Shown: positions 1 through 64,000, numbered from the stretch's first letter. The stretch: DNA of 64,000 bases from Monocercomonoides exilis PA203 (GCA_001643675.2 LSRY02000025.1:1116001-1180000); one strand, 5' to 3'. Numbers and translations are program-made. Notes: generated from the letters alone by a model not told the origin.

Positions 1-2121
1 AAAGACAATGAAGATGCTCAAAATTCAGTTGTGAAAAGGAAGAAGAAGAAGAAGAAGAAAGTGTCACAGAAAGAAGATGACACTCCTTCAGAAGACAAAA
101 CAAAGAAGAAGAAGAAAAAGAAAAAGAAGAAAACAAATCAAGCAAATTCTGAGTTGTTGGGAGAAGAATCGAACAGCGACGATGAAAGTGAGAAAAAGCC
201 TGCTCCTGTCAGCAAGAATCCCTCTCAGCCATCTGTTGGCTCAGCATCTGCTGTGTCGAATATGACAGCCAAGCAGAAGTTGCTGGAAGAAATAAGACAA
301 CTGGAAGAAGAAAACAGAATGCTGAGTGAAGGGCAGCCTATATCTGAGCCAAAAAAGATCACAAAGAAAAAAAAGAAAGCCAAAAAATTGCGATCAGAAC
401 AATCGAATGGTGTTGGATGCAATTCTTCTGAAGACACACAGGAAAATGCATGTGCATTGCGATGTAATGTAGAAGAGAATGACAACATGCAAATGTCTTA
501 TCAATCAACAGCAAATGAAGCAGACGGAATCTCAACACCTTTCGCTTCTATGCCATCTTCATCGGCTTATCCTCCTCTTTCTTCTCCCTTCTCTCCGCTG
601 TCCAAAGAGCAAGAGGCAGCACGTAACAATCCATTAGCTCTGCAGCAGCTGGAGATTGAAGACTCTTCTGGTGGCTGGCCATCAACTCGGCAATCGCTGA
701 CAGCATCCTCTTCCTCTTCTGCTCTGTCTGCTCTGGCTTCTCCCTCTCTCTCACCCAGCCATTTGCCTTCTTCTCCCTCCCTCAGTAGCCCCCCACCTCG
801 CCACATAAGACTCTCTCTTGTTGATGGGAAGCAGCACAGGGCAAAAAGCATCAGATACTACGACGCCTCTCTTTCAGCAACAACTCGGTCAGCTTCTTCG
901 CAGCTGCGTGCCTCTCACACAAAGAATACCTACTCTCCTTCACACAATGCACATGACCCATCCAGTTCTCACTCTCGTCTCCCTTTCTCTTCCACATTCT
1001 CTGCCTCTTCTCGCCACAGCCACACTGCCTCGTCGCCAGCACTTTCATCAACCATTTCATCCCGCTCTTCCACTTCGTTTTCGTGTGCGCCTTCTTCAAA
1101 GTTCTCCACGTCATCTCATTCGCCTTCAGCTCGCACTTCATCTTCTGCACCTCGCTCAACAGCTGCCTCAAAGGATGCTTCTCAATTGCATCCTTCTTCC
1201 ATTCAGAATCTATCCCAATCTGCTTCTCCTTCTCATTCTTCTCATTCTTCTTCTTCTCCTCAGCATCCTCCTTTTCCGTCTTCTTCCTCTCCTTTTTCTC
1301 CTTCGTTTGTGGCTTCTCCCACCTCCTCATCTTCTCCTATGGCATATTCATCACACAGCACAGTTGCTGTGTTGCTGCCTCCAACTGAAGAGCAGCTGAA
1401 AGAGAGATTAAGAATACAAAAGACTAAAAAGTTGAATTGTTTCAATGAAGAAAAGGACAAAAGGGATAAAATGCAACCATCTTCTTCTGCTTCTTCTGCT
1501 TCTTCTTCTGCTGCTATGCCGGCCGGGTCTGCTTCTTCGATGTCTGTCAAAGATAACTTCTCGGCGAGTGCATCTTCTTCACAGAAGAAGGAGAGCATCG
1601 GAGAAACTCGAAAGGAGCAAGATTCTCCGGTGATTGGGTACATCACACTGAAGCTGTCTGCTGATGAGTACAGCACCCTCACTGTCACAGAGAATGTCAA
1701 TGCGAAGCAGATGGCACATGGGGTGTGCAGGCAGTGGGGCCTGGAGAGAGAAAACGAAGAGCAGATTATTGACAAGATAGAAGAGATACAGCAGGAATGG
1801 AGCAGAAAGAAAGAGGAAAGCAGAATGAAGCATCTTGAAAACAGACACGCGGCCTCTGGCAATGAGCCAGGAAAGGGGCAGAGTTTGTCACAAGGGTTTC
1901 CCCTTTCTCAGCTGGCAGCTTCTTCTATGCACTCTGTTTTTTCTCTCCATCTGTCATTTTCGAATGGGATGAGTGAGATTGTTCATGTCAAAGCTTCTGA
2001 TTCTCCGCAACATCTTGCAAAAGCACTCTCCGAAAAGCATCAATTGGTGCTCGATGAAGAGAACCAAATTTGTTCGATTGTTGAAGGATTTCTTGAGCTC
2101 ATGGTGAAATTTGACGATTAA
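1..2121 (+). CDS. Hypothetical Ser/Lys-rich protein, 5'-partial, with two C-terminal repeats of a small beta-beta-alpha-alpha (PFU-like) module
   Basis: The frame is open from the window start to TAA at 2121. Two similar segments occur: LKLSADEYSTLTVTENVNAKQMAHGVCRQWGL and LHLSFSNGMSEIVHVKASDSPQHLAKALSEKHQL. Confidence 0.75.
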   Translation, partial: KDNEDAQNSVVKRKKKKKKKVSQKEDDTPSEDKTKKKKKKKKKKTNQANSELLGEESNSDDESEKKPAPVSKNPSQPSVGSASAVSNMTAKQKLLEEIRQLEEENRMLSEGQPISEPKKITKKKKKAKKLRSEQSNGVGCNSSEDTQENACALRCNVEENDNMQMSYQSTANEADGISTPFASMPSSSAYPPLSSPFSPLSKEQEAARNNPLALQQLEIEDSSGGWPSTRQSLTASSSSSALSALASPSLSPSHLPSSPSLSSPPPRHIRLSLVDGKQHRAKSIRYYDASLSATTRSASSQLRASHTKNTYSPSHNAHDPSSSHSRLPFSSTFSASSRHSHTASSPALSSTISSRSSTSFSCAPSSKFSTSSHSPSARTSSSAPRSTAASKDASQLHPSSIQNLSQSASPSHSSHSSSSPQHPPFPSSSSPFSPSFVASPTSSSSPMAYSSHSTVAVLLPPTEEQLKERLRIQKTKKLNCFNEEKDKRDKMQPSSSASSASSSAAMPAGSASSMSVKDNFSASASSSQKKESIGETRKEQDSPVIGYITLKLSADEYSTLTVTENVNAKQMAHGVCRQWGLERENEEQIIDKIEEIQQEWSRKKEESRMKHLENRHAASGNEPGKGQSLSQGFPLSQLAASSMHSVFSLHLSFSNGMSEIVHVKASDSPQHLAKALSEKHQLVLDEENQICSIVEGFLELMVKFDD

Positions 2122-2448
2122 TGTGTTGATTATGAATTTTTTTTTTTAAGTTTGTATGGTTTTTTATTTGAATTTATCAGCTTGGTAATGATGGAATCTC
2201 TTTTTGATAAAGAATAAAGTGTTCTTGGTCGGAGGTGTAGTGGTTATGTGCATGTTATTTTATTTATAATGCAATAAATTTGAAAATAGAAAAGCAAAAA
2301 AATTATTTGATTTTTCTTAATTTATTTTTTTTATTAATTTTTGCAAAAGTATAACGTCAAAAGTGCTCAAAGAAAGAAGAATGAACTTGAATTTTTTCTG
2401 AAATCACGTCGCATTCTGGATCTCTTCCCATTTATTTATCAAATAAAC

Positions 2449-3802
2449 ATGATAAATATTGCGCCTTATATTGGCCGAGCGTGCGAATATTTTGATGCAC
2501 ACACGAACATTGTTATAATTCTCGTGACATTGTTTTTTGGCTTTGGATATTTGAAAGAAGATTTTTCGATTTATAAGCCAATGGCCTCATTTTTTTTAAT
2601 TTATTCTGGCCTCATATCATTTTCAACGATATTCCAGGTACACAATCCAGGTTTGCTCGATTTCCTTTTGATTGCTTTGACTCTCTGCGTATTTTCAATT
2701 TTATAAAGATTGGATGTGCAATGAAACGATTTTTGCCATCATAATTGCATCTTCATTGATTGCAAGCATTTTGCCGAATTTTATCACAAAGCTTTTTTCC
2801 ACATATCCTTTTCGGATTCCTTTGTTTATTTCAGCAAATATGTATCTTTTGACCAAAGCAGTGGAAGCTTGCTTCTATATTCATGAAAAGAATTACAAAA
2901 GCGAAATAATATTGATTATTATTGTTTGTTATGTTATCGTCTACATGCCTTTTGTCTTAAGCTCTCGGCGTTCAACAGAAAAACGAACTTATGAAGAAAG
3001 GATGTTTGGAAAAATTCATTTTACTCTCTTAATTTGCAATCTATTCACTGCTTTTCGAACTTTTCAATTTGCGAAAACAACATTTTCAGATTTGCTGTAA
3101 GTGCAATAATTTTGGGTGTCCTTTTGTGGTTTTATGCATTTCCAGAAGCCCTTCACTCATTTGTTGAGGATGCTGGAAACAGGATATTATCATTACATAA
3201 AATAGAGCAGAGCAGCATATTAACACAGATTCTAAATAAAGTTGAGAAGTTCACCCCTAAACAGAAAATGAATAAAGAAGCAGCAAGACTAGTTCTTCCT
3301 TTCAGTACAATGAATTTAGCTTGTTCAATCATTTATGTAATGTTTTTGGTGTGACGATGCTTATATTGTTTGATTTATTTGCTTCATAACATTTTCAAAT
3401 ATTGATTCAATGAAGATTGAAATGATAGCAGAAGATATTGCGCGCGATCGTGCTAAAGCAAAGAACGAGAAAGCAGAGTCAGAAGTCTTATTAGAAGCAA
3501 GAAGAGCTGTGGAGCGCTCACACAGCGACGAGATGCGCTCGTCAAGCAGCAAAGGAAGCAGAACAGAGCATTCAGAGACAAAAGCAGTAAAAGTGCGGAC
3601 AGGGTCGACAGAAAGAAAGAGTAGCACAGCGAATCATCCCAAAAAGAAGGAAGGATCTGCTGAATACGAAAAAAAACCAGTGGAGAGCAAAGGAGCTTCT
3701 CCAAAGAATTACAACGAGAAAGAGAAATCGGAAAAAAAAGAGAAGAAGAAGTTTTCACAGCCATTGTTTGCCAAAGGATCTGTTCCAACAATGAGGAGAT
3801 AA
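2449..3802 (+). CDS. Multi-pass membrane protein with charged C-terminal tail (4 exons); weak resemblance to TRIC-type channels
   Basis: ORFs 2341, 2714, 3034 and 3410 join in frame through GT-AG introns (gtttgc..taaag ~2651-2708, gtttgg..ttcag ~3004-3090, gtaatg..tgaag ~3337-3415). The product has several hydrophobic helices. Confidence 0.6.
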
Positions 3803-4607
3803 TGGTCTTCTGATTGGAATGAAGCAATTGTACTCCAACAGCATTTCATAGCACTAACCATTTAATTTGATGTATTTCCCATTGCATTGCGTTCTTGGTA
3901 CTATAAGCAAGCTTCATCTTCAGTTATATTCAAGATGATTGAAATTTGAGTATTGCGGATATTTTTATATTTCTGTTCTTTTGATGCTTCACATGAAAGA
4001 AAAACAATATCCTGTTTGTCGTGAATAAAGATGGCTCTGGGAAAAAGTAGAGAACAGTGTGAAAATGTGAAGTTGAAATGAAGAAAAACATAAAAAAAGC
4101 TGTAGGAAAAATAAAATAAAATAAAATAAAAAAATGGATACAAAATGTAATTATGAATACGTCTCGGAAAATTAATAGTAAACACTTTCAAATGGAAGTA
4201 TCTTCAGCTTCATTCATTGAACACATCTGTGAAAAGAGATTGACACAAAAACATAAAATAAAACAAAAATAAATGTTGAGAAGATAATTTCTTTTAATGC
4301 CTGAATTTCACAAATGGTTTTCTCCTAAAAAGAATTGCAAAAATATCAACAAAATAAAATAACATTAAATAACATGCTTAACACAGAATAAACATTTATT
4401 AATTCAAATACTTTTTTTTTTCATGTTTTGTGGCCATTATCAAAATAAACGTATCCAACAAAATATCTCGAAATTATAACACGGCAGAAAGTACACAAGA
4501 ATAAAATTACAATAATTGGCTAAAGTAATAATAATAATAATATATTCATATGCTCTGAATATTATGAGAGCAGCATTTATACCCATTCGCAAGCTTTTCC
4601 CCTCCAT

Positions 4608-7600
4608 TTATGGGCTGACCAGTGCGTGGAGGTACAAGTTGAGTGCCCTGGCAGCATACTTCTCCATGCAGGCAGAGGTGACGCGGATGCTGACCGCATA
4701 GCTTTGATTGCGCTTGAGCTTCCCGCTTCGAGTGACTGAAGACGAGTCCTTCGGTGGATGCACAACAAATGCGATGTCCTCGTCGAGGGTGGTGATCTGT
4801 GCGAGGAACAGGAAGAGCAGGAAGCCCTGCCTCACCACCGATGCCCGCTTCAGCTGCTGGTCAGTCACTTTGCGCCCGGGAATGCCCTTTCCACACCTGT
4901 CAGGGGAGGAGAGGGTGAGGCAGTGGTCGGTGGGGAGGGAAGGGAAGGAAGGGAAGTCTTCAGTGAAGGAGAGGGTGTCTATCTCTTCCCAGAGGGAGGA
5001 GTCGATCATTCGCCAGAAGGGGGCATAGCGCGATGCGTGGAAGAGGAGGAGAGAGAGGCCAGACACCACACGTGGCATGGACTTGATGATGGCTGGGATG
5101 GATGAAGAGGAAGAGGAAGAGGTGGAAGAGGATGAGGATGAATGAGGAGAAGAGGAGGATGGGTTTGAGGAAACAGAATTTGGAGAGAAAGGCGAGGCAG
5201 AGTTTGTAGGAGAAGGCAAGGAAGGATAAGCAGAATAAGGAGACGACTGAGAAGGAACTGGAGAATGGTTCATTGAAGGCCCACTGCCAGACAAGTGCAT
5301 TGGAGGAGGGCCCATCTGCATGGGATTGAAAGGAGGATATTCAGACACAGGGAGAGAAGGGGGTGGAATGGGAACAGAGGGAGAAGAAGAAGAAGAAGGC
5401 ATTTGATAGCTGGATGGGTTAGGTGAAGGAGGAAATGAGGGATATGAGGGATAGGAAGGATTGGAAGATACAGAAGAGGCAGAAGCTGATGAAGAAGCTG
5501 ACGCTGATGCTGAAGATGAAGATGAAGAAGATGAAGCAGATGCTGTAGATGAAGCAGAGCCGTATCCGTAGTTGTACTCAGTTGGATTAGTAGTCATTGC
5601 AGCCATCTGACTAGTCAGTCTTTCCATCTCCTTCTTCCTCTGCTCCTCAGCCTCCTTCATAAATGAGTCTACTGTTGGGAAGCAGAGCAGATAGAACCTG
5701 TCAAACGGCTTCAGGTTCATCGACTTCATTGCCGGGTGTTTGAAGGCGAGTGACATGATTGCCATTTCATCTGAGCGGAGGCTGTTGTCTTTGCAGAAGT
5801 TGACCAGGCGATAGACTGCCTCTAATGCCTCTCGGTGTGCCTCTTCGCTGTGGAGGAAGCGGGGCACTTGGAGTGGGCAGGGGAGGGTGGCGAGGTCTAG
5901 GAGGAAACCACCAGCAGCTGGGAGACGCAGCTGGGAGGAGGCGTTGCTAGCAGACGGGACAGAAGAGGAGGAAGGGGCAGAAGAGGAAGGAATGGCCATC
6001 TGCTGTATGGATGTTGGGAGCACAGCAGGAAGGCCAGAAGAGTCAGAAGGAAGGTGCATCTGAGGAGGAGGGCGTGCCATTGGAGGCATCTGCCCCATCT
6101 GACCCATCTGACCCATCTGTGGCTGCTGGGCAGAAGGGAGTGGTTGCATTCTGTTGGCGAAGGGCTGGATGGGCTGAGGGAACTGGGGAGGAGCAGCGAC
6201 TGGGCGGAAGGACGGGGCAAGTGCAGTGGGTTGTTGAGGGAGAGGAGAGTAGCCAGGATAGACAGAATTGAGGAAGGGCTGTTGTTGTTGTTGTTGCATG
6301 TGAGGGTACATCTGAGGCTGAGGCATCTGCTGTAGCTGCTGCATGCGAGGAGGATAGGAAGGAATAGCAGAGCCAGACATAGAAGGCATGGATGGCATAG
6401 AAGGCATGGGCTGACCGGGTGGGATGTATCGGGGCATCTGCTGCTGATAGCCACTCTGGGCGAAGGAGTTTTGAGGCATGAATTGTTGGGATTGAGGGGG
6501 AGACATCTGAGGGTGAGGGGAAGGCTGGTAGGGAGAGGAGGAGGGGAGGTAGGTTTGGTTGAAGCCAGTGGCTGTCACAGGAGATTGAGGAACTGATGCT
6601 GAAGAAGAAGAAGATGATGATGATGATGAAGCAGATGATGACATGAGCATGGGAGGAGAAGAGGCAGGGATGATTGGCGGGAGAGGAGTGCTGAAGAAGG
6701 GGAAGAGCAGCACTTGCTGTGCAGATGGACGATCTGCTGGCTCCTTCCGAAGCATCGCAGAGACCACCTGCCAACACTCAGGGGAGACATTCTCGAGCTT
6801 TGGAGGTGGATTGGCAAGCATGCTGAAGATGGAAGGGGAAAGGGGATGGAAAGAATGGGGATAGGACAAAAATGAATAAGAATTTGAATGAATGGCGAAA
6901 TATTTTCATTTGGAACAATTCAGAATAAACAGAAAAAAAAGGAGATAGGTAAAAAAATCCAGTCAGCGTTGCATTCATAGAAAATTTTACGATAAACTTT
7001 TTTTCTCATTTCTTTTCAGAAACTACACACCGCATGAGCTGAGCAGGGGATGTTGCTGGAAATGGAAGAGAACCACTCAGAAGCTGGTAAAATATCACTC
7101 CACATGCCCACAAATCAGTCTTTTCATCAAAAGGAAGGCCTTCCAAATACACTTCAGGTGACTATTATAAAAGGAAAAAAATACAATTCATTTTGCAATG
7201 ATTAATGAATTCTATTTGAAAATAATAAAAATAAATACCATATATAGGGGAGTTCTGAGCAATTAGGCGCGATGAGAGAGAAACATACAATTAGTAATTC
7301 AATAAAATAATGGAAATGAAAGCTAAAATAAAATCTGAAAATAAGTACCCGCATTGTGTTTGAGCCATTTGTCCAGGATCTAAATGCCGCGCTAAGCCAA
7401 AATCGGAAATTTTGACAATTGGTGGTTGATCCGGTGAAGGACGATGCAAAAGTATGTTATCTGGCTTTAAATCTCTTTAATGAATATTTATTATTAATTT
7501 CAAAAGTTATAAACAGTTCGAATACAAATATTTTAAAAATACTTCAAACCTGTGCAAAAGAAAGTGAGAATGAATAACTACAACTCCTTTCACTATATAA

Positions 7601-8199
7601 CGCAAATAAATGACAATTAAATTTAAGCTCATTTGCAAACATATCTGTTCAATGTAATATCTTGCTTCAGCCTCTGGCAAAGGTTTTTTTGCTTTTACAA
7701 CTGATTCGAGAGACTTCGAATTTGCATATTCCATCTCCAATACAACCTTATCTCCTTGTTGTATAATTTCATAAACCTTCATTATATATGGGCATGTTTC
7801 TCTGATAAGAAGTAATTATTCATTCTTTTCGAAATTTTTTCTAAGCATTTTTTCAAACTGAGAAAGTGCAATTAACGCTTGCTGTTCTCCAAGTTTAAAT
7901 CCTTTTTGCTCAAGAACTTTAATGGCCCTGAGTCGACCAGCCTGATTTTTCCCAAGAAACACACTTTGAAAAAAATATATTTTATTCAAAGAGAAGATAA
8001 ACTATGAAAAAGCACACATTCCAAAACTTCCAGAACCTATGCATTAAAATATTCATTTAATAATTAAAGAAAACAATACTGCATCATTCATACCCAAATG
8101 CTTCAACTCCTAAAGAATAATCGTTATTTCTTTCAATGAAAATAAAGTGCAAACTGTGTATTTTAAATTTAGAAGCAACTGTATATCTTCTGAGGACAT
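4608..8199 (-). CDS. Ser/Thr protein kinase (ULK/ATG1- or CAMK-like) with long Pro/Gln/Ser-rich C-terminus; about 10 exons
   Basis: Spliced translation gives LGSGSFG, AIK, HRDLKPDN, KISDFGLAR, CGTPLYMSPE, DLWACG and RPSA. There are nine GT-AG introns between ~6830 and 8155. Confidence 0.9.
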
Positions 8200-8506
8200 A
8201 TCTTACGTATTCACACAACTGTACACTGTTGAAGAATTTTCAAAAAATTAGAAGTAAAGTGTCAATTACGAAAGATAATGGTTACCTTTTATTTGAATTA
8301 TCAATAATTTATATGCTCTTTTAACAAACAGAAAAATATTCATTTTATAATTTCACAGACGTAAAGAATATTTTCTCGAAATTTGATCAAAAAATAATTT
8401 TTCTCTTTCATGGCGGATGGAGGATTATTAGATTTAAAATGAAACTCATTTCGTGAAAGCAAAAGATATTAAAGGTATATAGAGAGAAATATGTGTTGAG
8501 TAATAT

Positions 8507-8580
8507 ATAACATGATGAAACTTAGTGTTGCCGCCCCAGTCTGAATTTCAGATGTTGATTGCAACATGTTCCTGAAACAT
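8507..8580 (+). ncRNA. Box C/D snoRNA, SNORD31/snR67-like, guiding 2'-O-methylation of the LSU P-loop G (E. coli G2251 / yeast G2619 equivalent)
   Basis: C box ATGATGA at 8512-8518. Guide TGCCGCCCCAGT is antisense to conserved LSU ACUGGGGCGGCA and sits directly before D' box CTGA (8541-8544). C'-like GTTGATT follows, then D box CTGA at 8572-8575. Confidence 0.85.
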
Positions 8581-8973
8581 TTTCATTTTTTAGTTTTATA
8601 TTTTCGATTTTTTAATGATTAATGCTTTCACAAAAAAATATTTCGATTTTTCATTATTCCTTATTTTTTATGAATAGTTATTGCTATGTTTTATGTTTTT
8701 CTAGAATATATATAATGAAGATCATCACTTTATTAAAAATGAGAATTATTTGAACAATAATTTGAATTTAAATAATTTGTTTTCAAGTTTTTTTATAAAG
8801 TTCGTTTCACTTTGAAAATAATGTTAAAAAATGTTTGATTTTAAAACTGTGAAATGTTTTTAATAAAAAAAAATAAATAATGAATCATTCTACACTTTGA
8901 GAAGTACAAAACGACAAATCTCTTAAAGTTGAAAAATACAAAATGATATAAATATATTTTTCTAATAAAAAAT

Positions 8974-11900
8974 TCACTTTGGTTGAGATGAAAGTGTTGC
9001 AGATCTTATCCCCGAAACGATCCGAGAGTTTGAGCTCTGTTGAGTTGAAGAGGGCAAAGGACTTGACTGGGAAGAAGAAGAAGAAAGTGCAGAAGAGGCA
9101 GAAGCCCTGGAAGTATGTGGCATACGCATGATTGGAGGAGAGAGGATTTCATTTCCAACAACCTCACGAGGAGCAACAGATGATGAAGATGATGCAATAT
9201 CTGATGTGTTTATTCTCGAAGAAATGTTTGAGGCAGTTGTCTTTGAAGACAATGAAGAAGAGGAGGAGTGCTGAGATGAATGTGCTGATGTGGAAGATGA
9301 TTGAGGAAGAGAAGAATTTACTTTTGGATGAGGTGAATGCGAAGATGGTGTTGTTGAAAGCTGTGAAAAAGCGGATGTTAATGACTGAGTTGAAGGAGAA
9401 GAGGAAGAAGAGGAAGAAGAAGAAGCAGGTGCAGAAGAAGTTGCTGAGGGTGCAGCAGATGTACCATCACCACCCAAATACATTGAGGAGCTAAGAACAG
9501 GGCCAGACGAGCTGAGTGCAGAGGATGGGATATTCCCCATCTGCATGTGGAGCAAGTCGTGTATCTGCCTCAGCTGGTTGGTCGAAGCAAGCCACTCGCG
9601 AAATTTGCGCTGGATGATTGCTTCTACTTTCTGTGCTGACTCTGCATCAAGACCTTCTTTCTTCATCTCCTTCTCCCCATCCTTTGCATCTCCTGAATTC
9701 TTTGCTTTGCCCTTGCCATCTGCCCCGCCCTCGCCACTTTCTTCTCTTTCGTTGTCTTCATCCTCATCCTCACTCCCATTCCGTTCTCCTTCTTTTCCCT
9801 CTCTTTTCTCCTTCTCTCCTTTCTCCTTCCCTGTTTTCTTGTCTCTGTCCTTCCCTTTGTCTCCTGCTATCTCTCTCTGCAGCAGTCGTTTGACTTCTCT
9901 TCTTCTCTCCATCTCTTCCTGGTAGATCGGCGGAAGACACTGAGGGAAGTCTGGAAAGTCTGAGTATTGTGCAGCAGCACCAGGGCAGGCGAAGGGAATG
10001 GCAAAGGAAGAGAACTGGGTGGGGTGCATGAGAGAGAAAGAAGAAGAGGTGGATGGGTCAGCAAGGGAATAGCCAGAGAGAGAAGAGGAGAAGGGAGGAG
10101 AGAACGAGGAAGGGGAAAGAGCAGAGGAGAGGGTAGATAAAGGAGATGAAGGTGATGTGGAGGTTAAGCTGAAGAAGGCGGTGGATGAGGACGATGTGTG
10201 TGAAAAGGTGGATGTTGGCGAGGAAGGTGCTGTTGCAAATGGAAAAATGAAATGCATTTCAAAAAATAAAAGAAAAAAATAGAAAAACATTTAATTTTAT
10301 GATGAATAATCATCAAAAGATAAATAAATAATAATAAAACAAATAAAAAACTATTCCTCCATCGCAAAAAGAAGAGCAAACCAGAAGGAAGAGTGTTTGA
10401 GTCTGAGATGAATGCCTTGTCCCAGCAGCCGCACAGCCTCATGTCCAAATGTGCAGCAGCCATGTTTGAGTGGATGGATGGATAGCAGGCATTGTACGGG
10501 GCAAGAACAATACGTTTGCAGGTGGGTGTGATGAGAAGAGGAGAAGGTGTGAGAAGATGCAGGGTGATGTCTGAGCAGTTACTGGAAGGAAGCAAATTGT
10601 TGTTAAGAGAATGATTCACAATGAAAACAAAAAATTAAAAATATAAAAAAATAAAATAAAATACTCAAAAAATAAATATTTCTTTTCTATCAAATATTTT
10701 CTTTTTCCTCTTCTCCTCCTCCTTTTCACATATTCACAATACAATGCACAATATGTGAATGCACAATCCCTTATCATCCAAAAAATCATCAAACCTCAGT
10801 TTCACTCTCCCGGCCGCTGCGATGACAGTCAGTTTTGAGCAGTGTGTGAGGCTGAGCACTTTCTCCACTGCGCCGATGAAGATGGTGCAGGCCTCACACG
10901 ACACGATGGAGCAGTCTCTGACAGCAGCTGTGATGTAAATGTGGGCTTTGCTGGAGGCGATGACGCGTGTTGTGCAGAGCTCGCGGGGGATGTGGAGGGA
11001 GGTCACTTTGGTGCAGGACAGGATTAATGGGCTGGTGTGGAACAAGAAATGTAAAATGGAATATAAAATTTTTATATTTGAAAAAAAGAAAAAATTGAAA
11101 AAATAATTGAGAATGATATAAAATTGAAAATTCACTTATATGTTCAGGGGGAAAAATATAAATAGAAATTGAACAGCTCAACACAAGAACTTGATGTCAT
11201 CTTTTCACACCTGTCTGGAAAAGGTGGGATGACAGGGAATGTAATAGCTGGTGTGTTCTTACTGTCAGATGAAGAAGAAGATGATGATGATGATGAATAT
11301 CTGGACGATGCAAGCAGAGAGCTGCCACTAGGTGGAACAATATCGCTGAGCGAGTCCTGTTCCAGTGAGGAGTTGAGATCAGACTGTGTTGTGTCTGAAG
11401 AGGAGGAAGAGCTGTGATTGCGATTAAATTGAGAAGGCTGACCAGTGAAGGTGATTGGAGGATATCGAAGTGGGTTGGGCTTTATATGCTGAGACAGCCA
11501 TTCCTGTTTGAGAATGTGCAGAATAAATTGAAAGAATTTGAAAAGGAATTCAACAGAGAAAAAATAGTACAGAATTCATAAACAGTTTGAAGTTAAATGA
11601 ACAAATTGAATTTAGTACAAATAAAGAAAACATCATACTGTGAGTGTTGTGACAAGGACTGATCCTTCAGGCTCTTTATCCCAAAGTCCAGTAAGCACTG
11701 ATAAGTGTTTCTCTTCCAGCTGTTGCGTTCTGCCTCCTCCAATAAAAACGCTCAATGCATCAAAAAATTCTGCCCTCATTGAGGCTTTGATTTGTATCTT
11801 CTGCGGAAAAGCAAGAGTTGTTCCAGCGGCACTGGAACTACTGTTACTTGAAGATGCTTTGAAAGGAAGCGATCTTGGCGAACGATGCATCTGTGGGGAA

Positions 11901-12642
11901 GAAGCGGTGTCACCTGAAACAGATCTTGAAAGAGAAGGTGGCGAGCCAGCATCGGCTGGCTGAACAATTTGATCAATTAGTGAAGGATCAGCGCATGAAG
12001 CCAAAAGATACAACGCTTCCTATAATTTTGGATATCAATAAATAAAATATCAAAGCTATTTAATATGTTTTGAATGTATACTTTAATATGAGACATTATA
12101 TATGCAAGAAGTGTTGCTTCTGATGCAATTTTAGTTTGTAGTTCTTGAAGGCATGGGCGAAGATTTGGTAAAGAAGGCCAACTATCTCCTGGAATGTCCC
12201 TTGAAGTTGCACAACGGTGAGCACACACTTGGAGGAATAGAAACATTGTAAATCGAGAAATATCAACTGTGTCCATATAATTTCCAGGAGTAACATTGCA
12301 GCATAAAAGCTGAAATGTCTCAAATGTACTTTCATTGAAAAATGCAAAAATAGAAGTCTTTTAAATAAATAAAAAAATACACACAATCTGGCAACATTTT
12401 CATTCAACTTAAAATTCTGTTGAGAAAGAGAAATCCATTCAGCCATTCTGATAATTATTGTATGATTTTTAAAATAAAAAACTAATGAATTCATCAAACG
12501 TTAAACTTTGGTTGTCAGAATCCTTATCAGAAAAAAACACTGCTAGCATGTTAAATAAAGTATTCATGTCGAAAGTGGCCCTATGCAATGGTGGTAAAAC
12601 ACCTAAATCAAACAGTTCCGCTTTTATCCAGCAAGTTGTCAT
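8974..12642 (-). CDS. TBCCD1: TBCC domain-containing protein 1 (C-CAP/cofactor C-like domain), multi-exon
   Basis: N-terminal WIKAELFDLGVL, then TFETFQLL..VDISRFTMFLFLQ. The beta-helix region has HIYITAAVRDCSIVSCEACTIFIGAV and LHLLTPSPLLI..IVLAPYNACYP. The C-terminal region has F..WLASTNQLRQIHDL. Confidence 0.85.
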
Positions 12643-13254
12643 TCTTTAAAATAAAACCGAGTTGAATAACAACAAGCTTTTAAAAATTAAAAGCTAATTT
12701 ATTTTAAATATGGAAAAGATCATTTGAAAGTGGTAATAAAAAATGATTTGTTACAAATAATTTCACCGATTTTGCCATGAGTTCTTTGCCTTTTCATTTA
12801 CAAAGAAAAAACGTTTTCGCAACAATCAATTTAATTTTTCACAGAATTTGTGAAATATTCTTTAACAATTTTCAAACAATGAATAATCATCTCACATTAG
12901 CTTTGACTTTTTTTTATTCATATCAAATTTACAACAAATTATTTTTTCTGTCTGAATATTTCTTACATATAATTTTTTTTTCTTTTTTGTTATTCTTTTT
13001 TGTTGATTTTCATCCAATTACTCAATACTTATTATTATGTTAAAGCTAAAAAGGTTTGGAACAAGTCCTTCCTTTTTTTTTCTAAAAATATTGAATCTCA
13101 TTTGAAGAAAAATTTTTAAAAATCCTTATTAACCTAATACCAACTTGTTTATCGATTGTTGGACAAATTTGACTTTCTTATTTAAATTATATTTTTAATA
13201 TTCTTTAAAAAACTCATTCACAATATTCTTATTAACAGATATTACTAAGTTAAA

Positions 13255-13445
13255 CGGTGCGCTCTACACGGAGGTACTGCAATACCGCGAGAACGCTGTC
13301 AAGGAGAGAGGCAAGCCTCGTTTCTACCTTGACCCAATCCAAAAATAAAATTAATATCGAGCCACCCATTGGGCAGCAATTCAGATATTAAACTGAATAG
13401 AACAGATACTACACTTGATCTTAGCCACGAGGGCCGAGAAGGTAT
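13255..13445 (-). ncRNA. U2: U2 spliceosomal snRNA
   Basis: Minus strand reads ATACCTTCTCGGCCCTCGTGGCTAAGATCAAGTGTAGTATCTGTTCTATTCAGTTTAATATCTGA. It contains the branch-recognition GTAGTA, an Sm site ATTTTTGG and loop IV ATTGCAGTAC. Length is ~190 nt. Confidence 0.97.
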
Positions 13446-13470
13446 GAAATTTTCCTTACCTCTCAATTGG

Positions 13471-13477
13471 TTATATA
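13471..13477 (-). promoter_or_regulatory. Putative TATA box of U2 snRNA gene
   Basis: TATATAA lies at -32..-26 from the U2 5' end. Confidence 0.5.
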
Positions 13478-13538
13478 GTACAAAAATTTTCATCTTAATA
13501 TGGTTATGATCTATATTCCCATCTCTAACAAATTAAAA

Positions 13539-15323
13539 ATGTGTTTTTTGCTTTATTTATTTATTGGAATCTCTGCAATACATTGCGATGATCCAGTTGA
13601 TCAGACATTTATTTTTAGTGAAACTGGTACTGATTCAGAAACTTGTGGAACAACTGAAGATCCATGTAAGACTCTTTTGAGTGTCGTTCCGCGAATTGAT
13701 GTAAATGCACCTTGCACTTTTAAGTTATTAGAAGGCAATTACATAGAATCCAGCTTGACATTGGAATCTTGCAGGCTGGAAGTGTTGCCCGATCAAAATG
13801 TATTTGTTATTTTGGTTCACAATCAACAATCCACAGACCCTCTTTTCGTTAGTAACGCTGCAATTATTAAAATCAGCCACATCACTTTTAATGCGACAGT
13901 TACCTCGACAGTTCAGCCGTTACTGTTTGAACTCAAAGAAAACTCTGAGTTCACATTAACAAATGTGCAAATAAACTCAATGTGCACAGAAGATTCGCAA
14001 ATAAAAGAAGCATATTCATTAATTCACGCAACAAAAGCAACTGTGACACTGAGTTTTTTGACTGTTATTGATTTAACGACCATTTTGAAGATTACTTCAA
14101 CAAAAGAAGCTGATATTTGCGGATGGACAGTAGGATTCATTTCATTGGAGGAATGCACAACAACAATTGAAGATTCTAAATTTGAAAACGTAAGTTTTGG
14201 AGCAGTGTTTATGAGTAAAGGGAAAGCTTCATTGCACAACGTAACTTTTGGCTCAGAAACAATCAGTTCAAATTTTTCTGGATATATGCGGAATGTTAGA
14301 TGCGTGCAAAGTGGAGAGATTGAGGCAGATGGTATAACTGTCACAAATGCCAATGGAGATGAAATGTTTGGGCATTATATAGATGCTGTGGGCTGCCGAG
14401 CTCAAGGGGAAGAGTTCAAAGGAGAGACTGCCCCATTCTTCAGACCAATTCTCAAAAATGTGACAATTACGCAACCTGAATCCATGAATGACTATTTTTA
14501 TCTGACTTTTGACACCACAGGGTTGTATCCATGTTATACACGCTTCGAAACAGAGACGGGCTATCATCCGCCCATGCCCTCTTCAATACGTAATCGCCCG
14601 AACATTTACAATAATTACGATTTTGAGACGTATGTTAATACAAGCCGTGCTGAAGGTCGTATCAGAAAAGCAGCAATTCCAGACGATAACAGAACGATTG
14701 CCTTTGAGTTAATTTACAAAAGACACGGTGGAGTGACTGAATACTCCAACAGCCTTTCTGTTGATGCACCTGCACCACCAAGTCCAGTTAATCCTGATGA
14801 TCCAGAAAATCCTTTGCCTCATGAAGACGAAGACCCAGGCAAAGAAAAGCTGAGCTCTGTTTGGATAGGTGTGATTGTGGGAGGATCGTTTTTGGTGGTC
14901 ATTGCAGTCCTGATGATTGTGGGATTTATTCTGAGGAAGATTTATGGGCCTATCAACTTGAAGAAAGATGGAGCAGGTGTTGAGAAACTTGGTGGGAGCA
15001 CAGGAAATAAGGATGCTGCTGGTGCTACTGGAGTGTCGCAGTCAGAGGCCACTAAAAACGTGAAATATGTTACGGGGCCTCCAGAAATAGAGCTGAAGGC
15101 AATGGGTGCTTCTAATCAGAATCCTCAGGAATTAACTGCTCCTCAGAGACAGCTTACTCAGGTTTACGACGATCAATTTGACAAGACAGACTTATCTCGA
15201 AATTATGAAATTGACTGCCCTCCTGTTTTATCTCTTCCTCCTCAAGAAAGCATTGCTCTTCCTGTTGTTTATAACCCTATAACTGACGATGAAAAGATTA
15301 CTGATGATATTACACAGGATTAG
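13539..15323 (+). CDS. Type I membrane surface protein (signal peptide, pectin-lyase/beta-helix-like ectodomain, one TM, cytoplasmic tail without kinase)
   Basis: Signal peptide MCFLLYLFIGISAIHC, Cys motif GTDSETCGTTEDPCKTL, beta-repeat segments, a Pro-rich stalk, and TM VWIGVIVGGSFLVVIAVLMIVGFILRK. The gene is intronless. Confidence 0.8.
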   Translation: MCFLLYLFIGISAIHCDDPVDQTFIFSETGTDSETCGTTEDPCKTLLSVVPRIDVNAPCTFKLLEGNYIESSLTLESCRLEVLPDQNVFVILVHNQQSTDPLFVSNAAIIKISHITFNATVTSTVQPLLFELKENSEFTLTNVQINSMCTEDSQIKEAYSLIHATKATVTLSFLTVIDLTTILKITSTKEADICGWTVGFISLEECTTTIEDSKFENVSFGAVFMSKGKASLHNVTFGSETISSNFSGYMRNVRCVQSGEIEADGITVTNANGDEMFGHYIDAVGCRAQGEEFKGETAPFFRPILKNVTITQPESMNDYFYLTFDTTGLYPCYTRFETETGYHPPMPSSIRNRPNIYNNYDFETYVNTSRAEGRIRKAAIPDDNRTIAFELIYKRHGGVTEYSNSLSVDAPAPPSPVNPDDPENPLPHEDEDPGKEKLSSVWIGVIVGGSFLVVIAVLMIVGFILRKIYGPINLKKDGAGVEKLGGSTGNKDAAGATGVSQSEATKNVKYVTGPPEIELKAMGASNQNPQELTAPQRQLTQVYDDQFDKTDLSRNYEIDCPPVLSLPPQESIALPVVYNPITDDEKITDDITQD

Positions 15324-15758
15324 ATTTTTTGTGTAATATTTTTAGAAATTAGAAATGTTTTAATTTTTTTTCCACTTTTTTATTGACAAACATTGTGTAA
15401 ATGATCATCAGAGTATTCGTTTGTAAAAAATACTTTAACATTAATATTTTTCAATTGTATTTGAAAATGGAAATGATCTTCTTTTTTATCCTTTTTTGTT
15501 TTTTCTAATAAATCTTGAATATTCAAATGCAATTTATCAAGCAAAAAGATTACTCTACTATTTATCCAATAATTAGACAAGCATTTGAAACCTTGTCTTC
15601 TGAGTCTTCAATCGGTTTTGCATTTCTGAATCAAAATCTTCGTGAAACTGTACAAACAACAAATAAATTAGCAGTTTGATAATAAATATTAAAACAAAGA
15701 TTATCTGTTAAGACTTTCATTGTTTTTTTGCGCGTGATAGTCTCAATGCCAAGAGAAA

Positions 15759-18700
15759 ATGATTTATAAAAATTCAAGTCAGGCTGCAATTGATCAAATT
15801 TTAGCTTCTTCAACGCTTATCACGCAAACAAAAGAACAATGTGATAAGATTTTGCAACAAATATTGCCCATTCAATCATTATTTCAGGAAAGATTACAGT
15901 ATGAATAAGTGTTGGATTATCTTTACATTTCTAACTTTTTCCGATGTATAATTTCATTAAAAGGAAAAAACAAAAAGAAAGCTCTGAATCGACAATTTCT
16001 TCAGGTGAGCATGCAGGTCAGATTGCACCTTCTTTGATAAATGCAATTAAATCAATAAAAGTTTCACCACCAAACTTTTTGACACGAACCATGAAATCAT
16101 TGAAGAATACCTTAAAGCAACCACAAGAATCGAAAGCTCCAAAAAAAGCTGATGAAGTTTTGCAATCCGAAGATATTGAAAAAAAGAAAAATTTTGATGA
16201 TATTGAATTAAAAAAAAGTGAAACAAAAAATTCAAACGTTGATCAAACGACAAATCAGCCATTGTTACAGCAACACGAACAAACGCAGTCTACGGCTGCA
16301 GAAAATTCTGGCGATAATGGAAATCGTCAAATATCAAAGGAATTAGGCTCAATTTGTTTGGGAACTGAGCAAATTGAATCGAAATCTGAAAAAGGATTGA
16401 GTCAAAATCTGGAAGCTACCTCACAATCTGAAGTGCATGAGAAGAGCAATCATTTCTCGTTGCGGTCAGAGGAACAAGAAGCAGAAACTGCTCAGCACAA
16501 CAACTCAAAAAGTATTCCAGAAATCTCAATCGCAAAGTCCATTTCACCAGATCCTTCTTCTTCTTCTTCAATGCAAAAAGGAAAAAATCTGGAATCCTCG
16601 CAAATTGAAACTGTGAGCATTATGCCTCCATTGATCACAGCATCTTCCTCTTCAATAACATCCCGCCGTTCGCGAACACGCCGCATTATCGTTCCTTCGT
16701 CTTCGTCGCAAACAAATGCTCCTTCGCTTCAGTCATTTTCTACCCCAAAAAATGAGATCAATGCAGCACATTCAGGCACTGAGGATTTGCAGCAGCAGCA
16801 TTCTCCTGCTATTTCTTTAGCTGCTTCTTCGTCAACTTTCTCTTCATCGCTGAATGTTCCTTCGTCTCTGCTTCATCACACTTCCTCTTCTTCTACAGCT
16901 TCATCCTTCAGCACATCATCTCATTTTCTGTCTCTTTCTTTGACTTCTTCCCTTTCCTCTCGCACAATCACACCTCCTCTGTCCGCACATCATGAAAAAA
17001 GTGTATCGCCGCAGCCGCTTTCCTCCTCTTCTCCTACTGCTGCTAGCACATCCACATCCGACTCTGCCTCTTCTTTGTCTTCCTCCTTTTCATTTGGAAC
17101 TTCACTCACTTCGCACTCAAATTCCTCAATGGGTCATCTCACAGAGCATGTTGTCTTCACCGTGTCCGCTCCTTCGCCTTCTGCAAAGGACGAGGCACCT
17201 TCTCCTTCTGTCACACATTCCTCTCGGTCGACACTGACTGACTGGAGAAGCAGCAGAAGCAGAGCAGAAGCCAAGTCGAGAGAAAGAGAGCAAAAGAGAG
17301 AACGATCCAGATCAACAGATTCGTCAAAGCAGGAAAAGGCATTTTCTGAAAGAACAGATTCCAAAGATCATACACAAACTCAGCAAAAAGAGAAAGAAAG
17401 TCAAAAGGAAACCAAAGAAAACCAGGCTGCTTCTTCTCCCACATCTGATAAGCAATCGACCAAATCGTCTGCCAGCAGGTTCTTCGGCAAGCTTCTCTCC
17501 CGTGCTGCTGCAGTTGTTTCATCATCTCCTTCTTCTCATTCACCTTCGCCTTCTCCTTCATCTTCTCCTTTGCCTTCGCCAACTCTTTCTCCTTCGTCTT
17601 CTCCTCCGCTTGCACATTCACCTGCTCCATCTTCCTTATCTTCCTCAAAAACATCTCCTTCTCATTCATTCTTGTTGAATGAAAATCGCCCTCAAACAAG
17701 TCAAAATTCGCAGAAAGCACAAAATATTTCAGCATCTCATTCTATTTCATCAAATGAATCGCTTCCATCAAAACAAGAATCTACACAATCTTCGAATCTT
17801 CCTCAGAATGCAGCTGCTTCAAATGAGCATCAGACATCTGCATCAGCAGCAGCGGAGCAATCAGCAACAACATCTCATCCATCAGACAAGACAAATGCAA
17901 ATGAAATATCTTCATCTGCTGCTCAATCATCTTCCACTTCCTCTTCTTCTTCTGCTGCGTCTTCGATCAAGTCAACATTTATGTCTTTCCTCTCATCAGC
18001 ATCTTCCCAATTTAGCAAACCTGAACGGCATTCATTCTTCCTGCTGCCAACAACAGACAATATCGCACACCCAGATGAAGCACAGCCACCAATTGCAAAG
18101 GAAGTGAATGAGACAAAGGAACAGAATGAGAGCAAAACGAAGGAAACACAACAAGAACAAGAACAAGAACAAGAGTTTATCTCGAGTGATGATAAAATTG
18201 ATGAGACAGAACATAAACAGACAATTGAAAGTGAAAGACAGCAAGAGTCTGCTGACTTGTTGGATGTTCAACAAATAATTAGAGATGAAAAACAACCAGA
18301 GAATATTGAAGTTGAATCAAAAGGACCTCCAGCAGTTGACGCAGAAACAACTTCCAATTCTTTGAAAGAAGAATTATCAGGAAAAGTTAGTGATTCAACT
18401 GATTCTGAAGAGCTGGAAAAGGTTATTCCTCAGCCAGCGTTGTCAGAAAAGGAGTGTGTATCAGATGTTGCATTAAGCTCAACTAATTCAGATGAATGTA
18501 CCGATCTGAATGTTTCAGAAAAGGAAACCGTATCAGCAGAAGAGATTCTTCAGACAAGTGTCAAAGATGATGCACAAGAACAAATACAGACAGAAAACAA
18601 TAAACCAGAGAACAATTCTGAAGATACTAAAATTGCAAATGATGAGACTTCTGTTTCAGAGCAACCTCCAACTGTTGAAAGTGTCATCTCAACAGAGTCG

Positions 18701-19414
18701 AAAGTCAGCACTGCAGATGAACATGCAAATCCACCCACAAACTCAGAGTTAGCGTTTGAAGAGAGCATTCCATTTGAATCTCAACAGAATTCTCAGTCTT
18801 CGCATGAAGAGTTGCCTCAATCGCCAACTCTGCTCTCTCCTGCTGTTCTTTCATTTGACCAGCCTCTGTTCTTAAACAATCCAATTGGCTCGTCTCTTTC
18901 CAGAGATTCAGAACAACTTGATATCTCAGAAGTGGTCAACAATGATGTAATAGTACCAGAAGAAATTGAAGAAGTTGAACCTTTAAGTATTAAAAAGAAA
19001 GCACATGAAGAGGTTATTGAGGGAAAGACTGATAACAAGGAGGAAATTGAAAAAGAAGATAGTGACGTTTATGCTTCTGAGAAAACTGTTGCTGAAGCTG
19101 AAGCTGAAACAGAAAGAAGTGAATCAAAAGATATTTCTGGAGAGTTAACAGCAGAAGACGAAGATCCAATGAAAAGCATGGAGAGCATTCTCAGAACAGA
19201 AGAAAATGACGATGAAGATGGACTTTTTGGGGAAGAAGATGAATTGATGGATGATGATTTACTCAACTCTGTGTTTGCAGCCGAGCTTGAGAGAGATTCA
19301 CTTCAGATGGAAAAGAAAAAGATAAGGTCTTCAAAAAAAGGAGAGAAAGGAAAAGGAACATCAAAAAAGGGAAAGAAAGGTGCAACAAAAAAGAAATTGA
19401 AAGAGATTGAATGA
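15759..19414 (+). CDS. Hypothetical intrinsically disordered Ser/Glu-rich protein with Lys-rich C-terminus
   Basis: 1156-aa ORF. A likely extra first exon (15759-15898) joins in frame through intron gtatga..aaaag (15899-15963). Confidence 0.75.
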
Positions 19415-19510
19415 AGGAATTCTGTAATTTTTGCGTTCTTTCTTATTATTTCTAACAATTTGTGATTGATCTTTCTTCACAAATAGGTTGAGTATGTACT
19501 TCTGTTTTTG

Positions 19511-19513
<3 letters not shown>

Positions 19514-19547
<34 letters not shown>
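19514..19547. repeat. (TTA)n microsatellite
   Basis: Run of ttattattatta; a similar run occurs at ~47478-47504. Confidence 0.85.
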
Positions 19548-20689
19548 TTATTTTATTTTAGTTAGACTCTTTGTGACAAAATATTTATGCTGTCAACAGA
19601 GTTTTACAAATTCGAGTGTAATAACTTATGAAGAAAAAAAATATTTTTTTTCTTTCAAATGATATTCTTTTTGTATTTTTTTTTTCTTTTTGAATAAGAA
19701 TTACTCAAAAATCACTCATATTTTTATTGAAAGTATTTATTTCCAGGTAAAAAAAAATCATAAACATAATTCTGCTCAAATTTTATTACAGTGAACAACA
19801 ATAATGAGCTATTAAATATTATTATCCAAATTTGAATATTTCAAGAAAAAACAAAAAATTTTTTCCTTCAATTTTGTTTGAAAATAGAGAATTCGAAAAA
19901 CTGTGAAAAAAAAGAAAAAACTGTTAACATTTCTTTTTTCAAAAAAAAAAACTTTCTATAAATAAAAAATCAAAAATCAATCGAGATAAGTATCACTAAC
20001 CAACAAAAATTGTTACCCATTACGATGTTCTGACACAAGCAGAACGCTTTGACTCTTTCAGAATAGTATTTTTTATTCTTTTTGAATAATAGTTGCTGTC
20101 TAATTGTCTGGTTGAAAAACATTTCATTTTTATATTGATTTTTTTGACAGATAAATGAGAATTTATTATGGAATAAATATTGTTGCTCAAACAATTCTCT
20201 CAATGTTATGTTTGAGCAATGGTGAATAATTTATTGACTGCATAAAAAAAGTGATGAAGCGATGAAATACAGTCCAGACCGGATATTATCAAATCGGGTT
20301 TACACAACTTTTTGTGACTATGTCCGATTGTGATAATATACGAAGAGATTATCTCCGGTTTCGATTGTAAAATTTTTGACCAAATAATATCATATTTCCC
20401 ACTTTTCTTTAAGAATTTCACATATGGATAATAAAATATCAGATAGTTGATCGAACAGTTTCATTATTGTCGATAACACAATTGAAATTATTTTTTGTTT
20501 CTGGTTATTTTTTTGGAGTCTATCAATAACTCATAAATATTTTTTTTTTTTTTTGATGAAATCATTCGTGATAAATAATGAATGAATTTTTATTTTAAAG
20601 AAAACAAAAAAAGTCATAAATATGAAATAATGAACAATAAATTAATACAAAGTTTGTTTATTATTCCTATACGTTTTTCTATCTGTCTA

Positions 20690-20798
20690 TCTTTCTTTTT
20701 TCTTTTATCTTTTATCTTTTATCTTTATCTTTTTTCTTTTTTCTTTTTTCTTTTTTCTTTTTTCTTTTTTCTTTTTTCTTTTTTCTTTTTTCTTTTTT
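20690..20798. repeat. T-rich tandem repeat (TTTTATC grading to TTTTTTC/TTTTTC) upstream of the kinesin
   Basis: About 15 degenerate 6-7-nt units are directly visible. Confidence 0.8.
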
Positions 20799-20969
20799 CA
20801 TTTGATAATGAGGAAAGTTGGTGAAGGACGTGACGAATTTTTTTCTTCATGTTTCTCAGGGCTATTTTTTTGTCTCAATAAATGAAAAATGTTTTTCGTT
20901 GCAGAATATTCACATATCCTAACATTAGAAAAAAATTTTTTGAAACCATAATAATACGGCACCAGTTCA

Positions 20970-23900
20970 ATGTCTGAATCAGTCGTTGTTGCAGTGAGAG
21001 TACGCCCTCTTAACTCGAAAGAAAAAAAGGAAAAATGTACGGAAATACAAAATATTAACGGAAAGTCTATAACAATTGTAAATCCAAAAAAGTTTGCAAA
21101 AAATTCATTATTTTGAAAGATTAAAATTTTGAAAAAGTACAAAAGAGTCTAAAACATTCACATACGACTATGTTTATGGAACTTCAACAACTCAAGATGT
21201 TTGCTTTAACTATTTATAATTTCTCACGTTTTCTTTCATTTTTTTGACATTTTTATTAAAGCAAGTTTTCAATGATTTAGGAACGCTTTATTTGGAAAAT
21301 TGCTGGAATGGCTATAATTGTACTTTGTTTGCATATGGTCAAACTGGCGCTGGGAAGTCTTATTCAATGACAGGATCAAGAGATTCGTCTGAAACTCGAG
21401 GAATTATTCCACGTGGCTGTGAAGAAATGTTTCGTCGAATTGAAGGAAACGATAATCCTGATATATCATATGAAGTCAGAGTATGCATTGCTTTTCTGGA
21501 TTTGTTCTATTTTTATTTGATATATTTTTATTTCAAAAAAAGGTGTCTTATCTCGAACTTTATAATGAAAAATTGAGAGATTTGCTTGATCCAAAAACTT
21601 CGAAAACTATAAAAATTCGAGAATCTCCAACTAAAGGAGTATATGTTGAAAATTCATTGGAAGAACTTGTTTCAAATTATGATGAAATTGAATCTTTGCT
21701 GGATGCTGGAGAGAAATCAAGAACTGTTGCAGCAACTCAAATGAACGCAACAAGCTCTCGTTCTCATTCAATTCTTACAATCTTTTTCACACGTTTTGAA
21801 GTATTATATTCACTCTTTAATCAATTAACATAATAATTAATACTAATATTTTGATAAATATCATTATTCAATGTTTTATAGACTATAGAAGGCAAAAAGA
21901 CACAAAAGGATGCATTAATTAATCTGGTAGATTTGGCAGGAAGTGAACGACAATCAAAAACTGGAGCAACTGGAGAGAGATTGGCTGAAGCAAACGCAAT
22001 CAACAAAAGTTTATCAGGTTGGATAACTCATTATTCATTGTATTTTCAACATTTATTTGTGTTTATTTCTTTATACAATTAATTGTTCATCATCACTCAT
22101 CTTTCCGTTGCCTATACTTTAATTCACCACATCTTTGTTAATAACAATTTTTTTCATTCAAAAATGCTAACAAATAAATTAAGCGCTGGGTAATGTTATT
22201 TCTGCACTGGCTGAGCATTCAAAAGGGAAGAACACTTTCGTTCCCTATCGTGACTCAACATTAACGCGAATGCTGCAAGACTCTCTTGGCGGGAATAGCA
22301 AGACTATTATGATAGCTGCTATGTCGCCTGCTTCCTCCAATTACGATGAAGGTATTTCTTTTTTTTCAAATTTTCTTTTATCCTTTAAAAACTTTCAACA
22401 TTATGTTAATTTTCATTCATTCATTCATTCTTCTTCACATTAACCCCAAATAGGCGTTTCAACACTTCAATATGCTGATCGAGCCAAGCAGATTAAGAAT
22501 AAGCCAGTTGTGAATGAATCAGAGACCGACAAGTTGATCAAAGAGCTTCGTGCTCAACTTGAACAACTCCAACAGCAGCTGGCTGCTGGCGGTTCTTCTC
22601 TTCCGTCGAATGGTGATGGCTCATTGGAAGGTGTGGATTTTCAGTGATTTGTTGAATGATATTTCATCATTTCCTATTCTTTTATGACACAAATGATGTT
22701 TTGTTGATATTCAGGCGAACAACAAGCAAAGACAGAGGAGCAAGCAAAAATAGACGAAGAAATACAGAAGATGCAGCAGGATTTGGAGGAAACGAAGCGG
22801 AAGTTTGCTGAATCAGAGACAGAAACAAAGCAAATGGAGGAGCAGCTGCAAGGAGAGAAGGCAAAATACGACATTATGAAGCAGAATCTTCTGGCTGAGA
22901 AGGAAAAAGCGATGTTGAGAAAGCAGCAAAGAGAAGAGGAAGAGGCAGCGCTCCAAGCAGCAAGGAGCGAGGAAGAGCAGAGGCTGGCTGAGGAGAACAG
23001 GAAGAAGGAGGAAGAGGAAGACAGACAAAGAGACGAGCTATTGGCAAAAGTGGAGGCGTCTCTGAAGGAAGTGGAAGCGAAGAAGGCGAGACTCACAAAG
23101 GAGAAGATGAGTCTTGATGAGAAGGAGAAGGACATTGAGAGGAAAGAGAAAGAGATTGAGCTTCTTACTGAGGAGAGGGAGGAGATCAAGGAAGAGATGG
23201 CATGCCTTGGGAAGCAGCTGTACAACCTGACAGCAACAAATGAAGAGAAGGAGCAGAAGGCAGCAGAAGCACGAAGGCGAAGACAGGAATATCTGAGTGA
23301 CTATGGATTGGATGTGAGAGAGATGAAGGAGCTGATGGGAGTGGAAAGCGGCGGGCCAACTTTAAAGAACTTGTCTGTTGACAGCGCATTGAATGGGAAT
23401 CTGGTGTGGTTTATCAGAACGAAAGAGAACAAAAAGGGGATGAATGGAGAAGAAGATGGAGAGAATGCTAATGAGCAATCAGGTTCAAATGCACAAGATG
23501 AAGAAGACGAAGATTCGCTATCTGAATCGACGGATGAATACGACTTCCTTTTGAACTCGTCCGGCAACAGCAAAGCGGAAAGGAAGCATCGCTCGTCTTC
23601 CACAAACACACACTTTTATGTGACCACTCTTGTTGGATGCGACCCGTCGAGCTGTCACATCTGTATTCCGAGTGGAGTGTGCGACGGAGTTGGAAGTCTG
23701 CATGCGGTGTTTGTGTATGATGTGGAGTGGAAGGAAGTGTTCATCAACCCTCTTCCAGGAAAGAGAGTGCTCGTGAATGGCGTCTGGGTGGAGCATCAGA
23801 AGAGAGGCGAGGGAGAGGTTGTGGAGATGGCAGGGATGGATGAACAGCAGCTCTTTGGAAATTACAAGAACAATAAAACAGAAGCTGAAGAAGCTGCTCA

Positions 23901-26900
23901 CAATGAAAATGAAGGAGTGGAGAATATTATCGGATTGGATGATCTGCCAGGCTCAGAAAACGTTTGTACAAATTCAGACAACGAAAATTCTTCTGCATCT
24001 GCTTCATCTTCTTCAACTTCTTCTTCATCTCAATCTGTAAATAACAGAAAAGAAAGTGTCAAAGTGTTTCGTCGTCGACCACCAGGTAAGCAACTTCATG
24101 TTGGCGATCGCATCATCTTCGGGAAATCTTTTATTTTGACCTTTTCTTTTGACAGATGTACAATCTCATCTCTTCCATTTACTGCTCGTCCAATGCCATT
24201 TCGTTTGAAGCCTCCAATCTTTCGTAACAGCAAACATCACAAGCACAACATGCAATCTCTTACTCATCCACCGCCACCTCCTCATTCAATGTTCCTTCCA
24301 CCGCTTCCTTTTTCGTTGAATGGAGACAGCTTTCCAACCAACTTTAGTGGCGTTCCTTTTGAAGATGTGATTGCTGCTGAGTTAGCCGTGGCACGAGGCA
24401 AAGTGGCTTCTGTTGAAGATTATTTGTCGATGAATGCAGCTAAATTAGAGGTTATCCGTGCTGATGAGCTGATAGATGAAGCGAATGACATTGTGAAGAC
24501 GTTGGGACGGAAAATAAGCTACAGCATGGACATTGAGAATGACTACTTGGCAGATCCAGAAAGAAGGAAGACCCTTGGCGTGGGTGACCCGTTGATACAA
24601 GATTCGAACGAAGTTGAACTGTCAAGCGACGAAGATGAAAGCGATGAAGAAGGCGAAGAAGTTAATGCTGATTTAGCTGAAAATGCAGATTCTTTGATGG
24701 AAAAAAGGCGGAAAGAAGAAAGGAGAAAAGCCAGACAGCTGAAAAAAGAAGAAGAGAAGAGAAACCGACCGCCAAGAATTTCAGTGCGAGTGAACTCGTT
24801 TGAACATGGGGTGTATCAGAAGTGGAAGTTGGGTGTTTTGGAAGAGCGGCTGCCACTTATGCGGCAGATAATGTGTGATCTCATGGAGGAGCTGGGCGTG
24901 GGCAGGAAAGGAATCATTAAAGGCGGATGGGAAAAGGCGTTGAATGCTTCTTGCATGAAGAAATGGACAAAGGAGAAGAAGCTCACTGCTCAAAATACAA
25001 ATATTGTAGTTACAGCTTCTGCTTCTGCTTCTGCTTCTGCTTCATCCTTGTCTGTCAGAAGTGATACATCCACTTCAACAGCAACATCATCACCGAATAC
25101 AACAAGCAATTCTTCTGAACAACAGTCAGCGAAAAGTGTTCGAGTTATTAATCCTTATTCTGATCCATTCTTTCTCCCGCCTGAAGATCAGCTCATCGGA
25201 ATTGCACGTTTCCCTCTGAGCGAAATGTTCAAAGCAGGTGCCTTCAAAACGGTGCTTGCTGTGCGTAAAGTGATAGACTTGGAAGGAATAAGAAGGAAAT
25301 GGATATTTCATGAGAAGCAGATTGACAAACAGCAGAAGCAGAAATTCAGAGAATTTATGGATGCGAATCGAGATGGAGAATTGAATGAATCAAATGAAGG
25401 AGAACAAGAGAGAAGAGAAGAAATGACAAGTTCAATGAGAGCAGTTCCGCCATTGGACAAAGAGAGAGCGAACAGAAGACGCGATGCAGAACGCTTTTTT
25501 GATGAGCAAATGAGAAGGAATCTGCAGATGAAGATGCTCAGGCAGCAGGACGATGTGCTTAGTCTTGTGAAGGAAATGGAGCTTGAAGCGCTGGAAGAAG
25601 AAAGAGCACGGCTCAAAAAAGCTTCGATTGCAGAGAAAGAGCAAAATGACCAGACTCAGAATGAAAGCGGTGAATCCAATTCAACTGCTCAGAGCTCTCA
25701 AATATCAACGCCACTCAACCTGTTTGATGCAGCTGAAGAAGAACGGAGGCAGGATCCGAATGCAACAGATGACCAGATCTATGGAGAGTACTTAGGAGAG
25801 CTTCGTGTTGGAGTTGCACTGAAGATGATTCGAGAAGCGAGACAGAAGAAGAAAGTGGAGCAAACTGAAAATCCTTCTCAAATGGAAGCAGAAGAAATCC
25901 AAAATACTCAATCAAGTCGTCAACACGAGCAACGCTTTTCATCTCCTCAAAGCATTAGAGGGGCATCTAGTTTGCAAAGATCTGCTAAAAATCTTCGAAG
26001 AAATCAGTTGAAAATGGGCAGTGCAGATGAAACTGGGAAGTTGCTAGTGGAAGGTCCATTGCCTCTGATTAATGTGGAAGATGGAACAGCAATTGAGATA
26101 CACGAAAGAAACGTTCACAATTCACAGAACACGATAAGAAAGAAGATGAAGCAAATCGAAGATAATTTGAGTGATGAGAGAGTTGATTCATCTGAAACAC
26201 CACCACTTCAAAGGCCTGTTGATGTCACAGCCACTCCAGATGTTAATCACGAGAATGAATCCGCAAGAAACCAGAGCAATCAAGGTCAATCAGATTCTGT
26301 TGACAGCTCCTCGACTGTTGCAAAGCGAATACCGTTGAAAAAGAAAGTGGATTTGCCAAAGGTGTTTGGGAAGAACGTGATTGCGCACATGAACATTCGA
26401 TCACTCCACCTCAACCAGAATGTTAATGCAGTTGCTGGACTGTACTGCAGATTCTATTTTCCTCCGGGCACATGGAAAGAAGAAGTCACAGAACGAATTG
26501 TCGACAAAGACGATGTGATAAACGAAGAAAGAGGGAAAACAGACATCAAGGAAGTTTCTAAGACAACCGTTTCTTCGAGTTCAGGCACTCAGACAACAAC
26601 AGAACTAACATTCTCCGAGCCTTCGTCAACAAGAAGAAGGACTTATGTGTTCCCTCAGCAGGAGTTTAGCGGAGAATATCGTTGCTTTACGCCAGACGAT
26701 GCATTGGCGTTTGAGAAGACAGATGTGGTGATTGAGGTGTGGGGGCATTCTGGATATTCACAGGAGAAGAACAGTGCTGTTATGGATATGGCTATTTTGA
26801 AGAGAAAGACGATCATTAAGAAAAACATAGCTGCATCAAAGCTTGATTTAACACTGAAACAATCAGAAAAAAAGAGTGCTGAGCTCAAAGAAAAAGAAGA

Positions 26901-26997
26901 GAAGTTGAAGAAGTTAAAAGAAGATTATGAAGCTCTCAAACAAAAAGCTGCTGAAAAGGAAAACGCAAAAACAAGTTCCAGTTGCGTTATCCTGTAA
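20970..26997 (+). CDS. Kinesin-3 family motor (KIF28/KIF1/KIF13-like): motor, coiled coil, FHA, KIF1B-like region, C2-like domain, C-terminal CaaX (CVIL)
   Basis: Motor motifs [54 protein letters not shown] and [11 protein letters not shown]-type [10 protein letters not shown] and stalk motifs EANDI and DPFF..LIG are present. Seven GT-AG introns lie in 21092-22714. Confidence 0.93.
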
Positions 26998-27552
26998 AAA
27001 ATCACTTCAAAAGCATATACATTTTACCTTCCTACCACCTATTTGCTAATCTCATTTCATTTAAAAAGCTTGTTAATAATTATTGTAAGTTTCTTTTAAA
27101 ATGTTTTTATTATGTTGGACATATTTAGATAAGTGCTGAGTCGAAAATGCTCAGTTCGCATTATTTTCGACGCATTTTTTTTGTTTCATTACAAACTTTT
27201 TTAAGTTTCTATTAAATTCAAACAATCAGTTACATAATCATTCACTTTATTCTCTATTTTTTGTATTTAAGAAATGAATTAATAATTGCAACATTGAGAA
27301 AGAGCAATGATAAATGCAAACATTCTTTTTAAAATGGTTTGAGAAATAAACACAATTAATGGAAGATGCTATCAAACTGCAACTATTCCTGACATTTAAA
27401 TTGTACAATGTAATTGTACATAAAAAACGAAACGAATGGAATGAAATGCTGCGACCATCAGAAGAATACTTTACAAAAGAATCATTTATGGACATGATAT
27501 ATGAAATGATTTATTGAGATGAAAAATGAAGTGAATAATAAATACACTAAAG

Positions 27553-30500
27553 CTATTGATGTGGTTTCGTGGTAGAAGAGGAGAAGGATGGAAGTGTTGT
27601 TGCCAAATTGGGCTGAATTGAAGTGGAAATTGAAGAGGAAGAGGCAGATGAAAAAGTCGAAGAAAGCATCATTGGATTGGTACGAGAATTGGTAACAGAG
27701 AAAAGGGTGTTGTCCTGAAATGGAGTTACATGCATGTGCGTTTCGAGTCGAGCAGCAGAAGAGATGAGCTGTTTCTGAAGAACAGATCGTATTTCATCAC
27801 TGGAATGTAACGATGAAAGCCAAGACGTCGATTCATTTTGCACCTATTTGATTCAATGAAAGAACCAAAACAACAACAAAAATTAAAAATCATATCCAAA
27901 AAGAAAAGGACAGTTAATAATAAAAATTATTATGAAATACAAACCTTTGACGCAAAATCTGAGAACGACATAATCAAGTGACCTTCTTCAGTCAACATTG
28001 TAACCCATCTTTCTAATTCATTCAAGCACTTTTGTATCTGCTCAATTTGCTGTTCTTGTTGTGATTTATTCAGCTCTGCCTCTTCTTGTTCCTTCCTCTT
28101 CCGTTCCTCCTCTTCAGCGCGGTGCAAACGGATCATTCTGAGAAGTGTGGAAGGAGATTGTGATGAAGTGCTTAATGCAGTTGATGTATTCTGAGTGGAT
28201 GAAGTAAGTGAAGTGGATAACATTGCTTGCTCCTGTTTATTTTGCTCTTCTTCTTTTTTCTTTGCTTGCTTTTCAATTCTGAATTTCTCTAATCTTTCCG
28301 ATTCCTTCAGCACTTCTTGCATTTGAAGTATTTGTTGAGCTATTTCTGCCTGCCATTCTGATATTTGCTTCTCAATGGACGGAATAAGCTGAGAAGAAAG
28401 AGCAGATCGCATCGTTTCAAACGAGCGATACAAATGGCTCAATACTCTCTGTGATATTCCTGAGGAAGCAGATGATGCTGATGAATAGGATGAAGAAGTC
28501 GAGTTTGGAGAGCCATGAAGTGATGATGAAAGCTCTGCATCTTTTGCTAAAGCAGTTCTATCATCAAATTTTGTGTTTTGATAAGTTGAAGTTCTTTCCG
28601 ATTGAATGCGAGTGTTTGATGGAGTGGCTAAAACATACTGATTTCCGTTTGAAAAGAACTTTTCTTTTTCAAAGAGTTGTGAATCCTCTTTTGTGTCTTT
28701 TCTAAGCTCCAACGAATTTTCTGTCTCTCCTTCTTCTCTTTCTTTCAAAGAAAGCTTATCCTGTTCTTCTTGTTCATTTTCCTTTTCCTCGCCTTCCTCA
28801 ACAAATGCAAGAGGATTCTGGATCTGATTTTTCATTGCAAGCAATTGCCTAACCAATCCCACAATCCGTTTCAGTTGAGCAGTTGTCTGCTGCCTTGCAT
28901 GATGTGCATCTGAAATAAAGACTGACATAACAGATGAGAGCGCATGCGCCAACCTTTGTAGCTTTGGTGGTAAAGGATTTTCCGTTTCGTCATCTTCGTC
29001 TGCTTCACTTGACCCAGCTGAAGATGGCTTAGAAAGACTTATTCCATATCGTTGTTGAGCAGATGAAAGAGCCCATTTGAGCGACAGCATTGAGACTTTT
29101 GCAGCATCAAGTGTTGATCTGGCAACTGTAACACATTTTTTAGATGATGACTGCTCTGAATCAAAAGAGGAATCAGATGAAAATGGAGACCGAAGAAGAG
29201 AAATTGGTAATGTGCTCGACAGAGCCGGAACATCTGGCGAAGCAAAAGATGATTGCGGATGGGAAAATGTTGAGGATAGAGAATTTTTTGTGGGTGATGA
29301 TGAAACCGACGAAAGCATCCCTTTCTTTTTTGTTGTTGATAAAGTGTCAAAATAAATAACAATCCGATTTCCTTCTCGTATTTTCGAATCATCTTCACTG
29401 TCATAATCACTTTCGTCTTCGTCTTCTTCTTCATTGTGATTATTACCAAATATCGTAGAATTTTGTTTCTGATACGATTTATTCTTGTTTTGAATCGTGT
29501 TCATCAATCCTTCGTCTGCTTCTTCATTCACAACCATTCCGCCCCATTCACAGAACAGCGCAAGATCATCAGCAACCTGATCAAATTCATTCTTCTCCTC
29601 TTCGATTTCATTGCGTTCTTCATCTTCATCACTGCTGGTTTCACTCGTTTCCTCATCAGTTGGACCGATCATCTCTGAAAGATGAAGATTCTCGCTTTCG
29701 TCATCTCCTCCTTCGCTTTCTTTGCCAAATTCAGCTTCTCCATTTTGTTTCTTTTCTCTCAACCTTTCCATTCTTCTCATTCTTTTCATTCTTAATGCTT
29801 TTCTCTTTTCCCTCTCTTCTCTTCTCTTTTTCTTTTCTTCTCTTTTTTCTTCTTTAACTTTCTTTTTTTGTATTAGTCGCTTCTGTCTTTTAATGTGATC
29901 CAAGCATCGCTCATGTATTGTTATACTGAGCAGTGAAAGCAGAGGATCATCATTATTTGAAGACAGCTTCTGAATAAGTGATTTGTATCGTTCTTCAACA
30001 ACAGCAACATCAGAAGCACTCAACGGGATGCTGACGGCTTCTGATGGAGAATGTGGTGATGATGAAGACGAGGCTGAATTACCCAAAGAATAACCTTCTG
30101 TTTGATGAATTAATATTTTGTTTTGTGGATTTTGAGGTGAAGATGATGCAGATGAAAAAGTCAATCTTTCTTTTTTGTAATTTCCACCATTTTCTTCTTC
30201 CTTTCGTTCTTTTCTTCTTCGCTTTTCTTCTCTTTCGCTCTGAGCAATAAGTGTCGAAATAGGATTGTTCATTTGTGCCCTCCGAAGAATACGCACAAAA
30301 GATGGAACTTTTCCTTGTCGCAGTTTTTGCTCTGTTATTTTCCATCGCCTTTCACTCTGGGATGTATTATGCTTCCTATTTTCATTTACAGACAATTGTT
30401 GTTGAGCTGAATTATCCAAAGGCGATGGAGTATTTAACATGGGCATATCCGAATTTTCTGCGGATGAAGAGGCTTTTGAGTTGCGAATGTTCCGCTTCGC

Positions 30501-32103
30501 TCGAAAACTTCGAAAAGAACCAAAACCTGTCTTTTCGCTGTCACTTTCATCCTGCGACTCATTTTGCATCATTTCTTCGTCTGTATTCTCATTTTCTGCC
30601 AAATCAGATGATTGACCATCAATTGCTTCTGCCTCAGCATTATTTTCAGCCTTTTCTTCCTCCATCTCAAGCTCCTTCCACAGTTTTTCTTCTCTTCTCT
30701 TTCTCGCTTCTTGCTCGCATTTCAATAGTTCTCCAATATTTTTGTCAAACAATAAATTTTCTGTTTCTCTTTCAATGAATTCTTCAATTGATATTTCATT
30801 TTTAGAGCTCGATTCTTTTCTCTTCAGCTTTCTTTTTCTGCTTTCTTCTGTGTCGTTTTCAGTTCCTTTGTCTTCCTTTCGTTTCTGTCTGAACTTCTCA
30901 TCATTGTTTTCTCTTTCTTTCTCTCTAACAATCTCTCTCTCTTTTATTTTCGAAAGTTGTCCAAATGCTTTTGCCAACAGTGCCTCTTCTCTGAGCATTG
31001 CTGCAGCAGCTGTTTCCGATGTTTCTCTCTCCTTCTCTTCATTGAATGAGACATAAAACAATGCCCATCTTTGGAGAAGTGCATACATCCGCACACACAC
31101 TGCCTTTCCTTCCAATGTTTCTCCTCGTGAGAGCCATAGCAATCGCTCGAGTTTTTTGCTAGCTTCTTCTCGTTCACTTAAACTTCGCAAATCAGCACTG
31201 TGCACTTTGTCAAGAGAGTCAATCTCCTTTTCTTTCTTTTTCAATTCTTCATTAAGCCTTTCAATCTTAAAAGCTAACTGTCCATTTTCCTTTTTTACTC
31301 TAATTATCTCTTCGTTAAGAATTTTGTTGGTTTTTATGCTTTGCTCCAAATCCTCTTTCGTTTGCTTTAAGTCAACAAGAACAGATTCCGTTGATCGCTG
31401 CATTGCGATTTGTTGATGTTGAATGATTTCCTCTTTTGACATGATTTGCTGTTTGGCTTCTTCTCTCAATTGCGCAATCTCTGCAGATTGCTTTTTAATT
31501 GTTACATCTCTGCTCTCAATTGCTTGTTTCATTCGCAGAAAGTCCGCTTTCATGGAGCGAACATTTGAAATGAATTTTGCTTCCATTTCAGTTTTTGATC
31601 TCATAACATTCTGCATATCAGTTCTCAATCTATCTTGTTCGGTTATTACCCGTAAAAGAGCCCCTTTGTGATCTTCAACAATCATTTGATGCCTATGATG
31701 TCGTGCTTTTTGCTCTTGAATTAATAATGAAGCTTCAATAATAAGTTGACTTATTTGCTTAAAACAACGTAAATTTAAAAATCCTAATTAGTATTGAATA
31801 TCACACGCAAACTGCTTTATTTTCCTGATCAATTTCAGCCAATCGAACGCTGGCTGAAAGTTTATCTTCTTGTTGCATCATTATAGTTTCTAATTCTTGA
31901 GGAGTAAGAGCAACATGCGCAAAGCCTTGTTCATTAAATGTCACAGAAGTTCGTGCAGTGGAAGGTGTTTCAGGAACTGAAGAATAAATATAAAATTGAA
32001 ATGTATGAAAAAAATAACATAAAGTGAAAAGTGTTCCGTTTATGACAACAATAAATATTTAATAAAACAACTTAATATATATCATACGGTTTTCCCAAAT
32101 CAT
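27553..32103 (-). CDS. Hypothetical large coiled-coil protein (4 exons)
   Basis: 1251-aa ORF with heptad-rich segments. It extends 5' (ATG 32103, introns ~31979-32087 and ~31759-31810) and 3' (intron ~27844-27944) through GT-AG introns. Confidence 0.7.
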
Positions 32104-32283
32104 GACCTCCTCTCTATTTGATTAAAAATATAAAAGACTTTTTTAAAAATTCAGTGCTCCATTATTTATTATTTCGTCGAAATCCAAAGTTTTTGTGAAA
32201 CGAATTAATAATGCAAATTACGAAATAAAAAAGTCATTAAAAACAATTTTCATTTTTTTCATGAAACCAATTTTTATCCATGA

Positions 32284-34688
32284 ATGAGAGAATTAAATGT
32301 TATTTTAATTCTTCTCTCTGCCATTCATGCATTTTCTTTGAAACTACCATTTTTTAATCGAAAAACTGTTCAGGAATTACCAGTTTTTTCTTGCGCAGAA
32401 GAAGATACAGCGAACATTCAATCTTTTTTCCTTCAACATGATTGCTCAAATTTAAGTACTGAGCAACAGCAGAAAGCTGCACTTATGTTATACAATACAT
32501 ATTCACATGAATTAGGTGATTGATTTTCATATTTATTTCATTTTATCCAAACTAATTATTTATTTTTTTATTTTTAAGGAATGAGTGAAATTCGATGCCG
32601 TAAAAAGGAAACGACTTCTCAATGCATCAGAAAGCATGGAACTCAACAAAGCAAACGTGCTATTTCTTCTATCATATTTTCTTTGGATTCTGTATGCTGG
32701 ACTCTTAAGCAAGAGGCATGGATTGCAAAGCTTAATAAAACAAATGAGAGGATATTCTCATTAAATAATCTACCACCTGAAATGCTTCAAAACGTAAATG
32801 AACTGAAAAGAGAATTTAATGGTATTGCAGAAACATTACGAGCCATTTCTTCCGAAGTTATTGTGGAGCAACAAGCTCATCTCTCTGCCTTAAAAGGTTT
32901 CAGAGAACTTCAAGAAAGTTCATTTAAAGAAACGATAACTACAGTTGATGAATTCTTACGTTGCCATCGTTTGTAATTGGATTATGTCATTTTGTTTATG
33001 CTATTTTTCGGATTTTTTAACTTTTAGATCAACTTGCTCTTTCTTTATCCAATATGACAAATCAACTTCGAAACAGCTTATCTGAATCTGCAAAAAACAT
33101 CAACATCGCGAGAAACATGGTATATACTCCGAAAATTCCTTTTTATTTCTATTTTTGCCATTGACAAAATATTTGCTTTTATTTATTAAAACATTATTTT
33201 TTATTCGGAAAATTTTGGAATAGTCTGAAAGTGCAAACCAGATGCTTGCTGGCGGAGCTCAATTGATGCAATTGATTGCGAGCACCTGGAATGAAACAAA
33301 TAGCCATTTTCTGTCTCTTTCAGAAGAATTAGACAAAGCTGAAGCGGCTGTGAAGGTGGCGCAGGACGCAAGCAAAGCGACAGGCGAGGCAACTGCAAAT
33401 GTGAAGAAGTGGTGGGGCGAGCTGAAGAGAATGATGACAGAGTATGCTGCAGAAGATAAGAAATGGAACCAATATCTGAATCAGGTTTGCTTTTTATTCA
33501 TTTTTAACATTCATCTTACACTGTTTGTATTGTTTTGTTGATCTTTTTCTTTTTTTTTATCGAAAACTTTCCCTTTGCTTGATAATGCACTTCAGCAATT
33601 GTTCAACATTTCTTCTACACTCTCTTCTCTTTCGCAGCTGCAGCAAAGCATAATAGCTTCTCAGATAACACTGGCAAATGAGCAGAAAGATTTCAAGAAG
33701 ACAGCCGAGATAGAGAAAGAAGCAGCATTTCGCAGAAAAGACATGTTGAAGGATTCATTGAATGAAATGCAGCAAGCTTCCACTGTATGAAAGTTGCTGT
33801 TTCTGTTGATAGCATTCTATTTACTGTTTATTCTCTATGCTTGCTGCATATGCATTTCTTCTGTTTTTTGTTTGGTTCTTTTTTAAACAGGAGGTCCAAT
33901 CAACAATTGATGACATTTCCAACTTTACCAACACAATGATGAATGAACTGAAAGTAAAAATGCGTCTCCTTATGAATTATACAGTCACAATCAAATGTTT
34001 GTCTCTGCTTTTGAAAATTTATTGATAAGCATCAAATTTGTTTTCTTTTTTGAATAAATGTTTCTTTAATTCTTTCTTCTTCAACGTTACTTCATTAAAC
34101 TTGCCTATGTTTCTCTTGTTTTGTGCGATGCTTTCTTCTTCAAAGCAATTACAATCAAAATTGAAACGGTGGTGTTTTATATTTGCATTTTCATCCTCTG
34201 CTTGATTTCAACATCAACGCCACATACCCATTCAGCACGATTCATTGTTTTGCTGCTCTTCTTCTCTCTCTTTTTCTTTGAAGTGACGATCAGTACAAAA
34301 ATCCGTTTTTCTGGAAAGCCAATTTTTCGTTCACCTTCTTCTGCAACTGAACCAACAGCAGCTGGAGATAATGATCCCAACAACTTCAATAACAACACAT
34401 TTATATCTGTGTCTCGTTATCTTTTCATGGGTGTTATTCTTGCAGTTCTTATACGTGCCACACTTGTTTATTCCAGACATCGGTCAAGACAAACGCGACA
34501 CCTTCTGTATATGCAGAAGCTCATGAACTCACAGAAACAATTTGTGTGCAGTTGATTCTTCTTTTATATTTATTTATTTGTCTTTCGTTATTTCCTAAAA
34601 ATTTTCTTTTGTTTAACAGATCGAGAATAATGATTTGGAGATAAGGCAAAAAATAAGAAAGAAGGAAAAGCAGCTAAAATTTGCATGA
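32284..34688 (+). CDS. GEX1: GEX1/KAR5/Brambleberry-like nuclear envelope fusion protein (~575 aa, about 8 exons)
   Basis: Signal peptide, then Cys-rich domain CSNLSTEQQQKAALMLYNTYSHELGMSEIRC..TSQCIRK..LDSVCWTLKQEAW, then a long coiled coil. Three C-terminal TMs follow, with the family-like VVFYICIFILCLISTSTPHTHSARF..FFE and SRYLF..ATLVY. Confidence 0.75.
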
Positions 34689-34899
34689 GCCTTTTATTTC
34701 CTCAACCAAAAAATTGATTCATATTTCTTTCTTTCTTTTTTTTTTAAAAAAAGCTAAATTTACAATAACAAAAAATATTTTTCTTTTTTTTTTGAAGCCA
34801 AAAATACTTTTAAATAAATAGCAAAAATTCTCAATGATAATAACACACAAATGTCTGCAAGACCTCAAAATAAAAAAATCAATCCAAAATCGCTTAATA

Positions 34900-36698
34900 A
34901 CTTTAAACTGAAATGATTCAAGGCTGCTTAATTTAGTCTTTTTCTTCCTTTCTTTCAGGATAAAGCAATAAATATCCTTCACCATTCATAGTGTGTGCAG
35001 CCAAAACATGTCAACAATTATATTTGTTGGAATAAAAAACATAAAAAGAAAGCATGACCATTTTCAGAGTTATCGAGTTGAACATAAATTAGTAGGCAAA
35101 AACAATATCAATAAAAACACACTATCAATCGTGCCTTTCAGTTCTTCTTCAGAAACAATCAAATTTTTTGCCTCTTCATACGTTACATCTTCAAAACTAT
35201 CAGGCCACATGTTTGTAGATTTGATGAAGTTCATCAAAGATTCTCTGTCATATACAGTTCCCCCTGGAGTCTTGACTGGATCCGACATTATCTAACAATT
35301 ATTGATTTTTTTGGTGTGTGTCATTATAAAGTACATAATACATATTTATAAGAGCAAAAATCCCAAATAATTTTCGATCAAACAATTGACCAAAAAAAAA
35401 AAAAAGGAATCAGACTTCTCTTGAAAGTGCGCAACGAAATCCCATGTTATCTTCTTCTTTCTTATTCATTTTTGCGAACTCTGGTGTTGGTTCGCGCTGT
35501 GGCTCGATATGTTCTTCTTCTTCTTCTTCTTTTGGTCTTTCTTTTATTTCCTGCTGAATCTCAGCTAATTGAAAATTATACGTAGATTGGCCAAATTGTG
35601 GGGCGCTAGGACCGATACTTTCTTCGATGCTTAATTTCAATTGTTCTTGTTCAGGAACAACATGAGCATATTGCCATTGTTGCCCATAAGAAGGCACAGC
35701 TGCAACTGGAAACGAAGGCAGCAATAAAGGATTAGAGGCAGTAACAGCTGCAGAAGATGGTCTTGAAATGTGACCTTGATTAAATGATGGAGAAGAGAAT
35801 GATACTGATGAAATGCTCGGCGTTGATTGATAGTTCAATCGCTTTCCGCAATTTGTAATTGAGACAAGCTCCATAACATGAGGCATTGTTAATGACCCTC
35901 TTTCAATGATGGTTGCACATACTTCTAATTCTATTTTTTGGTGAATCATTTATTAAAAATTAAATTAGCGAGCAAAAATAGAGCATTGCAAACGAGTATT
36001 TGGATCCCTCATCTTGCAAAACGATACAAAATTCTTGTTTGATAGCAAAACGAGAAGAACAACATCTTCAACTTTACTTGAGAAAAAAGGCGAAATAATA
36101 AACTCGATCGCAAGATATAAATTTTCTCGAAACTGAATCTCACGAAATTGTCGGAAAAATCCAACAAGAAGAATTTGAGTATTTTTCCAAATATTTTCAA
36201 AAAATCTGTTTGGTGCTTTTTGAGCATTGCTACCAAACAAATTCAAAAATCGAAAAACTGATATCGAAAAATTTGGGCGAGCTGAACTGTTAAATGGAAT
36301 TGCATCCACTTCCACTGAACTTTCTCCTGTGATCGTTAAGTTATATATATTTAAAAAATGATTGCGAAAGCTTTCAAATAAATGGAACAAAAATTACCAA
36401 GATTTCTTATAATTCCATCAAAATACAATGATTGGCCTATATCCCTTTTGTACCGGTACATTCCGAGAAGTTGAGGATTCATATTCAAAATAATGAAAAA
36501 ATTATCAATTCCTTGCTCAGGTGGATTTGGAAGAATTGTAACTTTATCATAAGAATCCATAACAACTTTTCCTTCCCATCTCACAACCTGATTCTCATAC
36601 TGAGAATGCCATAAATTAAGGAGTCTTTCATTAGAATGAGCAGAACAACTTGATATGTAATTATCCCAACTGTACAGGGTGTGGCACAGTTGGCTCAT
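34900..36698 (-). CDS. Protein with two tandem OB-fold-like (tRNA_anti/Wolframin-C-like) domains and a C-terminal U-box; 3' end uncertain
   Basis: OB-like YENQVVRWEGKV..IGQSLYFDGII and a second similar repeat. U-box FRCALSRE(I)MSDPVKTPGGTVYDRESLMNFI is split by an intron. Confidence 0.7.
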
Positions 36699-37089
36699 TT
36701 CAATAAAAAAATTTGTTAAGGGAAAAATTAAGTTCAAAAAACATAAAAAACGCATGAGTGCAAGATGCATAGCATCCTCTTTACGAAGCAAAACTAAATA
36801 AACAACAGATAAAGTAAAGAAATCAAATATTTGACTATTAAACTTTTAAAATTGTATAAAGTACGTCCAATACAATTCTCAGCAGACTTTCATTCAAAAA
36901 ACAAACGCTTTCGTAAAATAACCAAAAAGGTAATTTCATAAAAATAACAAAAATGATTGCAGAAACTCAAAAATGCAAAAAATTTAACTTTTAATAGAAA
37001 GAAAGAAAAACAGTTCAACAAAATATTTCTTCATAATTTTTTTATAAAAAGAGTGAAAACAATTACCTTTTGCATATAAGCAAATAACT

Positions 37090-40000
37090 TCAAATAAGGA
37101 AAAGAGCAGACACGATGGCAGCAAGAATCACAACGACTCCGCGAAATACAGTCGATATAATCCCATGTTTGTTCTTCTGGTTAGACTTCTGTGAGTATCC
37201 GAATTCGTATTTATCGCTCCTTCTGCCTCCGTCTCCCCAGAGTAATGTTCTTTCAGGGTAGCTGTCTGTCTGCCTTCTGCTGTTGATCCACTCGACCCAC
37301 TGCTGCGAATAGGGCAGGGTGCGGAAGAGGCGCTCGTGCTGCTGCTGCTGCATGTACCGGGAGAGGAGGGGGGGCTGGTAGAGGAAGGAGGATGGAGATT
37401 GAGAGAGGTGGGAGAGGGAGGAGGAAGAGGGAGAGGGAGAAGGAGAAGGAGAGGAGGAAGAAGAAGAAGAAGATGATGATGACGATGGCGACGAATGCGA
37501 AGAATGGAGAGGTTGCGCAGGAATAAGCTTTGTAGAAGACTTCACAAAAGGCGAAAAAGAGTTCTTGCGGGTGAACAGAGGATGGTGGAGGTAAGGGGAA
37601 TAGAAAGAAGGAGGTGAAGAAGACAAAAAGAATGACTCATCGAACATCGAAGAGTCGACAAATGAAGATGTTGCTCTGACAAAGTCTTTTGTGTCTGAAG
37701 GAGACGCTCTCTCTTTCACTCCCTTTTGAGCAGTGCTGTCTGCTGGGTATGTTCTGTGTGTGTCATTTGAAGCACTTTCACTTTCTTTTTCTCTTTCACC
37801 TTCACATTCAGAGTTGAGTGAAGGAGAAGAAGACATCTGAGTGAACGAGGCAAACTCGTGCTGATGGACAGCGTTTGTCAGCACAGACGGGGCAAACAGG
37901 GCGGACGGGGTGAATGCGCCAATGAAGATGGAGCGGAGCGGAGAGGGAGTAGAAGGAGAGACACTTTCGATGGAGGAAGGAGAGAAGAAGAAGAAAGTGG
38001 AGGTTAAGAGAGAGGAGGAGGGGAGCAATGGTGTGAAGGATGTGGAAGCAGAAGCAGAAGATGATGAAGTCGAAGCTGAAGAAGAAGAAGAAGAAGTTGT
38101 TGTTGTTGTCGTTGAAGAAGAAGACGTTCCTGCTTCTGCTGCTGTCTTCTGTGTGTCCTCAGATTCTGTCTGATTTTGTGTTGCATTGACACGAGAGGTC
38201 GATTCATTAGTCTCCAAAGCATTGTCCAGGTTGATAACAACACACTTGTTGAACATCTCATTCTCTTCCTCTTTCTCTTCACTGCTGTCATCTGAACTCA
38301 TTTCATTGTCATCATCATTTGGCCCATCTGTATGAACATCATTGTTCTCTTTGTAATTCTTCCCATTCTTGTTGGAAGAAGAAGAAGAAGAAGAAGAGGA
38401 AGATGATAAAAAGAGTCTATTTCCGCTCTTTCTTCCTGTCTCCTTTTGCTGTGCCTCATCTTCCTCTTTCCCATTCGCCGTCTCTTTTCCTTTCTTCTTT
38501 TCTGAGCCAAAAAGAGCACTCCAGATGTAATCGAGAAATGACTCTGAAGAATTAGAGGAGGTGTCCTCTTCAAATGCAGAGGAAGATGCTGATGAACCTG
38601 CAGAAGATGAATTCGGTGTTGTTGGCGTGGCTGTGGTTGATCCATTTTCAGATGTCATTTGTGAAGAAGTTGTCTGCTTAGCTTTCTTTGCAATTGGAAT
38701 GACTTGCTCAATCTCGAAAAAGACTTCTTCACAAAACAGTCCATTCGTTGCTGTGTTTCTGCTTTTGCTCATTTTATTTGACTGAACAGAAACAGAAGAA
38801 GAGTTTGTTGAATCATTCTTCTTCTGCCCTTCCACAGAAATATTGTTTTGCTTATCATTTTTTGCATTTTCATCTTCATTCTCTTTTGAGCTGTTCAATA
38901 TGGATGATATAACATCCTCTGTCAACTCTGTCAGCACTTCTGCCTCTTTCTTTTCTTCTGTCTTCTTCTCTTCATTGCTCTCCCATCTCTTCCACTCCAT
39001 TTGATTATCAACTCCATTCTCCTTCTTCCCAACAGCAGAGAATTTTGTGATAGTCTTCGCCAGCCACACTCTTCTGAGAGGATAAGAGAGACACCCATCT
39101 GCATCTCTCTTCCACCCAAAGCCATAAATAATCACTGGCAGTAAACTCGGCATCGAATATTGCTGATAAACGTGAGTGTTCATACCTAAGCTATTTTCAA
39201 TAGAATTTTCTGTTTTTCGCTTTGCTTCTAAGTTTCTTTCCATTCTGTTGCTTTCTCTCGCATTCCCCATCATTTCAATCTTTCTCCTTTCTTTTCCATC
39301 CAAAAACGACAAAAGCGCCTCTGTCTGCACAAATGCCACAACTGGCCCATGTTGATATATCAGCGACTCCAGCTGTGCAGTTGTTGTGTGTCTGCCTCGA
39401 TACAGCCGAAGGGGAGAAGAGAGAATGATCGGTGGAATTGGAGGAGGAGAGGAATGATGCTCTTCCTGGTTGGATGCAGATGCAGTTGAGGAGGATGAGT
39501 CATTGGATGAAGAATGTGCTTTGCTTTCCTCTTTCTTTTGCTCAGATTTTTGTGAGTTATTATCATCATTTTGTGTTTGCTGAGACATCTCCTTTTCATT
39601 CTGCCCTCTTTTGTCATCCTCCACATCGCCTTCATCATCACCCTTGTTGTCTTTCTCTGCATCCATCTTTCCCTCTGCCTGTCTCTCTTCATCGGAGCAG
39701 TATGTCTCTCCACCCACTCCAACGCAGTCTCCTCTCCACTCACACACCTTTTTCGACACAAACGCCACCAGCTGCTGTGTCTTCACTGCAGGAACAGAGT
39801 GGAAGAAGCGGTTGGTGACGGCTGTGCAGCACTGCCAGACAGAAGAGAGAAAGGTGTCTGAGGAAGGAGAAAGAGAAGGAGGATGATTGGGTGATGTTCC
39901 AGATTGGACAGTCGATGAGGAGGAATAGACAGAAGAGGAGGAAGATGACACACTTGCACTTTGGGAGTTCACATTGTTGCCATATTTCTGGTTGCTGCCA

Positions 40001-43000
40001 TCAGACAGAGAAGAAGAAGAAGAAGGAGACAGTTCAGAGAATGGATATTCTGAATGATCGTTGCCTGGATAAGGATAGGGCAGATGCATAGTGATGCGAG
40101 GGGGCTGTGTGCCTTCTTCAGAAATTGTGCGAAGAAGACGAGTTGTGTCATCACTGCCGACACATCTGCGGGAGACATAAGGAGGAGGAAGAAAGAAGGA
40201 GGAGAAGGGACAAAGATAGCTCGGCTCAGACAGAGTAGTTGAAGATGAAGATGGAGAGGATTGGGAGGGGGAAGAAGAAGTTGCATCGGAAGAATAAGAG
40301 AAGGATGAAGCAACGTAGAGATGCTTGTTGAATGGGTATGAGGAAGAGACAGGCGATGGAACAGAAAAGGGAGTGGAAGGGATTGTTATGATAGATGAGT
40401 CATAATAACTGGATGAAGAGCCAAATGAAGAAGAGAACGAAGAAGAAGAAGAAGATGATGATGAGCCCATCGAATCTTTTCCTTTTGCACTTGGAAAGAG
40501 AGACATTTTGAACAAAGGTGATGGCACATAGCGATATTCCTCGTATTTCTGGATGTTCGCTTCTGCTTCTCCATCGTCTTTGTTCTCATGTCCCTGTCTA
40601 TCAGAAAGCAGACCAACATCTTTCATCTTCTTCAAGTCATGCACAAATGACAGATGCTCAGCAGAGGTGGAGAATGGGATGTCTGAGAAGAGAGGGTGGA
40701 AGGCATCTTCAAAATAGGATGTTGCCAGTTGTGTGTTGATGTGCAGCGAGGCTTCCATTGCTTCTATCAGAGAATGCACCACAAGCTCTGACAAGGTGAA
40801 TTCAGGCACATTATTCGAATCTGTGACAAAATCTTCATTTGTTTTATCCCCTTTCTCACTGTCTGTATTGCCTTCACTGTGTTCCATAGAATATTCATAT
40901 TTAGCTGATCCTTCGTAGCTTCCCCCACACATGTCACAATGGATACGAATATTCGGCAGTTTCGCCTTCTGTCTCCTTATTCCGTCTTCTCTTCGTGTCT
41001 TCAGCCATTCCTCCTGCTTCCTCTGCTTCTCTTCCTTCTGCCTCTGTTTGTTCGACTTCTTCTCTTTCATCTCTTTTTCTGCTCGTCTTTGTGTCTCTTT
41101 CTTTGTCAATGGCCCAATAAACAGTGGATGGCGCTCGTCCAACAGAGAGATGATTTCTTCTGCCTCTGCCTCACTCTCCTCTTTGCTCTCTTCTTTGTTC
41201 AGTGTGTTGGTAGATTCTCCTTTTGAATGTGTTCCCTGGGCATCAGATGAAAGAGAAGAAGAGGAAGATGAATCAATTCCGTTCATCTTTCTTTCTCTCT
41301 CTTTCTCTCTCTCTTTCTCTTTGATCAGATGCTCCCACACAAAGATGCGTTCAGGTGTGGATTTGGATGTCAGGCAGAGGGTGATGGGCGATGTTGATTG
41401 GCTCAGAAATGGAATGGAAGATGAAGAAGAAGAAGATGATGATGATGAGGAAGAGAGAGAAGAAGAGGGAGAAGAAGAAGAAGAAGATGCTCCGAGTGTA
41501 TCTGATCCCTCAGATTTTGTTGATGTTCCGATTGAAGAATCAGTCGATATGCTCTCAGAGGAAGAGAAAGGAGAAGATGAATGGGCACTCAACGAATCAG
41601 ATGATGACGAAGACAAAGAAGAAGAAGAAGAAGAAGTCATAGAAGAAGAAGGAGATGCTATTGAAGAATCAGAAGAATCAGAAACAGAAGAAGCAATGAT
41701 TGCAGATCCGAACATAGAAGCTCTCTCAGGCGGGTATTCAGAGAAAGGGAGCAGCCCATCCACCAAAAAGGCTGCCCAGTTGCATTCGTCGGGTGTCTGT
41801 GTGTATGTGCTGCTGCTGCTGCCTGCCCTGCCCATCTGAATCCACTCATGCTCCTTCTCTTCTCTGTCTTCTGCTGCAAACTCGTCCTCTTCTTCTTCTG
41901 ATGCTGCCATACGGCGATGGAGGAAGGGGTGGGAACTGAGTGAGAAGTCAGAGGGAGAGGGAGAGGGAGAGGAAGAGGAAGAGGATGGATGAGAAGATGA
42001 ATTGAGATTGGGGGTTGGTTTAGTGGGTGCATGAGGATGAGAATCAGAGGAAGAAGAAGAAGAGGTGGAGGAAGATGGTGAAGAAGAAGTCGAAGAAGAC
42101 GATGATGAACTTAAAGTAGCACCAAGAGATGAATGATTATTATTATTATTATTAGTCTTTGAGTCAGATGTGCTGTTGTTATCACCATCAAGTGCTGTGT
42201 CAGATGATGTCTTCATTTTCTTGTTCTTCTCTTTCTCCATCTCTTTCAGTCTCTTCATCTCCTCCTTCTCCTCCTTCTCCCTCCTCAGCATCTCCTTCTC
42301 CCTCAGCCTCGCCCTCTCCTTCTCCCTCTCCCTCGCCTTCTGCACCCATTCTTCCTCATTCTTCGCTCTCCTCTCTCTGGCTGTCTGTGCCATCTGGCTC
42401 AGAATACACCCACTGCACACAAGCTGCCCTCTCTCTTTCTTGTTCATCGTCTTCTCATTCAGCTGGGGGAGAATGTGAGGATGGGGGAGGATATCACAGA
42501 GAGTGGTGGAGGATGAGGAAGAAGAGGAAGAGGAAGAGGAGGAAGAGTTGAGAGAAGAATTGGAAGAGGAAGAAGAGGAAGAGGAAAAGGAAGAAGAAGA
42601 AGAAGATGATGATGAAGCAGCATAAGGAGAAGCATAGGGTGGGAAGAAGGAGTCAGGGAGTGATGTGCTGAAGAGTGAAGTGGCGATTGTGGATGTGTAT
42701 GAAGGAGGAGGAGGAGAAGGGAAAAAGAATGGAATTGGAAGAGAGTCGGAGCAAACACTGGTGGAAGAGGATGAATGGCGATGTGAATGATTCAGAGAAG
42801 AAGAGGAAGAAGAACAAGAAGAGGAAGAAAAAGGAGAGAATGAGGAAGAATTTGAAGGAACAGAAGAAGAAGAAGAAGAAAGAGAAGATTCGAGTGGTTT
42901 GAGAGAGAAAGGAGGGCCGAGATAAGTTGAAGGCTCAGGCTGAGAAAGAGTGATGGATGAAATTGTTGAAGGAAAAGAGACTCTTTTTGAAGAAGAAGAA

Positions 43001-45035
43001 GAAGATGATGATGATAATGATGTGTCTGGTTGATGTGCAGCAGATGGCTTGGTTGGTGTTCTGGAATTGAATGGAGAAGAAGAAGAGGAAGAAGAAGAGG
43101 AAGAGGAAGAAGAGGAAGATGAGGAGGAAGGGCAGGATGGAGAAATAGGAGAAGGAGGATAATAAGGATATGATGATGAAGGAGAAGGAGATGGTGTTGC
43201 TGTTGATGATGGAGCAGATGATGATGATGATGATGATGATGATTGTGATGTGAATGGTGAAGGAGAAGAAGGAGAAGGAGAAGTTGGAGAAGAACTTGAT
43301 GTGGCTGAATTAGAAGAAGAAGAAGAAGGAGAAGAAGAAGAAGCTGCTGCTGATGATGATGATGAAGTTCCAATTGTGGTTGATTTCTTGTTTCTGTTTG
43401 TTTCGACAGATGCAAAGAAGAATCCAGTGAACACTGTTGTTGGCTGCTTCTTCTCTTTTTCTCGATATTTGGTTCGCAGAAAGAAAGAGTTGTTTTCGGA
43501 AACATTTGCAGAAAGCGTATTTCCATTTCTGCTTCTGTCTTTTCCTTTCTCTTTCTCTCTTTCTTTCTCCTTTTCCTTTTCTTTCTCTTTCTCTTTCTCC
43601 TCTCCAAGTATATCTTCAGCACTCAGCACAATGTCTGGTTCCTCATCTCCATTTGCTCCATTCTGAAGGATGTCTTCGTCTTCTCCTGTTGCAATGAATA
43701 TCAAATCACTCCAGCTGCTTTCATATGCAACACCATTTGCTTCTTTCAGGTTTTCTTCATTGGATTTTTCTGTGCTTTTTGCTTTGTTTCTGTTTATATA
43801 ATTCTCATTGAAACCATTGGCAGATGAGTTATTGCTGCCATTTTGTTCAATGTGTTGATTGCTCTTTGTTCTTTCTGTGCTGCATGTTGTACTGTTTGTG
43901 AGAGAGGAATAAGGAACAGACGCTGCCCGGGCAATCCAATAGTGGCGCGGAGGAACTGATTCTGTGTCGATTCCATATCCATACAGAATAACTGGGACAT
44001 CAATTGATTCGAGAATCTGCTTGGAGTAAGAAACAAACGGCTCTTTTTGAGGAATATCTGTTGTTATTGTTATTGTTGTTGTATGTTTTCAATAAAATAA
44101 TAGATTTAAAAAGACATTGAAACAAAAGCTTAAATAAAAACTTTGGACCTGTTGATGGTTGGACAATAGAATTGCCATTTGACGTAATATTGTGCGGGGC
44201 AGATCTTGGTGCTGTTGATGTTGCATTGAAAAATACAAGCAAAGGACCGTATTTGTTAAGAAGATGTTTAATTTGGCTCGGAGTTTGCTGACGGAATTGT
44301 ATCAGATCCATCTTGGGTTGCAATTTTCTTTAAAAATTAAAAATATTTACAACATTTACAAATAAAATTTTTTTAGAAAAAAAAAAAAACTTGCAAGTTA
44401 AACCTTATCAGCATTTGAATTAAATTCAGATGTTCTGGGAATTGTTCTTTTGGAGAAAGATTTGAATAATTGATTGAATAATGAGAAGCAGAGTTTATCT
44501 CATGTATTTGCCCTTCAACTGATTTAAATTTAACAATAATCAATAATCAATAAATAAAATAAATCATACGCAATACAGTTATTGCCAAACGTGCAATACT
44601 TGGTCCAGCTTGAACAAGATCAAGAATTGCAGTCTCAAATGGATCATTTGATGTTGTCATCGAGAATGGATCAAATGAAAAGTTATTCCCATCGCTGAAC
44701 GTAGAGTTTCTTACTCCTAAGTAAGCTATAAGAAGCTCAAAAGCATTATTAAGACATGTAATCTCTGGTTCACTGTGAAATGGCTTACGAACATGAGGAT
44801 GTGCTAAATATATAGACGGATTAAGTTTGTCAAGCCAGTTAAAATTTTTAGGCAAATCGTCCGAGTCTTCATCAGATAATGACGTTAGAGTAAGTTTTGA
44901 TGAATCCAGGCTTGTATATTTGATAGTTCTGCCATCTCTATAGTTCAGAAAATAGATAGAAGGCGTGACTGTATTTAATCGTTTGAATTTGTGTGAATAA
45001 AGAAAAGAGAAGCATAGAAAAAGGATGCGAAACAT
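37090..45035 (-). CDS. Giant membrane-anchored papain-like (C1A) pseudoprotease, two degenerate domains with poly-Ser insertions (4 exons, >2500 aa)
   Basis: Signal peptide MFRILFLCFSFL. Domain 1 has LPKNFNW, IKHLLNKYGPL, VPVILYGYG and HYWIAR. Domain 2 has PDECNW, LESLIYQHGPV, LPVIIYGFG and VWLAK. C-terminal TM is GVVVILAAIVSALFLI. Confidence 0.7.
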
Positions 45036-45100
45036 TATCTGATCTAGCCCATTGTGTAAATAACCAATTACTTTTTCTATTTCTTGTTTTTGCATTATAC

Positions 45101-45557
45101 ATGTTTGACCCAGATCTTACGACATGGAAAAACCTTAAATCTACAGAAAAACATTTGAATACAAGAACGATGGAGCTAATGCAATTGGCTGAACATCCTG
45201 AAATGTATCTTGATCATCCTCTTCTTCAGGCTTTTCAATTATTAAAGTACAGTGAATGTGCTGATGAGGAGCAAAAAAATTTGAAATATGAAGATTTTAC
45301 TGAACAAAAATTAACTTGCCCGGATTCATTTTCACCTCAGTTTTGTCAAATTCTTTTTTTTATTTTTTGATTCAACATTTTATTACTTCTAAGAAAATGG
45401 TCGAAACGATTTTCTGATTTGACAGCAAAATTCAATGCTTTGCCTCCATCACGAATACCATCAGATCTTTTGGATTGTTTACCTGCAGAAAAAGCTCATC
45501 AGCAATCTGCAAAAAAAGAGCTCGAGAATTTGTATTCAAATCGAATGGATGCTTGAT
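45101..45557 (+). CDS. Small hypothetical protein (2 exons)
   Basis: ATG 45101; intron gttttg..ctaag (~45340-45393) joins in frame to a TGA at 45557. Confidence 0.55.
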
Positions 45558-46302
45558 TTTGTTAATCAGAATTACATTTTTGAACAAAAGATTACACTAA
45601 AACCGTTTTGATAGATTTAATCTACTGCTATTGAAAAAAAATTGATTGAAGATTCATTTAGCAATGAAGCTATGCTTCAATGACGAACGTGTTTTACAGT
45701 TGTGTAACCGAGTTGAGCAATTAACCTTTGTGCTCTATGTATTTCTTGCATGAAAATCATTTTTGAACGATAATTAACTGTTCTTGAAATGGAAATTGCA
45801 TTTTTCTATCCAGTTATATTATTTCTGAAGATTTGAATGTAAAATCAACATTCTTGTCATTTTCATGAAAATTCATTTTTTGAAGAATTGTTAATGTATT
45901 TTGAACTATTAAGCTTTTAGTTATTTTTGAGTGTTTTCTTGCAAAATTTAATCCATAGAAATTTTGTCAACAAAAAAGTCATAATATTTCAATTTTGGAT
46001 TTCGAACATTAATAAAATGGATTTCAAGAATACATATTAAAATTTTTGTATATTTTGAAGTTCTAAGTAACACTGATTTCTTTTTTGAATTTTGAAATGC
46101 TGAAAAAAATATCAATTGAAAATGAACATTTATTTTTTCACATTTCATCAAATGATTCACAAATAAATTAAAGAAAAAATTCTACAAATTCGTTTATATC
46201 ATTGCTCAATTGTCAAATAATCTTCATTATTTATACAAATTTGAAGTGAAAATTGAATTACTGCAATTCCGTTAAATGTAACCATTATATTAAAGTTATT
46301 AA

Positions 46303-48045
46303 ATGTCGTTAGGCGGAGGGACGATGGTCATACCTCCGCGCATATCTGCAGAGGATATGATATACTTATTATCCCCTGTAGAATCCGTAAGGGTAATAGC
46401 GTGCTTGGATGAAGCTGTTGAAAAGCTGGCTTTTTTAAATACTTTAACCCCTGATGTTCTTGCTCATCGAGATGAATTAGCGACATTAGTCGGAGATGAA
46501 ATTACTACTTTAATAAATGAACAAAAATCACTTGAAAAAGAGTTTGCACTTTTCCTTATTTTGCACATAATGAAAAAACAAAAATTTTTTAAAGATTTGA
46601 ATTGCTTGTACAGCAACAGCATGCAATGAAGCATACGTCAAATCCAACTGAAATGAAGAATATCAATCAGAAAATTGCTGAAGTTTCGTCAAAGCTTCAA
46701 GAAAAGACAATGGTCCTTTGCAGAAATCTTCGTGATTCTCCAAATATTTCTGAAAATATTTTGAAAATTCAAACTGAAAGGGTTGCGCTCCAATCTTTAT
46801 TACAAAGAACAACAAGAGATTTGCAAGAGTTCATGTACATTACGTTGGGAAAAAGTGTTTTGGTTTGCATCAAGCTGATATTTAACACTTATTCTTATGA
46901 TTATTTTAGGAGGACAAAGAAAAAAGTGACAAATTAGCTATGGCAGAAGAAAACGAAAAGAAAGCAGCAGCAGAAATAGCGGCTTTGCAAAACCAGCTGA
47001 AACTTATGAGAGAAAAATATGATCGAGTTGAAGCAATGCTTAATGAAAGTGTAACAAAGAAAAGAGAAGAATTAAAATTTCTACGAAGCACACGCCATGA
47101 AGTTCAAGTTGCGCTTCCAGAAACAGAATCAAAATTGGAATCATTGAAGCGTGTGATGGAACAAGAAGAAGAGGAATGGGAAGAGAAAAACGAAGAGCTT
47201 CAAAAGAAGTCTGAATTTATGTTTTTTTTTTCTGAATTATAAATCATTTTTGGTTTTTTTATTTAAAGAATTGAATTAGAGAAAACTATTCACGAAGAAT
47301 TCTATGGATTCCTCCAAGCGAAAGATCAAGAAATGAAGAAGGTTTGCTTATTGAAAGAAGATATTGTGAATTAGCATTGCTTCAATAATATTTCATAAAA
47401 TAATAATGTTTTTTTTAAAAATTCTTTTATCCGATAATCGTTCGCTTTTGTTTATTCTAACTTTGTGAAATATATGATTATTATTATTATTATTATTATT
47501 ATTATTTCTTAACGACTTTCTTTTTCTGAAATTATTCATTTATTCTTTCCTGAATGCAGCTGATGACAAAATGGCTTCTGAAATCTGAGCGAGACACGGA
47601 AGAAATCACCTTCAAACTGAATTCAGTTTCGACCAAAATTAACGCGACTGAAAGTGTGCAATTGCTGTTATTTCACGATTTTAATGTTGAAATATATTTT
47701 TTCCCCTTTCTTTACTTCAAAAATAAATAAATTAATTAATTAATTAATAACATCTAAAATGATCAGAGGTTTTGGAAGAAGTACGCTCGTCAGAGTTGTT
47801 GAAGAGGATAGAAGAAGAAGAACGCGAAGAAGAGAAGAAGCGCGAGAAAGAAGCACACGAAATAGAAATGAAGAGGCAAGAAGCACGTAAGCAAGTTGCT
47901 GTGCTGGAAATACAACATTGGATGTGGGCAAAGAAGATAGCAGATAAGAAGAAGAAGAAGAAGAAGAAGGGTATGCTTTTCTATTTATTGAAATGTTTCA
48001 ATTAATATTCAACATATATTTTTAGGAAAGAAGAAGAAGAAGTAA
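46303..48045 (+). CDS. DRC9: Dynein regulatory complex subunit 9 (IQCG), multi-exon
   Basis: LSPVESVRVIACLDEAVEKLAFLNTLTPDVLAHRDEL..VGDEI and LCRNLRDSPNISENILKIQTER. It has a degenerate IQ motif (IQHWMW) and a poly-Lys tail ending GKKKKK-stop. Confidence 0.85.
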
Positions 48046-48191
48046 CAATCATTTTTTGGAAGAATCTTTCTATTTTCTCGATCTTTTATCATGTTATTAA
48101 CTTTTTCACTTCTGACAATTTTTGATATAATTATTTTTTTTTTTGAAAACTTTATTCATTTCTCTTAAAAATCTTATTTATGTGCTCAAAA

Positions 48192-48673
48192 GGCAAAGGG
48201 CTACTTTAAGGGTACCTAAAAAATTCTTAATAAGCTTAATGAAAAGGCTAATTGTTTCCAATTGAACTTTCATCAACACTCTTTGGCGTTGACTTTATGC
48301 TTTATATATCTTTTTTCTTTTTTAGGGTTTTCGTTCTCAAAAACAGCTGTCCCCTAATAGAAATAATTAAAATAAACTATCAACAAATCGTTTTTTTAAC
48401 AATAAAAAGACATATCAAGGTTTTATAATTTGTTTATAGGGGCTATTTGCAATTGTTAGGGTTGAAAGAAACTCAATTAAAGAGTTTTTATGAAGTTTGA
48501 AAAAAGCCTCGTAAAACTTGAGATTTGAATAAAAAGCCATTCAATCATTTTCATTTTTGATCAATTGGTTATTATAAACCGAATATACTTATAATATCTC
48601 TACATTGCATTTTTTAGCTATTTATTCATGGATTTAACGAAAAAATCGGGTACCCTTAAAGTAGCATCTTGCC
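48192..48673. mobile_element. Non-autonomous DNA transposon (MITE), Merlin/IS1595- or hAT-type
   Basis: TIRs GGCAAAGGGCTACTTTAAGGGTACC and GGCAAGATGCTACTTTAAGGGTACC (22/25 match). A perfect 8-bp TSD GCTCAAAA lies at 48184-48191 and 48674-48681. There is no internal ORF. Confidence 0.9.
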
Positions 48674-48957
48674 GCTCAAAATTTTATTTTTATCCAAATG
48701 ATAATTACTATTGGCTTTTCATCAAAAACACAGTTTTTGAACTGAAAAACGAAAGATGTTCCATAATCACTTTCAGTTTTATTTGAAATACAATTTGCGA
48801 GATAGTTAGCATTCTGGCAAAGACAAAAATACTGTGTGATATTTATGAAGATTTAATATACATATAATTGCTATTGATATATAAAATATGTTCGCTATTA
48901 CTCAAAAAATAATAATATTTTCATTTAAATGAACATCAGAGAAATAAAAGCTTTGCG

Positions 48958-49923
48958 ATGGCAAAAATTCTTCCTCAACAGATGAAATGGCTTGAAAATA
49001 GTCAAATTGACGGGAAAGTTGCCAATGAAACTGCGCGTGATGGGGAACATCAGCTTTCATCAGATTTTGGCATAATCTTTCCTTCTTCTCAAACAGGAAT
49101 AGAGCACAATCAACAATTGACTGATAGTATAGAAGCAAAGAGTAAATCAAATTATGAAACTGGGTTATCCAATCAACCTCAAAAATCACCAGGAAAAAAG
49201 AAAAAAAAAGTGAAAAAGAAAAAAAAGCAAATTTCTGCAACTTCAAACCAAAAAGAAAGTAGTATACCAGAGCTTTCTGGGCCTTCTATTTGTGAACCAA
49301 CTCAGGTGAAGGATGAATTTCCTGATAATCGTTTTATTTCTCAAGAAGAAGCAGAACCTATTGAACAAAAAAAAGAGATTTTTAACAGCAGAAATTCACT
49401 TTCTCTTTATTCACCGAGTCAACAACAACCGCAGCCATTATTTTTAAGCCAATCAATAACGACGCCTCTCCATGAAAGCGCTGAGACTGCATCAACCCAA
49501 TCGCAGTTAAGTTTTACACGTTCAACATTCCAAGAGTCACAAGATAGGTTATCATTTCTAACAGCCAAGCTCGGTAGCCAAAATGATCAGAAAAATTCTC
49601 GCTTTGCAAGAACAACACCATCAAATGAAAAGAATTATCGGCAGGACGCATCTCCGAGCCAGAAGCCAAAAGGCACATTTATTTCTCTATCTTCTTTATC
49701 AACTCCTCTCCCTGCTCATTCACCTTCCACGTTTCCGCAATCACCAAAAGAAGAATCCCCAAAACGTAAATTCCTTTCATTGCCGTTAACTTCGAAATTT
49801 GCACCAACCAAAGAAAAAGTTTCTTTTTTCCCATCTCTTTCAAGCGTCGCGAATTCTTCTTCTGCTTCAAATAAACCATCTCTTTTTTCTCCTCTTACTG
49901 TTTTTCCATCACCATCACCATCA

Positions 49924-49954
<31 letters not shown>

Positions 49955-52900
49955 CAGCTTTGTCACCATCATCATCAACAACAACGTCTTCTTCATCTTC
50001 TTCAGGTTCTCCTCATTCTCCTTCTCGCTCTTCTTCTGCCCCTCAAAAATTGAAGAAGCCGTTTTTGGCTTCTCTTTCGTTCCTCTCAAAATACAAACAA
50101 GAACCTCAACTTTCTAATTCATCGAATGACAGTGACGACTCTTCAAAATATGCTTCTTTTTCGTCTGATCCTAACAAAATGCAGAACAACAATATTTACT
50201 CTTCCTCATCTTCTTCTGCTTCTGCTTCTGCTTCAGTTTCAGCTGATTCTCCATCAGCAAGTTTGACATTTGGTTCTTCTATGCCTCTTTTTTCCTCACG
50301 AGCACTTTCAGCCACAAGAACTCCCGCCAAGTCTTCTGCCCAGCCTCTCTCTTCGTCTCCTTCTCAGCCAGCCAGAATGGCAGCAGCAGATTCGTCTTGT
50401 CTGCCAACTGCACTGTGGTCAGCAGAAGATGAGAGGCGTCTTCAATCGTCTCAGCTGAGCAGACGGCTGCTGATGAGGACGCGCGAGGCTGTGCTGAATG
50501 AGGAGGCGCAGTTGAGAGAGGAGGAAGAGGCACGGAGAGACGCACTGAACGAGGTAAAGAGGAAGGAAAACAAGCAAATGGAAGAAGTCAGAAAAGTCAT
50601 AAGCGACTGGAATGAAGTGCGAGAGAAAGAAGAAGAAGAAAGAAGAGAGTGCGAAGAAGAAAAGGGGAAAGAAGAAGAAAGAGAAGAAAGAGAAGAAAGA
50701 GAAGAAAGAGAAGAAAGAGAAGAAAGAGAAGAAGAAGAAAGTTTCCAATCAAAGAGTACAACATTAGAAAACGAGGCTAAAGAAAAGAAAGAAGATGAGG
50801 GTGAAAAAAGAGATGGATTATTTGAGAAAGTTGAGAAAATTATTAAAAAAGCAGCTGAAGGAATAAATGAACAAAGCAATTATGAAAATGAAGGAATTTC
50901 AGAAAAAAAAGAAGAATCGAATGAAAATGAAGGAGATGAAGATGTTCTCGGTAGAGCCGATGAGAGCACGAAAGAAAGTGAGAAGTTTTCTGAAATCGAC
51001 AATGAAGATTCAAAGAAGGAAGAAGAAAAAGAAGAAAACGAGCAAAACGATGTGACTCAAGTAAAAGATGCAGTTGATAGTGCAACAAGTGTGAAGGATT
51101 CTGAAAGTGAACAGAGCAACAAGACGAATGATGAAGAAAAGGAAGAAAATGAAGCAAAAACACCTGTGGAGTCGAAGAATGATGAATTGGACGAAGAATC
51201 AAATGAGAAAAAATCAGAGAAGGAAAATGAAGAATTGCAAGGCAAAGATGATGATTTAATAAAGGAAAATAATCAACAAGAAAAAAGAGGAGATGAAGAA
51301 GAGGAAAAAGCAAAAAAAGAAGAGAGTGAAAGCAAAGCAACGAAAATAGAGGCAGAAGTAAAAGAAAATGATGAGTTACAAGAAAGAAAAGAAGAAAAGA
51401 GTGAGGTTGTTGGCACTGAAGAACAAACAGATGCAAATGAAACGAATGAAAAATCAAAAGATGAAGAAACGATAAAAAGAGGTGATGAAAAGGAGGAAAG
51501 AAAAGTTGAAGAGGAAGAAGACGAAAAGAAAGACAAAGAAGATGAGACTTTAACAAAAGATGAAAATAAATCAGAAGAAAACAATTCCGAATCAAATTTG
51601 AATGCTGAAAGTGAGCAGGACAATTCTAACAGAAAAGAAACAGAACAGCAACAAGAGGAAGAGAAAAGAGAAAAAGAAGAGAAGAAGAGCGAAATTGAAG
51701 GTGCTTTGGAAGATGGGCAAACAGATTCGCAAAATGACAATTCAGAAGCAAAAGAGAAACAGAAAGATGATAACTCTAAAAAGGAAGAACATGAAAACTT
51801 ACAGAATTTCGTTGAAGGCAGTGAAAATGAACAATCAAATGAAGAAAAAGCTGAAAAAGAGCAAGAAGTTAAAGTTTCTCCAGCGACGAGTAATTCTTCT
51901 CTTCAAAATGAAACACTTCAACCAAAAGAAGAAGAAGCTCCAACAGAAAGCAATAAAACAGACAGAGAAATTGAGAATATCCAACAAGAACAGAACCAAA
52001 GAGAAGATATCAACCAACAAACCGAAGAGACAAATAAAGAGAATGAAGCAAATGAACAGAAAGAGGAAGCAGCCAGTCAAAAGCAAACAGGCTTCTTTCT
52101 GATTAACTCAGACAAACCTTTTTCTGTTCCTTCGCAGCAGAAAAAAGCATATGCCTCTTCAGTCAAAAGTCAGAGTTATACTCCACACGAACAGGAGAAG
52201 AAAATGACAGGCGAAAAAATGAATGAAGATGAAAAAGAAGAAGAATCAAACGCGAGGCGAAATAGTTTGAAAGAACCGAGTGATTGTTCAAGGGAGTTTA
52301 TGAAAAACGAAACAGATAGACAGAAAATGGATGATTTCAATAGAAGAACATCATTTTCGGAGAACAAAGAAAAGAAACATGAAAAGGAAGCACAGCTGAA
52401 CGAATCAAAAACAAGCAAGTATTTCTCATCTTTTCCATCATTATCTTCTGCTTCTGCATCTGCATCTGCTTCATCATCAACTTCAGCTTCAGCTTCTGCT
52501 TCTGCTTCATCATCTGCATCTGCCTCTGCTTCATCTTCACAAGCATCGAATTCTTCGTTCTTCCCTTCTCTCTCCAGTTCAATGCGACCTTCATCGAGAT
52601 CATCTTCATTCTCAAGTGTCTATCCGAATAAATCTGAAAATATGGATAGCTCTTATTCATCAGTTAAATCTCCTATTGATGCTTCAACATCGTTTTCAAA
52701 CAACTTCAATGCAAATCCACAGGCTGAGACGCAAAATGCTCGAAGCGCAAAAATTCAACAAAGAAAAAAGAAACGTTTTGAAGAAGTTGCATCAAACAAC
52801 AATGAAAATACCTCGCCATTTATATTCAAAGCCAACAGCACTCCAAATTCTGCTTCTGTGTTTTCTGCCTCTACTTTGCCTGTCAACACACCCCGCAGCA

Positions 52901-55191
52901 CTTTCACAGGCAAAACAGGCAGACAATTTGAGAGTGCCAATGTGAAGTCTCGCAACATTCAACCAGCTGCAACAGTGCCATTCCAAACACAAGCCAACAA
53001 CACATCCAATCTCTCCTCTTTGTCTTCACTGTCTGCTCACCAAGCACTGCTTTCTCTTTCTCTTCATGCCTCTCATCACACTCCCCAAGTTGCTAAGGCT
53101 GCGCCTCTTTCTTCGCATTCCATTCGAACACTGTTTGTGTTTGATTCGCCGTCTGGTGCTGAGCAAGAACTTCCACAAAAGACACAAACAAACAGAATTG
53201 TTGTCTCAAATACAAATCAGTTTTACTCTGCTCATTCGCCCGTTTTTTCTTCATATTCTTCGATTGAAGGGCCGACGCTGCAAGATTTTGTTGATGAGGC
53301 CAAAAGAGAAGAAATGAGAGTCAAAATGAATGCAGGCACACTCATCAAGAAGATGAAAAAGAACAAGCAAATGCAGAACGGAAGAATTGTTGAGGAAGAA
53401 AAGGGAAGGGTTTGGTTTGATGCAAAGAACAAGACCAACGACGGATCTGAGGACGAGAGTGAAAACGATGATAATTCTGATTCATGTGAAGACTTGGAAG
53501 AAGAAAACGAATATTTTGATGAGTTTATCCAGGCCAATGAAATGGAAGCTTCAGATGAAAAAACGCAGTCAATTTTTGACAGTTCGGACGATGCATCAGA
53601 ATCAGAAGTGACAAAATATGTGGTTCATCTGCTGATGAAAAAGGTGCATAAAATAAGGGCAGACGGAAGCGGATGGGAATACGATGGAAACAGAATGGCT
53701 TTGGATGAAGAGTTGGAGGAAGAAGAAAACAAAGAAAGAGAAAGAGAAAGAGAAAAAGAAAGCGAAGGAAACAAGGGATTGATTGAACAGGAAAATGCGT
53801 CTTCAACAGAAAGTGAAGAAATTACAAGTGAGACGAACAATGGACAGGAAAGAGATCAGATACAAATTGGAGAAAACGATGAAATTCCTCAGGAAAGCAA
53901 TGAAAACACAGCTGAACAAGTTCAAAGTGAAGCGATGAGCGGAGACACGAATGAGGCAAATGAGAGTGAGACTCAACAAGAAATTGAGAGGAGTGGAGAA
54001 GAAGCGAGTGATGAAGAAGCAGCACATCCGATGGACAGCACAGAGCAGCCAGACAATTCTGAGCAGCAGACACACAACGAGGGAACAGAAAACACTGATG
54101 AGAATAACAACAGCAGCTCAGCTTCCGAACAAGCAGCAGAAGGAACAGCCACTGTGTCAGAGGATGTGATGGAGAGCAGCGCAGAAAGAGAAGAAGCAAA
54201 TAACAGTCAGGAAGCAAAAGCAGAAAGACAGCAAAAGGCGCTGGATGTCATCATGAAGCCAACAAAATTCATTAAGCGCTGCACAAACGGAAAGGACATG
54301 GAGAGGTGGGTGATGGTTTTGAACATCGGGAAAGAGGAGAAAGCGTCTTCTTCAAATGCTTCTTCTGCTTCCTCTTCGTCTTTGAAAGCTCCTCAGACAG
54401 AAACGCCCAAACATTCAACAGCCTCTTCTGCAAAAGCTGTTTCGTCTGATTTGGATGAATCTTCATATGACTTTGTGAGCACAGATGAGATTCCTCCTGA
54501 CGATGAAGACGAAGAAGAGGAGGAGGAAGAAAAAGAAAAAGAGAAAGAGAAAGAGAAAGAGAAAGAGAGAAAAGATGAACCAGACAAAGAAGGAAATGAT
54601 CAACCAGATACATCGTCCTCTTCCTCTTCCTCTTCGTCTTCATCATCATCATTACCGTCTTCTGAATCTTCCTCATCTTCTTCCTCATCTTCTTCACCTT
54701 CGCCAATCATTTCACCTTCCACCACTTCACCCACATCTGCACACACACTGAATTCCACTTCTTCCTTGCCGTCTTCCTCTTCGTCTCAGCAAAGTTTGAT
54801 TCGTCTTTCATCACTTGCTTTCTTTTGGCTGTCATCTTTTCCGTCAAAACTTCCAACGAAGCCGCCTTCAAAGCATCTCCTTCTGTCTGCGCTGAACGAT
54901 GTGTGCAAGGGGAGACAGACTGAAATCTTCAAAAAGAAGAAAACAGCTGTCAGATCAAAATATGAGGCGCAGCTGAATGAATGGAAGAAAAAAGGCTCAA
55001 AGGGTGATCCACCAAAAGTTAGCAGCGAATTAAGAGAAGAAGAAGAAAATTCATTTTCACTTCTTTTTGATCAGAGATCGGTCGATTTGGTTGCTGAGTC
55101 AAAAGCAATGGCGGATGAATGGGCAAATGCGCTGTCATTGCTTATTCAAAAGGAAATCGCACAGTCACAGATACTCCAAAGTGCTGAATAA
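48958..55191 (+). CDS. Very large acidic/Ser-rich protein with C-terminal PH domain (PLC/Mcp5-type)
   Basis: 2077-aa ORF with PH motifs TKFIKR..ERWV, FFW..HLLLSALNDVCKGRQTEIF and SFSLLFDQRSVDLVAESKAMADEWANALSLL. Confidence 0.75.
50671..50730 (+). repeat. Coding 9-bp tandem repeat (GAAGAAAGA)n encoding EER repeats
   Basis: About six consecutive perfect units. Confidence 0.85.
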
Positions 55192-55373
55192 ATTTTGGAT
55201 GAATAAACTAAAGAGAAAATGAATTGTTTTTATTTATTTTTGATTCTTTTTGTTTGCGTTTATTCTATTTATGGAAATATTAACGGTGTTTTATTTATCA
55301 ATTTAATTTTTTGAAGAAAAATAAATTTAATTTTGGGAATTACAATGGATCTCTAGGGCTTTTTCTCCATAAA

Positions 55374-58300
55374 ATGACTGAGTCACAGATAAGTGTTCCA
55401 TTGGTCCAAATTGATATATTATCTTTTATCTGCTGTCGATGTGTCGCTTTGGACCAATTGTTATACACAAAGCTAGATTCAAATAAAGCAGTTCCATTTA
55501 TTCTGCACCAATTCAATGAAATATCCCTTTCATTATCAAATTGGCAATCAGAAATTATATTTGAAATTAATTTTAAAGCAAAAGAAGCGACAGATTTTGC
55601 TTATATTTCGTTTCGATTGCGAGATTTATTAAGTTTTGATATTTGTGAATCCTCTGAATCTTTATTACAAAATAAATCTTTAAACCTTGGAGAGACCGAT
55701 GAAATATATTCGTTGAGAGCGAAAGTTTTGCCCTCATTTTTCATCTGTTTAGATTTTTGCGACAATTTGGAACAAATCTATTTAAGAGCATCTGAATCGG
55801 AGAAGGATTTATATGAACAAATTGTCTTTGAGCTTAAAAAGTGGCATCGCATATGTTTGGAAATACCGCTTAAAACATTTTCGTTGTTGTTTGCTACAAT
55901 TACATCTCTGTCATTTGAACAGCAACTTCAATTTCCATTTAAAATGAAAGTTCCACAACATGAAATCTGTCCGCTATGTGATAATTTTTCTGAAGCCCTC
56001 TTGTCAAATGATGGATCTGCTCAAAAAGATGTTAAAGGGAATATCAATGTGCATGTACTTGAATTTCATCAATCAACGAGTTCTTATCTAATTGATCGAG
56101 AATTGAATCAATATTTTAAATTGCTAAGCACATTCACGGACAAGTACACAATGGTCTCTACAGTTATATGGTTCAGATTATTTCATCCATATCCATCATC
56201 GCGATATGATTTTCCATCTTCTTCAATTTGTGTTGAATACTTTTCTGTTCTTCATAATACACTCACCGGAGCACCTATTTTACAGAGCCTTCAACCCACA
56301 AACCCCACAAATAAAAGTAATTCTTCTTCTTCTTCCTCCTCCTCCTCCTCCTCAACTCTATTTCCTCGACTATCTTCGATACGTCATCCTCCAAATATTG
56401 CTCCAGTCACTCCTCTGCCAAATATCCCAACACAAGTCATCACGCACAGTCTCTCAATGCCGCTTCATTCTGTGACAATTGGTCAATTTCAAGTGATGGA
56501 TTCGCGACTTGTACCAGAAGACGACCGGTGGAGTGTATTCATGTCTTCAACAGATGCCACTACTAACAAATATATGAAGCGAATGATGAACATAAGGCAA
56601 AGAAAATGTTTGAATATAACCTTAAATGGATATTCATCAACTGAACAATCACAAAGTGCGTCTTCTGATTCTTCAGATATATCAGCATCTGACAAAGAAG
56701 TAAATGACTTTTCCACAAATGAATGGAGTCAGCCCGTGTTTCATAGAAATCGTCTTCTTTCCTCAAAATATCAGATGAGAATCAGTCTGACATACTGTGC
56801 TGTGACAGGTTCAGAGTCGCCATTGATCGAGGCAGGCATTGCACTTGCAAACAAAAGCAATTTTTCAAAGATGGATGAAGCTACTGAAGCTTCATCTGAC
56901 TATTCAGTAAATGCTTCTCAACAATGTGCAGATGTTAATGAAAAGAACAGAAATGAATTGGAATCGAAATGCAAAAACGAAACATTACAAGAAGAAGAAA
57001 GGAAGTTGAAACAATTAAAAGAAAAGTACAAATTCCTTAAGGCTGTTTCGTCTCTTGACAGTCAGACACTTCTTGGTTTGTTTTTATTCTTTTATTAAAA
57101 TTGTTTGATTATTATGATTTTTTTGAAACACAAATTTTTATACAAATTAGGAAAATCAAATCAAAATCAGTCTCAGTCAATCAGCGGGTATTCGATGAAA
57201 TTGAGAGAAATGGACATACAAAGGGGGATGATGAAACTGCAACAAGACGCCTTTTCTGGTGATTGTGATGAAGAATTAATCTTGTCAAATTATGATGAAG
57301 AAAATAGTTTGGATTCGCCATCCGAGAAAAGAAGCATAAAGATGCGTTTGAGATCTGATCAGGATGTAGTTGCATACATGCTCAATGAAGAAGAACAAAA
57401 AGAAGACTCGGAGTTACTAACAAGCTCCGAAGAACAAAAATTGCTCTCTGCAAATGAGGATAAAAGATACAACAGCAATGCTTGCCATATCTATCCGGTG
57501 ATTGCATCAGCCCCTGTAACAGAGCCTGGACTGAATGAAACAGCAGCACATGCCACAGAAACATATCGTGTGCAGGACCATTTAGTATCTTCTACGAGTG
57601 GAATGCAGCTTTCTCGTTCTGACTCATCTTATTCAAGTTCTGATGCACATTCTGCTCAGAAAGCTGCTCTCCCTTTTCTTTCGACGATAGCCTCGCCTGT
57701 TTCTTCCGCTTCACGCACTTTCATGTTCAACACAGAACTGGATGCTTCGATGGCAATCCAGCAGATGAAGAAAGATGTGCGCAGATTGGATGCATTTCGG
57801 ATTGATGTATGTTTAACGCCACTTCCTCTGAATGGAACGCCCTTGCCTCATCCGAATTGCTATGTTCAGTATGACTCCTTCAAGGAGCAGGACAATGATT
57901 CGAAAAAAGTGAATCAGCAGACACAACAAATTGAATCAGCAGAGTCTTCACCTTTTAGAAGCATATCTTTGGAGAATAAATCTGTTGAAGAGGAGATACA
58001 GAATTTGCATCAAAAGATATTTAAAGCAGATTCAGATGAGTCGCAATCAATGCAACTGTCAGAAGAATCATCAACAGAAAAAGAAAATAATAACATGGAG
58101 AGCGAAGAAGATAGCAGCCCTTCTGACAGCTGGAGCTCAGACGAAGAAGACAAGAAATTGGATAGTTTGAGTGAGTTGCTTTCGCTGCAAGTAACGCACA
58201 CTCACAAAAAACGAGGAAGGCCACCAAAAGAGAAATCCGCGATTATCAAGCAATTGAAAGAATTGAAGCTCTCCAAACAGTCGAAACATAAACGGAAAGA

Positions 58301-61300
58301 GCATATTTCGAGAAGACTTCCTCAGCAAAAAAATGATATTCAAAAGAAACGAATAAAACTTTTTTCAAAGAAACTGCAAAATATATCTATATCTTATTTG
58401 GATCAGCTTCCATCCACAATTTATCCTTCTCTTTCTCTTCAGTCTCTCCTCTCTGCTCCTCCGACTCTTTCATTAACTCAGCTGTATGCCTCCTCTCTCT
58501 ACTCACATCACAACTCTCACCAGTCGCCTTTGGACACTTCACTACTTTCACAAGATCTCACCCGCTCAATCGTGCCTGCTTCACTTCCTTCCAGTCTTGC
58601 CGAACAAGCAGCCGCGCTAATATCACACAGTGCTTTCCCCACTTCATTCTATGATCCACAAGACCCAGCTCAAAGTCCTGCTTCCTTATCTCTTAGCGCA
58701 GTCGCCTACACAGCCAGCCTCCTTCAGAGCAAAGACGATGATGATCCTATCTCATCAGCAGATGCTTCTATCACTTGTGATCCTATTCCACTGCCATCCA
58801 TCCGCTTTTCATATTCTGTCCCTTTCAGTGCAATCACTCACATCGATGTTCAATCGCCTCTTTTATCCTCTCTTGCTGCTGCTGGTGATGCTAAAGCATT
58901 TATCCCTTGGCTGGCCGATGCAGATGGACAGTTAAAAACTAGTGGTGAATCACAAAATCATTTTTCTTTCGATTCTCTTTCTTCTCTATCTGATTCAATC
59001 GCAGTTATTGACTTCTACCATCACGAAAAAAGACATGGAATGACTTTTGAAATGGATCCGCCAATTGAGTCACTTCCGCAGTCTTTGATTGACAATCCTC
59101 TTTTCCTTGCTGAGATGCTCCATCTCAAATCCTTTTTCACCCTTGCCCAAACGGACCTTGCACCACAACGAATTGTACTGTCGCTCAACTCCAGCGGTGC
59201 CCTTCGCACATTTATGCGCTGCATCTACAGCCATCCGCGTCTCTATCACCTCGCATTCACTTCTCCATATAGCGGTATGTTGCCACAGTTCCATATAAAA
59301 GCACAGCAACTCAGACAAGTTTTAGCAAACAGGAAAAGGCAAATGCTTTCAGAAGAAAGCAGTCCGTCCGCAGATATTGTGAAAGAAGATCATGAACAAG
59401 TTGTCAGAAATGAAGCTCCACAAAATGAAAATTCGGAAAATTCAGAGAATTCTGAGCACAAGCAAGAGAGCAACACAAACAGTACAGATTACTCTTCAAC
59501 TTCGATTGATCCAAATATTGAAAGCTTATTTGGATTGAACACACCTTCACAATGGGAAGCTCCAGAAATGCAGCCGATGTACTCTCCATTCGTTGGGCTA
59601 TTCGACGCAAAGCATCATCAAAATTTAAACAAGGATCAACAAAACATTTCAGAAGAACAAGAAAAAGAGCAATCACAAGCATATTTTTTACCAACTCCAT
59701 CATCCTTTTTCATATGTCATGTGTGCTCTCAGAGGTTTGTTACACTTCAGCTTCTTCAATATCATCTTTATGAGCAGCATTTCGATCAACACTCAGACAC
59801 TTCATATTACAACTTCTTTGATTTTTCACTCACCCCTCCCATTCCACTTGGCTTTCCTTCTCGTTTCATTCAATTTCCAAGCAACAAAGACAATTCATCA
59901 TCTTTGTTGTTAAATTCCACATCTCCTCCTTTCACAATCACTTCAACGCAACACTGGATTAGTTCTGCTCCATTCTTTCATCCATCTGCTCTTGTTCGTT
60001 CGAATCGTCCATTTGCTGTGTATTTTCCTGAGAAATTGGACGAAAACATCTTCTTGTCTGAGCAATTGAGAAAGCAATTAATTACCCATTCACCAATCGA
60101 GCAGTCGCTTCGCCATTTGAATAAAGAATCCTTCATTTTGTGTGAAAATGAATCAACAAAAGCTAATTTCTCAGCGTTGAAAAGAGATATTGCTGAGAAC
60201 AGCAAATCTCTGTTGCAAAAAGAGGCACAACATCTTTCTAAAGCAGAAGAAAAGGATAAAGAAACAACAAACTCTGCACTTTCTTCGAAACTGTCAACAT
60301 CTAATAACATTTCAGAAGCAGAACATGCTTTTAATATTCATATCCCTTCCGTTCCTTCTTTCATCTCTCCAGTTAGCAACGTGAAAGTTCAGCCGATCAA
60401 TACAATCCACGTTATAACTGGGCAGACTACTCTTCAGACGAAGAAACTGAATCAGCCGACTTGCTCATTTGCCATTCAGCAAATGGATTTTTCAACAGGA
60501 GCAAACAACACACATCCAATTGCGCCTCCTTCACTGCCGTATTTGGATGACATAACTATTCCTCTCTCACAGCTGATGCTTGGTGGACTCACATACTTGT
60601 CTGGAACAACAGCTGATGTCGCACTGGAAATAGCTCCTTCGAGGGGGCTTTTCATTTACAGAATTAGACCCTTTGAACTTTTATCTTCACAATTCTTTCA
60701 CTGCATTGATGTTCCTTTTCAAAGCATTCTATCGGTGGTTGTTGGAACAGAACGAGGAAAGCGCGGAGAAACTGGTGAAAGGAATACTGCAGCAATTACA
60801 GGAAGTATTCACCCTCACAGATCAAAGCATTACGAGAGGAATGAGTGGGAGGTTGGCACAAGTGATAGTGCTGCAAGGTCTTCGGCAATCAACGTAGAAG
60901 AACATGATAGCAATTCGAATGGGCATAACTCGGGACAAGGCACTGGCAGCAAAGGATCCAATATGTTATCAGCAGACGAGTCAAGTGAAGATGAAGACAG
61001 CAACGAAGAGAATCCGGAGCAATGGAATGGCTTATCAGATTGGGAAGAATGGAAGCCCACACTGGAAATAACAGTAGCTGCTCCACCGACATTTCGCTTG
61101 TGTGCCACAAGTGGTTCGAGAGAAATGTACGTTCCACAACCAGATTTTTCGGAGGAAAACGAGGCTTCAACAACGCAAAGGCATCTCCTTCGTTTTTATT
61201 CTGTCGCTGACTTTGAACAAGTGCTGAAAATGATGGAGCATCATTCTGGTTTTTATACTCTTTTCATGCAATCGAACTTCAGCAGGATCATTCCTCCGCT

Positions 61301-64000
61301 TCCTTCCTTTCCTCATTACGATCCTTTGACCTCTCCTTTTGAGACTGTTGATCAATACTCAAGGATTCTTCCTGACTTATGGATTATCTCGTGCACTGCC
61401 ACTGGAATAGATACTGATTCACAGAGCAAAATATCAATTGGAGCAAATGATATTGTTTCAGATTGGATGAATCATCAAGTGGAAAGCAAGATGAGCAGGA
61501 AAAGCAATATTGGCCAAGAACTGCAATTAGCTGAGATATCTGCGAAACAGGAAATGAATTCCATGGCTTACGATCAGAGGATGGAATTTGAGGAAAGTCT
61601 GATTAATGGTGATGATTATGATGAAGACAACATAAGAGCTCAACTACAATTACAACTATCATCGCATCATCTTCGATATCAAACGCAACACAGACCATTT
61701 CAGAGTCATTTTTTCTCAATGCTACATGCACCTCCTCCTTCGTCTGTTACAATCTATGAAGTTCAGCCTTGTTATTTCTTTCGTTCTGTTCCTTCTGAAG
61801 CATCACTTATTCGTTTTTTGCATCCACTCTACACTTCTCCAATTAAAAATCCAGGGCCTATTCTTTTCTACAGGCCAAAAGACAAAAGCTTACTTCCCCG
61901 CTTTACGCAATGGAACAATGAACGGATGAAAGAGCGCAGAAGAGGAACTGGCTGGTGGTTGGAAGACCGCCACATATCGCCTTCACATAAATCATTTGGG
62001 AAAGTCGTTCGATATTCTTTGTATAAGAGAAACAAGCAGGACAGGGAAATAGTTACACAAATCTTTGAAAAGAGAAAAACAGAATCGCTAAGAAGAGACA
62101 ACCATTTGTCATTTCTTCATGAGATTCCTTCACTTTTGGATACAAAAGTACTTATTGTTGAACAGAAACATTCCAAAAATTCATCGATTTCTTCTTTGAC
62201 TGTCTTGTCACCAACTGAATCAACAGCCATCCAACAATCACATCTATCAACATCTCAACTGGACGGTATACAGAGTTCAGATTCCAGCGCTATTCTTGAT
62301 CTTCCTTTGTTCACTCAATCAATTGAAAGGGCCCGCCAATATGATTCTGCACAAGGTGAGAGTCAGCAAGAGAATCAAGATGTGCAAGTATCTAAAGGCT
62401 TATTATCTATGAATTCTGGAGGAAGTGATAGTTTAATCCTTCAGACAATAGAACATTCTTCGAATAATCTCACTCGCTCGCATTCACTCAGAAGTTCTTC
62501 TCCAACCCGATCAAAGACAGTAGCCCGTAGTTCGACTATGAGAGAAGTATCTTCTTCATCTGCTTCATTGGATTCTTCTGATTCATTAGATATTTTGCCT
62601 TTTTCTTATTCAACATCTTCATCTTCAGCAGCGTCAAGATCAAATTCTATATCTCCTTCAAAGAATCTGAAAAATAATCAAAAATTTAACATTGAAAACG
62701 ATTCGATGCAGATGCAACTTCAGAAGAATCAAACTTCTATTACTTCTTTAATTATCGACCATGAAGAAATAATTGAAAACATTCTTCCATCTTTCATTGC
62801 CAGACAAAGGCAAAAGCAGTATGATACAAAAATTAAAGCACTTAAAAGCTTGTCAGTGAGAAGAATGAAAGAAAAGAATTTGAATTTGGCAGTATCTCAG
62901 AATTTACAGCAAAACGTTTTAAGTAGTGGGAACAGCATGAAAGGAGAATCACATAAAGCAGATGAAATGTGGAGTGACAACGATCTTAATGGAGATGGAG
63001 ATGGAGATGAGGATATGATGCTAACAGAAGACGATTTCTTTGAGCAGACTGGTATTCCGCCGATTATGGACTCTTGTGAAATATCACTAAAGAGGGTGTT
63101 CTGCAAATGCAATGCTGAGAGGAAGAAGCAGCGTGCTCGCTTGAAGCAGTTGTATTTGAAGACTAAGCACACACTTGTTGGATGGTCTGAAATAAGCGCC
63201 CGCTTAAAATCTGCTCCTTCTTGCACAGATATCAAATGGCTTGAAGACATTGGCCAATCAGGTATGAGTTTTATATTTTCTTCAAAAAATAAAATTCCAT
63301 TAAATTTTCAAATTTGTCAAACATTAATCGAAAAATTTTATTTATCGATAATTTGAAATTTTTTAGTTTATCAACCTGTCACATGCCCTTGTCTTGCTGC
63401 CGGTGAGCCTTGTTCCCCAGCATGTGATTGTGACGGATGTAACAATCCTCTAAATGAACTTCCGTTATCGCACATGTCATTTTGCTGTCGTGGAAATCTT
63501 CTTGCATATCTCCTTTGCTTGCGAAGAGGAGAGCTTTCTGTTACTCTTCTTCTTCCGTGTAAACGACCTCATCATTTGAATGTGACTTCATTGATTCGTT
63601 ATCCCTCTGCCTCTTCAACACTTTTACCACCACTTGCCGGACCTGATTCAAGTACATCCATCGCAGCCACTCAACCATCTGGAGGGCAAGAACAGAAAAG
63701 TTTAAAGCTGATTAACTCTGCAGATCAAGGCTCGTTATGTTATAATGAATGGAAGTGCAGCTGTGGCGAAGTTTTCTTTTATTCTTTTTGTCAAAAAGAA
63801 GTTCTCTCAGTAAATGAATGGTGGCATTGTGATGTTTGCAACATGTGCAGAAAAGCAAGCTTCTCTCATTGTGCTTTGTGTAATCATTGTTCACCACAAG
63901 ACCAACTGGGGTGTGTGTTCTGCACAAACAGAACCGCTCTGATAGAGTGGAAGCGAGTGAATGATGGACTTGGAACAAGACGCTCATTACGTTCACAAGA
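55374..64000 (+). CDS. Large putative chromatin/DNA-binding protein (AT-hook, C2H2 finger, CXC domain, Cys-rich CTCHY-like finger); 3'-partial
   Basis: ORFs 55311 and 57105 join by intron ~57076-57150. A third exon starting ~63367 reads CPCLAAGEPCSPACDCDGCNNP..CSCGEVFFYSFC..WHCDVCNMC..HCALCNHC. Other motifs are KKRGRPPK and CHVCSQRF..HLYEQH. Confidence 0.75.

Follow-up and report, generated by a model that had tools for sequence, protein, structure and literature searches.

MONOS_1395 of Monocercomonoides exilis encodes a probable, divergent GEX1/KAR5/Brambleberry protein with five cysteines in its Cys-rich domain

Background

Does the intron-fragmented gene MONOS_1395 of Monocercomonoides exilis encode a member of the GEX1/KAR5/Brambleberry family of nuclear fusion proteins, and what would such a protein do in this organism? 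M. exilis is an amitochondriate (mitochondrion-less) oxymonad. GEX1/KAR5 and HAP2 are two widely used genomic markers of a hidden sexual cycle in protists.

In the literature, members of the family are defined by a signal peptide, a Cys-rich domain (CRD) at the N-terminus in which six cysteines are conserved, between one and three coiled coils and, at the C-terminus, two or three transmembrane (TM) helices. GEX1 proteins have three TM helices, and the CRD is the sole part of the GEX1/KAR5/Brambleberry family that is conserved in sequence. Its six cysteines, said to be conserved 'in every ortholog', are essential in yeast, where those of Kar5p are C56, C68, C91, C105, C116 and C141.

According to PMC8516963, sex has yet to be observed in Metamonada. 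Using taxon-enriched HMMs, Salas-Leiva et al. 2021 (PMC8516963, Supplementary Data) listed MONOS_1395 as Gex1, the first of four M. exilis candidates (the others being MONOS_16183, MONOS_16630 and MONOS_16849), and MONOS_2438 as Hap2; the conclusion of cryptic sex was already drawn in that work for metamonads, MONOS_1395 included. The Gex1 identity of MONOS_1395 is thus already known, and the novelty of the present analysis is modest: it concerns the five-cysteine CRD, the gene model available in EukProt and the name carried by the protein at NCBI.

Results and discussion

Gene structure and public models of MONOS_1395

Within the window, by which we mean the whole stretch of 64,000 nucleotides analysed, G000:C20:1116001-1180000, MONOS_1395 occupies positions 32284-34688 (+) and consists of eight exons in phase, separated by seven GT..AG introns. 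Its main features are as follows.

Exon 1, 32284..32515 (+): residues 1-77 and the first base of Gly78; signal peptide, Cys37, Cys54 and Thr72
Predicted signal peptide, 32284-32337 (+): residues 1-18; A-F-S precedes the likely cleavage site
Motif AALMLYNT with Thr72, codon ACA at 32497-32499 (+): expected position of the family's third cysteine
Intron 1, 32516..32578 (+): 63 nt, GTGATT..TTTAAG, GC 0.14
Exon 2, 32579..32968 (+): residues 78-208; Cys84, Cys93, Cys117 and Cys206; the long helical region begins here
Exon 3, 33028..33119 (+): residues 208-238; predicted lumenal helical region
Exon 4, 33224..33484 (+): residues 239-325; predicted lumenal helical region, heptad-periodic
Exon 5, 33596..33784 (+): residues 326-388; predicted lumenal helical region, heptad-periodic
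Exon 6, 33891..33996 (+): residues 389-424; end of the coiled-coil-like region
Exon 7, 34146..34543 (+): residues 424-556; predicted TM1, TM2 and TM3 and the start of the basic tail
Predicted TM1, 34160-34216 (+): residues 429-447, from hydropathy and an AF2 helix
Predicted TM2, 34229-34297 (+): residues 452-474, from hydropathy and an AF2 helix
Predicted TM3, 34397-34468 (+): residues about 508-531, from hydropathy, with an AF2 helix from 508 on
Exon 8, 34620..34688 (+): residues 557-578 and the TGA stop; Lys/Arg-rich C-terminal tail

All exon pieces, as well as the three codons interrupted by introns, agree exactly with the 578-aa public protein (KAH7822857.1 / XP_067726715.1; P0003), a match that holds only if exon 2 ends at 32968 and not at 32959. 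The annotated donor of intron 2 is the GT at 32969 (GTTTGT), a donor type shared with introns 4 and 6; its use in place of the GT at 32960 adds Arg-Cys-His and lengthens the protein from 575 to 578 aa. The original prediction, in which small ORFs were joined across seven GT-AG introns into a protein of about 575 aa, was therefore right in its exons and introns and differs in the donor of intron 2 and in the final length. The introns measure 59-149 nt, with a GC content of 0.14-0.31 as compared with 0.30-0.47 for the exons (computed on the model that differs by nine bases at intron 2). These lengths and base compositions agree with the published means for introns of the M. exilis genome, which are 119 nt and 27.6% GC (PMC8767320).

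Two versions of MONOS_1395 are publicly available, the 578-aa NCBI model and a 511-aa EukProt model (P0001). The latter starts at Met68 and is devoid of the signal peptide and of the first two CRD cysteines, so that comparative surveys based on EukProt see a shortened Cys-rich domain for this gene. At NCBI the 578-aa protein is named only as an 'uncharacterized' or 'hypothetical' protein. As to whether the existing annotation lists GEX1, which had been put forward as a check on the identification, the NCBI record does not carry the name; the survey of Salas-Leiva et al. 2021 does.

Predicted architecture and topology of the protein

Residues 3-25 are hydrophobic and follow a charged start, small residues occupy positions -3/-1 (A-F-S) near residue 18, and the AF2 model places a helix at residues 2-19. 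Judged from hydropathy and this helix, the protein very probably begins with a signal peptide of the kind found throughout the GEX1/KAR5/Brambleberry family. Five cysteines (37, 54, 84, 93 and 117) fall in the CRD and three lie beyond it (206, 437 and 442), Cys206 being the sole one between Cys117 and the membrane region.

About 280 residues of the protein are heptad-periodic. Over residues 130-424 we counted 83 periodic windows, as against 13 +/- 11 in shuffled sequences, with none of 300 shuffles reaching 83; the counts come from a crude home-made score and not from COILS or Marcoil. AF2 models this region, with low confidence, as long helices at 147-287 and 293-416. Taken together, both observations point to a coiled coil between the CRD and the membrane segments. 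Nearer the C-terminus, three hydrophobic segments with Kyte-Doolittle values of 1.9-2.3 are helical in the AF2 model, and residues 535-578 contain 12 K+R as opposed to 4 D+E; the protein is accordingly predicted to end in three TM helices followed by a basic tail, in keeping with the C-terminal membrane region of the family. The complete arrangement of signal peptide, Cys-rich domain, coiled coil and three TM helices that had been read from the DNA is thus borne out by hydropathy, heptad score and AF2.

A signal peptide combined with a positive-inside tail would place the Cys-rich domain and the coiled coils in the lumen (ER/perinuclear) and leave the C-terminus facing the cytoplasm or nucleoplasm. 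The same lumenal topology has been demonstrated for yeast Kar5p and proposed for GEX1.

Evidence for membership of the GEX1/KAR5/Brambleberry family

When the whole protein was used to query the ESM Atlas by learned features, a search covering 7.7 million clusters in which about 170 shared features are typical of true family members, the top cluster was that of the Tht1-like nuclear fusion protein (PF04163), with a score of 0.94 and 217 of 256 features in common. Plant GAMETE EXPRESSED 1 clusters came next, and all 30 of the nearest Atlas clusters belonged to these two sets. The CRD alone (residues 24-135) again had PF04163 as its best match by features, weakly so at 0.81. By structure, the four clusters nearest to the same residues comprised Brambleberry twice, a rotifer hypothetical protein and a GEX1-like protein, with modest TM-scores by query of 0.53-0.69 over residues 34-135 between models that are predicted on both sides.

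Our own AF2 model of residues 24-215, which is independent of the ESMFold model of the Atlas, reached a pLDDT of 70-84 over the CRD core. Its nearest Atlas clusters were a plant hypothetical protein (TM-score 0.53/0.47), two Brambleberry clusters and a GEX1-like one, and unrelated bacterial entries ranked lower. The structural check proposed at the outset for the Cys-rich domain therefore gave the same outcome with two predicted models, both of them nearest to Brambleberry/GEX1-like clusters. Models of the whole protein are of low confidence (pLDDT about 0.5). Searches of the PDB by fold and by sequence returned only generic helical bundles and no rival fold. As far as predicted models and learned features can tell, the CRD appears to have the fold and sequence features common to proven members of the family.

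Sequence profiles behaved differently. A match to a profile such as Tht1 had also been proposed as a check, and it failed: the Pfam Tht1 model (PF04163) gave no match at E<=10 to single exons or to the full MONOS_1395 protein, and a PF04163 scan of the genome gave none at the locus. An exon-by-exon profile score is halved here because intron 1 cuts the Cys-rich domain in two. The silence of PF04163 carries little weight, since this model is weak outside fungi; it is carried by 21-48% of the members of the Tht1/GEX1 Atlas clusters and by none in the Brambleberry clusters.

Searches for relatives by sequence were likewise negative. With exon 2 as the query, phmmer found no relative among 1.8 billion representative proteins, returning only the older model of MONOS_1395 and the repeat protein P0002; 5.8 billion proteins searched by word seeding, with the full-length sequence and with its CRD region as queries, yielded only the MONOS_1395 protein itself; and no relative was found in gut-metagenome DNA contigs. 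Within the M. exilis genome, exons 2 and 7, the CRD and the complete protein, each used as a query, gave nothing but noise, and the paralogue candidates that came up (L003, L007/L019 and L020) were rejected as unrelated or of low complexity. P0002 (2848 aa, E=5e-24 to exon 2) was rejected as an artefact, in which one 25-residue match was summed over 35 repeat copies. This last case also illustrates how repeats inflate phmmer scores.

We conclude that MONOS_1395 is, with a probability of about 0.8, a divergent member of the GEX1/KAR5/Brambleberry family, an assignment based on predicted structure, learned features and architecture and not on sequence profiles. The family originally proposed for this gene is in this way supported by the architecture, the Atlas features, the two predicted CRD structures and the listing of Salas-Leiva et al. 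2021.

Comparison with characterized members of the family

GEX1 of Arabidopsis, Chlamydomonas and Plasmodium resembles MONOS_1395 in having a signal peptide, an N-terminal CRD, at least two coiled-coil stretches and three C-terminal TM helices. Its size is similar (about 590-600 aa in the cluster representatives, 578 aa in MONOS_1395), and plant GEX1 clusters are among the nearest both by features and by structure. GEX1 has six CRD cysteines whereas MONOS_1395 has five, and no similarity between the two is detectable by HMMER or BLAST-type searches.

Kar5p/Tht1 (PF04163), the source of the top feature neighbour, shares with MONOS_1395 the order of domains and the lumenal topology (predicted in MONOS_1395), and the spacing of the Kar5p cysteines (C56, C68, [C91], C105, C116, C141) runs parallel to that of the M. 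exilis protein. It differs in having two TM helices instead of three and in possessing C91, an equivalent of which is absent from MONOS_1395; in addition, the Pfam Tht1 model misses the M. exilis protein.

Zebrafish and other vertebrates have Brambleberry, a protein of nuclear-envelope fusion whose domains come in the same order and whose CRD fold is the closest to that of MONOS_1395 in both predicted-structure searches. Brambleberry has two TM helices, unlike MONOS_1395, and acts in embryonic pronuclear and karyomere fusion. No Brambleberry protein was returned by any of the sequence searches with MONOS_1395 (phmmer with exon 2, word-seeded and metagenome searches).

The missing third cysteine

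The CRD of MONOS_1395 lies in the right place and contains five cysteines over 80 residues, as compared with six over 85 in yeast Kar5p. The gaps between them (17, 30, 9 and 24) are best fitted to Kar5p when the third yeast cysteine, C91, is left out: on dropping each yeast cysteine in turn, the summed gap difference was 15 for the third and 25-37 for the other five. Proportional placement of the missing cysteine gives position 72.6; the Thr of ..LYNT.. occupies residue 72. The spacing thus supports Thr72 as the residue that stands in for the equivalent of yeast C91, and it sustains the earlier suggestion, made on the motif AALMLYNT, that a conserved cysteine has been replaced there. The Thr72 codon is three substitutions away from TGY. 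Thr72 is also present in the older model derived from a 454 assembly (P0001), which means that it is not an error of the nanopore assembly.

In yeast, the C91A variant is expressed normally and loses both spindle-pole-body enrichment and nuclear fusion. Since MONOS_1395 breaks the six-cysteine rule, we file it as a divergent and not as a typical member of the family. With Thr in place of the third cysteine, one lumenal Cys would be left without an intradomain partner, or else the disulfide pattern would be altered.

A tentative reading, to which we give rather low odds, is that MONOS_1395 functions with its five cysteines, as a natural GEX1/KAR5 protein that is an exception to the six-cysteine rule. 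The equivalent of C91 would then have been given up in M. exilis, which has no spindle pole body of the yeast type, and the unpaired lumenal Cys could link molecules on opposite membranes through an intermolecular disulfide. In a variant of this reading, this copy would have taken on nuclear-envelope fusion outside sex, the canonical domain being kept by other GEX1 copies in the genome. How a five-cysteine CRD does without a residue essential in yeast is, for this family, a question of structure and function that is small and testable.

A sexual toolkit in M. exilis and the proposed role of MONOS_1395

A search of the M. exilis genome for HAP2 and meiosis genes, suggested together with the identification of MONOS_1395, found HAP2, a SPO11-like domain and HOP2, as follows.

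G000:C10:158794-161208 (+): multi-exon HAP2/GCS1 gene, presumably MONOS_2438; PF10699 positions 1-514 in three pieces, best E=4.8e-48
G000:C14:885788-885895 (+): SPO11/TopoVI-A type domain; PF04406, E=2e-8, above the Pfam cut-off
G000:C7:752422-752574 (+): HOP2/TBPIP domain; PF07106, E=5e-18, above the Pfam cut-off

The co-occurrence of a putative GEX1/KAR5 protein and HAP2 in an amitochondriate oxymonad supports, at the level of gene content, cryptic sex in this organism. The view that the locus points to a sexual toolkit in a metamonad was correct in this respect and is not new, having been published by Salas-Leiva et al. 2021.

By analogy with the family, the MONOS_1395 protein would be inserted into the ER and spread to the nuclear envelope, where its lumenal coiled coils and Cys domain might form oligomers, perhaps in trans across the outer and inner membranes. 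In this manner it would couple the two membranes, and karyogamy, the fusion of nuclear membranes that follows HAP2-driven cell fusion, may depend on it for its completion. This function is modelled on the genetics of the family in yeast, Chlamydomonas, Plasmodium, Arabidopsis and zebrafish.

Alternative readings

The family may be the right one and the task a different one. MONOS_1395 could serve in non-sexual nuclear-envelope dynamics, resealing or fusing membranes around division in the manner of Brambleberry in zebrafish karyomere fusion, in which case the presence of the gene would say little about sex in M. exilis. Brambleberry clusters are indeed among the nearest structural neighbours, Brambleberry itself acts in karyomere fusion during embryonic mitoses, the absence of observed sex in Metamonada (PMC8516963) would be accounted for, and the protein lacks the equivalent of the yeast cysteine required for spindle-pole-body targeting and fusion. 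We nevertheless consider such a role unlikely, given that karyogamy is the task of the family, and sexual stages the time of its induction, in every protist, plant and fungus studied in the literature, and that the retention of HAP2, SPO11-like and HOP2 sequences in the genome fits a sexual cycle.

The loss of a key cysteine might instead mark MONOS_1395 as a paralogue that has drifted or is decaying, karyogamy being carried out by the product of one of the other Gex1 candidates (MONOS_16183, MONOS_16630 or MONOS_16849). That four candidates were reported in M. exilis (PMC8516963), that only five of the six cysteines are present and that the databases searched contain no relative would all be expected on these grounds. 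This explanation also seems improbable to us, because the reading frame is intact over eight exons with seven canonical splice sites, the order of domains is complete, the CRD, whose predicted fold is of moderate confidence, continues to retrieve the family, and MONOS_1395 stands first among the candidates tabulated by Salas-Leiva et al.

The least likely of the three, and one to which we give very little credence, is that MONOS_1395 is a lineage-specific coiled-coil membrane protein of the ER or nuclear envelope that resembles GEX1/KAR5 by convergence without homology: no family member was matched significantly by sequence or Pfam profile, shuffled proteins reach Atlas feature scores of at least 0.9 in 4-10% of cases and TM-scores of about 0.5 on short helical domains can occur by chance, but three partly independent routes picked the same rare family from the Atlas clusters with no other family recurring, the number of shared features exceeds that typical of true members, the Cys spacing tracks that of yeast Kar5p, and an independent HMM survey (Salas-Leiva et al.) made the same assignment.

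Neighbouring genes and other sequences

Upstream of MONOS_1395, at 27930-31685 (-) in the window, lies an uninterrupted ORF of 1251 aa that is rich in Glu, Lys and Ser and has no Pfam family; the two genes diverge head-to-head, with about 600 bp between them. Downstream, an exon on the opposite strand at 35070-35288 (-) encodes a U-box domain (PF04564, E=2.5e-5) and probably belongs to one gene with the ORF at 35410-35949 (-).

Elsewhere in the genome, the only PF04163 match, a weak one at C2:529102-529212 (E=0.17) that at first sight looked like a Kar5 motif, was rejected as a chance hit because it falls in low-complexity sequence and no coherent gene surrounds it. This spurious Tht1 match adjoins simple-sequence DNA at C2 (about 524900-527300; L021:3876-6341), where overlapping, low-complexity ORFs rich in Ser, Phe and Leu extend over kilobases with Lys/Arg-rich ORFs on the other strand. 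Finally, a 914-aa ORF at G000:C7:175274-178018 (L007:18-2762, +) combines a strong separase domain (Peptidase_C50, E=1.9e-51) with long stretches of poly-Ser, and the opposite strand of this separase gene is the source of the spurious weak paralogue match at L007.
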